Shown in pieces: positions 1-64,000 of a stretch of DNA of 64,000 nt. The stretch lies in assembly GCF_963921235.1 (NCBI RefSeq), contig NC_086108.1, positions 38,380,001-38,444,000 on the forward strand, written 5' to 3'. The DNA is from Mobula hypostoma. Lineage: Eukaryota. Under the pieces are notes generated by a model that ran no database searches, had not been told where the DNA came from, and saw only the letters and a list, made by a program, of their open reading frames with translations. Position 1 is the first letter of the stretch. The number at the start of each line of letters is the position of its first letter. Both the position numbers and the translations under genes were made by a program.

Positions 1-193
1 TACTCAACTTTTCATCTCAAATAAATGATATTAATTTCTAAGGCATAGACTAAAATCTTGAAATATGTTGATATTTCCCAGGAAGAAAAACGTGGCAGAA
101 AAGGAATAGTCAGTGCAAGGAAAGGGATTCAGTGAAAGGTTTTAGGCAAACACAGACAGATTGTGAAAGGCATCATACCATTGTCAGTCTTAC

Positions 194-199
194 CGTTTT
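194..199 (-). CDS. Candidate 6-nt microexon (AAAACG) of an unidentified minus-strand host gene
   Basis: Minus strand reads ccttctctccccattactgtttcttttcag|AAAACG|gtaagact: long polypyrimidine tract with CAG acceptor, then a consensus GTAAG donor 6 nt later; frame-preserving length. Confidence 0.55.
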
Positions 200-439
200 C
201 TGAAAAGAAACAGTAATGGGGAGAGAAGGATAAATATGCATATAAATAATCGCCAGAGATAATATTGACTACTGTTTACAACATTTGAATCAGAATTCTG
301 CAATGACACTATGTTAAATTAAACACTCACAAATTCAATACAAATGATTAGTAATCTGGAACTGATGAACTCGTAAATCAAAGTAATAACTGAATGGTCC
401 TATTTGACATTCTAATTAAATGCTAAGAATAAAAACAAT

Positions 440-705
440 GACAAGATGTGCAGCTGCTCATGTGAACAAATGTTGCCATTACTGGAAGTTCATCAGGTTG
501 GAGGTTACCCAGACGGAATACAAGGTGTTGCTCCTCCAACCTGAGTGTGGCCTCATTGCAACAGTAGAGGAGGCCATGGATAGACATGTCGGAATGGGAC
601 TGTGAAATGGAATTAAAATGGGTGGCCACTGGGTCATCCTGCTTTTATTCCAAAAACATCATCTGGCCTGCTGAGTTCCTCCAGCATTTCATGTGTGCTG
701 CCATA
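440..705 (-). mobile_element. Penelope-like element 3' fragment
   Basis: Reverse complement of the same sequence family as 23260-23450 (downstream of GIY-YIG), followed by the ctggcctgctgagttcctccagcat terminal motif. Confidence 0.6.
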
Positions 706-709
706 TGAA

Positions 710-1060
710 AGTTACAGACCATGATCTTAGGGTGTCCCTAAAATTTTACAGCCAAATAAGTGTTTTGGATACTTTATCACATTTGTAATGTAAGAATCAC
801 AGAGGCCAATTGGTATACAGCAAACTCCCACTAACAGCAGTGATAAGTTAATAACCAGATAATCTACTTAAATGATGTTAAGTAAGGGATAGATATTAGT
901 CTCATAACTGAATGTTCCCTATGCTCCTTGTGAAATAGTACTATGGGATCTTTTATCATCCATTTGACAAAATGGATGAAGCCCGGGTTTAATGGTTGAA
1001 CTGAAAGATAGTTCCTCCAGGAATGCACCAAATCTTCAGTACTGCACTGGTGTCAACATT
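710..1060 (-). mobile_element. Old Deu-domain SINE (SacSINE/AmnSINE-like) fragment
   Basis: Recognised motifs gaaatagtactatgggatctttt and cagtactgcactgg; related decayed copies at ~24400-24620 and ~45340-45720. Confidence 0.5.
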
Positions 1061-1650
1061 CATAGAGTCTACAGCACAAAAACAGGCCACTTGGGCCAAG
1101 TCATCTATACCACTCTGATATTCTGCCTACTGCCATCTACCTACAACCAGACCATATCCTTCCAAACCCCTCTCATCCATGTACCTATCCAAACTTCTTT
1201 TAAATGTTACAATGGAACCCTCATTCACCACCTCCATTGGCAGTTCCTTCCATGATCACACTGCTGTCTGAGTGACACTGTTTCCCCTCAGATTCCCCTT
1301 GAATATTTCACCTTTCACCCGAAACCCATGACCTCCAGTTCTAGTCTCACACCACCAGAGGCGAAAAGCCTGTTTGCATTCACCCTATCTATACTGCTCA
1401 AGATTCTACATACCTCTATAAAATTTCCCCTCATTCTCCTACACCCCAAGGAAAAAAGACCTAACCTATTCAACTTTTCACTATAATTCAGGTCATCAAG
1501 TTCTAGCAACATCTGTGTCAATTCTCCCTGTATTCTTTCAAGCTTATTAATGTCTTTCTTGTATGTAGGTGACCAGAAATGCACACAGTGTCACCAATGT
1601 CCTGTGCAATTTCAACAAAATATCCCAATTCCTGTACTCAATGCTCTGGG
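1060..1650 (-). mobile_element. CR1 LINE 3' fragment
   Basis: ORF 1315-1584 (FWSPTYKKDINKLERIQ...LNRLGLFSL..RRMRG) is the typical CR1 ORF2 C-terminus; CR1-type 3' UTR follows. Confidence 0.85.
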
Positions 1651-2455
1651 AAGATTCAGTGTGATGCCCAGTTAAGAAAAATACTATGGTGGCAGAAAAC
1701 TTACCCCCACCACCCCCACCCCTCAACATATTCCAAGGGATTTGGAAGCATAAATGAAAACAGAAATTACATTCTGCCATTTTCTATACACATGAGCAAA
1801 AAACATTGAGTGACAACAGGCACAAACACATAATTACCAGAGTACCAATCCTATCTGCATAAATTTTTGCCAGTTCTATTCTGTTCCCTAACAGGTTCCA
1901 AATTACAGTTAATTCAAATTGAAATGTTAATTTTACTTATCTTTCTGCAAATGCTGCTTAAACCTGATGCCCATTTTTGCCATTTGCCATTTTTTAATTC
2001 AGACTTCCAAATCTGCAATTTAAGATTTTCACAACACAAAATGTGTGCCTAGAAATTCAACTGCAAAATGTTTTTGCTTCAATATTATGCTATTACTTTA
2101 ATTTTCACTGAAACAACAGGCCAATGATCATTTTCAAGCTTTCTGTTGTGAGTACAAAAGGACAGCAGGTACTGTTGTGGACTCTGCTTCACAGAGATAT
2201 ACTGTAGCTCAGCTCAGCACTCTGGCCAGAGGCCTTCACCATACACTGCCTGAAATGGATGGTGGCATCAGATAAAGGCCGAGGTGGTGGCATTTGCTTC
2301 ATGATTATCTCATGCCCAGATGTGACGATTTTGTCTCAGTCCTGCTCCCCTGACTTGGAACATCAGGCGGTCAAGTGTCATCCATTCTATCTGCTGTCAG
2401 TCGTGGTTGTAGTGTACATTCTACCTGTTTAAGGATCAAGCTGGCACTGGATGAC

Positions 2456-5400
2456 AATAAGACCGCAAGATATAGGAGCAGAATTAGGCCATTTGGCCCA
2501 TCAAGTCTGCTCCACTATTTCATCTTGAGTGATTCAATTTTCCTCCTAGACTCAATTTCCTGCCTTCTGCCTAAAATCCCTTCATGCCCTGAACAATCAG
2601 GAATCTATCAACCTTTGCCTTAAATATGAAGACTTGGCCTCCACAGCTGCCCGTGGTAAAGCATTCCACAGCTTCACTACTCTCTGGCTAAAGAAATTCC
2701 TCTTTATCTCCATTCTAAACGTCACTCCTCTGTTATGAGGCTGTGTCCTCTGGTCATCTATCAAGGCCTTTCGCTATTCAATAGGTTTCAATGAGGGCAC
2801 ACCCCATTCTTCTGAATTCTAATGAATACAGGCCCAAAGCCATCAACCCTTTGTATTTTCTCTCCATTAAGAAAATAGTCAACCCTTTCACTTCTTCAAC
2901 CAAAGTGCATGACCACACACTTCCTGACACTGTATTCCATCTGCCATTTCTTTGTCCATCCTCCTAATCTAAGTCCTTCTGCAGCCTCTCTACCTACACG
3001 AAACTACCTGCCCCTCCACCTACCTTCATATCGCCTGTAAACTTTGCAACAAAGCCATCAATTCCATCATCCAAATCATTGATGTATAATGTAAAATGAA
3101 TCCCAACATAGACCCCTGAGGATCACAACTAGTCACTGGCAGCCAACCAGGAAAGGCTCCATTTATTCCCATTCTTTGCCTCCTGCCCGTCTATCCAGGA
3201 TAGAATCCTTGATGTAATATCATGGGCTCATAGCTTGTTAAGCAGCCTCATGTGTGGCACCTTGTCAAAGTCTTTCTGTAAATACAAGTACACAACATCA
3301 ACCGATTCTCCTTTGTCTATTCTGCTTGTTATTTCTTCAAAGGATTCCAAAAGACTTGTCAGGTAAGATATTCCCTCAAGGATTGATTTGCCCATGCTGA
3401 CTACAGCCAATTTTATCATGTGCCTCCAAGTACCCCAAGGACTCTTCCTTAATAATAGACTCCAATATCTTCCCAACCATTGAGGTCAGGCTAACTGGTC
3501 CATAGTTTCCTTTTTTCTGCTTTTCTCCCTTCTTGAAGAGTGCAGTGACATTTTCAATTTTCCAGTCTTCCAGAACCATTCCATCAAGTGATTCTTGAAA
3601 GATCATTACTAATGTGCCCATGATCTTTTCAGTCACCTCTATCAGAACCCTGGGATGTACATCATTTGGTCCAAATGACTTATCTACCTTCAGACCTTTC
3701 AGTTTCCCAAGAACCCTCTCTCTAGTAATGGCCACTTCATGATCCCTGACACATGAAACTTACAGCATCCTGCTAGTGTCTTCTACAGTGAATACTGAAG
3801 CAAAATACTTATTCAGTTCGCTGCCATTTCCTTTTCCCCCATTACTACCGCTCTAGGATCATTTTCCAGCAGTCCATTATCCACTCTCACTTCTCTTTTA
3901 CACGTTATGTATCTGAAGAAACTTTTTGGCATGCTTTTTAAGGTTACTGGCTAGCTTACTTTCATGTTCCGTCTTTACCTTTTTAATGACTTTTTCGTTG
4001 CCTTCTGTTGGTTTTCAAACACTTCCCAATCCTCTAACTTCCCACTCATTTTACCTCTTTAATACGCCATCCCTTTGGCTTTTATGTTGCTCTTGACCTT
4101 TCTTGTCAGCCATGATTGCGTCATCTTGCCTTTAGAAAACTTCTTTCTCTTTGGGTTGTATATATCCTGTGCCTTCCAAGTTGCTTCCAGAAATTCCAGC
4201 CATTGCTGTTCTGCAGTCATCCCTGCTCATTGCTGTTCTTTTCCATTCAATTCTGGCCAACTCCTCTCTCACGCCTCTGTGATTCCCTTTACTCCAACAT
4301 CTGACTTTAGCTTCTCTTTCTCAAATTTCAAGGTGAATTCGATCATATGATCACTTTCCCTAAAGGTTCGTTTACCTTAAGCTCTCCAACCGATTCTGGT
4401 TCACTGCACAACACCCAGTCCAGAATAGGTGATCCCCTACTGTGCTCAACTACGAGCTGCTCTGAAAAGCTATCTCATAGGCACTCTAGATCCTCCTCCT
4501 CCTGAACTCTAGCAACAACCTGATTTTCCCAATCTACCTGTATAATAGAAGTCCCCCATGACTATTGTAACGTTACTCTTTTGCATGCATTTTCTATCTC
4601 CCATTGTAATTTGTAGGCTACATCCTTACCATTGTTTGGGGTCTGTATACAACTCCCATCAGGGTCTTTTTACCCTTGCAGTTCCATAGCTCTATCCACA
4701 ATGATTCAACACTTTTCAACCCTCTGTCAGATCCTTCCGGTGATTTGATTTCATTTTTTACCAAAAGAGCAACGCCGCCTCCCCTGCCTTCCTGCCTGTC
4801 CTTTCGATACAATGCATTAATCTACTTTCAGACATGATTCAGTGATACCTACAACATCATACAAGCTGATCTGCAACTGTGCTACAACCTCATCTGCCTT
4901 ATCCCATATATATACTGCACACATTCAAATACTGTATAAGATCTTCAGTCCTGTATTCACCCTTTCTTGATTTTGTCTGTCTTTTAGGTTGCAACTCATC
5001 CTGTTGACTGCAATTTTGCCATATCAACAACCTCTCCTCACTACACATTGTCTCTGCTTGTAAACCAGCTACCTCAGCTTCAACATTATCATCCACCTTC
5101 CGTATGATATTTCTTGCATTGAAATATACACAGCCCAAAACATTGGTCGCACCATGCTCAACCGTTTGATTCCTAACTTTGTCTGAGGTCTTACCAACAT
5201 CTGCCTCCACAATTCTTTCACTAACTGTTCTGGCATTCTGGTTCCCAACCCCCTGCAACTCTAGTTTAAACCCCACCGTGCAACATTAACATTATTCCTT
5301 GTTACGATATTAGTCCCCCTCCAGTTCAGGTGCAAATCCTTCCTTCTGTACAGGTCCCTAGAAGAAAGCCCAATGATCCAAAAATCTTAAGCGTTCCCTC

Positions 5401-6300
5401 CCACACTAACTCCTTAGCCACATATTAAACTGTATAATCTTCCTAGTTCTGGCCTCCCTAGCACATGGCATGGCTAGCAATCCTGAGATTACAACCCTGG
5501 AGGTCCTGCCCTTTAACTTAGCACCTAACTCCCCATGCAGAACCTTGTCACTTGTCGTACCCACATCATTGATACCTAGTTGGACCACAACTTCTGGGTG
5601 TACACCCTCCAATTTAAGAATACTGAGGACTGCATCAAAGCTATCCCAGATCCTAGCACCCGGGGAGGCAACATGCCATTCGGGACTCTTGACCTTGCTT
5701 ATAGATCCTCCTGTCTGTTCCCCTAACTAACAAATCCTCTATCACCATAACGTGCCTCTTCTCCCTTCTGAGTCACTGAGGCAGGCTCAGTACCAGAGAC
5801 CCGACCACTGTGATTTTCCTCTGGTAGGACATCACCCTCAGACAGTATCCAAAGTATATACCTGTTGTCGAGGGGAATGTGCACAGGGATACTCTGCACT
5901 GGTTCCTTAACCACTTTCCCCTTTCTGACTGTCACCCAGTTTTCTGTGCCCTGGGTATAACTACTTCTCTATATGCCTCATCTATCACCCCCTCAGCCAC
6001 CTGGATGATCAAGAGTTCATCCAGTTCCAGCTCCAACTCCTTAACACAGGTTGTTAGAAGCTGCAGCTGGATGCATTTTTTGCAATTGAAGTCATCTGGG
6101 ACACTGAAAGTCCCCCTGCCTTCCAACATTCGACAACAAGAGCATTCAACTAACTTGCCTGGCATATCTACTATCCCAACTGAGTAGATATAAAGAAGGG
6201 AAGGGGAGGGGGTAGAGAAAACATCCTAGAGTTTTTCTTTGCTTTCTTTGGACGAAGTCTCTCTTTGCTGAAGCCTTGAAGAGCTGAAGACTCAAGATCA
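2456..6300 (-). mobile_element. Near full-length decayed CR1 LINE (ORF1 zinc finger/leucine zipper + SGNH esterase; ORF2 APE + RT)
   Basis: ORF1 pieces VECSCCRM..FNCKKCIQLQLL..VKELELELDEL and VVVQLGINDV..VVISGLL; APE pieces YRKDR..GRGGGVALLVK and GVVYRP; RT pieces GNYGPVSLTS..GKILE and VDVVYLYLQKDFDKVPH; multiple stops, frameshifts and deletions. Confidence 0.9.
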
Positions 6301-7520
6301 CCATTCAGAGAATGGCCACAGCAATGATGGTCACTGTGCACTGTGATCAGCATCACATAACAGCTCATCCTGATGGCTTCTCGATTATTGCAGGGGTCAT
6401 CAACCAGGCTAGCTCTGACAAACTACCAACACAGAGCCAGAGGAACCAAGTTCCATAGCTTTACTAATTTAATCATCGTAATATGGTTCTAATTTGCAAT
6501 AATTTTAAAAAATTAATTGTAATTCATGCAATTTTATCGTTCACCTTGATCTCGTGTACATGCTCAAACTTTGGTCATCTCTGAAATGATTAAGAGGTGA
6601 ATTATAATCTACTTAAATTAGAACCTTTCAGACTGAATCACATTTCCGCCACTTGAAGAGACCATCATTATTGGATAGCAGTGATCGCCCTTCAGAAGCA
6701 CCAGATTTTAAAATAGAAGACATTAAAGATCTTGAGTTTTTCCTGAAACCAGTAACAATTACCTCAAAGAATTACCTCAATCCTCAAAGACGATTAATGT
6801 TACCATTTTTCTTGTTACATTCTACATTCATAAAACTCAACAAAAGTCTGGTAATTTTGAGTTTGTGAATACATGATATTAATTTATTGATTCAAAGAAC
6901 AATGCAGAGAATAAGGATCTTTAGTGGGAAGCTTTCATGAATGGAATACAGAATAGGACATGCAATAATCCTTAAGGACTGCTTCATTTGTTTTCTATAT
7001 TATGTCCCATCACTTTTGTAAAGCTGGTCTCAAACTGAGTTAATAGATCATTAAATATAATTATTAAACATGATATACAGTACAAATTCAGTAAGTCATT
7101 TAGCAATCTATTCAAATGGGCATCTGTTCATCCAAGAAAACATTTAAAAATCAAACAATGTTAAATATAATTAACATGTTTAGTGGCTAAACAATATATG
7201 AGTAATATACATTTGACATAAAACGATGCAATACTGCCCAGAAAGGAAGACCTTATAATTAATGGGGCTTGCATTCAACAGTTCAGTCAAAGCCCCTTCC
7301 AAAACTGCAGCAACTTGCAATTACTTAACTGAAAAAATCACCCTTGGTTAAATGCAGAATTTCTTAAGCGATTTAGCAATCACAATCTTCTACAACAGGG
7401 GAAAGACAAATTCTAACTGCAGCAAACAGTTCTCTGTCTGCTTCAAGATAACCAGTCTCAGCTGCTGGATTAACATTAATGTCTGTCACATTAAGGAACA
7501 ATTTTTTTAAACATTTTAAT

Positions 7521-7586
7521 TCACATGCCAGGAATGATGCTGACTTTCTGGTCCGTATCCCAGTCCTTGTCACCAACACAGGGAAG
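7521..7586 (-). CDS. Candidate alternative terminal coding exon (phase 0: LPCVGDKDWDTDQKVSIIPGM*)
   Basis: Acceptor ccatttcttttccatcttgccag, then 21 codons and TGA; unique AT-rich UTR-like sequence follows, with AATAAA (minus) at ~6883-6888. Protein not recognised. Confidence 0.35.
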   Translation of the reverse strand, partial: LPCVGDKDWDTDQKVSIIPGM

Positions 7587-8281
7587 CTGGCAAGATGGAA
7601 AAGAAATGGAAGTAGAAAGAATGTATGTGTTTCATATAATTTGAAGTACACAAAGCATCTGAAGGAAGCATCATAGCTGAAATTACAGCTTTTGTCTTGA
7701 GCATTATTCATACAAACAGACTCCTGTTGCTAGTGTAATCATTTATGCAATTGCCATTTCACTGAAAGGGGCAATCAAGATCCACATGTTATGAGATAAG
7801 GAAACCTCCTTCAAATAATATACAGCCTTTATTACCCACTGGTCATTACTAAATCCTTAAGTCATTACTTAAATGTCATCTCAATGCATGGTAACCTTCA
7901 ACAGCAAACAAATAGTGCAGAACCTTTTTCTCTCAAAAGAGATTGGGTTAAACTCTCTTTACTAATGCCTAATGAGTCCCATGTTTCCATCAGCATATTC
8001 AATTTACAAGTGCTCACTTTGCTTAATTTGCTCTGGCTGCATCTAGGCATGCCAATTTCTATTGACAAAGTCGATATGACACCTAAGCCTATACTTTCCA
8101 CAAACTACGGACTCTCCAACAGTTAGCCACAAGACAAAGGTTTTGAGCATGTCCAAATGGCATCTTTCTTTCTCAGTGTCTCCATAAATGTACATTTTTT
8201 GTTACTTCCCTGGCATTTTTCTTGATTAACAGTTGATTCAATTTCAAGCATACAAATAATTCTGCTTTACAGATACATAAC

Positions 8282-11200
8282 TGTTATGCTTTGCAACTCC
8301 AAAGCATAAAACAAATCTAAAGAGAAACATGAGGAGAATGGGCTAAACGTGTACTTTTTTATCATGCCATTTTTACCTTTAGCAAGGCACACATGATTTG
8401 ATGTAGTAATGTCATGATGCATGTCATTCACATGTTTTTACATACAAACTGAAATGCATTATGTAAAAATGTTTAATCGAACAAAATATTTACAATATTA
8501 CTCAAATATTACTGGAATATTAAATATACAGCACTTCTCTCTGCTTAGCTATAAACTCCAACTCAATATGGAATGCGTCACAACAACATGCAATGCCTTG
8601 AAAGTATTCAGCCCCCATACTTTTGTTCACATAAATGATTTTTTATTTGTGAATCACATGTTTCTTTTTTTTCACAGTAGAGCCTAAAAACAGGGAAAAA
8701 TGTAAAGCATGATAAATAAAAAATTCAAAAACTGAAATGTCAGCAGTTGGAAAGCATTCATCACTCTTTGCTCAGTGCTCAGCTGTCTCTATTAGCTTTG
8801 CACAATGCATAGTGTTGAGGCCAAAAATTTCTATTTTAGTCTCATCTGACCACAGGACCACCTTCCACATCTTTACAACATCTTCTACATGATGATTTGC
8901 CTAGTCTTTATGAGCAAGGATATGCGTTTTTTTATAAAGCCGTATACGTGGCACAATTCTAATACAGACAACTAACACCATCCCAAATGTAAAGTACGGT
9001 GGAAGGAGCACCATGCTCCGGAGATGCTTTGCATTTTGACCATGCCTAGATGACTGGCATGTAGGTCCTCCAACATTTTAGCTCTCAGCTTGGATGGCAC
9101 AACAACTCTCAATCTCCACGAGACGAATCCCGGCAAGGGCAAGTTCATCCAGGCAGTGGTAAAATGTGGGAACTGAAGTTTCTGCTGCACATTCCAGCCA
9201 TTTTGGATGGCTATGTAGACCTGAGACAGTGTTTTGGTCTTTTCTAGTTTCCCTTTGGATCACCTCTACTGTAAAAGGAAGACTTTCAATCTGCATTAGG
9301 GAGAATATGTCAAGAGGAGTGTCCTTTTTTGGAAGTTTTTCAGGTATTTCCTTTTCCAAGTGTAAACAGGACAATCCATCAGCATTTCCATGACTAATCA
9401 TCTTCCTGAATTCGACCTTGCAAGTGCTTCCTCCTAGAAAGAGAGTCCATCTCTGCATTCGTGCAGCTGCTTTTAGTGGAACAACCTTCTGTGGACTGAA
9501 AATGGACATTAGTGGTTGATGATCAGTAATGAGGGTAAACCTCATTACCCTCATTAATGATGAGGGTAATTAATGAGGGTAAACTCTCTCCCACACAGGT
9601 ATTGGGTGAATTGTTTTACATCCAAACCGGACTCGTCCTCTTTGTCAGTCTGTGCATAATTTTTCTCTGCAGTGGTAAGGGAACGTGATACAAAGACTAC
9701 AGGGTGTTCAATTCCATCGTTCATAACATGTAACATGACTGCACCTATACCATGAGTGAGGTGACAACAGGCAAGCTTCACTGGACGATGTGGATCATAA
9801 TGTGCGAGTACAGTGTACGACATGACCATTTCTTTTACCTTTTTGAAAGCTGCCTCACACTCTTTTCTTCCCGATGCATAGTCATAAGTTCAAGGGGTGG
9901 AGCACAGTAGCCACGTTTGGCAGGAACCAATCATAAAAATTGAAAAATCCTAAAAAGGACTGCAACTTTTGCCATGTCCTTTGGCCTTGGGGTACCCACC
10001 ACTGCTTGAATTTTCAAAGCACACTTGTACAGTTCTGATGCATCAGTGGCGTGGCCACGGTAAGTGATGCTTGGCTTAAAGAATTCACACCTGCTGCATA
10101 ATGCTCCAAGACCACAATCTTCTATTATTTTTAACACTGTCTTGAGAGTTTGAAGATGTTTCTCATCATCCTTACCAGTAACAATGATGTCATCCAGGTA
10201 ACACTGAGTGTCTGGGCAGACTTGCAGCACCTAATCCATGGCTTTCTGCCAGGTTTGCTACTCCAAAAATAAGCCTATTATAATGCTAAAGCTCTGTGTG
10301 AGACTTCATGATGAGAAACACTGGAATCTTCTTCCATCTCCATCTTACCAAAGGCCTCAAGTAAGACCATATTGCAGAATTGTTTTCCTCCAGAAAATTT
10401 GCAAAACTATCCCCTATCCTCCGCAGAGGGGATTGATCCACTTTCTGTACTGGGTTGATGGCGACGTTAAAATCACTACAGATACTGACAGAAGCATTCT
10501 TCTTGGCTACTGGGAGCACTGGTGTTGCCTATGGCTCCACTCAAGTTTGGAAAGAATTCCTTCAGCCTCCATGTGATCAAGTTCACTGGCTAGCTTACCA
10601 TGGATAACATACAGAACCAGATGGGCTTTTCAAAACTTGGGTGTGGCATTGTCATTCAACACTATTTTACCCTTGATACGTTTGAGTTTTCCAATGCCAT
10701 CCTTGAACACTGCTGTGGCATCATCCAACACCTTTCTTAATTTGCTTTCAGTTGACTCTATTACAGGGAATGTGGTGGATGGATCTCCAATTAAGTTGCA
10801 GTTGTCTCAGGCACTCGTGACCCCACAAAGCTGTCCCTCCAGTTTTTACCACATACACACTCAATGTGGCTTGTTGCTTGCTGTATTTCACTGTCATGAA
10901 TGCCATCACCACAGGAGTTATCTTTTCTCCAGTGTAAGTTCTTAGTTGGATATCTGATGCCTTCGGTTCAGTACCTTAGAAATGTGACTCAAAATCATTT
11001 TATGGAATGGCTGAAACAGTCGAGCCGGTGTCAATTTCCTTTTTAATTAATTTACTGTTCACTTTGATGTAAGCTATATTGTTCCTCTCCTGTTATTTTC
11101 TGCATTGTACATCTCAAGGCTATCATTATCAGATTTTTTAACAACAACGTGTAGACTAGTGTTCTTTTTGAAACTGCAACTTGATCTTTTATCTTTATCT

Positions 11201-12182
11201 CTTCCCAGTGCAGTCCATTTATTTTTATCTGCCCAACATGCTTTTTGTAAGTGTCCTACTTTGTTGCACTCCCAGCAAGTTACACCTTTAAACCTGTATT
11301 GGTGTGGTGTACGTGTGACCCTACCACAACAGTAACAATTTGTTAGGCCAGGCCAATTTCTACTTAAACATTGCAATTTTGTTCACACTCACTTTTATTC
11401 CTGACTGCATCTCACTTGCATCTCTGGCAGTTGCTTCCATTAATACAGTAATTTCAACTGCTCTTTGAAATGCAAGTCATGCTTCAATTAGGAGCTGTTT
11501 TTGAATGCTTTCTTCTAATATTTCACAAACTAACTGATCTGTCAGTGCATCATTAAGCCCATCATTGAACTGGCAATGCTCAGACAACCTCGTCAATTCA
11601 GTCACGAGTCCTTTTGATTCCACTTATGAAACCTAAAGCATTTTGCAATCAACAATGGTTTCAGTTCCAAATGTTTCTGCATTACTTTCACGATATTAGC
11701 AAACCTCATTTTGGCCTGTTTAGTTGGAGCATTAAACTTCTAAGCAAACTTTTTGCTTTTAAATTCAATGCGCTCAGCAAAACTGGCATGAGCTGTTCAT
11801 TGGCCACCTCATTTGCTTCAAAATACAGCTCAGTTCACTCAGTAAACAATACCCAGTTATCTCTAGTATAATTGTTTTTTTAAAAATCTCAAACGTCCTG
11901 CTGCACTTCAACAGGTACGTAGTCATGTTGGGTTCAGTTTAAAGCTTACTCATCACTACCTATGTTTTGTAACTCCAAAACATAAAACCAATAAAAAGAA
12001 AAACACAAGGAGACCGGGACAAGTGTTTGTTCTCTGTTTTTACCTTTTACTATATGACGTGGTATCATCATGATGTTTGCTATTCATGGACTTTTACATC
12101 TAACCCACAATGCATTATGCAAACAAAGTATGCTTAATCAACAATATATTTACAATATTACTGAAATATTAAATGCACAACA
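8282..12182 (-). mobile_element. Decayed Gypsy LTR retrotransposon with both LTRs (3' LTR ~8282-8533; 5' LTR ~11960-12182)
   Basis: Two similar ~230-250 bp repeats (tatg(c/t)tttg(c/t)aactccaaa..ataaaac...tttacaatattact..aatattaaat..aca.ca); purine tract next to the 3' LTR; gag zinc knuckles (CYCCG, CWECNKVGHLQKAC); RT CYLDDIIV; RNase H (LAHYDP..VKLAC, FTLITDHQPL); integrase N-terminus (LHASHLGMVKM). Confidence 0.85.
8590..8935 (-). mobile_element. Tc1 DNA transposon remnant nested in the Gypsy element
   Basis: TIR-like caatgccttgaaagtattcagcccc at ~8591; minus strand 8820-8865 encodes KVVLWSDETKIEIFG, the motif carrying the first catalytic D of Tc1 DD34E transposases. Confidence 0.75.
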
Positions 12183-12479
12183 TTATCAATTGAATTACAA
12201 TTCATAATCACTGGCTCCTGAAGACTCAGTACTAGGCAAATAATAATTGTGTTTATTAAAATCTGTCAATAACTGTTGGACTATATTAAGTTTCAATGTG
12301 GCCCACAGTTCCATTGAGAACTGCCGAACCTCTATCCTGAGCGCAGTTCCTCTTCAGCTTTCATTCTAGCAAGCTGCAGTATGGAAGTCACAAATGATTC
12401 AAAGGATAGATGTCAACAGACTGATCTTCTCCGCTGCTGAATTCAGCACTGACCCCAAGTGTTGCTTCACCTAGATGTT

Positions 12480-12790
12480 ATGTGGATTGGAGTGCATTAG
12501 CTAAAAGGAGTGGTTGTTTAAACTTGGTTTGTGTTCTCTGGTACAGTGGACATGGAGAGGAAATGTAAAATTATGGGGGGCATACAAAGAGTGAGAATTC
12601 TTTCCCCACAGGGTAGAAATGACAAAAACTTCAGGGCATAGCTTTACGGTGAAGTCAGTAGAGTGTGGAGTTTTAAGGAGATTAAAGGAGGCAAGTTTTA
12701 TTTAACACATGCCTCGAGAGTACTGCCAGGAGTAGTGGTGGAAACATTTACAACAACATTTAAGAGACATTTAGACTGGCATATGAACAG
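12480..12790 (+). mobile_element. Old CR1 3' fragment
   Basis: TTFKRHLDWHMNR and gggcatagcttt motifs of the CR1 ORF2 end. Confidence 0.6.
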
Positions 12791-14280
12791 GCAATTGCCA
12801 GCCAATGGTGCAGTGAGATCTGCACCAGACTTCACATCAACTGGTCCCAGGTACAACTCCAGCTGACCCTCGCACGCTTTCTATCTGTGCTGGGTTGAGC
12901 ATCAAGCTAGCAACTTGGCCTGAAAAAAGAAGACAAATGCTAAAGAAGCAGAAAGGGTGCCATCTGATAGAGGCAGTGGATGGACAGATACTGACCATGT
13001 GCACATAGATGGGAATACTTTAATTTGGCATTATGGTTGGCATTGACATGAGTCAGCCAAAGGGCCTATTCTTGCGCTGTTCTAATGTTAATGTCTCTAT
13101 GCTTTTTCCCATCCAAAACTGAGTCACCAGTTGCAAAGGGTTCAAAGTACAGAGTTCATATACAATACATTCCATAGGGCCAAGAATCCTGGGTTTATCA
13201 CACGAAACACAGACTCGTTCTGGTATGGCCCGACTCAATGAAGGCAGTGCAGACAAATAATTTTGAATTTTTTTTAAGAATGCTATCTATTTCTGTGATT
13301 AAAAAGTTGACTTTGACTTGATTGACAAAAGGTGAAGAGGATTGGTAATAACAAGAGAAAATGGAAGCAGAAACTAAAATTAAATCCATGAAACTGATTG
13401 GTTTTAGTGCTACTGCATACCATCTGCTCTCCAGTTAGCACAAGCGGAAGTCAAAATGAACGCCTACGTATGCCAAAAGAGAATTCCAGAACAATACCCA
13501 AAAGCAGTAAGACTGCAATTTGACTGACTTCAACACTGCGAAGTCAAAGGATGGGACTCCATATCAAAACACCAAACCATCAGGCCTTCACACCCAACTT
13601 GCAAAATTTGGCTAAACTTGAAATATTAACACACCGTATACTGAATGCTCAGATAGACTATATCCTGATGGGTTAATCTACTACTTGAGATACCGAGCCT
13701 GATTTGGATTATTACTATTAGGTCAGCTATCAGTTGAAGCTTAAAACATAAAATTTCAAGTCACTGAGCTATCCTGCTGGCATGGTGCTTGGTTTCATTA
13801 AACACACATTCCTGAATCACCACTGTGCATGGATGTATGCCACATCCTAATTTCAAAGCTGAAGTGTTGGCAATATAGGCCCAATCCAAAGGAAGTGCTG
13901 AAGGTTGATGCTGTATTAAATATTACTGCCTATAAATTGGCTAGCGCTGGTAAGGGTACATCATTTAGCAGGTTTATCAATACTAACACACTAATGCATG
14001 CAAGGTAATGGGCCATATGCAATGCAGAACACCTAACATGTCAAATCTGCAAATTCTTGCCAAAACTGCTTGATTTACTTTAACTGTTAAATAGTTACCA
14101 AAGAGAAATATAACATCAAAAGGTACAGCACAGGAGTAGCCCTTTGGCCCACAATGTTGTGCCAAGCCAGCTGCAAAGTAAATCAAGAAAAACCCAAAAA
14201 CTAATCCCTACACAAAGTCCATATCCCCCTATCTTCCTCATATACTTGTGCCTATCTAAACATCTCTTAAGCGCCTCTAA

Positions 14281-14958
14281 TTTAGATTAGATTAGATATG
14301 ATTCAACTTTATTGTCATTGTGCCGAGCACAGATACAAAGCCAATGAAATGCAGTTAGCATCTCACCAGAAATGCAGAGGAGTGTTATTTACAAAATGAC
14401 TGCGAAAAAAAAGTGCTACAGCACACAAATATAAAAGTACTGAGACAGTGCAATACGAATGCAATACTGCTTAGCGCTGTGATGAGAGGTTCAGCAGTGT
14501 TACAGCCTCAGGGAAGAAGCTCTTCCTGTGCCTGCTGGTGCAGGAGTGGAGGCTCCTGTAGCGCCTACCGGACGGGAGGAGAGTAAAAAGTCCATGGTTA
14601 GGGTGAGATGCATCCCTGATAATGCTTTTCACCCTGCCCAGGCAGCGTTTATGGTAGATGTTCTCAATGGTGGGCAACTGGGTGCCAATAATCTGCTGGG
14701 TAGTTTTCCCCGCACACTGGAGTTGGAGTGCTTTGTGGTCCGATATGGGACAATTGCCATATCACACTGAGATGCAGTTGGTGAGTATGCTCTCAATGGT
14801 ACAGCAGTAAAAGTCCGTCAGTATCCTGGGACAGAGGTGAGCTTTCTTCATGCTCCGCAGGAAATAAAGGCGTTGCTGTGCCTTTTTGATCAGGATGGAG
14901 GGGTTCAGGGACCAGATGAGATCCTCGGAAATGTGGACACCAATGAATTTGAAGCTTG
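14281..14958 (-). mobile_element. Rex1/Babar LINE 3' fragment
   Basis: IIRDASHPNHGLFTLLPSGRRYRS..SFFPEAVTLLN; (AATCT)n tail at 14281-14296. Confidence 0.85.
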
Positions 14959-15291
14959 ATAAATGCTACCATGATAGTAGGCAGCACATTCCAGGCATCC
15001 ACCACTGAGTAAAAAAAAAACTCATCCCTCACATCCCTTTTGAACCTACCCCCCTCTCATCTTCAATGCATGCCCTCTAGTATTAAACATTTCTAGCCTG
15101 GGGAAAAGATACTCACTGTCCACTCTATCTATGCCTCTCATAATTTTATAAATCGCCATTAGATCTCCCCTCAGCCTCCACCGCTCCAGAGAAAACAATC
15201 CAAATTTGACCAACCTCTCATAATAGCACATGCCCTGTCAACCAGGCAGCATCCTGGTAAACCCCTTTTGCACCCCCTCCAAAGCCTCAAC

Positions 15292-16930
15292 AAGCATCAT
15301 GTTCCCCCACATCTCTCGATGATCCTTTGGTCTCAGTATCTGAAGGTGACATGCAGGATGCCTCTAAGAGATTGAATCCAAGGAAAACATCCAGTGCAGA
15401 CAGAATACCTGGCCAAGAACTAAAGACATGTGCTGACCAACTAGCTGCTGTGTTCACAGATATCTTCAACCTTTTGCTTCAGCAGTACTTCAAGCAAGCT
15501 TCAATCATACTGGTGCATAAGAAGAGTGTGGATATCTGTCTCAATGACTTTTGCCCAGTGGCACTTATGTCCACAGTGATGAAGTGTTTTGAGTGGCTGG
15601 TGTTGAAGCATATCAGCTCCTGTCTCACTGGTGACTTAGATCCACCCCTATTTGTCTAAAATAGCATCAGGTCCACAGTAGATACCATCTCATTGGCTCT
15701 TCACACAACCATGGAACATCTGGACAACAAAGATGCATACATCAGGATGCTCTTCATCGATTACAGTTCAGTATTTAATACCATCATCCCCTGAAACTAA
15801 TCACTAACAGGGCCTCAATACCCCCTTGTGCAACTGGATCCTAGATTTCTTCACTTGCAGACACCAGTCAGTTTGGATTGGCAAAATCATCTCCACAATC
15901 TCCATCAGCACAGGTACATGGGCTTAGCCCCCTGCTCTACTCACTTTACACCTACGACTGTGTGGCCAAGAACAGCTCCAACACCATATTCAAGTTTGCT
16001 GATGACACCACTGATGTGGACTGTATCAAAGGTGGTTATAATATAGAAGAGGGAGATTGAAAGATTGAAACTTTGCCTTGAGTGGTGTCATAGCAACAAC
16101 CTCTCACACAATGTAGCAAGACCAGGAGCTAATTGCAGATTTCAGGAAAGGGAAACTAGAGGATCAGGAGCCAGTACTCAGAGGATCAGAGGCAGAAAGG
16201 GTAGGTAAAATTCAAATTCCTGGGTGTCACTATCTCAAAGGACCTGTCTTGAACCCATCATATAAATGTAATTGCAAAGAAAGCACAACAGCACCTCTGC
16301 TTCCTTGGAACGCTATGGAGATCTGGCATGTCATGCAAAACTGTGACAGACTTCTCTAGATATGCAGTGGAAAGGGTATTGACATGTTACATTATGGCCT
16401 GGTATGAAATACCAATGCCTTTGAATGGAAAATCCTTCAAAAAGTAATGGATTCAGCCAGTACATAACGAGTGAAGCCCTCCCAACCTTTAAGCACTTCT
16501 CCTTGAAATGCTGTCATAGGAAAGCATCATCTATCAAAGATCCTCACCACCCAGGCCATGCCCTTTTCTCACTGCTGCCATCTGGTAGAAGGTACAAATG
16601 CCTCAAGACTCCCACCAAGTTCAAGAACAGTTACTACCCCTCACCCATCAGGCTCTTGAACAAAAGAGGATAACTACACTCATCTATTGAGATGTTCCCA
16701 CAACCAATGATCTCACTTTAAGGATTCTTTATCTTGCTATTTCATGCTCGCATTATTTATTGGTATTTATTTATATTTGCATTTCAACAGTTTGTCTTCT
16801 TCGCTCTTGCTCTTTCATTGACCCATTTTCAGTTACTATTCTATAGATTTGCTGAGTATACCTGCAGGAAAAGGAACCTCAGGGTTGTATGTGATGTCAC
16901 GTATGTACTCTGATAATAATTTTTACTTTG
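15292..16930 (+). mobile_element. Rex1/Babar LINE (RT to 3' end), 5' truncated
   Basis: [87 protein letters not shown]; tail gataataattttactttg. Confidence 0.9.
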
Positions 16931-17372
16931 AACATCCTTCCTATAGTGAGGTGACCAGACCTGTATGCAACACACCCTAGTTGTGGCCTAACCACATAAA
17001 GTTCTATAAAGTTGCAGATAACCTCTTGACTTTTGACCTCAATGCCTCGACTAATAAAAACAAGCCATTCCATAATTCCATAAGACTTCTTAATAACCCA
17101 GTTGGCTTGAGTAGCCACCTTCAAGGAGCTATGAACTTGAATCCCAAGAACTCTCTGCTCAGCAACACTCTCTCATGCCTTCCCAGTGTACTGTCTCTTT
17201 GCATTTGATCTACTTTTACCAGATAAATGTGCAATACTTCCCATTTATCTGGGTTAAACTCCATCTGTCATTTCTCTGTCCATATCTGCAACTAATCTAT
17301 ATCACACTGCATTCTTTGCCAGTCTTCTACACTATCCACAACTTCACCAATATTGGTACCATCTGCAAACTT

Positions 17373-18092
17373 ACTACTTTACTTTACTTTATTGTCGCCA
17401 AACAATTGATACTAGAACGTACAATCATCACAGTGATATTTGAATCTGCGCTTCGTGTTCCCTGGAGTACAAATCGATAGTAAATATGATAAAAATTTAA
17501 ATTATAAATCATAAATAGAAAATAGAACAGGGAAAGTAAGGTAGTGCAAAAAAACCGAGTGGCAGGTCCGGATATTTGGAGGGTACGGCCCAGATGCAGG
17601 TCAGGATCTGTTCAGCAGTCTTATCACAGTTGGAAAGAAGCTGTTCCCAAATCTGGCCGTACGAGTCTTCAAGCTCCTGAGCCTTCTCCCAGAGGGAAGA
17701 GGGACGAAAGGCATGTTGGCTGGGTGGGTCGTGTCCTTGATTATCCCGGCAGCATTGCTCTGACAGCGTGCAGTGTAAGGTGAGTCCAAGGACGGAAGAT
17801 TGGTTTGTGTGATGTGCTGGGCTGTGTTCACGATCTTCTGCAGCTTCTTCCGGTCTTGGACAGGACAACTTCCACACTAGGTTATGATGCACCCTAGAAG
17901 AATGATTTCTACGTGCATCTATAACAATTAGTGAGGGTTTTAGGGGACAGGCCAAATTTCTTCAGCTTTCTCAGGAAGTAAAGGCACTGGTGGGCCTTCT
18001 TGGCAGTGGACTCTGCTTGGTTAGACCAAGTCAGGTCATTTGTGATATTGACCCCGAGGAACTTAAAGCTTTTGACCTGTTCCACCTGCACA
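17373..18092 (-). mobile_element. Rex1/Babar LINE 3' fragment
   Basis: VEQVKSFKFLGVNITNDLTWS, IIKDTTHPAN..LPSGRRLRSLKTRTARFGNSFFP; (TAAAG)n tail. Confidence 0.85.
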
Positions 18093-18389
18093 CCATTCTT
18101 CCCAAGTTAAGATTATTACAATGATGGGCTAGTTACTCTGTGCATCAATATACTCTAAATGTGCGCAAAATCTCAAGGGTTAATTTTTAGAGACACAAGA
18201 GACTGCAGATGCTGAAATCTGGAGCAAAAGCAAACTGCTGAATGATGTTGATAGCTCAGGCATCATTTGTGGAGGCAAAGGGGATGTCAGCATCATGGAT
18301 AAAGACCCTGCATACGGACCAGGATAGATCTTTTGATTGACATGCTTTCCATCAGAGTATTTTGCTGATCTTACCCAAGAAAGAAGCTT

Positions 18390-18715
18390 CACAGCACAGA
18401 GTTGTAGATACAAAAGCTGGTGCCTCACAGCTGCACTTCTAGTCCTAATTTCCAACGCTGTCAGTGTGGAGTTTACATCCTCTCCCGTGACCGCACACAT
18501 TTTCTCTGAGTGCTGCACTTTTCTCCCACGCCACAGAAGTGTCCAGGATGGAATGCATTAGGTAAATTGCTGCTAGTCTGTATCTGAGTAATTGAATGTA
18601 GAATCTTGAGAGAATTTCGGGAAAAGTGGGGAGAATAAAGTGGAATTAGTGTTGGCTATGTGTAATTGGATGTTTGATGAGCAGCACAGACTGGGTAGGC
18701 CAAAAGGCCTGAACA
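18390..18715 (+). mobile_element. V-domain SINE
   Basis: gtgtggagtttacatcctctcccgtgaccgc..tgctgcacttttctcccac V-SINE core; CR1-like tail ggccaaaaggcctg. Confidence 0.65.
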
Positions 18716-18989
18716 ACATACATTTCATGTCATATTATTCTACAAATGCCTGTTGTTTGCTGCCATTACTGCCTATGGCATAGCTACTAAACCTACCCAA
18801 CCTCACTATCCAAATGAACTTCCAAACTGTAAATCCCTCTGTTGAAATTGCTTTTGTTGTTTGTCCTAGCCTTGGATCTGCAGGCCGTCACAACATATAT
18901 TTGGAAAGAGAAACACATGGCTTTTCTCAACTGAAAAAGAGATCACCATTGTAATGATAGCAATGGACTGAACTGGTTTGACTGGATAC

Positions 18990-19205
18990 AGAAGACATTC
19001 TGCAGATGCTGGATATCCAAAGCAACATACATAGAATACTGGAGGTATTCAGCAGGTCAGGCGGCATCAATAGAAATGAACAAACAGTCAACATTCCAGA
19101 CCAAGACTCTTCTTCAAGACTAGTCTTGGCCCAAAATATCGACTGCGTTCATTTCCATGTATGCTGCCTGACCTGCTGAATTCTTCCATCATTTTGTGTA
19201 TGACA
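18990..19205. repeat. Palindromic Penelope-terminus-derived element
   Basis: ctggaggtattcagcaggtcaggcggcatc ... atgctgcctgacctgctgaattcttcca inverted arms. Confidence 0.65.
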
Positions 19206-19934
19206 CTATATTAATTGCCTGCCATTTACAACGACACATGCAAGTTCCAATATCAGCTTCTGCAAGCTCAACGGCTTTGACATAATTTATTCATCAAATA
19301 GTTCACACACAAATTTCTGCATAAGGCACTATCTAAAAAAAAATCATCATAATTGCACTACAGCTAGAGTGGGGAAGGCATTAAATCAGTGGCAAATTGG
19401 TCAGTGCTGAACATTGGTACACAGCTGAAATTGGTGGAGTTTACTATCAGTCATCAGCAGCATTGGTTGGTCAGGGTGCTACTAAAGTTAACAGTTCAAC
19501 TTGTGATTAACGAACAATGGCTGAATTAGCTGAATCAGGGAAGGGAGTGAAGTAAATTTAACAAAGGGTAGCTACCTGCCATAAACTGCAACTGCCCCAA
19601 GCTGGGTTCTTTAAAGTACCTTTCAAAGGCACAGAAGCATGACTGCAAGTTATGAAAGTGTCCTGTAGGGAAACTTTACACACCACTCCACATTCAGCAT
19701 TTTCTATATGTCCCATTGTCTGAATTACGTAAGATCTCAAACAAAAACTACACATTTCATGTAAAGACCTAGCTAGCAAATTGGAGCCAACTACTGCACA
19801 ATTAAGGATAGAATGCAATCAATTTTTAACCATGTACTTTTGCTCCATTATTGTGTTTTTTGCTGCACTATTGACCTGGCAAATGTCTCACAAGGTGTTG
19901 TCAAGGACTATGTTATATGTCATAAAGTCAAACA

Positions 19935-20560
19935 GCATGGAAATGTGCTCTTCATCCAGCTCATCCATCTCAACCAAAATACGGATTTCCCTCATCCTGA
20001 TAAACCTCTTTTATCCACGTATCTGTCCAAAAATCTATCAAGTGTTGCCATTGTACTGGCCTCAATTACTTCCTCTGGCAGCTCGTTCCATATATGTTCC
20101 ACCCTCTTTGGGGAAAAGTTGCTCCTCAGATTCCTATTAAATCTTTCACCTCTTATCTTAAACCTATGCCCTCTAGTTCATGACTCCCAATACATGAAAG
20201 AAAAGCTGTGTGCATTTAAGCCATCTATATCCCACATGGCTTTTTATACCTCAACTAGATCATCCCTCTTGGCCTTCAAGGAATAAAGTCCCAGCCTGCC
20301 CAACCTGTCTCTATAACCCAGTACCTTGAATCCTGGCAACATCTTCATCAACCTCCTCTGCACTCTTTCCAGATTAAAGGTATCGTTCTTATAGCAGGAT
20401 AGCCAAAGCTGAACACAAAGCTGCACTCCCAAGTGCAACCTCACCAACCTCTTAAACAACTCCAACGTAACATTCTATTATCTTTGCTTAGTACTTTATC
20501 CAATGAAAGTCAGCTTGCCAAAAGCCTTCTTCATCACTGTCTACCTGTAGGTCACGTGCA
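19935..20560 (-). mobile_element. CR1 3' fragment
   Basis: LERVQRRLMKMLPGFKVLGYRDRLGRLGLYSL. Confidence 0.8.
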
Positions 20561-20684
20561 GATAGTTCAATTCCCAGACTTCAGACCACCCACACCAAAT
20601 GGTTACTTGACTAACCCATGCAGCTTGTTGGCTCATGCACAACTATCGTTAGCTATTGATGCAATATTCATTTTGTTGTCATTA

Positions 20685-22375
20685 CATTGGATTGCAATTT
20701 TTTTTCGGAAGTGTTCCTTCCTCAGAAATTGTTTTTTGTTATGATAGACAGCTTGAAGCTTAACATAAGTATAATTTTAGACCACTTGTATCATGTAGAA
20801 ATTTGGAGAAACAAAAAATTAATTTTTATTGAATACAATACATTTAATTGTATAACAGTGTTGATGCTTTGCTACAGTTCAACAAAGCTGGAAATGTCTT
20901 GTTGATGGTTTTTCTTTATATTCAGGCTTCTCACCTAAGTGTCCAACAGTAATCAACCAGCATTCATGGATTCCACTTGCCCTGATACCATTTCTCCATG
21001 ACCACAATGTCCTGGTGAAAGAAGCCTTTCACCATTCTCATCACTGACACCAGCAAGATTTGCAGGAAAGAAGTCTAAATGGGAATGCAGAAAATGTATC
21101 TTTATTGACATATTGCATTCAGTTTAGTATATTTGAAGTATGTTGTTAACCAGCTGCACATAGATTGGTGTTCTGTAGTACCAAGCAAATTTTCAACAAC
21201 ATCCTTGATTGCCTTCCGTGCGATTTTCTCCAGTCCCACTACAAGTTCTTTGAATTGCCTGCCATTGATGACCTGCTAGATTTGTGGACCAACAAAAATG
21301 TTTTCCTTAATCCTGGCATCAGTTATTCTGGGAAACAGCTGTCTCAAATATCGAAATCCTTCATGGAAATTTTTGTGCCTGGTGACAGCAGATTCCATCC
21401 TTGCAGTCTTCAACCCAGTAATTCTGCTTTTGCCTTTGACAAACCCAGGTCTCTGACCGGGTCACTTAATTCAGATTGAGTTATCAGATGAGGCTCACTC
21501 GGCAAAAAGAGTTCAAAATCAATATTAGTATTATTTTCTATTCCTGGCTCGTGCATCATCGTCTTTGTCTGCCTCCTCTGGACTCCATGTTGCTGATGTC
21601 TTTGGTAAAGGAAGACTATCGTCAAGTGGCATAAGTTTCATGGCTGAAGGGAGATTGCGGTATTCGATGGATTTCTTGTTTTTAGCAGAGAAACCAGGCA
21701 CGCTGGTCAGACAGAATTAGCAGTCTGTCCCATGATCCTTCTGCCCTCGCTATATCATCGAGACAGCGAACGACACTGACGTCCGAATACCTCTCAGCCA
21801 AGTTCTAAGATCAACAGCACAGGTTATGCAACAAATGTGAGGAGCCCAGGCTTTACAACCAGTATTGCTCTTAGGCTTTCTTAGTAAGAGGAGTCATGCT
21901 CTGTCTTTGAGATTTAAGCGCATACTCACTACAAATGGCTGTTGCAACATTGATGAGACATTTTGCTATCTCCAATGCTCCTGAAAATACAGTTACTTTA
22001 TTATAAAGAGTACACACAATATGATAAGCACATAGAGCATGTACATCAACATGACTGCAAACCATGAAGGCAATGCATAGAATGGTATGTGCCTGATATT
22101 TTTCTAGCCTTTCTAAAACCTGTCCTGCCAGGCAGCACTCACTCTGCCGAAGCCTGCCCAGGCGTGCCTGGATAAGATGGAAAATTTTTCAGCTTACATT
22201 ATGGGCAACATTTTAATTGACTTGAATTATGAATTGAAATAACAAATATAGGCGATTAACAAAAAAGGTGCATGATAGGGAAATAAAATGTCAAGGTGAT
22301 TTTCATGATCAGCAGCCCAAAATCCATAAGATACACCCAGAAGTATTCAGAAAGAAAAATCTTTGTTGTCCACTG
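20685..22375 (-). mobile_element. Chapaev3-type (CMC superfamily) DNA transposon, internally deleted, both ends present
   Basis: Minus-strand transposase remnants: ICSEYALKSQRQSMTPLTKKA, AWAPHICCITCAVDLRTWL..QKDHGTDC*FCL, PHLITQSELSDPVRDLGLSKAKAELLG, CNMSIKIHFLHSHLDFFPANL..VSDENGER.FHQDI..ME.WYQGKW..MLVDYCW. Ends CATTGGA.. and ..TCCACTG are flanked by TTA on both sides (20682-84, 22376-78). Confidence 0.8.
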
Positions 22376-23857
22376 TTATTATAAATTAATCAGAAAAATA
22401 TTGCTGATTAAGTACGTTATTTTAGGGGCTCCGATAGAACTGAATATGTCCGTGGAGTATCAACAGAAGTAAAATGGGAAGTTATTTTAAAATGAAACAG
22501 AAGACAAATAACATCATGCTCAGTCACAAGTAACATGTATGGCACACACATGTCACATTTCTTATAAGAGCAACCCAATCCACTTGACTTTCAATAAATT
22601 ACCATCCCCAAGTCCCTCAACATTAAAATCTTGAAGGTTATGGTTGAAAAGCAATTCAATTGAAACATTTATTACAGTGGCTGTTACTACTAGAAAAGGT
22701 TAACGACGTGTGCCTGGTTGTAAATAACTTAGTTTTGCTGCTCAAAGTCTCATCATTCTCTGCAAGGAACATTAGAAGTGACATGGAATACTTTGCACTT
22801 ACTCTGGAACAGAGCTAATAAGACTCAAGAAGTCTTACACAAATCAAACCAAACATGCCAACTTGATGATAATTCACTCACTAACTGAAACATTTACTCA
22901 CGTTACACCAGTGTACGGTGGCTGCAGTGTGAAGTATCATGAGGATATTATATCTATTCACAAGAGGAAATTACTCATGATACACTGCACTAATTGACTA
23001 CAACTTCTCACTCACTGATATTCTTCAGCACCACCTTGAAAACCAGCAAATTCAAGCGGTAGATAAAAACAGGCAAAGCATTTTATATACAACAGAAAAT
23101 CTGCTGATGCTAGAAATCCAAGCAAAGACTTCACCTGTGAGTCTATTAGGGTCATATACTGTGTCCAGTGCTCCCAGTGTGGCCTCCTGTATACCAGTGA
23201 GAAACAACATAGATTGGGAGACTGTTTCACCGAGCACCTGTGCTCCATCCAACTGAAAAAGCAGGATCTCCCAGTGGCCATTCATTTTATTTCCATTTCC
23301 CGTTCCCAATCCGATGTCCATCCATGGCCACCTCCACTGTCATGATGGGGCCACACTTAAGTTGGATGAACAACACCTTATACTCTGTGTGGGTAGCCTC
23401 CAACCTGAAGGCGTGAACATTGATTTCTCGAACTTCCAGTAATGCCCCCCACCTCCACCATTTCCCATCCCTTTTTCCCCTCTCTCACCTTATCTCCTTG
23501 CCTGCCCATAGCCTCCCTCTGATGCTCCTCCTCCCTTTTCTTTCTTCCATGGCCTTCTGTCTCTTTTACCAATTTCCCAGCTCTTTACTTCACCCCTCCC
23601 CCTTCAGGTTTCACCTATCACCTTGGGTTTCTCTCTCCCCTGCGCCCACCCTTTAAATCTACTCCCCAGCTTTTTTTCCTCCAGTCTTGCCAAAGGGATT
23701 CAGCCCAAAATGTTCCCTAGATGCTGCTTGGCCTGCTGAGTTCCTCCAGCATTTTGTGAAGGCATTTTATATAATCACAGGGGATTCTTCAGCTGCTGGA
23801 AATTCAAAATGCTGGAGGAACTCAGCAAACAAGGCAGCATCTGTGGAAATAAACAAA

Positions 23858-23895
23858 CAGTTTACGTTTCAGGCCAAGACCCTTCATCAGGACTG
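23858..23895 (-). ncRNA. Minimal type I hammerhead ribozyme motif of the Penelope terminal repeat (one mismatch in stem I)
   Basis: Minus strand CAGTC-CTGATGA-AGGGTCTTGGCCT-GAAAC-GTA-AACTG. Confidence 0.65.
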
Positions 23896-23924
23896 GAAAG
23901 GAAGGGGGAAGAAGCCTGAATAAG

Positions 23925-23997
23925 AGGGTGGGGAAGGGGAAGGTGGGGACGGTGGGGAAGGGGAAGGTGGGGAAGGTGGGGACGGTGGGGAAGGGGA
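23925..23997 (+). repeat. G-rich tandem repeat (ggtgggga(a/c))n
   Basis: Repeated GGTGGGGAAGGGGAA / GGTGGGGAC units. Confidence 0.8.
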
Positions 23998-24668
23998 AAG
24001 AGAACAAGGGTGATAGTTGATGCCAGGTGGGGAGCTGAAGTAAGAAGCTGGGGGGGGGGTGGGTGATAAATAGAAAAGGTAAAGGGCTGGAGAAGAAGGA
24101 ATCTGATAGGAGAGGAGAGTAGACCATGGGAGAAAGGGAAGGCAGAAGGGCATCAGAGGGAGTTCAAGTTACCATGAATAATGGAGCTATAACTGTTTAA
24201 GGGTAAGCAAATACACTGACCTTTAAATTCCTTCAACAATGCCCAAAATAAATGTTGTGCCGTTGAAGATCAGCTTAACACAGAGCAATGTTGCAATCCT
24301 TTTATGTTTTAGAAGGGAATTTGTTCCTCAGCTTCCTAAACGGATCTCATTAACACTAGAAACATTGTTCCAAGATAACTATTTCCACCACACCCCCCGT
24401 GATACTCAGTCCACAAAGAAGCTCAGGGGTATTAGAGATTTCCAACACTTCTTCAAAGTAATATCATATTAATTGGAAAGGCCATGTTATCTGGCTGACA
24501 GTGCAATGGATCCTCAGTACTCCACTGGAGCGTAAGCTTAGACTTTCTGACTCTGCCGGTTGTTTGAATGCAGAACATGAGAAAGTGAGTGACTACTGAG
24601 CCAATATTTGATGAATCCAAACCATTACTGTACATGATAGCAAATATTGTTAATACTTATTCACTTAC

Positions 24669-24701
24669 AAGCAAGCACGAGCATGCAGTACTCAAATATA
24701 G
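24669..24701 (-). CDS. Candidate 33-nt cassette exon
   Basis: cattcttttcctataccaag|CTATATTTGAGTACTGCATGCTCGTGCTTGCTT|gtaagtga; open in phase 0 (LYLSTACSCLL) and phase 1 (IFEYCMLVLA). Confidence 0.25.
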
Positions 24702-25909
24702 CTTGGTATAGGAAAAGAATGATGCTGAAATCAGATCACGAAATCTAATTGTCTAATTACAGTAAAAAAAGGCATTCTTTGCAGTTTGTTAGTTAACCAC
24801 TTGTTGACATTCAAAGGTAAATTAGGGGATATTGTTGCTTTGAAAATGATGATCAAGAAAAGAAAGATACCCTCTTAAAAGATTGCTTCGAGTTTATACT
24901 AGCGGCACGAACTCATATATAGTATTTTAATTTAAAAAAAGGATAAAATACACTCTATTTTTTCCTGAATTAAAACTGATGCAGAATGATGCCAAGTAAT
25001 TTTGATTGCAATCAAGAGCCATCTTCCAGCAACAATGACTCAAGCTTAGCTCTGCATTATACATGAAATCTACATTTGTAGATATAAAAATGATTACCTT
25101 GAAGTAAGCAAATTTATATGCTGATTAGAAGAGGCTATTCATCACCAATTTTATAGTTCCCTTCTGTAGTTCTGTAACTTTCTTGAGGTATTTTATTTTT
25201 GTCAGATAGCTTTCACATCTTAAAAAACAAAAGCATAGGTACAAATGTGTCCAGATGGACTATCTATAAAGTTGCTTTTGCCCCCTGGTAGTTAAGTCAA
25301 AAATCAAAGAACTATGGCTTTGCTTCTCCAGTATATAAAATTTATCAATTACACACTATAGCACAAATGGTGAAATGGCATACAATATGTTGACAATTAA
25401 AAAATTATATGATAATTAAGAAATTATCAAACTGCAAACACTGAATTCATTGTTGATTTTTTCTTCCTGCTAAGGCTAATTCTTTCACTGAAATGTGGAG
25501 TGAAGAAAATTCAACTGAGCAAGCATTTATACACTGATATCCAACACTGAGTTTTTATAACACGAATTCAAGAGTGTAGTCCGTTATAATTTAAAGTACT
25601 ATGTAACGGAACCTTTTTTTTTAACTGCACAAATAAAATTGTACCAACCAATGCATGCTGCACAACTTTCGGAAAAAAAATTGGCAAACTGCTGTAGCCC
25701 ATTTTGTAGATGGAACACCAGAGTAGTTGATGTGCCATTCAGCATAATTGCAACACCATTAATACAGGGTTAAGATTTCTACAGTAGCACTTCTCCAGCA
25801 GGTAGGAAAGATTCCATCAAAATTCCTTATCCGAGCCTCATAGATACTAAAAAAAATACTTTGAGGCATCAGTGCAAGAAACTTTGCACAAAATAGCTCA
25901 CAGAAGAAG

Positions 25910-26112
25910 AAAAAATTCTGCAGGTGCTGGAAATCGGAGCACACACACAAAATGCTGGAGGAACTCAGCAGGCCAGGCAGTATCTATGGAAAAAAAGTAC
26001 AGCTGATGTTTCAGACCCTGTCAAAGGGTTTCGGCCTGAAACGTTGACTGTACTTTTTCCATTGATGCTGCCTGGCCTGCTGAGTTCCTCCAGCATTTTG
26101 TGCGTGTTGCAC
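25910..26112. repeat. Palindromic Penelope-terminus-derived element
   Basis: ~70-bp inverted arms cacaaaatgctggaggaactcagcaggccaggcag / ctgcctggcctgctgagttcctccagcattttgtg. Confidence 0.8.
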
Positions 26113-27248
26113 AAAATACTTGGGTCCTGTTCTGCTAAAGTAACCGCAAGATTAGTGGCTGGAATACTTAAGCTTCTGCTTAATATTTATTCTGAAATAT
26201 TGATAGTGGTGGCTTCAGCAGTCACGATGCCATTGAATGTCAAAGGGAGAGTTTTAAGATCTAGACACAAGAGATGGGGGTGGGGTTAGTTCCATCTATT
26301 CCTATGCATTTATTCACCCACTGGCTCTCTTGTGAGGTGGAAAGGGAACAATAAAGCAATGAGAACAGGGGTATAGAAAGACAGGGGTGTGAAGAGAAAG
26401 ATTAGAGAAGAGCACAAGTAATCTGTGATTCAGTCACCTTATCTGCACTCAATCTCATCTATGCAGAGGAGGCCCATCAGATCACCAAATGCAGCAGGTA
26501 AATTTGAAGGAGGTGTACTTGAATCTTTCCAGCATCAGGAAGGTGCTTAGGTCCCTAAGAAGGGAGGAGATGTGGCATCTCCTGTGGTTGCAGGGGAATT
26601 AGAAGGGGATCAGTGTAGAGGGATGAGCAGGGAGTCATCCAGGGAGTAGTTCCTGTGGAAGGCAGAAAGTGGTGGGCAAGAGAATATACGTCTCATGACT
26701 TGTCCTTCTTATGTGTAGGAGGAGTGCAAGAAACGAAGATACATTTGAGCTTCTGGGTCAGCCCTTGATGCTTCTCAAGTCCAATGGCATTAACCATTCT
26801 CATTAGCACATCTCATATGTTTAGCCCGAGAGGTGCCTCACATAGCTCACCCCTTCCATATGAACTAGGGGCACTTATTAATGCAAAAGTATTTTCTATC
26901 TCCTTGAGATATGAACTGGATACGCATTTTTTCACCTACACAAACACCACTGCTGGCATTTTGACAATCGTTTTAAAATCCATCTTATTAGAGATTAACA
27001 CTAGCTGGGAGTTGTGTACCATTTATTGCCTAATGCCTTAATTTTGTTAGATCATGCTCTTCTTCATTATCATTAAGCAAAATGGAACACAATTGTTTCC
27101 ATTTCTGATGCTATGACCGAGAAAAATTCACTGAGAAGCAGATAAAGATGATTGGAGCCATGAAATAGCTGAAGAGCTCTGCAGAGACTACTGGGACTGT
27201 GACTGGTTTCCCACACTACATCTGCCTTTATCCAGAGCTTTCACAGAT

Positions 27249-27276
27249 AGAGAGAGAGACAGAGAGGGGGGGGGGG

Positions 27277-27326
<50 letters not shown>

Positions 27327-27350
27327 GCGAGAGAGAGAGCAAGAGAGGGA
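27249..27350 (+). repeat. (GA)n microsatellite with poly-G
   Basis: Directly visible. Confidence 0.95.
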
Positions 27351-29519
27351 TCCAATAATAAATTATGGGGAAATTTCATCAAGCTCTTGCTGTGCTGGTG
27401 AAATCAATGCAAAATCTAGTGGTGGTGCACAGCCTTGATGTTACTGGCAGAGCTCAAATAGCAGTCCCAGGTTACCACAATCATGTGGGAGTCCTAAACT
27501 CAAAGATATATCTCAGCAAGACTGCTGGAAAATCCCAGCAAATCGTATCAGTTCAGTCGCGAACTGGCATCATTTTAGCACTGAAATAGATTTACTCAAT
27601 GTGGACAATCAAGAAATATTTATGTAGAATTCATTTATTTGAACTGATTCAAAAATGAATACATATTAAAAATGGTATGCCAATAGGAGCGTTATTACCA
27701 TTATTGAAGTTCTGACTAATCAAAGTATTTTCAGCCCTGAACCAATTTTAGCACACGGTTTTTCCAGAATTCATAAGTTTTACCTTTGGTACTCCACAAT
27801 CAATTGACTCTTGGGTTGCTCTTTTGCTAAGCATATAAATAGCCAATGTTTTGTTTTTGAACAAATATCTGGAAATGTAATTCCTGAAACAGCAGCAAGA
27901 TAAAGATTTCAGATTCCTCCATGATCGTATTTCTAAAATCTCCTCAAGAACACACCATTCTTCAGAGTAACAGTAGTCTTCCAACTTTGATTTTCTAATC
28001 AGCTCTAAATTTAAAAATCAAAATCAAATCAAGATTGATTTATGTAATTTCCTGTACATTAGAGAAATGGAGAATTAAGTAATTGTTACTCCGGATCTGA
28101 TGCAGCACAAAAAAAACCCACAATTGATAAAGAACACAATAAATATTAATGCATTAGGTAGCTTATATACATAGATTGATCGCATGTCTATAAAGTGATG
28201 CTAGGCACAGGAGGGTCGGTACATAAAGTGACTGACAGAAAATAAGAAAGTAGTGGTGGTTGGGGATGTAGAGGGTTAGGATGGTAGGTAGAGTTGATGA
28301 TCATCCTTACTGTTTGAAAAAATAATGACTCCACTATGAATAATTTTGCCTCAGCTTTCTAGGCTTCACAATCTTCGATTCTTTTGCCAATTTCCACCTT
28401 CCCCCTATTTTTCTGATTTCTTCCATGCTTTAGGATGCCCCTTAAAACTTGTCTATATGGAAAAGCTTTTAGTCTCAGCATGTGACTTGGCATTCTTTTT
28501 TTTCCTTTGTCACTAAGAACTGGTAAGTAAAATGAACACTATGCAACCACTGATCATTTCCATTTCTGATGTTAGGATTGAGAAAAATTCACAAGCAGAT
28601 GAACTGCCCTAGGTGCAGACCACTGCGACTGTGATTGGCTTCCCTCACCACATCTGCTTTTATCCATAACATTAATAAATATTAAAAGTGAAATACCAAA
28701 AAAGTATCAAAACTACAGACATGCTGCTTCATTAAAGATGGCATATAAACCATTTTTATTTTGCAGTTGCATAGCAACTATCTCAAGGGCAGCAGTTGCA
28801 CGAGTTCAGAGATTCCTGAGTTGTAAAATCCTATATCCAATACATGTGTTACTATTCCTTAAAATAATTACAATGTTGGAAAACATTAGCATTGTTTAAG
28901 TATAATTAAAATTGCATATCAATATGTATATCCAAAACATCTAAAAAAGAAACATAGGTATATTTCTTTTCACAATACTGTACCATTGTTAAAAGGATCA
29001 TCTATAGGAATGACAATTCTTTTAAAATTAAAACAGCCAGATGAACATATTTTTTCCATAGCTACATTTCAGTAGATGATGTCTGTTACAGAGTACCAAA
29101 CAAGAGAAGCAACTGAATTATCACTCCACTATTAGAAAGTGTGAGCTCAAGCTCCTTAACTTGTCAAATTAATGAACTGCATGAAATATTCAGACTCTAG
29201 ATGGGACAGGAGAGATTTATGAATAATAATGCATATGCAAGGGAAGTTTAAAAATGCAGTAAGTGCTTACACTGGATTAGAAGAAATGGTAAATTTCAAA
29301 ACTTCCCAATATAAACTATACATCTTGCACATATTGTAAACATCTACCTTTCAAAATCACAGCCTTGACTTAGCCAAGAATGTGGTCTATGGGGACAAAC
29401 TTTAAATAATTGAGCAATCAATGTTTCCAGCATATTTCCAAGAGGCAGTGGAGGACGATGAGTTTAGTGATTCAGTGCATTTAGTGGTTTTGCAATAGCT
29501 CAGCATTTAATGCTATCAC

Positions 29520-29800
29520 CCCCTCAAACTAATTTATAAGCTTCAAGACATAAGCTCAATACTACCTTGTGTGATTGGATCCTCATTTTCCTCACTTGCA
29601 GACTCTAGTCAGCTCGGATTGGCAACAACATCTCTTCCACAATGTCCATCAACACAGGGCACAAAAAAGTTTAGCCAGGTGCTCTATTCACTTTATACTT
29701 AGGACTATGAGGCTAAACACAGCTCCAATACCATAGTTAAGTTTGCTGATGACACCACTATCGTTGGCTGAATCAAAGGTGGTGACAAATCAACATACAC
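29520..29800 (+). mobile_element. Rex1/Babar RT fragment
   Basis: Homologous to 15800-16035; encodes KFADDTT. Confidence 0.7.
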
Positions 29801-30344
29801 AGTACAGCACATATATATAGCTAGGGTGCCTAAGACTTTTGGACAATTTTATGTATTTTACTGTACTGCTGCTGCAAAATAAAAACAAACTTCATGACAT
29901 GAGTGATAATAAACTTGATTATGATAAGAGTCTCTAATGCAGACTGGGAGTAGGTAGGGGACAAGGAGAGGGGAATTATGGTTGGGAAAATGGGAAGGGA
30001 GGGGGAGGGAGCAGGAAGCACTGGAGAGACATTCTATAAAGATTAATAAACCAATTATTTGTAATCAAATAAGCTTGCTTCACTCGACTTCCCTCGTTCC
30101 ATCACTGTACTGTCCCCACAACTTATGGATTCACTTTCAAGGAATCTTCACCTCATGCTTTTGATATTTATTGCCTATTTATTTATTTATGATTTTTTTC
30201 TTTCTTTTTATATCTGCAAGTATTTTGAAGGTACACAAAAAAAATCATGAAATCGATGCTTCACTTTCACAGCAAACAACATATTTTAGCAGTACAGCAG
30301 TACAACCTGGGAATCATAGTTTTTATTTGTTTTGTTTAGCAATA

Positions 30345-30985
30345 CCATAAGACATAGGAGCATAATTTGGTCTATTGAGTCTGCTCCACCATTTCATCAT
30401 GGCTGATCCAATCTTCCTCTCAGCCCCAATTTCCTGCCTTCTCCCCATATCTATTCATGCCCTGGCCAATCAAGGATCTATCTACCTCTGCCTTAAATAT
30501 ACATAAAAACTTGGCCTCCACAGCTACATGTGACAATCAATTACACAGGTTCACTACTCTCTGGCTAAAGAAATTATCTCTCATCTCTATTTTAAAAGGA
30601 CTCCCCTCTATTCTGAGGCTGTGTCCTCTGGTCTTAGACTGTCCCATTATAGGAAACACTCTCTCCACATCCACTCTATCAAGGCCTTTCACCATTCAGT
30701 AGGTTTCAATGAAGTCACCCCCTCAGAATTCTGAATTCTAGTGAAAACAGGCTCAGAGCTACCAAACGTTCTTCAAATGACAAGTCATTCAATTCTGAAA
30801 TCATTTTTATGAGCCTCCTTTGATCACTCTCCAGTTTCAGCACATCCTTTCAAAGGGGCCCAAAACTGTTCCAAGTGAGGCCCCACCAGTTCTGTATAAA
30901 GTTTCAACATTGCATAAGGTATCAACATGACTCCCTTGCTTTTATATTCTCGCCTTCTTGAAATGAATGCTAACATCGCATTTGC
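30345..30985 (-). mobile_element. CR1 3' fragment
   Basis: Same 3' UTR as 2456-2850; ANAMLAFISRRREYKSK peptide. Confidence 0.8.
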
Positions 30986-31220
30986 AGCACAGAATAGACC
31001 CTCCGGCTCAAATAGCTGCACTATCCAGCAATACACCCATTTAACACTACCCTAATCACAGTACAATTTACAGTGACCAACTTACTAACCAGTATGTCTT
31101 TGGGATATAGGAGGAAACTGGAGCACCCAGAGGAAACCCAAGCAGTCACGGGGAGAATGTACAAGCTCCTTACAGCCAACACTAGAAGTAACCCCTGAAT
31201 GCTAAAGCCCCGAACTGTAA
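30985..31220 (-). mobile_element. V-domain SINE
   Basis: ggaggaaactggagcacccagaggaaacccaagcagtcacggggagaatgtacaagctcc is the reverse V-SINE core. Confidence 0.75.
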
Positions 31221-31297
31221 AGTTCCTGGCAAGTTAAAAACAAGTTACCTCTACTCGTTATGAGCAATGACTAATGATGCCTTAGTGGACCACTTAC

Positions 31298-31369
31298 CAA
31301 ATGCTTGCAATGACCTGAGATGAATGGGTCTCTGGATTTCTTCATCTGATTTTGAATTATTGAATGCCT
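31298..31369 (-). CDS. Candidate 72-nt cassette exon
   Basis: ctctgtttttccttgactgtgaaag|AGGCATTC...GCATTTG|gtaagtgg; strong donor; open in phase 1 (AFNNSKSDEEIQRPIHLRSLQAF) and phase 0. Confidence 0.3.
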
Positions 31370-32809
31370 CTTTCACAGTCAAGGAAAAACAGAGTTCAAA
31401 GTTCATACCTTGAACCTGTTGTTAATATTATAAAGAATCACTTGTAAGAGGCTTCTCTTTTCAATAGTTCAATAGTTCCATTTAATATAGAATGCAGACA
31501 ATATACCCTGAAATGCTCCTCTTCATGGACATCCATGAAAACAGAAGAGTGCCCCAAAGAACGAGTGACGGTAAAAACATTAGCACCCCGAAGCCCCATC
31601 CTACTCCCCCTTCCATACACAAGCAGCAACAATGACCCTCCCCCATTTACTTCAGCCAAAAAAAAATGCATCATCACCCTCTACCCTCCAAGCAAGCAAT
31701 AGCAAAGCACCCAAGATCACTATCTGCAGTACAACAAAGACTAATCGTTCACCCAACAATTTGGCATACCATAGTGGGTCCCCTTATCATGGAGAGAAAA
31801 CCAACAAATGCAAACAACTTGCTGTTTGCGGAGTAAAAGTCTGCCTCATCACTATTTTCTCCCCCAATGTTGTACTTTCAATTTTGGAATCCCCAAAGGC
31901 TTGATTCTTCCACCAATTTCACATCTATTTCTTGCTATTGATGCAAACTGGAAAACATCAACTTCTGTATTAAATTAATCCTACTCCATTGCATTACCAC
32001 CTCCCTCAGACCTCATACCCCTCTTACCGATTATCTTGGCACAATACTGCAACCCTTCAGCAGGACTGACAACGTTGTACTTAGCCCCAAAATGAGTCAG
32101 CCCACGCAACTTTTCCTACTACTACCTTCACAACATGGTTTCCTAATTTCCTGTCTCTGTTCATTTGCCATTGAAACTGTCCAGCTCTGATATCTACATA
32201 CGTACTTGCACTTCATGTCTTAGCTGACCATCATTCCATTTTCCACTCGACATGAACATGAATTTATCACTGATTTTGTTGCTCATGTCTTAACTCGCAC
32301 CAGGTTCAATTTACTCATCTTTACATATATGAGAAAGTAGGTAGTATGGTAAGCTTTCAGGTGACACTAAACTTGATGTTCTCATGGATAGCATCAAGGG
32401 TTCTCTAAGATTACAATAGGATCTTAAATCAACAGGACCAGTCCAATTCAGAAAAAATGCAGGGCAAAAGTTACACCAGTAAATGGAAGAGCCCTGGACA
32501 GTGTTTAGGACAGACAAGCATCTTTTATTAACTGAGAAGACCAGGCTTTTGCATAATATATGGTTTCAATAGGCCCTTATATAATTAAATCAAGAATTAT
32601 TACTCTTGCATTCAAATCCTCTTGCAGCCAAAGTTAAGAAGTTGACAACTATGCAAGGAAATGGATACTCAAATGAAATAAGATTATTTCTTGGGGTGTT
32701 AGTGATCCCTTGGAGTTCGTCTTAAATTAGTAATGATATATTGTACGTGACTAAACCTGACTGAACTTTAGGGCCAAGTTGAATGTTCAGCTGGTATGAA
32801 TACAGACAG

Positions 32810-33135
32810 AAAGTCACAGAGCACTACAGAACAGAAAAAGGCCTTTTGGCCCATCAGGTACATGCTGAAATGTAATTCTACCTAATTTCCTTCACCTACA
32901 CCTGGACCATAGCACTCCATACCCCTCCCATCCATGTACCAATCCAAGCTTTTCTTGATGGTTGCAATCAAACCTGCATCCACCACTTACGCTGGCAGCT
33001 TGTTCCACACACACACTACCCTCTGAGTAAAGTTCTCCCTCAGGTTCCCATCACGTTTTTCACTTCTCACCATTAACCTATGACTTCTAGTTATAGTTTC
33101 CCACCAACCTCAGTGGGAAAACCCTTTTGCATTCA
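32810..33135 (-). mobile_element. CR1 3' end fragment
   Basis: Same family as 1060-1390 and 59945-60270. Confidence 0.7.
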
Positions 33136-34818
33136 CCGTATGTTTACACTCAATTTTGTACACAATGTACCTTCATTTGTACACCATCTGTCCACAAAAT
33201 GGCTTCTTGTTGAATACTCACATAACTTATTCCTTTTGAAATTGATCAAATAACTGTTGGAGTGAATTTTTGAATGTACATCATGGATGAACTTTGATAC
33301 ATAAATGTTACAGTCTCTGCACAAAAGAGCCACTACCAAATTAACATTCAAATTGACATTCAAGCATAGAGATATGTTTAAAACAGAACCTTAAATTTCT
33401 TGACCCAAGTTCAAAACAACGGTTAAAACTGCACTATTTCCCCTCTTTTAAATGGCAAAAATACAACTACGAACTGGAGAATCAATAAATCTTTCTTTAT
33501 GCATGAAGGAAACAATGAGAAATGATACATTAATTCATTCCAAAGGGCTATTTAAAATGCAAATTTCAACTCTTATCAAGTGTTCTTTCAATAAAAAAGA
33601 AAGGATGTTTCAATAAACAATTAATTGAAATTAGAAAACACTTCAAGATTCTTCACGGCTACAAATAGGTAGCAACCCAACTAATATTTGGTCATTAAAT
33701 AATCATTATGAATAAGTTTAATTTGATTTGTATGATTAAAATGTTAAGAAAAGTCCTTATATATTTATTAGGTATTACTTTAAAAGATATTCTAATAAAA
33801 ATATTGCATGTACACACCAACTGTCCATAAAATGGCTTCTTGTTAAATATTCACAAGATTTATTCCTTTTGAAATTGCCATTGTGAACTTATTTCTCCAT
33901 CTCACACAGCAACAGATCAAATAGCTGCTAAAGTGAATTTTTGAGCATACACCATGGAGCTGCACAGAAAGGCACTGACAGCCTGCTGAGGCACTATGCA
34001 ACTGATGTGCGGAGGAGTCACCAAGTCTTTCTAACCTCTCCTTTTCCAAGCAGAATTGACTGTACATTTTAAAAAGCAAATGAAGATGTATAGTTTTTTT
34101 TAAAAATTACCCTAAGATAAAATTACACCTTAGTTGATGACAAGTAATTTATTGCGCACAATTTCCCTAAATGATCTTTGTTAATGATGATACCTCATTA
34201 TGACGAAAGGTTAGCAAAAAAAAGCTTTTCAGAACTTCAGAACCATATTTCCCTGTAATTTTTTGGCTGAAAAATAAATGCTACACTAATAAATGATTTC
34301 ATAGATGCAAATCTTAACAGTATAAAAATTGCTGAAAAGATCAGGATGACCTAACCTAATAGGCGACTGTTCATAATTTAATCCATAGAGATTACTCGTT
34401 CTAGACTAGTTTCACACTATTGGCATTATTCTTTTGTATCATTTTTCTGTGCACTATCAGAACAAAATTCTTAATATGGCTGAGGAAATATATTAGAGAT
34501 AATATCGCGGGTGTCTGTGCGGAGCTTCTATTCTTTTACCAGTGAACATCCGTCTATTTTTGATGTCCTAATTTGAATACAAGTTATTTGTCCCATTAAT
34601 TCCCATGAATTCTATGAATGGAAAATAATAAATAGAAATATTGGCAAAACAAAGCTATATGGAAGTTTATCAAATTAAATTTGTCACCCTTGAGTAATTT
34701 GCCAAGTTACTCACATGTTCTAAACTTGCATTTATCTAGATTTCTAACTGCAGAATTTTGCTTTTGTGAAAGTTAATGAATTGTTACAAAACAGTGCAAT
34801 TGCACCTCAATCCTAGAA

Positions 34819-34990
34819 CAGCGGTCCCCAACCTCTGGGCCACGGACCAATACCAGGCCGCGATGCATGCAGGGGTGCAGCGGTTGCCAGAACGCACCCA
34901 GCACATCTTTATGAAAAAAGCCAAAATAAACAAGCTAGTTAATTAGGTGCCGCCCTGCACGTAAATGTCGGTCCAGATTAGAAGCGATTA
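34819..34990 (+). mobile_element. Left half of a hAT (Charlie-type) MITE
   Basis: CAGCGGTCCCCAACCT terminus after ctagaa; homologous to 38797-38960. Confidence 0.7.
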
Positions 34991-34999
34991 TGCTATAAA

Positions 35000-35360
35000 A
35001 GTGATAGAGCTATAAAGGTGGGCAAGTTCTTTCTTGGGCAGACCACTCGCCTGGGTCCCACCTTCGGGCCGAGCAGCTGAACCAGCGCGAAGGACCTCCA
35101 CCCTAGCCAGTCCACAGTCGATCGGCTTCTTCAGGGACCACGCAGACGTTGCTAAGTATACTCGGCGGTGTAGACTACGAGGGGTTGCTTGAGTTAGCCC
35201 TACCTATTAGTGGTGTAGGTAGTGTACAATATACAGCATTTCTCGCAACTCTCTATTTTCTTCTCTGTATTAACAATAAAGTGGGTTTTGAAGGAACTAT
35301 CGAGCTTGGGTCCATTTGTTCAAGCGAAACCAAATAGTCGCAGCATCCACTTGTTACGGT
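35000..35360 (+). mobile_element. Possible partial solo LTR
   Basis: CpG-retaining unique block with tataaa near its start, AATAAA at ~35275 and a ttgttac end; truncates the hAT MITE. Confidence 0.3.
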
Positions 35361-35659
35361 TATCCTACTTAGATATCAGCTTTTGTGGAACACACACTCT
35401 CAACAGTTTGTGCGTACTTTAAAGAATCGCCATTATGAAGGCATAATGGCAACCTGAAAGTCATCACTACAATCCTACCTGAAGTAACAGAATAAATTTA
35501 AATAAAAACTAAGAAACAGAAATTAAACCTGATTAAGTTCCTCAAATCCCAGTTGGTTAACAAACTTCTGGATGTGAATGAAAGTCAACATTTCCCACAT
35601 TGGCATGGAAATTGTCCAGTGGTATTAAATGTTCAGGTCCTGGAGAAATCAGATTTATT

Positions 35660-36260
35660 TAAATTGGTAAATTGATTTATTGCTGTCACATATATTGAAA
35701 TATAGTGAAAACACTCATTTGTATGCCATCCGTACATTTAATTTTATCACAACAATACACTGAGTGCAAGGGAAAAAATAAATGCAGAATAAAGTGTTAC
35801 AATTACACAGAGAGCTTAGTGCAGACAGACAACAAGGTGTAAGTCCACATTGAAGTATATTGTGACATCAGGTGTCTTCATACTTGAGGGCCACTCAACA
35901 GTCTTAAAAGTGATAGAAGCTGCCCTTGAGTCTGGTGGCAGAGACAGAATGTCTGGGATGGGTGGGGACTTTGATTATTTTGGCAGATTTACCATGGCAA
36001 AGAGTTGCGCAGACAGGGCAGGGAGGGGGGGGTTTACATGCTAAACTTTGTCCAGAAGTCTCCACTTTCTTGCAGTCTAGAGCATTCAGCTGCCATATCA
36101 AGTCATGAAGCATCTGCATAGGATGTTTCCTACAATGCATTGATAAAAATTGGTGAGGCTCCAAGTGGAAATGCCAAATTCCTTTAGCCTCCCATGTTTA
36201 TAGAACTGTTGTATTTCCTTGGTCATAGCATCTGCATCGTTGGAACAGAACAGGCACAGA
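35660..36260 (-). mobile_element. Old Rex1/Babar 3' fragment
   Basis: KSAKIIKVPTHPRHS peptide; 3' UTR beginning tttattgctgtcaca. Confidence 0.65.
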
Positions 36261-37012
36261 ATGCTTTGAATACATCATGTTCATCAGAAAGGGATGTGCT
36301 GTTATTGTCCACACTGCCTTACTTCATTCTGTAGCCTGTTCTAACATGCAAGCCCTGCCACAACTAACGGCCGAGTCAGGGACTCGGTTTTGGACAGGTA
36401 CTGCATCTTGACATCCCTGATACTTTGTGGAGGTTGGATCTTGATTTCTTGTATTGATCCAGGTTACCTGATTTGAATGTTACAATCCTGGACTTCAGTA
36501 AGGATTAGACCTCCTGGTTCATCCATGGACCATGGGGAAGGTTGAGCAGGTAATAGAGTTGCCATAGAAATCAAAGTTCAAAGTACATTTATTATCAAAG
36601 TATGTAAATTATGCAACCTTAAGGTTCATCGGCTTACAGGCCATCACAAAGCAAGAAACCCATATTCAACCTTTGCAAATTGGCAAGGTGCTTAGATGGA
36701 TCAAATATCACTCCCGGTTCAGGTAGACAGGCTCCGAAACAACTCTGCTTCAACTTTATCCACTCCACTCACTCCAAATTTTCTCTGAAGTTTCAATTTC
36801 TGCACTTCTCTCCAACTTCTCCTGGAACATGCCTCAACCTAGCTCTATCTTTTTCTTGCACCTGTACGCTTCCACCTTTAGATCAGCCTCACCTTCGCTC
36901 ACCTCTTCATTGTTTGTGGTGATTGTTTACTGCAATTTTCCATACAGAAAAGCGTTATTAAAAGAGTATTTTGGCGTATTTTCATGAAGCCCTTCATGAA
37001 ATTCCACTTTTT

Positions 37013-37688
37013 TGGAGAGATATTTTCAATATTATTTCTAAGGTATTAAATATAGATATCTCTCCTCACCCTATTACTGCTATCTTTGGACTACCTAAAA
37101 TTTCTAGTAATCTTTCCCCTTCAGCCCGTAGAATGATTGCATTTCTTACTTTAATGGCGAAAAGATGTATTTTACAACATTGGAAAGAGCTTAATGCTCC
37201 AACTACCTTTTTTTGGTTTTCTCAGACGATTTTATGTTTGAATCTGGAGAAAATTAGAAGTAACCTTTATGATTCTTCATTTAAATTTGAACAGATTTGG
37301 GGACCTTTTATTCGATATTTTCATTTAATGTAATATTTACCCTTCTTGTTTTTTTTTACTGTTTTAATGGAGGTCGGGATTGAGGACGTGATTTTAAGTT
37401 TAACTCTGTTTGGTTTCAAGTTAGCCCATTGCTTTGCTTTGCTTTTAGTTAGTTGCACGGTGGGTTTTTTTTTTGGGGTTTTTTTTCTTTTTTTCCATTG
37501 ATATATATAAAATCTAGTATACTATTATGTTATCTTGGTTTCTTATGCTTAAATTACATTGTTTGTAGTATTTTCTTTTTGGTATTGTTATCTTTTGGAA
37601 TTTTATTATACTTTAACATTGTATTAATGTTTATATGGCTTACCTTTTTTGTATACTTACTCAATAAAAAGATTTAAAAAGAAAGAAA
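37013..37688 (+). mobile_element. Young 5'-truncated L1-clade LINE with 15-bp TSD
   Basis: Uninterrupted ORF2 C-terminus (FWRDIF..AIFG..AKRCILQHWK..W..LNLEKI..FEQIWGPFI..*), T-rich 3' UTR, AATAAA and A-rich tail; identical GAAATTCCACTTTTT at 36998-37012 and 37689-37703. Confidence 0.92.
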
Positions 37689-38271
37689 GAAATTCCACTT
37701 TTTCAGAGCCATTTTAAAATCAATTTCCTTCCCTGAAAGATCTTCAACAATGTTCTATCACATATTCCTGACATCCTCAAGTCAGCAAGTTTTCAATGTC
37801 ATGAATCCAAGCTCATCAAGTGTTTTGTGATTTGATATTCAGCTTACATCAAATACAGAGCACAACATTGCAAAGCCAAAAGAACATTTAACCAAGAGGC
37901 CGATGAAGGTTCAAAATCTGGTTGAATAGAAACTGTTGTGCATGCTCTTTTGCTATTGATTTTGATGCAATATTGTGTCTAATGTGCAGATGCACATGTG
38001 CACTAAGAACAGTATTGCTCCCTATATTGTTAAAGGAAGCATATACAAAACTAACCACGACAGAATGTTCTGCAGGAAGGTCATTGATTTGAAACAATAA
38101 TTCAAGTATCTGTCCACAGATGCTAGTTTGAAGCATTTTCTGTTTTTATGTTAGTTTTCCAGCATCTGCAGTGTTTTGCTTTAAAACAAATATAGGCTAT
38201 ACACAGAATTGGGTGACTTAGCAAAGCATTACCAAATGTTCTAACGAACTTTTCCAATGTGCAAACATCTA

Positions 38272-39848
38272 CAGGTTTCCCCCTCCATCCGAAGGTAGAG
38301 CGTTCCTATGAAACAGTTCGTAAGCCGAAATGTCGTAAAGCGAAGAAGCAATTACCATTTATTTATATGGGAAAATTTTGTGAGCGTTCGCAGACCCAAA
38401 AATAACCTACCAAATCATGCCAAATAACACATAAAACCTAAAATAACAGTAACATATAGTAAAAGCAGGAATGATATGATAAATACACAGCCTATATAAA
38501 GTAGAAATACTTTTCCACAATCATTACTGCACTGTTCTCTGTAGCGAAAATCTCACACAAGCGCTGTCGGCAGAAAATCTCACGCAAGCGCTGTTGGCAA
38601 AAACACGGCGCAAGCGCTCTCCAGTAACCTGTAAGCTATGAAGCTGCCAAATCATACCAAATAACGCGTAAAAATACACAGCCTATATAAAGTAGAAATA
38701 ATGTATGTACAGTGTAGTATCACTTACCGGAATCGGGAAGACAGCGCCGAGCACACTGATGATGGTGTGTTAGGCTAAGTCGGAGTTTGGGTGGTGCAGT
38801 GGCCCCCACCCTCCAGGCCGCCGAGTGATACATTGCCACGAAGCATGCAGTGGTACAGCGGTAGTCGGGAGGAAAACAGCACATCTTTAAGAAAAAAGCC
38901 GAAACAAACATGCTAACTAATTAGGTGTCACCCGACACGTAATTGTCGGCCCAGATCAGTGACGATTTCTGATTGCGTCATCTCTGATCTGGGCCGACAA
39001 TTACTGTCGGCATCACCTAATTAATTAGCATGTTTATTTCGGCTTTTTTCTTAAAGATGTGCTGTGTGTCTCCCGGCTACTGTTGCATTCTTTGCGAATC
39101 GGTATCTGTCCGTGGCCTAGGGGTTGGGGTGGTGGGACACTGGGGTGTCATCTCGTCATCGTCTATTTCCATTAGGGCAGGCAGCTCATCTTCTATCTCT
39201 GCCCGCCTCGATGTCGAAGGTCGAGGTTCGTCGTCTGCTGTGGCTGATGTGGAAGGCTTGCTTGACTACTGAGCCTCGTGCATTTTTCTATCATACAGTT
39301 CTTTGTAAGGACTCAAACCATCTTGCAAATATCCCCTAAACCTATGTACCCTTTCAAAATTAAAGTCGTACTTTATCATTACTCATTCAGTTTTGATTGT
39401 TATCCTTTTTCTTCCAATTGCATCTGCTCTTCATCTATCAGTTCTTGGTGATGGGATGCCAAAACCTCTTCAACATCATGTTTGTCAGCTTCCACAAGCC
39501 AAACTCACTTTGTCCTTACTTCGTTCACCACGATCAAAACGCTTAATTATGTCTAGTTTTACGCTAAGTGTAACACCCTTACAAGCTCTTTTAGGCTTTT
39601 CCAATACCTTAGAACTCATCTTGCAAATGACTGCTCACAGGCACGTGTTTAAGCAATGCCAGTGAGAATGCAGTTCCGAATCCGGGGAGAGTGGCTGCTC
39701 GGGGCGTGCGCTGCTTTTTATCGCACACTGATTTTTTATAGCGCGCTGCTTCTTTTTCATAACAGTGAAAACACCTTCTGAAAGCGAAAACAGGGTACTA
39801 ATTCAGGTCTTTCGTAACAGTGAGGTTTCGAAAAGTGGAGGACACCTG
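38272..39848 (-). mobile_element. Tigger/pogo-like DNA transposon, internally deleted
   Basis: TA|CAGGTTTCC...GGACACCTG|TA; minus-strand ATG at 39619 gives MSSKVLEKPKRACKGVTLSVKLDIIKRFDRGERSKD (CENP-B/psq-type HTH start) joined to an acidic C-terminus. Confidence 0.8.
38797..39133. mobile_element. Palindromic hAT-type MITE nested in the Tigger element
   Basis: cagtggcccccacc...ggggttggggtggtg ends; ~90-bp inverted arms at 38876-38965 and 38975-39064. Confidence 0.7.
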
Positions 39849-40874
39849 TATAACATTGTAGATCAATTGTGATGTTGCTTCCTACAAGCAATGGCCATGT
39901 CCTCTAATTCCGCTGTGAAAAGCAAAATAATTTGACATGGTTTGCATTATCCAGTCCATTTGAAATCCTAAAAATCACTTTCTCAACCTTCTTATTTTTA
40001 ATTGGAATCAGTTCATTTTTGTATCATTGTCCCACATCATCCAATCTCTCTACACCCTCAAACATTCTGGTGACTCTCGTCTATACACTTCATTAGTTAC
40101 AGGATTAATTTTATACTTTGGTCAACAGAACTCCAATTAGCATGGTTATATGCAGTTACAACAAAAGTGTAAAAAAAGGTATTAAAAATATTGTATTGGA
40201 TTTGTATTGACCTATTAATATACCACAACATTTGATTTGCATTACTTGCTCATAGGAATTTTACAATTGTTTCAAATTATTATCTACCAGAGCACCTAAA
40301 TCTCCTTCACATTCCATGCAGACTTCATTGCATTTTATGTAAAGTCTTTTTTTGTCTTTGTCACCACATGAAGCATTTTGCATTTCATTACATTTCATTT
40401 GCCATCTGTCAATTCACTGGAATATTAAAATCTTCTTACAGCTTATTCTGTTCAGCTCTAAAATCTAACTCGTTCATCTGTTTTTTTGACATTTGCAGTA
40501 TTTGCCACGATACTGGTTACTCCTCTATTGTATAAAGCTAGTCAACAAGATCTCAGACTTCTGTGTGACTGCACTGGTAGCAATCCTAAGGGTCGATGAC
40601 AATTCCTGTATAACTATTTTTCAGAATTCCATTAGTTATCTGGTAATACAAGTTGAAATGAACTGAAAGTTTTCCCTCATCTCCAAGGATATTGCCTTTT
40701 AAAGGAGATACTCATGGAATGAAAGAGACAAGGCAGGCAATAGAAGCAGATGGGAGTCCTAGTTGCAAATACCATCTCACCAGCTACGGAATTTAAAGTT
40801 GAAACATTTAGAATATTTGGATAAAAAAGCTAGCATTAGTAATAGTGACCACAAAACATCTGAACTGTCTAAAA

Positions 40875-41490
40875 ATCAAGTTTATTGTCATTTAACTATA
40901 TACATATATACCGTCAAATAAGACTGCATTTCTCCGAACCAGGACGCAAAGAACAGTAATGTATGTAACACACAATAACTTAGGAAAGTAAGGATAAAAT
41001 CTACTAGAAATTACAAACAAATTAATAAAGGAAAGTGCATAAATCAGGTACAGAACAGAGTAACCAGTGACACTTTGAATGCAATGCAGCAGGAAGTTCA
41101 GAAGCCTAACGGTCTGAGGGAAGGAAATGTTTCCCACCATGACCTTTCTTGTGTTTATGCAGCGAAGTCTCCTGCCTGATGGTAGAAAGTCAAAGAGGAT
41201 GGTGGGTGGATGGGTGGGATCCTTGATAATATTAATGGCCCTGCATATGCAGCGCTCTTGATAACTGTCCCCAATGGATCATAGGGAGACCCCTATGATC
41301 CTCTCAGCATTTCTCACAGTCCTTTGTAGGGACTTCCAGTCCAATGCTTAGCTGCTCCCATACCAGATGGAGTTGCAGCTTGCCAGGACACTCATCCTAA
41401 CTGTAAAATTTAGTTAAGATGAGGGGTTGGATGGGGGGAGCCTCATTTGCCTCAATCTCCTTAAGTGGAGCTGCTGCTGTGCCTTTTGAG
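40875..41490 (-). mobile_element. Rex1/Babar 3' fragment
   Basis: SFPQTVRLLN and HPPTIL..LPSGRR motifs on the minus strand. Confidence 0.75.
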
Positions 41491-41649
41491 TTAATTTATT
41501 AATAACCTTTGCAGATGACAATCCATCATCCTTACCTTGCCTGCTTTATGTGCAACTCAAGACATGATAATGTGGTCAACTTGAACTTAGCTTCTACATC
41601 ACTATCCAATTTTGGAGACAGTTAGGAATAGATAATAAACACGAGTAAT

Positions 41650-42695
41650 CAAAGTTCAAAGGAAGTTTATTATCAAAGTACATATACATCAGCATATCCA
41701 ACTCTGAGATTCATTTTCTTGTGGCGTAAACAGCAAATCTAAGAAACACAATAGAATCAATGAAAGACTGCATCCCACAGGATGGACAAACAACCAATGT
41801 GCAAAAGATAAGAAACTGTGCAAATACAAAATCAGCAGCAAAAAAAAATTAATAAATATCAAAAACATGAAATAAAGAGTCTTTGAAAGTGAGTCCATAG
41901 GTTGTGGAAACAGTTCAGTAATGGGGTGAGTGAAGTTTAGTGAAATTATCCCCTCTGGTTCAAGAGCCTGATGGTTGAGCCTGATAATAACTGTTCCTGA
42001 ACCTGGTAGTGTGGGTCCTGAGACTCCTGTACTTTCTTGTTGATAGCAACAGTGAGAAGAGAGCATGGCTAGATGATGGGGGTTCTTGATGATGGATGCT
42101 GTTTTCCTGCAACAGTGCTCCACATAGATGTGCTCAGTGCTGATGTGGGCTTTACTCGTGATGGATTGGACCATATCCACTACTTTTTGTAGGATTTTCC
42201 ATTTAAGGGCATTGGTGTTTCCACACCAAGCTGCGATGCAACCAGTCAGTATACCGTCCATCACACATCTATAGAAGTTTATCAGAGTTTTAGGTGTCAT
42301 GCCAAAACTTTGCAAACTTCTAAGGAAGTAGTGGTGCAGACATGCTTTCTTTGTAAGGACTCTTAAGTGCTGGACCCAAAACAGATCCTCTGAAATAGTT
42401 ACACTGAGGAATTTAAAGTTACTGACCCTCTCCACCTCTGATCTCCTGATGAGGACTGGCTCTTGGACCTTCGGTTTTCTCCGTCTGAAGTCATTAATCA
42501 GCTCCTTGGTCTTGTTGACATTGAGTGAGAGGTTGTTGCTGAGGCACCAGTCAGCAAGATTTTCAACCTCCCTCCTATATGCTGATTCATCACCACCTTT
42601 GTTTCAGCCAATGACAATAATGTTGTCAGCAAACTTAAATATAGCACTGGAGTTGTGCTTAGCCTCACAGTAATAAGTATAAAGCGAGTGTAAGT
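41650..42695 (-). mobile_element. Rex1/Babar RT-to-3' fragment
   Basis: ERVSNFKFLSVTISEDLFW..LINFYRCV..ILTGCIAAWCG; FKFADN at ~42620-42640. Confidence 0.85.
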
Positions 42696-45600
42696 ACAAA
42701 TCTGCAAATGAATAAATCTAGAAATTGCTGAATAAGTTGTTTAATCCTTCGAAAGCTTTTTAAAAATGGTATTATCACTCCAAGGATCATTATCCCTGCA
42801 CGATTAGATCATTCCACTGTATATTAAAAATACATAATAAAAATCAATGATTACCCATTCTAGTCTTTAATGATCCTAACAATAAAATCCAAACAACCTC
42901 TGACTTTGAAAATACTTTTTTTAATGTAGAGTTTCACTTCGCTTCAGTTTCTTCATTGTTTGAAGATAATTTTCTCTTTAAAAGATGAATACAATTAATT
43001 GTCAATTTGCATTGTTCTTCTCTTACAATATTTTCCTTATCCTCCAATTTAATATGGAATTCAATTCTGGTGAAGATTTTATGGTGCAGACTCTGCCTGG
43101 GTCATTAAAAATCTTTTCATCTAATTGGTTAAGAAAACAGATTGCTGCTCATCATACTTGTACACAAGCTCCAGTTCTTGTGTAGAGGGTAGCGCAATTT
43201 TTATCTGGCTATTTTACCTGGAAATTGCCACGCAAAAGTCAACAGGCAAGTGAAATTTTTGGTGTTGTTCATTCACTGCTGAGAGTAAAATCTGAGCAGA
43301 GACTGATTTCTTAAGCAGTCAGAAACAAAGGATCTGGGCTGCATCTTAAGTTATTTGTGACAAATACATGAAACAGCATTAACCGTTTTTACCAATTAGA
43401 AGCATCCTCCTTAATTTAAAAAAAACAATTGCAGTGTTTGCACCATAGGCACTGCAAGATAATGCCTAAATATCATGTAATTATAGGAATTGCTTGTAAC
43501 ATCACTTGCTTGAACAAAGTGATGGTCAAAATCAAAGTAATAAAAATTAAGTATTAAGAATTCTCTCTCAAAGAAAAAAAATGCAAGAACAGAAATTGGT
43601 CGAGGAAAATCTTGTTTTCAAGTTGTAGAAACAGAGGTCGAGCTACATAATAATTTAAACCAACGTTAGTAGTAAACAACATCTGTAACCACTTCTCCCT
43701 CAACGCTAAAGTACTGCTGGAAATAGAATATTTTGTCTGAACGTGATGAATGATTTATATTTTTCAAAATGGTATACCTCAATGTAAGAAGGTATGCAGG
43801 TTTACAATAATGGCATTTGTGCCATAGACGAGGAACATTAGATCCAAAGTTGAATTAAGTCATTTTGCTTATTTTAAATCCATGTTTCTGTTCATTATAT
43901 AAAAACAACGTCTAACTTATTATGTAATTTGATATATTTACTGTAAAAAGAAATGAGATTTAAGAACCTTACAAAGTTGAAGAGGTGGGATTGCTATTTT
44001 GGGGTCACCTAATTTCAAATTATGCGCAGTCATACAAGGCACACTTAGCTCCTAATGATGTTCAAGTGGTGAATCAGCAAATACCTGGAATATGCCCAAT
44101 CAAGCAATCCCTCAGAAAGTGTCTCAGGCTTCTAAGGGCGATTCACAACAGAAGTAGCTGATTGGATTTCCCAAACAGTATGATGAGATCCAGAAATCAT
44201 AGAAAATGCATTTTACTCAGAGCTAAACACATAGTTGTTATGCAATTCAATTCCTTGGTATCAGCCTTATTGCCTTATTCTTCAATTAAAAATCTCATAT
44301 ATGGATTATGTCCATAGAGATCAACACACTGTTAACTGCTGTAGGGTGTAGAAACTGAGCATTGCAGTTACATCAGCAGTGGTGATCCCACAGCAATTTG
44401 CTCTGAGGAACCGAGTAACAGTTTGTTTTTTTTTTCCTTTATTTAGTCCCTATCATGCAATTCTTCAGATTTGCTGGAGGCAATGAAAAAAATAACAGGA
44501 GCCACAACTTCAAAGAGAACAGAGCATCTACTTGAATGCAAAAGAGGCACAATGCCCTACCTCATGCAAAATAATACTACATGCAGTGACACATAAGATG
44601 TTCCAGACCACTTAATAAATTTTGCAACCAAACAGGCAGGAAAATGCATTCTACTTGCATGGTCAAGAATTAAGTTATTCTCTCTGTTGCATTATCAAGA
44701 AGCAGAGAAAAGACTTGAACTGGAATTGAGCTGTTAACCAGCAACTAAACTGCACCTTGCATTTCTGAATATATAATTTATCATAAGTTCTTGTTAAATT
44801 AAAATTAAAGCCAAAAGATTATAAGCACTATCAAAATATATTCCTACTATCCCATGCCTCCTAGCAATATAACTGAAAATGCTGTGAAGCCTTAGAGGTA
44901 AAAGACAGTGAGATGACAGTGAGATACAAAGATCGCCAGTGACAAAATGTTGTAATGATGTTTTTAATTGTTGCAGGATTGCAAACATCATAGCTGTACT
45001 TACATTCAGAAAATTTTTAGTGGTTTTATATCAGAAAGGCTTTCCTTTCTACAAATAACCAGATGACTGCTGACTAAAGAAAATACTGCATGTAAAAGCT
45101 TGCCTCCCAGGGAGCAGTCGTGACTCATTTATTCCACAGCAGCCAGTAATCACAGCCCTGCAGATCGAAAAACTTTTCAAGGGATCATAACCATTGGCAG
45201 GCTGAAGTAGGGCAGCAAAACACATTCATCAGAAGAGAGTCGATATCATGAGACGTACAAGAAGATCAAAATTAGTATTGGGCATATCATAGCAGGCTGA
45301 AGCAATGATTTTGCTGTTACAAGGGACAGTAGGAAAAAAATTGAAGAATGCATTTCTATTGCACCTTTCATGATGCAAAGCTATTTCAGAGCAATTTGCA
45401 GCTAATGAACTAATTCTTAAAGGTGCAGTCATTATTGTAGTGTTGGAAGCATGGGAAAGTTGTTCATAGCTTAATCCCTATGACAGTAATGATATATCTC
45501 TCTTGGTAATGTTTGTTGAGAGATGACTATTAACAAGTTCACCTGACGACCTCCCCAGTGCCTCCAAGTAATTCAACTTTTAATTGGAACAGAAGGAGTA

Positions 45601-47509
45601 TTTTACATAAAATAAAATAACACTTTATTTAAAAGATGGATTCTTCAGCAGTTTTGCACTTCCTCAGTACTACCGTGCTCAGCAATCTGGTTGACATTCC
45701 ACAGTGAGATAGCCAAGAAAGAACCTCACCAGAAGATGTATTATTTTCAATTAACATCAGTCACAGTCATGTGTATTCTGCAAAATATATCCCATCGACT
45801 CCCTGCTAAGAGATGGGAGCAACCACTCATTTAGAAGACCGTGTTCAAGCAGAGCTAAGTGGAGTAGGATTATCCCGTAAACCATTACTTTCAATGAAAG
45901 GCTTCCTTTGGTGCTGCTAAATTGTAAAATCACGCAAACTGACAGAGTAAAAGCGCTGGCAGACTGGTAATGGCAAGCTAGATTCCTACCACAAAGTGAG
46001 TATTGAATCATCTGTTGCCTTAGCAATATGGAGCATTGGGAAAAACAAAGCAAGCTTTAGTCTGCTTTTGGCTATTTGGTATCAGTTCATGAGGATTTGA
46101 CACCGTAAGTGAATATCTGAAACATTCATTATGTTAAGTGTAACAAAGGAAATTGAAAACGGTACTTAAAGCTTCTATTTAAATTTTGGAACTGTGATGG
46201 AATTTAGATGCATCAGCAATCTGCATTTTCTTAGAATATTTATTGTTAGGCCAAATTAATATTCTCTTGCTTTGACCAAGGGAGATCTTCGATAATTTAT
46301 TAAGTTTACCAATTTACTAAAGAACTCCAATGACAATCAGTAAAAAGCACCAGTTCATTGACAGACTCCAACTAATTCATGCATGGAACAATAGCTGCTC
46401 TTAGACTGGAGTTTGACTTCCTGGAAAAATTTCCCCGGGATGGAGGGAATTACGCAACCTAATAAGCAGACCTCATATCTCACCACACGAGATTCCACTG
46501 TACCAGGTCTGTTGCTATCTTTCTGCTCAAAATGGTGAACAGGTTTCTTTACAGCAAGATGTGAAAAAGTATATATAGCTCATGAAATCTCTGCTAACTC
46601 TCAAGAACCATCCACATAGGCCTGTTCCCCTTCCCCCAATCCCCCAAGTCTTAAATCAAAATCCAAGAAATTGACACTGTTAATATTTTTTATTACTTAC
46701 CATCCTCTGGCTTTATTTGATCAGTTATTCTTCTGGGTAAAAATTATCCACTGAATTTTGTTATTTTCTTATGATCTACCGTACCTCAACAATTAAAGTT
46801 AATCTCTCCAAATATCATGACTTCCAGCTGGGATGTGTGCATGCCAAAAGAAGAGATACTAAGCACACATGACATACTTTTCATTGGTCTACTGTGTAAA
46901 GTTACAGATTCAACAGTGGCATCAATGGATTCCCTTTAGCTAACAGTTCTCTGCAGGAAGAAGTTGCAGTTTAAAAATCATAAATTAGCAACAATGCTAC
47001 TATATATACTGTGCATACCAATTCATTATTCACAATAACCGTCACATTTCAGTCACTCAATTAAGATTGGTCAAAATGGACAAAAACAGATAGAATATGG
47101 AACAATTAATTTTAATCAATTTGGAAATAGATTCAGGGCATCTCCAATTGGAACAATTGCTCCAAACACGTAGAAAGAGTAATATACCTGGGTGTAATAT
47201 AACTAGATCCAGGCAATTCATGCACTAAGTCAGGCCTGGACAATTTGTTCACCAACTACACCCAGTCAACTCATCAACTGACTAGTTCAGAGATTAAATA
47301 GTGGAATTCCCTGGGACTGGTGAGGTGGTGCGGTGGGGGGGGGGGGGGAGAGAAGTGGTGGAGGAAGTGGGGTGGGATTGAGACTTCAGCCCAATCACTT
47401 GCTGTGGTCTTATCCCTTCGGAATTGGGTACATTGTCATGGTATAATATTGTTTGATCAGATATTTCTGTTCAGTGTGAGGTTAGCTACCTTCCATAAAA
47501 GGCATTCTA

Positions 47510-50500
47510 TTGTTTAGTAGGTTGAGGAGAGAGCTTAGATCATTGAGACAGAGGTGGAAGGTAGCAAGTGAGGGTGACAAGCCAGGGCTTGCTGATCTCC
47601 GAGAACATTTTCAAATAAAGTTAGCATCACTCCGTCGTACAAAGTCACAACGTGAAAAAAGAAAGAAGAAAGAGAAAGCAAGAAAGTTAATTCTTTGAGA
47701 ACCCTCACAAGTTTATAAAGAAACTGTTTGAACAAAGTAGGAGCAGGCAGCTTATCTCTCAACAAGAACTTGAGGATCACCTGGCAAGCACTTACTCTAA
47801 CGAACAGCAGGAGGCTCCTTTGCTTGACATTTCAGGGCTTGTGAAGCCTACCAAGCCAGGAGTGAAGTTCGATCTGTCAGAACTCAAACTGGCAGAAGTC
47901 GAACAGTTCATCAGAAAGGCAAGGTCAGGCTCAGTGCCAGGACCTAATGGAGTGCCGTATAAGGTATTCAAGAAGTGTGAAGAGCTGAGGAAATACTTGT
48001 GGAGATTGTTAAAGGTGGTGTGGAGACAAGATGTTGTTTCTTTGTCATGGAGTGAGGCTGAAGGAGTATACATCCCAAAGGAAGAGAATTCTACTACATT
48101 GAATCAGTTCTGACCAATTTCACTCCTGAATGGAGAGGAGAAGATTATGTTTGGCATTCTGGCAGAAAGAGTATCTTCATTTGTGATACAGAATGGATTA
48201 GTAAATACGTCTGTGCAGAAAGCAGGAGTACCAGGCTTCCCAGGATGCCTTGAACATTCTAGTATGATATGGCATACCATCCAGGAGTCAAAAAGGTTGA
48301 GAAGAAATCTGGCTGTAGTTTGGCTTGATCTGGCAAATGCATATGTTTCTGTCCCCCATGTCCTGATTGAGTTTGCGATGAAATTCCTATGGATTCCTGC
48401 TAAGGTGAGGAACTTTGTTATGCAGTACTACAACGATTTCTGGATGAGGTTTTCCAATCAGCAGTTTACAACTAGGTGGCAGAGCTTGGATGGTGGAATC
48501 CCAATGGGATGTGCGATTTCACCCATCCTTTTTGTGTTAGCCATGGAGGTCATTGTGAGGGCTGCAGAATCAGTGGGACCAGGTGTCGCACTTGATGGCA
48601 GAGAGGAGTTACCACCAATATGAGCGTTCATGGCTGATCTTACCCTTTTGGGTCGCAGCACGGAGGCAGTAGAAAATGTACTATCTAGACTCGAGGAGCT
48701 AATGGATTGGGGAAGAATGAAGTTCAAGACCAAGAAGTCAAGGAGCCTTGTTCTTAGGAGAGGAAAGCTCCATTTCACCCTTTGTGGAGAGGAGATTCCA
48801 TCCATTCAGGACCAACCAGTTAAGAGCCTCAGGCGATGGTACACAGAGGAGCTGAGAGACACCAAGAGGGTTCAAGAGACAGGAGAACAGATCAGCAGAG
48901 GTCTGACGTCTGTTGACAAGTGTGGCTTGCCTGGCAAGTTGAAGTTGTGGTGCTTGCAATACGGACTGATGCCATGGATAATGTGGCCACTAACTGTCTA
49001 TGAAGTGTCAATGTCCCATGTTGAGGCAATGGAACAGAAGATCAACAAGTATGTGAAGAAGTGGCTTGGAGTACTGAGCAGCCTCACCAATGTTGCAATC
49101 CACTGTAGCCAGACAAAGCTTACCATCCCAGTGCAATCCCTTGTTGAGGAGGTCAAGGTAGCCAAGTAAGATCATTCTTGATGCTTCGAGACTCAAAAGA
49201 TTCTGTCATCAAGAACACCCAGCCGGATGTGCAGTCAGGCAGGAAGTGGTCAGCCCGTGTAGCACAGTCCAGATTGAAGCACAAGGAGACAGTTGGGGCT
49301 ATCCAGCTAGGCTGCCAGGGACTTGGATGGACAACCCACAAGTGATGGTCATCTTCTACAGGTAAGGAACGTCGTGATCTTGTAACACAAGAAATACGAG
49401 AGGTAGAAGAGGAGAACAGGTTAACTAAAACAGCTGGCCTGGCCAAACAAGGGGCTTGGACCCGGTGGGAAAGTGTTGAACAATGACATCTATCTTGGAA
49501 TGTTCTGTGGCAGATGGAACCGCTCTGCAATTCTTTTCTATGCAGAGCAGCATACGATCTGCTCCCAACACCTGCCAACCTCAGCACCTGGTATGAAGAT
49601 AAGACAGACAGGTGTGCTGCTTGTGGCGAGAAGGGAACACTTCAACATATTTTGAGTGCATGCAGAGTCAATCTTTCCAGCGGCATGTACACTTGGAGAC
49701 ATAACAACGTTCTCAAAGTTGTAACAGAAGCGGCTGAGCAGAGAGTACTGCAGCACAACTTATCTCATGCCCCATGCTGCACAGAACATCGCATATCATT
49801 TGTGAAAGAAGACTCCAAGTCAAGGGTGTACAGCGCAGGCTCACGATCAAGCATACTTTCTTCAGCCAATGATTGGTGTGTCAAGGCTGACCTGGACGGG
49901 AAAGGCAGTTTCCCGGAGCAAATAGCTTTCACAGCTTTGCGTCCAGATATAATCGTATGGTCTGACACCAGTAGAGAAGTGGTTATTGGTGAACTCACAG
50001 TCCCCTGGGAAGACAACATAGATGAAGCCCATGAGCGCAAGTTAACCAAGTATGCAGAATTAAGATCAGAGTGCAGAGACAGGGTGGAAGGTCTCATGTT
50101 ATCCATTCAAAGTAGGCTGCTGTGGGTTTATTGTATTCACTCTCCAGAAGCGGCTGCATGACCTTGGCTTCACTAGAAGAGAGATCAAGTCAACCAGCAG
50201 GGCTGTAGCTGAGGTAGCAGAGAAAGGATCAGCATGGGTATGGACCAAGTATGTCCAGAGGGGCAGATAGTCAGACAGTGTATACATCTTTTGCAAACCC
50301 TTCAGTAGTTGCATAGTCACCTGAAGAGCAGACTATCTGTTGGATGGAAGCGACCAACAACTCTGATAGAGGCAGATGCCAAGTTTTTAAGCTCACCAGT
50401 GGGAGGTGGTGCTTTAGTACTGCTGGTCCACCACCTTGAGAGAGTCTTGATCATAAGCGGGCCGAAACTCCTGAAGACAGGTGGCAGATCAACTGATGAT

Positions 50501-50570
50501 CCCAATGGTGATAGCACAGGACAGTTAACATCTTAGTCCACGTGTATTCTGTAACTGTTAACTTCATTAA
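47510..50570 (+). mobile_element. Hero-clade (R2 group, restriction-like endonuclease) non-LTR retrotransposon, 5' truncated, mildly decayed
   Basis: Single broken ORF: RT (PGPNGVPYKV, QKAGVPGFPGCLEH, WLDLANAY, GIPMGCAISP, FMADLT), CCHC knuckle CAACGEKGTLQHILSAC, RHNNVL, RLE motif LRPDIIVWS..VVIGELTVPWEDNIDEAHERKLTKY; stop at 50268-50270 followed by a ~300-nt 3' UTR. Confidence 0.88.
50431..50503 (+). ncRNA. Candidate permuted (pseudoknotted) hammerhead-like RNA with kink-turn in the Hero 3' UTR
   Basis: CCACCT-T-GA-GAGAGTC-TTGATC-ATAAGC-GGGCC-GAAA-CTCCT-GAA-GA-C-AGGTGG-CA-GATCAA-CTGATGA-TCCC; see finding. Confidence 0.6.
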
Positions 50571-50579
50571 GTCTAAGTG

Positions 50580-50808
50580 ACGCAGACAAAATGCTGGAGG
50601 AACTCAGCAGGCCAGGCAGCATCCATGGAAAAGAGTACAGTCAACGTTTCGGGCCAAGACACTTCGGCAGGACCCTTTGACAGGCCTCAGCCTGAAACAT
50701 CGACCGAACTTTTTTTTTCCATAGATGTTGCCTGGCCTGCTGAGTTCCTCCAGCATTTTGTGTGCATTGCTTGGATTTCCAGCATCTGCAGATTTCCCCT
50801 TGTTTGTT
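50580..50808. repeat. Palindromic Penelope-terminus-derived element with degenerate hammerhead cores
   Basis: Inverted arms aaaatgctggaggaactcagcaggccaggcagcatc / gatgttgcctggcctgctgagttcctccagcatttt; minus GTC-CTGCCGA-AGTGTCTTGGCCC-GAAACGTT-GAC. Confidence 0.8.
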
Positions 50809-50894
50809 TTTAAAGTCAAAGTGATAATGTTTTCAGGAACATCAAAGCAGCCCATTGGCACTACAACAGCAATGAGCTTGGGATGTTGGTGTGT

Positions 50895-51382
50895 GTAGGA
50901 GGTTCACGAGGATGATTCCAGAAATGAAGGGGTTCAAATATGAGGAGTCTCTGGCAGCTTTGGTCCTGTATTCACTGGAAGTTCGAAGAGTGTGAGGAGA
51001 CCTCATTGAAACCTACCAAATGTTGAAAGGACCAGATAGACTGGATATGGAGAGGATGCTTCCTATTAAGGGAGTATCCAGAACTAGAAGGCACAGCCTC
51101 AAAATTCAGGGGTGACCTTTTAGGGGAGGCAAGGAGGACTTCTTTTAGCTAGAGAGTGGTGAATATGTGGAATGCTCTACCACAGACTTTGGTGGAGGCC
51201 AAGTTCATAGGTATATTTAAGTCAGAAGTTGATAGTTTCCTGATCGGTCAGGGCGTCAACAGATATGGCGAGAAGGCAGGTGTATATGGTTGAGAGGGAT
51301 CCTGGATCAGCCATGATGAAATGGCAGAGCAGACTCAATGGGCTAAATGGCGTAATTCCGCCATGTCTAATCACCTTATGAA
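50895..51382 (+). mobile_element. CR1 3' fragment
   Basis: aggaggttcacgaggatgattccag ... ggatcagccatgatgaaatggcagagcagactcaatgggctaaatggc. Confidence 0.8.
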
Positions 51383-51557
51383 ATACAGGCAACAACCCTA
51401 ATAAGAACAGTATAAATGTCTTTAAGGGACATTCCAGTCCAAAGTTGTCAGAAATTGTTGAAAGAATTCAAGTGAACTGTTAACATACGGAACACATTAT
51501 TTGAAGGGGCATGGAGGATTGCACCAAAAGGGAAATAGCATATGAGAATGTGGGCTG

Positions 51558-51870
51558 CAGGGTAACATAGCGGTTAACAACATCACTTTACAAAACCCAG
51601 AGATCATTGATTGGGCTTTGATTCCTGCCTGTTTGTACGGAGTTTGTACGTTCACCCCATGATCGTGTCGATTTCCTCCAGGTGCTCCAGTTTCCTCCCA
51701 CATTCTAAAAGATATATGGTAAGGGTTAAAGTTGCGGACATCCAATTTGGTTCCAAAAGTGTGACAACACTTGTTGACCGCCCCTACCACAAATCTCTGC
51801 TGATTTTATTCAATGCAGATGACGTATTTCATTGCATGATTTGATGTGCATGTGACAAATAAAGCTAACC
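51558..51870 (+). mobile_element. V-domain SINE
   Basis: tRNA-like head, ggagtttgtacgttcacccc..ggtgctccagtttcctcccacattctaaaaga core, tail gtgacaaataaagcta. Confidence 0.8.
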
Positions 51871-52404
51871 CATTTTTCCCTTTAATACTGATGTACAAGT
51901 GATGGAGGCTGAACAACTTTCCATTTATCAATTCCATTCAGATTATGGTTCTATGCAAGGTGGAACTGTGCAGTAAAAAAAGATTAAGAAAAGAAATGGA
52001 GAAAAGAGACAGACTTGTTTGACCCTCAGCCTTCACTAGAGATAAATCCGTGAATCCTGCAGAACCAGATCTCTGAGGGCACTGGAAACCGAGAAACATT
52101 CTCTCTCAGATGATATTCTTTAAGATTTTCTAATAAGGTCAAACAAAGCCAGGTACACTGGTAGATGCTGCCCCTGCTTTTCTCTGAAAGTGTTTGTGCC
52201 ACAGAGAACATAAGATGGACAAAATCTATATTGCGATTCACAGAGTAGCTCTTTGGCCATTAGGAAGATGTGAGTATGGAGGACTCTTGTGAAAAGTTCT
52301 CCTGTAGTAGAAAGAAAAGGAAGTTGTCTGTCGTAACTACAATGAAACTCTTCTTTCTGAAGGCAGCCAGGCTACAAGCATCTCCTACATCCCTTGGCAT
52401 ATCC

Positions 52405-52476
52405 TCATCCTCCTGGGACCGGCTCAAAGGAAATCAGAATTACACATGTTGTTGTCCGTGCATCGATACTCAGATC
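52405..52476 (-). CDS. Candidate stop-containing (terminal) exon
   Basis: Strong acceptor tttgtttcgttttcatttttacag; phase 0 DLSIDARTTTCVILISFEPVPGG*, or phase 1 (G)SEYRCTDNNMCNSDFL* (stop 52424-52426). Confidence 0.3.
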   Translation of the reverse strand, partial: DLSIDARTTTCVILISFEPVPGG

Positions 52477-52777
52477 CTGTAAAAATGAAAACGAAACAAA
52501 TGAGATGAGGTACAGGAACCCAACATATGGTAGATTTGGAAATATTTGCAGTGAAGGGTTTTGCAGGTTGACAAGATATGAAACTGAGCTAATTTGTGTT
52601 TGATTAAACAAATATTGCTTTCTATATTATGTATGCCTCAAATCCAATTCAAAAGCATGAACTATTAACATAATTTAATATATTTTGCAGATATAGTGAA
52701 AGGTTTAGATTGGTTTGACACATCTTGGAAAGGAAAAGAATGTCATGGTGCACATGAAGGTATCTTTATAAGCCAGC

Positions 52778-53148
52778 TGTATCACGATATGACCTTGATA
52801 CTGTGACGTTCTGGGTGGGGGCATGGTCGACAGCCCGCCCCTGCATTTCTAATGACCAGCACTGTTTATTGTTCTTGTATTAAAATGCTTTTATAGGATT
52901 AGGGTGGGAAGTTCCAGTTCATTTATTGTTACATTTTAGCATGGGTTATACAGTTATTTGCTTGTGTATTTGTGGATCACACTGACTGTAACCGGGGTGT
53001 GTGATGGTCACCTCCCCCGTCGGTGTGAGACTGGTTGGGTTTACCCTCCGGGTCATGGTACCTGGTTTGTTTGTGTCTATCACAATAAAACTGTTGTTGA
53101 GTTAAAGAGTTTCCTCATCTGTCATTATAGACCAAATGCTCGCCACAA
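52778..53148 (+). mobile_element. Probable solo LTR
   Basis: TGT start, ..tcgccaca end, AATAAA at ~53084, LTR-like composition. Confidence 0.45.
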
Positions 53149-53891
53149 TACGTTGTTCTACAAAAACCACTGATCAGCTTGGAATGACTGCATTCATTAA
53201 AGAGTGTTCTGTCACATGCTCTACCAGTCAGTCACACCCAAAAAAATACAGAAAGACTAAAGTGTTGTTTCATTATAGTCCCCTGATACTCCTTCAAAAG
53301 TTCCATTTCACATAAAAGAAATAGAAGACTCAATATTTGCTCTCAAAATTTTCCTCAACGTGTTCACTGTCTGTGGGTACACCATCTTCACAGTATCTAC
53401 CAATGTGTTTGTGTGTAGGTACTGGAGATTTTCACAATATGGGTGCAATAATTGAATTGTATCTTGAATCAGTCCCTGCTTTTCCTTAGGAGGCAGCACA
53501 GTTTTGTTTCAGCTGTACATTAAATGCATGGTAGCTGCAGCAACTCTGGCCTGCATCATGAAATGGAGCTTCATAAGGAATGGTACTGACTGGGACAAAG
53601 TGACTCCAAGGCTCAAGATAATCCAGTAAAAGAAAGCAGAGAAGGTGAGAAATCTATCACAAGGGTAGGAAACGCTTTAGTCACGAAGCCAGTAAGGACT
53701 GATCCTTCAGTTAATGCACTTAATCTAGACTCAAGAATCCTGCCACGTGAGATTTTATGGTCAAAGTCAGTGAATGCACCAAAATCATCAGCCGCCTCAA
53801 AGATTACTATATTTGCCAATTTTTGTCAGTGACCTACAAGCCATCTTTTTCGGGATTCACAGACAGCAATCACATGTTACACCTCACATAC

Positions 53892-53962
53892 CAACATTTG
53901 GCTCAACAACCACATCTTGAATTTTGCATATATTCCCAAGAGCATAACCATGACAAATACAA
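53892..53962 (-). CDS. Candidate 71-nt exon
   Basis: cctctgttattgcctccag|TTGTATTTG...AAATGTTG|gtatgtga; two open frames. Confidence 0.2.
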
Positions 53963-54369
53963 CTGGAGGCAATAACAGAGGATGGGTGTGGCTGCAATAC
54001 ATTACCCTGTGGAGGGGAGAATACTCAGTGTACAAACACTGGTACCACGGATGGCACTGAAATGAAAGTAGATGACAGCAACTGCATATCCAAAACCTCC
54101 CCTCACCTTCCCACAATCTCTTCACACAAAAAAGTTGAAAATGGTGTGACTATTATTTACAGTGCCTGCTTTGGCCCTCTTCACTTAATACTACTCATGC
54201 TTTTCTTCTTCTAAGCCACAGACAACTGAAAACTCACATTGTTGTAATAACAACAGTAGAGGTACACATACTTGTAAGATGTAAAGTAGTCCGGCAAACT
54301 GTCCTAACCAGACTGATGGGACTGAGGCACATCCCCAAGGGAACATGAGATTTCATGATGGTTTCAGAA

Positions 54370-54680
54370 TTTGGCCATTTGGCCAGCTGAGACATTGTTG
54401 ACTTTCAGCATCAATCTATTCCCCACTTACTTTCCTGAAAATTAATCTCACCCATACAACCCTGATTCTCATACCATCCACTTAAGCTGAAATGAGAGTA
54501 AATTATCCCTCATGTCTTTGGGATGTGGGAGAAATGTGGAAGGAAACCAGGACATTTGGATAAAACCCACACAGGTAGAGTTAGAACATGAAACATTCAC
54601 ACAGAAAGTAGTACAGGGCAGGACTGAATAGGAACTGTAAGGCAGCAACACTAAATATTCGGCCACGGAGTCACTCACAA
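54370..54680 (-). mobile_element. V-domain SINE
   Basis: atgtctttgggatgtgggagaaa..ggaaaccag reverse core. Confidence 0.6.
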
Positions 54681-56474
54681 CTTCAACATATTGGCATACA
54701 TCCTCACATCACTACAACTCTACCAACACCTTACGGTTGCCCATCAGTTATTCAATAAACTGTTGCCACAACAGATCTGCAAGCTGCCAAAAGCAACTTG
54801 CAAGCCCCACCACTGAAAGTCAACAAATATCCTCTAGCCTAAAACCTCAAGGACAAGCAAAAAGCATGAGAGAACCAAGAGAACACAAAGGAACATTAGC
54901 CATTGTTTCTGCAAAACATGTTCTACTTTTCCCCACTTATTGTGTAATGACTTCAATGTGTGCAGAGTGTCAAAGCCAGTAAGGTGATGACCAGCATCAG
55001 AGGGAAGCAGAATGCGGGGTTGCTGATCAACAAGCATATGGAACAGCATAGTCAGCCTGACCAGAAAGAGGCCACCTCCTCAGATTTTCTGCCTGATTCT
55101 AAGGTAAGCACATATGAAAGTTGCACCAAGTGATCACCACAAATACTAACAGCTCTCAGCTCTACACTGGAGGGTTGCTTCAGCATGTTAATAGTCTACT
55201 GTAATACATTGCAAACATAGTTATTGTTTCATGCCTGTAGGAATTACACACACATACAGATATAAGCCCACTGGGAAGTTTCACCTTTTAGTTTACCTCG
55301 ATAGTTCAAATACAAATGGCATTAATGACTGGCATTGACCGATATAATAAGTTTTGCACTCTTTCCATTTTCCTTTTCACTTCTTGTTTTCATTATTCAC
55401 CTTTCCTTTTTATTTCTTTTACAAATTGTTCTTTTAAAATATCTTGTTTGCTTATTTTATTAATCCCATATTTTTTGGTGCAAATTGTACCAAATACATG
55501 TTTAAACACCAACCGGACAGCGATTCCTTTATTTTTGATCTGGAAACTGACATGTAGCAAGCACGAAGAAACTCGCCTGAAGCAAACCTGTCTGCAGTAA
55601 TGACACCTTGCACCATAGGAAAACCTGTACTTCTCAATAATTCACTTCAATTGCTTATCTCTGCTAGAAAATAAATAGTAATGAACTTGCTCCTTGCATA
55701 GCAATGAAGGCAAGTACTGTAAATAACTCCTCCTAAAAGTCGAGAAGCAGGTCAAAACCGAAATATTCTTGGCCAGGGACACTTTGACATTCTTGGGAAT
55801 GCAGTTCTTATTGAAGAAAAAGGCAGATTTCAGGTTAAAACTTTCTTGCTGAAGTACACTCATCTCACATAGTTTCTGATGAAACTGAGGTCAGAGAGTT
55901 CACTATTAACATGTGACCTCTCACTTGGATCTTGGCTTCTCTCTCCAGATAACTATCTAGCAACTTGTCCAGCTCTGTGTGATCTCTTACCCCATCTTGC
56001 CCTCTTATGCTATCTCAGAGGGAATGCCTTTCAATCCATCCGAACCCAAAGGCAACAGATTTGAGCATAGGTTTGAAGTCAGGACAGAGCCATCCAGCAA
56101 CACCCATATCGCTATGAAGACATTAGCAACTTTAAAACAACTGTAGAAACCATCAGACCTCTGTAGAATCACAAGTAGCAGCTGATATGAAAAGCAATTA
56201 ACCTGACAGCGACTGATGATCCCTTCAGAGAAGAGAGATCTTTACATTCCAACATAACATAAAAAGAGCCTATTCACGCCATCTTTCTGGACCTGTGCGA
56301 TAGCCCACTATTTAACTTTTTTAACTATATTCGTTTGTTTGTATTCACACTCTCCAACTACCTACATTTCAAAATGTTTTGCTCAGCTTTTCTCTCTCCC
56401 ACGAAGCTATCAAAAAGAATAATAATTTCTGCAGCATCCCACGGCATTTCTGGCTTTACCCAATATTCTAAACA

Positions 56475-56712
56475 CAATAGATCTTGTAGATGCTGGAAAT
56501 CCAGAGCAACACACAGAAAATGCTATGGAACACACACAAAATGCTGGAGGAACTCAGCAGGCCAGGATAGACCAGGATACTCTATGGAAAAGAGTAAACA
56601 GTCGAACATCAACTGTTTACTCTTTTCCATTGATGCTGCCAGACCTGCTGAGTTCCTCTGGCATTTTGTACGTGTTGCTTTGGATTTCCAACAACTGCAA
56701 ATTTTCTCATGT
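56475..56712. repeat. Palindromic Penelope-terminus-derived element
   Basis: Same inverted arms as 25910-26112. Confidence 0.75.
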
Positions 56713-58059
56713 CAGGAAAATACTATATTCCTTTTTTTTTTGACCCATCCAACCCTAATCCTGCCAGGAATTTTTTTTTTTTAAATTCCCGAAAGTCCTT
56801 TCTCCTGAACAGGTAACTTAGCTTCCCTTTCCAGAAATGCTGCTCAACCAATTTAATGTTTCCTGCATTTCTTTATCTTTATACCAGCTTGTCTATGGGA
56901 TGTTGGAGGAAACTGGAGCATCATAAGGAAACTCAAATGGCCTCAAGGAGAATGCGCACATTTGACACAGGTACAATCAAAGGTCAGAATCGAAGCAGGA
57001 TCACTGCAGCCCACCAGCAGTTCTACAAGCTGCAGCGACACTCTGCCGCTGAAGATGTATACTACTATGGGAGATTAAAAGAGGGTGTTATATAATGGTT
57101 TTTGACACTAAGATGGTAGCACAAATGCAACTTCACCTTGCATACCTGTCAGAAATAGACAACATTGTGAAATATACAATATACAACATTTCACTATGTT
57201 GCATACTTCTGACAGGCATCAACTGTGGACAATGCTACATACTCTGCAAGTTGGTGTCTGGCGCCTCTTTTATCACCAATTATTCCATGTCGGTTTCATT
57301 TGGATTGAGTGATCAGTATTAAATTATATGTGTATTTGTCACATTCAAAAATAGTGCAAGTATTGGTTTAGGTCTAATATAATCGCTGAACATTCGACTC
57401 TCTGACATTTTATCTTATTAACTGAGCAAGTAATTAGAAGTGCAAAATAATTACACATACTGCTGACTGTTCCATAAACCAATTCCTTGCCAGCTGAAAA
57501 GTACTTCAGAATCTCTTCCAGGGATTAATTTGTTTGTTGCATGCAACCTTCATTTACCTCATTTATTCCATGTTCTGCTTCCATTTATTAGCTTATTGCA
57601 TTTTCTCTTTGTCCATTTCTCATTCAAATTCTTTTAAACAATATTTGTTCATAACTTTCATCCATGTTCATTTTCAATATTTAATTTTAAAAAAGGATTA
57701 TACTGGAACACCAAACCTGGATTTAACTAGTCCGATCACCTAGCTGTACTTCTACTCCCAGTTTACAGTCAGAGACTAAAGACCTCAGCATCAGTGCTGA
57801 GGACCATGAAAGTGTGATCACGGGAGGCAGAGGAGCATTTACAGGGCTGTTTGAGTCAGTGGACTTGACAATATTCAGGGATTCATCTTCAAGTCAGCAT
57901 GAATGGGTTGTCACCGACTTCATCAAGACCTGTGAGGGTGAGTGTGTGCCTTCACACACCCAAAACAAAAGCCATGTATGAACTAGGAGAAACAATTACA
58001 CTGTGGTCACCTGGACATCCACCAAATGAAGGCCCTGGCGAAAAGCTTTGTGTACTGGC

Positions 58060-59290
58060 CGGGCATAGAAGACGATATCACATGTGTATGCAGGTAGTGT
58101 ACTCAATGTTCTATGGCAGCAAAGAATTCAAGTAAAGCCAATCCACAATCATGGCCTCAGGTTACTAGGCTTGGAGTTGGGTATATATTGACTTTGTTGG
58201 CTCAATCAACCGGTGTACCTACCTTGTCCTGGTTGATGCCTATTCCAAGTGGCCAGAGGTATTATCTATGAAATCAACAACAGAGGCTACCGTTCAACAT
58301 TTGTTTTTGACAATGGCAGTCAACTGAGTTCACAGCAGTTTTCTGCATTCTGCCAGATCAGCAGAATCATCCCCAGTCCAACAGTTATGCAGAGAGTTTT
58401 TGGATACATTCAAAGGGTCACTTCTGAAATCAGGAGGGGAAGGAGCATCGGCAAAGGCTCTCAACACATTTCTACTGACAAATCAGATTACACCACATCC
58501 AGCCCTCAAGGGGAAGTCCTCAGATGAAGTGCTTTTGGAAAGAAAACTGTGCACAGTGTTTAATGCAATGCTGCCACAGCATCCAATATCCGAGACAGCA
58601 GATGGTCAGGTGCACAAAGGCACCCATACGGAGCTTGATCAATGGGTGAAGTCATTCAAGCCCAGAGCTGCAGTGCGAGCCACACAGTATTACAATGTTC
58701 AAGACCCCCTGGGTACCAGGTTAGATTGTCAAATGAATGGGGTAAGTTCTCTATTAAGTTGTCATCGCCACATCAACCAGCTGTGGCCATACGCTCCTGC
58801 TGAAGGCACACCAGGTTCATTGGGCACATCAAAAAGAGTTGCACGTTCATCTCCTCCCGGAAGGGTTCTATTTACCACGACCAAACTAACCATCAGTGCC
58901 AGCACAGCCACAAGCAACATTGTGACAAGAAGCCAACAGCCTACAACCATTAAGGACCAATTGTCAGCGCAAGCCAGTTGTTCCAATCCAAATCAACACT
59001 CAGCACAAATCCTATAGGCAATCATCTTCAAGAGGGAGGGATTTTGGTTAACCAAAACAGACAACACTTATTGGTCAGCTGACAACCAATTCCTGGCCGA
59101 CTTTCACTGATTTGTCATTGTTACTATCAACATCTCAAATATTCTTGCACAAGCCATTTAGCTAGTCACACGATGGGACGTACTATTGAGTTTTGAGATT
59201 TTTGTAGTTGTGGGGCTTTACTAAATAAAGGTTTATATTATTTTCTGGCTTTGATCTATCTCCTGACTTTGGGTCTCATCGGTAGTTACA
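58060..59290 (+). mobile_element. Gypsy integrase remnant, PPT and 3' LTR
   Basis: 58170-58262 encodes WSWVYIDFVGSIN..TYLVLVDAYSKWPEV; DNGSQLSSQQF; purine tract agagggaggga at ~59030; LTR-like block ending ggtagttaca. Confidence 0.75.
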
Positions 59291-59944
59291 GGCAAGCAAA
59301 CATAACAGACTCCCAGCATAAAGGGCATCGATTTCATTAGTTTTCATAATCTATTAGTATGAATTACACAGGAAATTAACTATAATTGTGTCATTTACAT
59401 TGTTTTTCACTTCCACTTATTATTGATTTTGTTTTACACCATCCATCCATTTTCTTCCAGTAATCAAGTTTGAACTCTGCATTTGTTACCTCCCTCATTG
59501 TGGTCTACAGACTTAATTAGTTGATGCACAGAAGTGCATGCAGCATAATACTTCAGGCTCTTCAACCTGAAATGCTAGCCATCTCTCTTTTCCTACAGAT
59601 GCAGCCTGACCTGCTGAGTATTTCCATCATTTTCTAATTTCAGATTGCCACCATTTGCAGCACTTCTTGTTCATTTTCAGATCATGTCAGTATTCTTCTA
59701 TTAATGTGAACCCACACAGTCACTGATCAACCCACGCTTTCACTGGACTATACAGTATTTTTAAATTAGTCCATTTAATTAAAGTTTGGAATCAATGTCA
59801 GCACCAAAGTGTGTGGGAAAATGTATACCAGAGATCAAAGTGCCTACCGGCCCTCCTCCAATTGGATGAAATTAGAAGAAATTAGTGACTTGATCTGCAG
59901 CAAATGTATAGTAAAATGTCGTCAATTATCAAACAATCACATGT

Positions 59945-61725
59945 TAGAGTCATAGAATTACAGTACACTACATCACAGAAACAGCCCTTTTGGCCCATCT
60001 AGTCTGTGCTGAACCATTAGTCTGCCGAGTCCTGTCAATCTGCACCTGGACCATAGCCCTCCATACCCTTCTCATCCATGTAGCTAATCCTTAAATTTTG
60101 AAATCGACTCCACATCTACCACTTGTGCAGGCAGCTCATTCCACGCTCTCATTACCATCTAAGTGAAGAAGTTTCCCCTTAAACATTTCATCTTGAACCC
60201 TTAACCCATGGCCTCAAGTTGCTGTCTTGCTCAGTCTCAGTGGAAAAAGCCTTCAATTTTACCCCTCAATTAAGCATGCCGCTATCAAATCTCCTCTCAA
60301 TCTTCCTTATACATCAGGTCCTCAAGTCCTGACAATATCCTTGTAAATTTTCTCTGCACTATTTTAAACTTACTTACACCTTTCCTGTAGGTAGGTGAAC
60401 AAAACTGTGCGCAACACTCCAAGTTAGGCACGACCAACATCTTATACAATTTCAACATAACATCCCAACTCCTGTACACAATACATCAATTTATGTCCCA
60501 AAGGCTTTCTTTATGATCCTGTCTACCCATGGCACGACTTTCAAGGAATTATGAATCTGTATTCCCAGATCCCTCTGTTCTACTGCACTCCCCAGTGCCT
60601 TATCACTCACTATGTAAGCCCTAGTGGATCCTCTCAAACTGTAACACCTCCATCTGCCATTTTTCAGCCCATGTACCAGATCCCACTGCAAATTTGATAG
60701 TCTTCCTCGTAGTGCATTACACCCCTAATCCTGGTGTCATCTGCAAATTTGTTGATCCAGTTTACCACATTGTCATCCAGATTATTGATATAGATGGCAA
60801 ACAACAAGGGACTGATCTGTATGGTATTCCACTAATCACAGGCCTGCTGTCAGAGAGGTAACCATATACTACTGCGCTCTGGTTTCTCCCACAAAATCAA
60901 TGTCCAATCCAATTTACTACCTCATCCTGAATGCTGAGCAACTGAAGCTTCTTGACCAACCTCCCATGCGGGACCTTGTCAAATGCCATGCTAAAATCCA
61001 TGTAGACAACATCCACTGCCTTGCCTTCATTGACTTTCCTGCTAACTTCCTCAAAGAACTCTATAATGTTGGTTAAGCATGACCTATCACTCACAAAGCC
61101 AAGTTCTCTATCCCTAATCAGTCCGTCTATCTAAATACCTGTATATCTGGACTTCAGAATACCTTCCAATAACTTACTCACTACTCACGTCAGCCTAACG
61201 GGCTCTTCCAGCTTATTCTTAGAGCCTTTCTTAAAAAACTGAACATTAGTGATCCTCCAATCCTCTGGCACCTCACCTGTGACTAAGGATGTTTTAAATA
61301 TCTCTGTTTGGGTCCCTGAAATTTCTGCACGAACCTCCCACAGGATCCAAAGGAATGCCTTGTCAGGCCCTGGGGATTTATCCATCCTAATTTGCCTCAG
61401 GACAGCAAACACCACCTCCTCTGTAATCTGTATAGGGTCCATGACCTCACTGCTGCATTTCCCCACATCTACAGACTCTGTGCCCATCTCTCAAGCAAAT
61501 ACAGATGAAAGAAATCCATTTAAAGTCAATCACCCATATCTTTTGGCTCCACCTATATATTACCATTCTCATCTTGCAGAGGAACAATTTTGTTTCTTCC
61601 TATCCTTTTGCTCTTGATATATCTGCAGAAGCCCTTAGGATTCTGCTTCACCTTATCTACTAGAGTAACCTCATGTCTTCTTTTAGCCTCTTGAGTTGCT
61701 TCTCATGTTCTCTTGCATTTCTTAT
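59945..61725 (-). mobile_element. CR1 RT-to-3' fragment
   Basis: DKSPGPD, RSCLTNIIEFFEEV..VDVVYMDFSMAFDKVPHGRL, YRSWDVMLKLYK. Confidence 0.9.
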
Positions 61726-62298
61726 ACATATTATGTTGGCAAAACTAAACCCAAACAAGCAAAACTAACAAAACTACTAAAATAACTCATCTTTCCCCTA
61801 ACCAAGACCAATAGCTATTCAAAATTTACCGAATTTCTCAAACTGTTTTGCTCCTGATAAAGATAAGTAAAGCAGGTTTTTATATTGCCATTGAATGTTC
61901 ACTATGTCAACCAAAGCTAAGCCTACAAATCTGAATATGAGCAGTGTAAATATATAGAGAATTTACGAAAATAAAGTACCAAAATTGCACATGGTCTAAT
62001 GGAAAAAATTTTCATACATTGCAATTCCATGTTAGTTTTCCTAATGCCAGTGGAAAAGAGAATATGTAAAAAAATGAATGAACTCCAAAACATTTTCATT
62101 TCTTTAAAAACACAATTTCTATAAATTGAAGGCAACATTTCACTGCATTTTAAATTTTTTCTGGTAAATGAAAGATCCCCTAACACAGAATATCAGAAAA
62201 TATTACAAATAGATTCTTGTTGTTAAAATGTACATGTAAAACAGTTAAATGTCTTCCATGAGTCACTGCCTTCTACTGCATAGAAGGTCTCTTTCAAG

Positions 62299-62372
62299 CA
62301 GGGGTTCCCAACCTTTTTTTATGCCATAGACCCCTACTGAGGGTTCTGTGGACCCAAGGTTAGGAATCCCTG
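62299..62372. mobile_element. Short hAT-type MITE
   Basis: CAGGGGTTCCCAACC ... GGTTAGGAATCCCTG TIRs; imperfect 8-bp flanks ctttcaag / cttcagag. Confidence 0.7.
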
Positions 62373-63889
62373 CTTCAGAGTACAGCAACCAGATAACAAA
62401 AGAAATATGTAGCCAGAGAAGTGAACACGGTGGGACCCAATAAAACTGTAAATGTTTCAGACATTGTTAAAAATCTCAAGAATGGGATAAATGGAGTTGA
62501 AACAGGAAGCTGCAAAAGGAAAATAGGAAGTGTTTTTCAGGCATCAACTGTAGCACTGTGATGCAGTTAAATAAGACTATGTCACCACTGATTCTTAGAA
62601 CAGGAAGTAAAACTCATCCTTCCCATCTCTCCTATCATTAAAAAGCATCAAGCAGACTAACTTAAGAGTGCAACATGCACTGATCATTGTCTCAAGGAGA
62701 AGGTCTATAGACAGTGCGCACTATGCACAGTATTAAAACCTGTGAATGAAATCCTTCCCACCCAACCAAATCAATTTCATTCAATAATGCTTCTTGTATT
62801 TCACCATAAACACCATCTTTTGAGCTTCACAAACTCAATAAAGTTATTGAAGGGTGACTTTGGTTGCTGTATGGCCATGCAGAAATACTTGTGCTTTGTT
62901 GCCAATATAGTAGCAAATAGGGTAATGTCACATAAATGGTTTATTGACCACCAAACTGCAAAAGTCCTGGTAGCTGGTTGAGGGTTGATACCAAACAGTT
63001 TCTTTTTTGATAGCTTCAAAATGGAAAAAAAAAGTGTGCTATATTGTTAAGTCAGCACATTGTACTCTGCCACTGAAATTTTGTCCACTGGATATGAAAT
63101 TCAGTCAGTTGAATTCAAAATAAAAAACATTGATTCAGCTAAATAGTAATTTTAAACAACTGACTGAGAAGAAATTTCAAGACAGTGGTTTGTAAAAATA
63201 TGTCATAGAAAATATTTTTTTCCTGACCAGGTCTGTATGAGTGATCTTACCAGCAATTAGATGGTTCACTAAACTGATTCCTGGAATGATGTAATTTTCT
63301 TGTAGTGAGAGATTGAATGTGACTGTCCCCTATTCACTGAAATTTAGAAGAATGCAAGATGATCTTATTATGACATATGAGATAGGAGTTACAGTACTCT
63401 GTGATGAGCTTTATTGGAGATGGTGGCAAATGTTTGTTCCCTTTGGCTACAGAAGCTAGAAATCAGAGGCAGAATGGCAAGATAACAGATAGCAAGTAGA
63501 GAAATATCTTCTTGCAAAGGGTTGTATATCTTCAAAATTCTCTGCCTTCAATATCAATGAATACTCACGTCCATGCCTGTACTTAAAGCTGGGGTTAGTG
63601 AATTAGTTGTCTATCACGAAGATAACAGATCTGACAGGTACCCAAGAACAGTATCAGCCAGTTTCCTCGTCAACTCACATACCATCCTTTCTTGGAAATA
63701 TCTCTTTCCTTCATTGTCGCCAAGCCTAGCGGAATACCAACCTAGCAACATTCTCTAAACACCTTCACGACAAGGACCACAGAGATTCCAGAAGGCCTGA
63801 ATAAACATTGTTTGACAAGACAACTTGAGAATATGGGGCATGGACAGGCGAATGAACTGAAAGCAGATATTAACTCTGACCTTACTTAG

Positions 63890-64000
63890 TGACCATAAGA
63901 CATTGGAGCAGTATTAGGCCATTTGGCCCATCAAGCCTTCTCTGCTATTCCATCATGGCTGATTTATTTTCCCCCTTAACCTCCTGCCTTCTCCCTGTAA
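63890..64000 (-). mobile_element. CR1 3' end running off the window
   Basis: accataagacattggagcagtattaggccatttggcccatc, as at 2460 and 30345. Confidence 0.8.

Follow-up and report, generated by a model that had tools for sequence, protein, structure and literature searches.

Hammerhead ribozymes whose conserved blocks are permuted in a non-circular manner were published in 2023 as types SGC and CSG, and both were shown to cleave in vitro (Eckert et al., PMC10085705). According to that paper, the type SGC sequences come from metatranscriptomes and the type CSG sequences from metagenomes, and none was found in any known organism's genome, with one bacterial GCS candidate as the exception. In type SGC the linker between stem I and stem II is typically 3 nt long, and PMC10085705 assumes that the hammerhead blocks cannot be interrupted. 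The premise of the original prediction for the locus described here, that only types I, II and III are established, is thus superseded by this publication. As described in PMC4209133, the hammerheads of Penelope-like elements have been proposed to process precursor RNAs, perhaps giving circles that template more-than-unit reverse transcription, and the HDV-like ribozyme of R2 frees the element RNA from its co-transcript (PMC3774820). Our literature search, which covered sources outside subscription journals and outside the supplements of PMC10085705, found no hammerhead described from the 3' UTRs of Hero or of other non-LTR elements with a restriction-like endonuclease (RLE).

The stretch of DNA analyzed here (64,000 nt, referred to as the window) contains a decayed copy of a non-LTR retrotransposon that encodes a reverse transcriptase and a C-terminal CCHC/RLE region (Table 1). 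In the Pfam search the window copy gave RVT_1 (E 1.2e-9) and matched zf-RVT weakly, and visual inspection of the C-terminal region showed CCHC and PD...E...K-like motifs; when the 313 C-terminal residues were scanned at E <= 1, zf-RVT alone was returned and no GIY-YIG domain. The label 'Hero' used in the original prediction is a plausible one, as the element is dispersed and its C-terminal region resembles that of R2, the RLE being judged by eye. The copies of this family (family A) are found on many contigs with unrelated flanks and number well over a thousand in the 3.5-Gb genome, and HERO elements have been described as largely non-specific in their insertion (PMC4640811). The relatives are named R2-type pol in their sources. 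Family A copies are mutually 95-97% alike and lose similarity to one another past about 50556-58, and many contigs from sequencing runs depart from the window sequence at 50546-50548. Contigs of four sequencing runs represent the same family, and in each of the four runs almost the whole depth has the variants 50441 A>G and 50505 A>C. Minor changes at 50458, 50459 and 50464 were also seen in these contigs. The window copy itself is dead, with an ORF split into several pieces by frame shifts and five changes in the RNA domain described below.

In the window copy we find the core motifs of the original prediction, namely GTC (50444-46), TTGATC (50447-52), GAAA (50464-67), GATCAA (50487-92) and CTGATGA (50493-99), and stem I has its six Watson-Crick pairs in register. 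Stem III is also in register, although only four of the pairs claimed for it are Watson-Crick in this copy (50442-45 with 50467-70), the outer two being an A50441/C50471 mismatch followed by a G50440-U50472 wobble. A six-pair stem III results from the G found at 50441 in all 29 other family copies. In 897 simulated 64-kb windows, the core triple (stem I of at least 6 pairs and stem III of at least 4, with G-U allowed and stem II not required) occurred at a rate of 0.30 per window when every strand order was counted, and 37 times in the order observed here. The folding energy of the site is unremarkable (z -0.31 and -0.92). Rfam has nothing at the site and no match at E <= 10 across window positions 44000-54000, and its hammerhead and HDV-like models gave no match at E <= 1 in one long locus each of family A and of the related families B1 and C (loci L052, L037 and L035), a full-length copy being present in those of A and C. 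As anticipated in the original prediction, the Rfam models of types I, II and III miss the site because they are defeated by its strand order. The motifs of the window alone are near chance level, and the case rests on related sequences.

When these sequences are compared, positions 50393-50511 are best read as the mutated version of an RNA domain, conserved and about 119 nt long, that lies in the 3' UTR and has six predicted helices (Table 1). The predicted domain includes a complete hammerhead core, with C3-A9, G12-A14, C17, A15.1-U16.1 (U50445 pairs with the last A of GAAA, and C50446 takes position 17) and G10.1-C11.1; the last of these pairs, whose supposed absence had been considered a weak point, is present in the window copy as G50425-C50463. 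A9 (50499) and G10.1 (50425) are not joined directly, the latter lying 75 nt farther upstream. This usual link would be replaced by a four-way junction composed of helix IV and hairpin V, and helix VI is predicted to tie the far ends of stems I and II in place of the usual loop-loop contact. The strands follow in the order stem II 5' strand; stem III 3' strand, C17 and stem I 3' strand; stem II 3' strand, GAAA and stem III 5' strand; stem I 5' strand and CUGAUGA. The original prediction was right that this order is not a circular permutation of types I-III and gives a pseudoknotted fold, as well as in its assignment of the 6-nt linker between stems I and II.

Table 1. Features of the retrotransposon copy and of the RNA domain predicted in its 3' UTR (window positions; pairings are predicted)
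Feature	Position	Strand	Remarks
Non-LTR retrotransposon copy, family A, 5'-truncated, decayed	47514..50556	+	94% identity to 798-3866 of a ~3.87-kb unit
Element ORF, stop codon TAG	50268..50270	+	RNA domain begins 123 nt downstream
Helix IV, 5' strand, UCACCAGUGGGA	50393..50404	+	Pairs with 50500-50511 and closes the whole domain
Hairpin V	50405..50424	+	Occupies all the space between helix IV and G10.1
Stem II, 5' strand, 10.1-10.5, GGUCC	50425..50429	+	G50425 is G10.1
Helix VI, 5' strand, CCACCU	50431..50436	+	Partner 50479-84
Stem III, 3' strand, 16.6-16.1 (50440-45), and C17 (50446)	50440..50446	+	Predicted cut 50446/50447
Stem I, 3' strand, 1.1-1.6, UUGAUC	50447..50452	+	
Linker L1, AUAAGC	50453..50458	+	Bridges the far ends of stems I and II
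Block G	50459..50472	+	Stem II 3' strand, G12-A14 and stem III 5' strand
Stem II, 3' strand, 11.5-11.1, GGGCC	50459-63	+	
G12 A13 A14	50464-66	+	
Stem III, 5' strand, 15.1-15.6, ACUCCU	50467-72	+	
Unpaired GAAGAC	50473..50478	+	Opposite UGA (50437-39); internal loop between helices III and VI
Helix VI, 3' strand, AGGUGG	50479..50484	+	
Stem I, 5' strand, 2.6-2.1, GAUCAA (50487-92), and core C3-A9, CUGAUGA (50493-99)	50487..50499	+	
Helix IV, 3' strand, UCCCAAUGGUGA	50500..50511	+	
3' tail between the RNA domain and the element 3' end	50512..50556	+	Without poly(A)

The changes in the window copy affect other helices as well. Helix IV has 12 bp in the family majority versus 11 in the window copy, and A50505 in its 3' strand is C in 28 of the 29 other copies; the same proportion (28/29) reads GGCCC at 50425-29. 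The internal loop between helices III and VI has GA on both sides, also in related sequences, and may be kink-like. Two pairings were rejected in the course of the analysis: the distal GGGUCU of family C, which belongs to hairpin V and was replaced as the stem II strand by the proximal GGGUC, and a tail pairing with GGUGG (50480-84), dropped for the conserved helix VI.

Lineages B1, B2 and C of the same genome were picked by protein similarity rather than by motif, and show 35-44% protein identity to family A over the C-terminal 300 residues. The layout is present 3' of the ORF in all three, with different helix sequences. The claim of a common layout with different stem sequences in other families, made in the original prediction, was thereby open to a covariation check and is borne out by it: 65 of the 68 cells in the pair table of the four lineages are paired, and both sides change in 12 of the 17 pairs, whereas only 19-33 of the 68 cells pair in the register-slid control. 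We counted covariation between lineages only. Seemingly compensatory changes within families, for example GACAU/AUGUC versus GACGU/ACGUC in lineage B1, were discarded as CpG decay in dead copies. Stem II, when formed with the upstream strand, has five pairs in all four lineages, four of which change on both sides, while C15.2-G16.2, A15.1-U16.1 and G10.1-C11.1 are invariant. The core reads CUGAUGA, CUGAUGA, UUGAUAA and CUGAAGA, where UUGAUAA (lineage B2) has U3-A8 instead of C3-G8 as its core pair; this covariation has been reported in natural hammerheads of Penelope-like elements (PMC4209133). Linker L1 varies from 3 to 6 nt, and the order of block S (50440-52), block G (50459-72) and the CUGANGA part of block C (50487-99) is identical in all lineages. 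Searches with more divergent protein queries (P0033, P0089 and P0151) returned families A and C alone.

Metagenome loci were also collected by protein similarity. A strict finder detected the layout in 44 of the 80 related loci, and in 35 of 58 when restricted to loci with sufficient downstream DNA, altogether in 33 distinct helix combinations; among 19 non-matching loci inspected by eye, 9 were without the motif. The same finder had no matches on reverse strands (178,203 nt), in upstream DNA (76,113 nt) or in 2,200 shuffled sequences, and 51 Mb of random sequence contained 54 two-helix matches, none of them with stem II. A core-agnostic search gave 43 matches, in which CUGANGA follows stem I in 34 cases and G10.1-C11.1 is present in 35, and the unconstrained H17 was A in 16, U in 14, C in 13 and G in none.

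Helix IV of at least 5 bp was found in 30 of 33 metagenome representatives, starting directly after A9 in 26 of these 30. The segment between helix IV and G10.1 in these 30 representatives is mostly 23-26 nt long, and in 19 it forms a hairpin whose closing pair consists of the segment's two terminal bases. Across 37 aligned rows, which were chosen for helices I-III so that their paired fractions partly reflect selection, A15.1-U16.1 is present in all 37 and G10.1-C11.1 is G-C in 34. Helix VI reaches at least 5 bp in 35 of the 37 rows, compared with a mean of 11.6 when partners are swapped, and a palindromic hexamer precedes G10.1 in 24 (UGAUCA in 14 and UGGCCA in 5). In a structure-blind MAFFT alignment, to whose rows the same selection applies, 84.2% of cells are paired versus 61.8% in shuffles and the covariation score is 0.477 versus 0.165, neither value being reached in 500 shuffles; slid registers score 0.07-0.16. 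Helix VI, which was unused in row selection, is 75% paired in this alignment, with all six pairs changing on both sides. RNAalifold predicted no pairs on the MAFFT alignment, in which the pseudoknotted helices are partly misaligned. Altogether, these comparisons show the predicted fold and the core to be conserved and covarying across distant element families.

The explanation that we consider best, and fairly probable, is a conserved, permuted six-helix hammerhead domain in the 3' UTR of an RLE-type, Hero-like element, which in intact copies would cleave itself. A chance look-alike in a young repeat, conserved only through the recency of its copies, fitted the window alone, as the two-helix triple occurs by chance at the above rate, family A copies are closely similar, and the differences within a family reflect CpG decay and not covariation. 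This reading was overturned by the other lineages and metagenome loci, since the six-helix layout recurs where UTRs are unalignable and all controls are empty, and we give it a negligible probability. We regard as very improbable an ordinary type SGC hammerhead in which stem II is formed by CCC (50501-03) with GGG (50459-61), as had been originally proposed. Its S-G-C order agrees with type SGC and both triplets are present in the window. However, the pairing is one base off register, would put U/C at 10.1-11.1, is unconserved (0-2 contiguous bp in all 48 metagenome matches listed) and fails in B1, B2 and C; the upstream strand at 50425-29 is the partner that provides five pairs and G10.1-C11.1 in all four lineages, and the bases following A9 are predicted to form helix IV instead. 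One point against our preferred explanation is that we know of no tested hammerhead with an interruption between A9 and G10.1.

A different possibility, to which we assign a rather low probability, is a non-cutting scaffold of hammerhead shape, that is, a 3' UTR structure recognised by the element's reverse transcriptase at the start of target-primed reverse transcription, maybe with dimerisation via the palindrome of hairpin V. It is in line with the binding of structured, pseudoknotted 3' UTR RNA by R2-type proteins, as described in PMC12222951, with the location of the domain 45 nt from the priming end and with the frequent palindromic hexamer before G10.1. The templates behind genomic copies were, moreover, necessarily uncut or rejoined. 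With the predicted 3' product as the query, none of the 31 sampled copies starts at 50447, 30 of them extending at least 112 nt farther upstream and one starting near 50399, and the genome is thus without trace of cleaved templates. However, if the domain were a binding scaffold alone, there would be no need for all the catalytic bases, and still CUGANGA, GAA, the replacement of C3-G8 by U3-A8 and a non-G H17 (G in 0 of 43) are all kept across lineages with 33-44% protein identity. The scaffold and cleavage roles are also mutually compatible.

From the conserved core we predict that intact copies of the six-helix domain probably self-cleave after position 17, which here lies between 50446 and 50447. 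A cut 110 nt before the 3' end would part the ORF and the priming end if the products neither remained associated nor were joined again. Helices II, III and IV (more than 20 bp) would keep both cleavage products together, and the ends held in this way could be rejoined. The 5' start is kept in 8 distinct copies, and in 7 of them a 3' tail stands immediately in front of it. Unit-length processing is proposed on this basis, since full-length copies almost always stand directly behind another copy's 3' end: the ribozyme may shorten transcripts that exceed one unit to unit length, and circles that might arise in this way could be templates for more-than-unit reverse transcription, a role that we put forward tentatively. 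Partial tandems can also be explained by template jumping without a ribozyme. It is more doubtful that the domain is a new hammerhead form and a hallmark of RLE-clade 3' UTRs in many eukaryotes, which both cuts and rejoins RNA. In this wider reading, longer-than-unit transcripts of partial tandems would be trimmed and circularised, the reverse transcriptase would copy the circle more than once, and such repeated copying would lead to the 'partial copy + full copy' insertions that are observed; two RNAs would pair through the palindromic loop of hairpin V.

Non-circular ribozyme permutation has so far been shown only in metatranscriptome and metagenome RNAs, according to PMC10085705. The candidate reported here has a defined setting, the 3' UTR of an autonomous retrotransposon clade in a vertebrate-sized genome and in many environmental eukaryotic contigs. 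The permuted order as such has been known since the 2023 description of type SGC; the split block C and the retrotransposon setting are what sets this candidate apart. In the literature that we searched, nothing comparable is described, either from a named organism's genome or from an autonomous retrotransposon. A four-way junction appears to be tolerated by the hammerhead core at a place where interruption was thought impossible, which would widen the search space for ribozymes, and the current Rfam models returned nothing at these sites. The RLE-type LINEs outside R2 would gain a candidate step of RNA processing. There may be a link between the ribozyme, the partial tandem structure and maybe circular templates, similar to proposals for Penelope-like elements and retrozymes.

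The candidate domain can be compared with several known systems. It shares its core bases, but not the strand order, with the Rfam hammerhead families I, II and III. Like types SGC and CSG as described in PMC10085705, it contains every core base and the three stems I-III, arranged in a way that no circular permutation of types I-III produces. With type SGC in particular it shares the position of S before G and of G before CUGANGA, a multiply pseudoknotted core, a short linker between stems I and II, and an additional helix that connects both stems on their other sides. In contrast to type SGC, block C is split, with the 10.x strand located upstream of block S, and A9 would continue into a closing helix and hairpin that make up the four-way junction. 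The host also differs from those of the published SGC and CSG sequences, being an autonomous retrotransposon with the domain in its 3' UTR and well over a thousand copies in a 3.5-Gb genome. Penelope-like elements, in the account of PMC4209133, similarly have a hammerhead in a terminal repeat region (the pseudo-LTR), full-length copies preceded by a partial copy, and the U3-A8 core variant. Their hammerheads, however, are of type I, minimal and often dimeric, whereas the predicted domain is permuted and monomeric in design, and their telomerase-like reverse transcriptase and GIY-YIG endonuclease contrast with the LINE-type reverse transcriptase and CCHC/RLE C-terminus found here. Finally, the domain resembles the HDV-like ribozyme of R2 in being a candidate self-cleaving RNA of an RLE-type non-LTR element, although the R2 ribozyme, as described in PMC3774820, belongs to another class and is located at the 5' junction.

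The 3' UTR of the window element contains a six-helix domain built on a permuted hammerhead core (see table), and comparative sequence analysis makes us highly confident that this fold is real and conserved. The motifs named in the original prediction, namely GTC, TTGATC with GATCAA, GAAA and CTGATGA, are all correctly placed, and four Watson-Crick pairs make up stem III here. As first proposed, stem II (GGG with CCC) was one base out of register, its real 5' strand lying upstream of the region then considered; with this strand, the G10.1-C11.1 pair that had been called missing is present, and it is kept in all four lineages of the genome. The strand runs directly from A9 through helix IV and hairpin V to G10.1, and directly from C11.1 to G12. 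The arrangement of helix IV and hairpin V at A9-G10.1 is thus a predicted four-way junction without unpaired bases, and we infer that stacking of the core on stem II, the ordinary hammerhead arrangement, is possible, with helix IV stacked on hairpin V. At 50418, 50427, 50437, 50441 and 50505 the window copy departs from the base that most of 29 other copies carry; four of these changes weaken hairpin V, stems II and III and helix IV, while 50437 belongs to the unpaired VI-III linker.

Features of the domain (window coordinates) and loci with tandem arrangements or 5'-type repeats
Feature	Location	Sequence or strand
Helix IV	50393-404 with 50500-511	+
Hairpin V	50405-424	+
Stem II	50425-29 with 50459-63	+
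Helix VI	50431-36 with 50479-84	+
III/VI internal loop	50437-39 and 50473-78	
Stem III	50440-45 with 50467-72	+
GTC	50444-46	
C17 (predicted cut 3' of it)	50446	+
Stem I	50447-52 with 50487-92	+
GAAA	50464-67	
Core (CTGATGA)	50493-99	+
Stem II, lineage A		5' GGCCC / 3' GGGCC
Stem II, lineage B1		5' GUUGA / 3' UCAAC
Stem II, lineage B2		5' GCUGA / 3' UCAGC
Stem II, lineage C		5' GGGUC / 3' GACCC
Partial tandems, own genome	L037, L040, L041, L051, L052, L053, L062	
Partial tandem or head-to-tail, metagenome	L139, L170, L131, L183/L184	
CCAGGAAAGACUGG-type repeats	L052:1206-1330	
CCAGGAAAGACUGG-type repeats	L037:1035-1160	reverse
CCAGGAAAGACUGG-type repeats	after the 3' UTR in L139, L170, L131	

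Two further features were observed in the aligned rows. The III/VI internal loop is asymmetric, with 3 nt facing 5-6 nt, and has GA on both strands in most rows (NGA against RAUGAA-like); it may be a kink-type turn bringing helix VI back against stems I and II. Within the 30 nt before G10.1, a Watson-Crick palindromic hexamer occurs in 24 of 37 rows (e.g. metagenome loci L112, L123, L137, L115 and L128), as UGAUCA in 14 and UGGCCA in five, the centre varying with palindromy kept. Such palindromes point to pairing between the loops of two RNAs; hairpin V of the window copy has no such hexamer.

Using divergent relatives as protein queries, we found three other lineages in the same genome (B1, B2 and C), which share 35-44% protein identity with family A, that of the window copy, over the last 300 residues. 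In each, the region after the stop codon is laid out in the same way, with helix sequences of its own; the expectation that this would be seen elsewhere thus holds here and in metagenome loci. Across the four lineages 65 of 68 cells of the pair table are paired (19-33 with registers slid), and both sides change in 12 of the 17 pairs. Differences within families, representing CpG decay of dead copies, were left out of this covariation count. The core of lineage B2 is UUGAUAA, with U3-A8 in place of C3-G8, a natural covariation described for hammerheads of Penelope-like elements (PMC4209133).

The window by itself is weak evidence, and a chance look-alike was therefore the first view taken of it: a two-helix triple of equal quality arises 0.30 times per window whatever the strand order (897 simulated windows) and 37 times across those windows in the observed order, the folding energies of the region are nothing out of the ordinary, and an Rfam search returned nothing at the site. 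Against chance stand the related lineages, the metagenome loci and controls with zero hits. A protein-based scan of metagenome contigs yielded 80 loci (33-43% identity), and our strict finder matched 44 of them; among the 58 loci followed by 300 nt or more of sequence it matched 35. The matches comprise 40 distinct sequences and 33 helix combinations. Of 19 loci that the finder missed, inspection by eye shows the layout in at least eight (stem I of 4 bp, or one point change) and nothing in nine, two being unclear. The controls, comprising 178,203 nt on the reverse strand, 76,113 nt of upstream sequence and 2,200 shuffles, gave no match, and 51 Mb of random sequence gave 54 two-helix matches, none with stem II. 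A core-blind search gave 43 matches, with CUGANGA in place in 34, G10.1-C11.1 in 35, and G at H17 in none. Helix IV has at least 5 bp in 30 of 33 metagenome representatives. Helix VI reaches that length in 35 of 37 rows, whereas swapping partners leaves a mean of 11.6 rows. When the named structure is imposed on a MAFFT alignment made blind to structure, 84.2% of cells pair (61.8% in shuffles, 37-47% in slid registers) and the covariation score is 0.477 (0.165 in shuffles), and none of 500 shuffles reached either value. Because the rows had been selected for helices I-III, the unbiased evidence in this test comes from helix VI.

The window copy of family A (47514-50556) is 94% identical to part of a ~3.87-kb unit, positions 798-3866. 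Its reading frame is broken; an RVT_1 domain is present, as is a weak match to zf-RVT. A CCHC motif and restriction-like endonuclease motifs were read by eye in the C-terminal region of the element. Relatives abound, with 5,605 representative proteins at E <= 0.001, those with names being teleost proteins auto-named R2-type pol. In the 3.48-Gb genome, first-look matches to the 3' UTR number at least 1,560-1,718; the 40 that were scored have 95-100% identity. HERO is an RLE clade with largely non-specific target choice (PMC4640811), and the dispersed copies fit candidate HERO membership. P0009, a herring protein in a 90%-identity cluster with pipefish proteins, shares 83-86% identity over 317-335 residues with family C (L043, L044), a high value for retrotransposons, should the hosts prove distant.

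Several observations concern the 3' end. Contigs of runs X19 and X20 often leave the element at 50546-50548, position 50548 accounting for 154 and 54 records; alignment of the 30 closest copies continues to about 50556, and the exact end seems to vary by some 8-10 nt. Summed contig depth in run X1 rises from 265 (bin 50452-65) to 8,909-11,677 (bins 50466-93), one X1 contig switching to unrelated sequence at 50468; in X19 and X20 the increase is 1.3-2.9-fold within 50466-50549. Some abundant sequence has only the last ~85 nt in common with the element; very short copies might account for it, or a partner that is non-autonomous. Directly 3' of the element, at 50577-50790, lies a ~200-nt repeat in which GCTGGAGGAACTCAGCAGGCCAGGCAGCATC ... 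and its reverse complement form long inverted arms; a comparable palindromic repeat adjoins a family C copy (L047 flank).

Among copies keeping the element's 5' start, seven of eight distinct ones are directly preceded by another copy's 3' tail. The upstream pieces at six measured junctions are 180-841 nt long, the junction sequence is identical within a family, and head-to-tail pairs are also present in metagenome contigs. The 5' region has 4-5 repeats of a short hairpin-like unit (CCAGGAAAGACUGG type), present in families A and C and among metagenome relatives. Intact copies probably self-cleave. The predicted cut is the start of none of 31 sampled copies, which counts against a simple cutting role; such a cut would also leave the ORF on a different piece from the priming end, unless the two products, joined by more than 20 bp of pairing, remain associated or are ligated again. 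The domain may plausibly act in processing or circularisation, though this is tentative. The partial tandems resemble what Penelope-like elements have as pseudo-LTRs; there, processing by ribozymes and circular templates were proposed (PMC4209133), and the Mobula element might use the same route.

The strand order seen in the original prediction, which named types I-III as the natural ones, is SGC. Hammerheads with the blocks S, G and C in non-circularly permuted order were published in 2023 by Eckert et al. (PMC10085705), who showed cleavage by types SGC and CSG and assumed the blocks to be uninterruptible. Their paper reports no example in a known organism's genome except one bacterial GCS candidate, and our literature search found no report of a hammerhead with a split block C in a retrotransposon. 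SGC hammerheads share with the Mobula domain the order, a short stem I-to-II linker and a helix tying stems I and II; unlike the types described there, the Mobula domain has its block C split by a four-way junction and resides in a retrotransposon.

Follow-up and report, generated by a model that had tools for sequence, protein, structure and literature searches.

Does a kink-turn (k-turn) close stem III of the hammerhead-like motif in the 3' untranslated region (UTR) of this retrotransposon copy and, if so, what would a sharp bend there do for the element? The window (the whole 64,000-nt stretch of Mobula hypostoma DNA analysed here) holds the copy in the following arrangement.

47514–50556, forward strand: 5'-truncated, broken copy of a Hero-like non-LTR retrotransposon (blastn to other genomic copies)
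48114–48623, forward strand: reverse transcriptase fragment (Pfam RVT_1, E = 1.2e-9)
49487–50074, forward strand: zinc knuckle and putative restriction-like endonuclease of the PD..ELTVPWE type (Pfam zf-RVT, below its cut-off; 115 homologues)
50512–50556, forward strand: 3' tail without poly(A) (family 3' ends on the circular map, 30/41 copies)

The full unit is about 3.8 kb long, judged by self-matches of loci L326–L328. Features of the Hero clade are present: a single frame encodes reverse transcriptase, zinc knuckle and restriction-like endonuclease, and there is an N-terminal zinc finger; we take the PD..ELTVPWE stretch at 49487–50074 to be the restriction-like endonuclease motif. R2 proteins were the top solved-structure matches for the corresponding frame in locus L063, and no GIY-YIG domain was matched in four window frames, the protein matches being R2-like instead. 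The named homologues among the 115 for the endonuclease region came from lancelet, sea urchin, fish and molluscs, in agreement with the host range given for Hero (sea urchin, lancelet and fish; PMC9004415). The name Hero-like follows the original prediction; it is used here as a putative assignment that rests on domain content and host range. The element's stop codon lies at 50268–50270, upstream of the k-turn region, so codon constraint does not explain the conservation described below.

The predicted fold of the 3' UTR comprises the following parts, with paired cells against the null expectation where these were counted.

50393–50404, forward strand: 5' strand of helix P0, pairing with 50500–50511 over 12 bp (fold; covariation 295/333 against 237)
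50405–50424, forward strand: hairpin B (closed end to end in 28/37 clusters)
50425–50429, forward strand: 5' strand of stem II, with G10.1 at 50425, pairing with 50459–50463 (185/190 against 146)
50431–50439, forward strand: non-bulged strand of the k-turn, with the NC helix at 50431–50436, 3n at 50437 and G2n-A1n at 50438–50439 (sequence; conservation)
50440–50446, forward strand: 3' strand of stem III (the C helix) and the GUC triplet (148/152 against 99)
50447–50452, forward strand: 5' strand of stem I, pairing with 50487–50492 (182/190 against 102)
50459–50467, forward strand: 3' strand of stem II and the GAAA box, with G12 at 50464 (GAAA in 60/62 parsed loci)
50467–50484, forward strand: bulged strand of the k-turn, with the C helix at 50467–50472, the GAA bulge at 50473–50475, G1b-A2b at 50476–50477, 3b at 50478 and the NC helix at 50479–50484
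50485–50499, forward strand: 2-nt linker, 3' strand of stem I (50487–50492) and CUGAUGA box (50493–50499; CUGANGA in 59/62 loci)
50500–50511, forward strand: 3' strand of helix P0, starting directly after A9 (fold; covariation)

Both k-turn strands read as had been predicted. The non-bulged strand (50431–50445) is CCACCU, U, GA, GAGAGU and the bulged strand (50467–50484) is ACUCCU, GAA, GA, C, AGGUGG, after which comes CA at 50485–50486, so that a 3-nt bulge is followed by G1b-A1n and A2b-G2n pairs, as in a k-turn. The C-A mismatch and the C-U pair of the original prediction are present in this copy but are atypical for its family, and reflect decay here. Position 50441 is G in 28/30 family copies, making the mismatch normally a C-G pair, and position 50437 is C in 25/30, making the pair beside the G-A pairs normally C-C; the C-U of the window is, judged by these copies, a product of CpG decay. 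A first look for the 3' UTR in the M. hypostoma genome gave 1624 candidates, with 40 scored and 30 fetched; against 30 family copies, the window copy has rare letters at 50418, 50427, 50437, 50441 and 50505. At 50437 and 50441, contigs assembled from four sequencing runs had the same majority letters. In these contigs, loose ends coincide with a depth step near 50468, which was therefore set aside. The same genome holds a second element family, detected with a distant query, and a third that was found later.

Agreement among copies of a single family is no sign of selection, since such copies decay neutrally, and distant families were required. The C-terminal protein region, aligned with 16 homologues, was used as the query in a scan of metagenome contigs. 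The best 80 of 375 confirmed relatives were kept, giving 79 loci with 36–48% protein identity that were picked by protein homology alone and not by RNA motif. A loose hammerhead descriptor (site, GAAA, CUGANGA) matched the coding strand in 59/79 loci, one place on the opposite strand and 0–2 places in 20 shuffles; the parsed set was likewise 59 loci. Among the 20 loci without the motif, 13 hold at most 151 nt past the protein match, and in the other seven it was not found despite at least 235 nt of 3' sequence. Clustering at 80% identity gave 38 clusters (42 with seven added loci) with a median pair identity of 52%; these share ancestry, so that P-values are optimistic and independence is overstated. 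Two other matches to the loose descriptor in the window, at 43977 and 24608, look like products of chance in A/T-rich sequence. No relative of the element was found in the viral contigs searched, and seven short matches in prokaryote genome contigs are probably contamination.

A strict k-turn closed stem III in 25/38 clusters, compared with a shuffle mean of 1.1 and maximum of 5 (2000 shuffles). With the seven added loci it was present in 27/42 clusters and 42/62 loci, and in 14/28 clusters when these were drawn at 70%. The GA/GA combination ranked first among 256 dinucleotide combinations, the runner-up being the same motif shifted by one, and the bulge was 3 nt long in 25 clusters, with lengths of 1, 2, 4 and 5 nt in one, three, zero and four. 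Thus the predicted consensus was borne out well beyond this family, both the GA dinucleotides and the 3-nt bulge being conserved in distant relatives. Seven more clusters (L078, L093, L099, L109, L125, L126 and L127) appeared by eye to be variants that keep A1n and A2b, with G2n or G1b changed. Eight of the 42 had no k-turn: five had their bulge, of 3–6 nt, on the opposite strand (L068, L088, L089, L133 and L145), two had a plain bulge (L080 and L138), and L117 had an extra arm. The helix was broken at the same place in 42/42 clusters, so the universal feature is a bend and not the k-turn itself. On a protein tree from a quick search only, in which five rows labelled as lacking the motif in fact carry it further downstream, most branches carry the k-turn, and the neighbours of the window's family are clades that have only bulges.

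The resemblance to standard k-turns of the Kt-7 and SAM-I type extends to the 3-nt bulge, the tandem G-A/A-G pairs and the flanking C and NC helices, as well as to a -1b/-1n pair that is mostly C-G and a 3b-3n pair biased to A-G and to C at 3b (PMC8191799, PMC4382518). Both flanking helices covary, the NC helix at 121/125 against a null of 75 (permutation test), and -1b/-1n is C-G in 16/25 k-turn clusters. In the window's family it is U-G, a case absent from the rules as set out in the accessible text of those two sources. The Hero motif is unlike standard k-turns in lying inside a hammerhead fold and in being replaced by plain bulges in some families. With high probability, it is a real structural hinge.

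A single copy gives little statistical support to a k-turn match, which might be due to chance, and a hairpin of 9 bp (50403–50411 with 50429–50437), perfect in typical family copies, might be the real fold. Either is hardly credible given that the k-turn is conserved far above shuffles, whereas the hairpin is confined to the window's family, 1/38 clusters (236 against a null of 228), and gives a nested fold 8.6 kcal/mol weaker than P0, B, NC and III together in a typical copy (−36.1 v −44.7 kcal/mol).

The original prediction also proposed that the folding is controlled by protein, and this was not supported. Under published rules, a k-turn with C at 3b or G at 3n folds in Mg2+, and one with a Watson-Crick 3b-3n pair does not (PMC8191799, PMC4382518). 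The 3b-3n pair was of the permissive class in 21/27 clusters (A-G in nine, C-C in four, C-U in three, U-G in three and C-A in two) and outside it in six (C-G in three, U-U in two and A-C in one). Against an expectation of 6/16 this gives P = 2e-5, a value made optimistic by the relatedness of the clusters; at 70% clustering, 12/14 pairs were of the ion-folding class. This pattern resembles that of SAM-I riboswitch k-turns and not that of U4 or box C/D k-turns. From these rules, the Hero k-turn is likely to fold in Mg2+ without protein.

It is very unlikely, by comparison, that 15.5K/SNU13 or another protein of the L7Ae family is needed for the k-turn to fold, making the ribozyme protein-switched. 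L7Ae/15.5K-type proteins prefer U at L3, which is U in 15/25 clusters, and the six clusters outside the ion-folding class would also suit such a switch, as would the fact that most k-turns fold upon L7Ae binding (PMC8191799, PMC4382518). Yet the great majority of clusters, including the window's own family with C-C, fall in the ion-folding class, whereas 97% of U4 k-turns, which are protein-dependent, fall outside it (PMC8191799, PMC4382518), and families with plain bulges retain the ribozyme core. The k-turn may still bind 15.5K.

Stems I, II and III covary around a core with hammerhead letters, as expected of a hammerhead. CUGANGA, GAAA and NUH were present in 59/62, 60/62 and 62/62 parsed loci, words that the descriptor itself required. 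The A15.1-U16.1 pair was U-A in 38/38 clusters, and G10.1-C11.1 was kept in 33/38, with G-U in three more. In a MAFFT alignment that was not fitted to the structure, 91.4% of the cells in stems I, II, III and NC were paired, against 63.1%, and there were 152 double-sided changes, against 41; none of 500 shuffles reached this, and slid controls gave 37–49%. By analogy with hammerheads, the cut is predicted to fall between 50446 and 50447. We consider the ribozyme quite probably active.

The order of its blocks is site, GAAA, CUGANGA. The circular, pseudoknot-free block order of classic hammerhead types I–III is absent and Rfam gave no match in the window; a scan of seven loci gave two chance-level matches only. 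The closest known relative of the fold is the type-SGC non-circularly permuted hammerhead (HRIMA-1; Eckert et al. 2023, PMC10085705), with which it shares the block order, the core letters and a short linker from stem I to stem II. Unlike type SGC, in which CUGANGA is directly followed by a stem II strand, the Hero fold has no such strand there: letters past CUGANGA pair with the strand before GAAA no more than by chance (105 against a null of 104), their partner being the upstream strand of P0. The 5' strand of stem II is instead supplied from upstream, by a strand 20–21 nt ahead of the cut site. We considered a decayed downstream stem II and rejected it, the canonical CUGAUGAG stem II pattern having two matches in the M. 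hypostoma genome, both ordinary family copies. P0 and hairpin B form a four-way junction between A9 and G10.1, splitting the CUGAUGA block from G10.1, and a junction with the NC helix stands where type SGC has a helix between stems I and II (PMC10085705). The original prediction, which spoke of a permuted hammerhead, had overlooked the upstream stem II strand (50425–50429), the four-way junction, the 1-nt link from the NC helix to stem II and the eight clusters without a k-turn.

The inserted pair of helices contradicts a published assumption that at most 1–2 nt fit at A9/G10.1 (PMC10085705), and it could slow or stop catalysis. One alternative is that the structure is a slow or non-cutting, hammerhead-derived scaffold recognised by the element's protein, with tandem copies arising by linear read-through or by insertion beside older copies. 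The split of the CUGANGA-bearing block favours a scaffold, as does a GUU triplet in 15/62 loci. A GUU triplet makes hammerhead cutting slower. Retention of the catalytic letters and of G10.1-C11.1 at 36–48% protein identity, while the stems turn over, argues against it.

How stem III reaches back to stem I over so short a linker is left open in PMC10085705, in the accessible text and supplement of which neither 'kink' nor 'k-turn' occurs. In the Hero fold, a linker of about 1 nt joins the NC helix to stem II and one of 1–3 nt joins it to stem I, and the lengths are nearly fixed: G10.1 to 3n spans 11–13 nt in 24/24 clusters, 3b to C3 14–15 nt in 22/25, and H17 to G12 11–17 nt in 25 k-turn clusters. 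A back-of-envelope geometry (14 and 9 helical steps of 2.8 Å) places the axis ends 30 Å apart at an angle of 50°, 53 Å apart at 110° and 64 Å apart when straight. With linkers of 1–3 nt, we infer that only a sharp kink lets them close, which supports the hinge that had been proposed, the helix ends being about 30 Å apart when kinked and 53–64 Å without a kink. The structure would be a cage, with the catalytic junction below, a junction of stems I, II and NC above, and the k-turn as its hinge.

We propose that this conserved k-turn hinges the rearranged hammerhead and that the resulting cage makes a circular template by cutting the element's RNA and joining it again, a reading to which we give a probability of about 0.62. 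The k-turn would kink and turn stem III back, locking the far ends of stems I, II and III into the cage, and the NC helix, linked to stems II and I, would form an upper three-way junction replacing the usual contact between loops I and II. A more-than-unit copy would be transcribed and cut by both of its ribozymes to give a unit-length RNA, the two ends of which would rebuild the cage and be ligated. The element's protein would then carry out target-primed reverse transcription from a fixed internal point, some 7 nt upstream of the 5' leader, running round the circle and sometimes into a second lap that regenerates more-than-unit copies. Re-joining into a circle would explain why full-length copies start with a piece of their own tail. 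Taken by itself, the circular template has somewhat better than an even chance of being correct.

The genome of M. hypostoma carries the pattern that such a cycle would leave. The element's start motif had 84 matches there (one for a control); of the 78 fetched, 68 belonged to the window's family and ten to another family or to chance. Upstream of the start, these 68 full-length copies carried their own 3' end over at least 7 nt in 64 cases, at least 30 nt in 55 and at least 570 nt in 12, with a near-constant, T-rich spacer without poly(A) between repeat and start. The 5' terminal repeats are, by sequence match, copies of the element's own 3' end. Repeats and tails agreed in detail: the own 3' end was fetched for 58 copies and found in 41 (17/58 were dropped for want of a usable one), and 417/518 variant cells matched between the upstream repeat and the copy's own 3' end (80.5%, against a null of 62.9% and a maximum of 74.2% in 5000 permutations), the cells not being independent, as nine variant columns are one deletion. 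On the circular map, the 3' ends lay 6–9 nt before the start motif in 30/41 copies. Beyond this genome, several metagenome contigs from distant families passed directly from the UTR motif into a conserved start motif, a head-to-tail junction (22 matches on the coding strand and none on the opposite one; 10/42 loci with enough downstream sequence). The pattern is consistent with reverse transcription of a circle made by the ribozyme, the model put forward for Penelope elements.

Against the scaffold reading, inherited repeats would be eroded by 5' truncation unless regenerated, and self-targeting would be required for 64/68 full-length copies, though most copies insert elsewhere. In its favour, the predicted site is intact in every genomic copy, and concordance of variants is also expected where source copies hold two similar repeats. 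We consider it distinctly unlikely overall. Target-site duplications were not in excess (4/30 against 2.5) and so gave no support for each more-than-unit copy being one event.

Although the predicted cut is some 110 nt in from the 3' end, genomic copies span it; a cut RNA would be copied in full only if it were re-joined or if the reverse transcriptase jumped. In 28/68 copies the upstream repeat crosses the predicted cut, and in 28/28 of these the junction is free of indels. Short deletions occur a few letters upstream in two of them, and one carries two substitutions at the triplet. The repeat ends in the first 117 nt in 40/68; one of these ends is no more than 3 nt from the cut, and the interval from 115 to 167 nt contains none. 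Insertions beginning exactly at the cut numbered zero in this genome, against two and five at control offsets (total copies under these patterns being uncounted), and the 3' cleavage product was rejected as a separate template on the same counts.

A template that is cut and stays linear, its ends held by the cage while the reverse transcriptase jumps the cut within one RNA or a dimer, is a related possibility. In its favour, R2 reverse transcriptase copies non-continuous templates. In 7/28 long-overlap copies, about a quarter, 17–24 of 40 other copies were closer to the repeat than the own 3' end was, which points to some joins from another template. Hairpin B contains a 6-nt palindrome in 18/37 clusters, where 3.6 would be expected. 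The palindromes, of which there are five different ones, suggest dimers formed by kissing loops. The palindrome is, however, missing from the window's family; and the junctions count against a jump, being free of indels in every crossing copy, with stops that do not pile up at the cut and no insertion starting there. We judge a linear template unlikely.

The circular template and its ribozyme have precedents among other elements. Penelope-like elements share partial head-to-tail terminal repeats that hold a hammerhead, and a model of cutting, ligation and reverse transcription of the circle has been proposed for them (PMC4209133, PMC6765202). They belong to another clade, with a GIY-YIG nuclease and a telomerase-like reverse transcriptase, and their ribozymes are minimal type I hammerheads acting as dimers, for which the accessible text of these sources describes no k-turn or permuted cage (PMC4209133, PMC6765202). 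Retrozymes likewise have hammerhead-bearing repeats and a proposed replication through circular RNA, but are non-coding, LTR-like and dependent on other elements, whereas the Hero-like element encodes its own reverse transcriptase and endonuclease (PMC6765202). R2 elements have a protein of the same superfamily and a self-cleaving ribozyme that processes the transcript, as predicted for Hero; in R2 the ribozyme is of the HDV-like kind and sits at the 5' end, whereas the predicted Hero hammerhead is 110 nt inside the 3' end.

In the literature within reach, which did not extend to subscription journals, we found no report of a hammerhead with a k-turn, and none of this fold for an insertion at A9/G10.1 (including the accessible text of PMC11300833). 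For Hero, no ribozyme, hammerhead or head-to-tail arrangement was reported in the literature covered, which included the accessible text of PMC7650587, PMC9004415 and PMC13580325 and did not extend to Repbase reports. A 2026 paper states, in its accessible text, that hammerhead variants with extra helices had been reported previously, so an earlier precedent for the inserted junction is possible. Tentatively, and on even odds, we put together a fuller picture in which Hero is a LINE-type element replicating through circular RNA made by its own ribozyme, with a topology outside the six permutations published so far, a four-way junction that opens it at A9/G10.1, a k-turn-clamped cage that favours ligation, and palindromic loops that pair two RNAs. 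More narrowly, comparison across families indicates that the k-turn pattern is real and conserved, in a new hammerhead variant, and has a testable role in copying of the element.

If the proposal is correct, the k-turn hinge would offer an answer to how stem III can meet stem I at its far end, and the model of cutting, ligation and circular copying would reach beyond Penelope elements and retrozymes to include a relative of R2. The genomic signature is easily counted and makes a long-proposed circular intermediate directly testable, with a bearing on the design of RNA templates for this enzyme family. A 120-nt RNA with hammerhead core, four-way junction and k-turn is also a ready structural target. 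ARAGORN made no call on the tRNA-like stretches in some UTRs. According to the accessible text of the paper describing them, type-SGC hammerheads come only from metatranscriptomes, with none from the genomes of known organisms (PMC10085705); with the Hero fold, a hammerhead of this non-circularly permuted kind would be present in animal genomes. In a lancelet, one named protein continues by read-through into a tail that looks like a translation of this UTR, indirect sequence evidence that the motif may be present in a named animal.

The hairpin that lies at 50405-50424 of the window (hairpin B), in the 3' UTR of the Hero-like retrotransposon, carried a 6-nt palindrome at the centre of its loop in 18 of 37 clusters of loci grouped by identity, against 3.6 expected. 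These palindromes are of five different kinds and suggest that the RNAs could form kissing-loop dimers. The hairpin of the window's own family is without a 6-nt palindrome.

Palindromic hairpin B loop: loci L070, L073, L074, L097, L100, L123, L139 and others

Two loci (L102 and L135) have an additional CUGAGGA immediately 5' of hairpin B. In the 3' UTRs of L082, L102, L103, L108 and L135, inspection by eye picked out tRNA-like stretches that contain words resembling an A-box and a B-box and lie downstream of the stop codon but 5' of the ribozyme motif; ARAGORN made no tRNA calls for the tRNA-like stretches of these UTRs. In the typical copy of the window's family, a further stem-loop is predicted directly 3' of the stop codon (window 50280-50335).

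Within the k-turn that ends stem III, nucleotide A2b is surrounded by AGACA (window 50475-50479), an m6A consensus. Such a consensus would be relevant to families in which 3b is C. The effect of methylation on k-turns reportedly depends on position.

The same genome holds at least two more Hero-like families with the same fold and k-turn, and in the third family the element's own 3' UTR precedes four of five starts.

Additional Hero-like families in the Mobula genome: loci L153-L182; L193, L204, L210, L215

Some short contigs in prokaryote assemblies also bear pieces of this family of animal retrotransposons (L146-L152), which are probably contamination.

In all families looked at, the start motif is followed by a conserved array of four to five short hairpins, whose loops are rich in purines (GAAAG type) and which are separated by spacers of the UGAC type. 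This array had no Rfam match.

5' leader hairpin array of full-length copies, examples: L326:1109-1250; L100:157-290; L073; L086; L135

Upstream of the start, repeats of the element's own 3' end, ascribed to a proposed second lap of reverse transcription on a circle, stopped in small groups near the GAAA and CUGAUGA boxes, and none stopped 115-167 nt upstream of the start; too few repeats are involved for either pattern to be called.

Proposed second-lap stop groups: L198, L201, L219, L221 and L207, L217, L218, L242

Two further pieces lie 3' of the window element, which we take to be a SINE and CR1-like, respectively.

50580-50800: short repeat
50870-51280: LINE-like fragment

Related pieces were found elsewhere by blastn.
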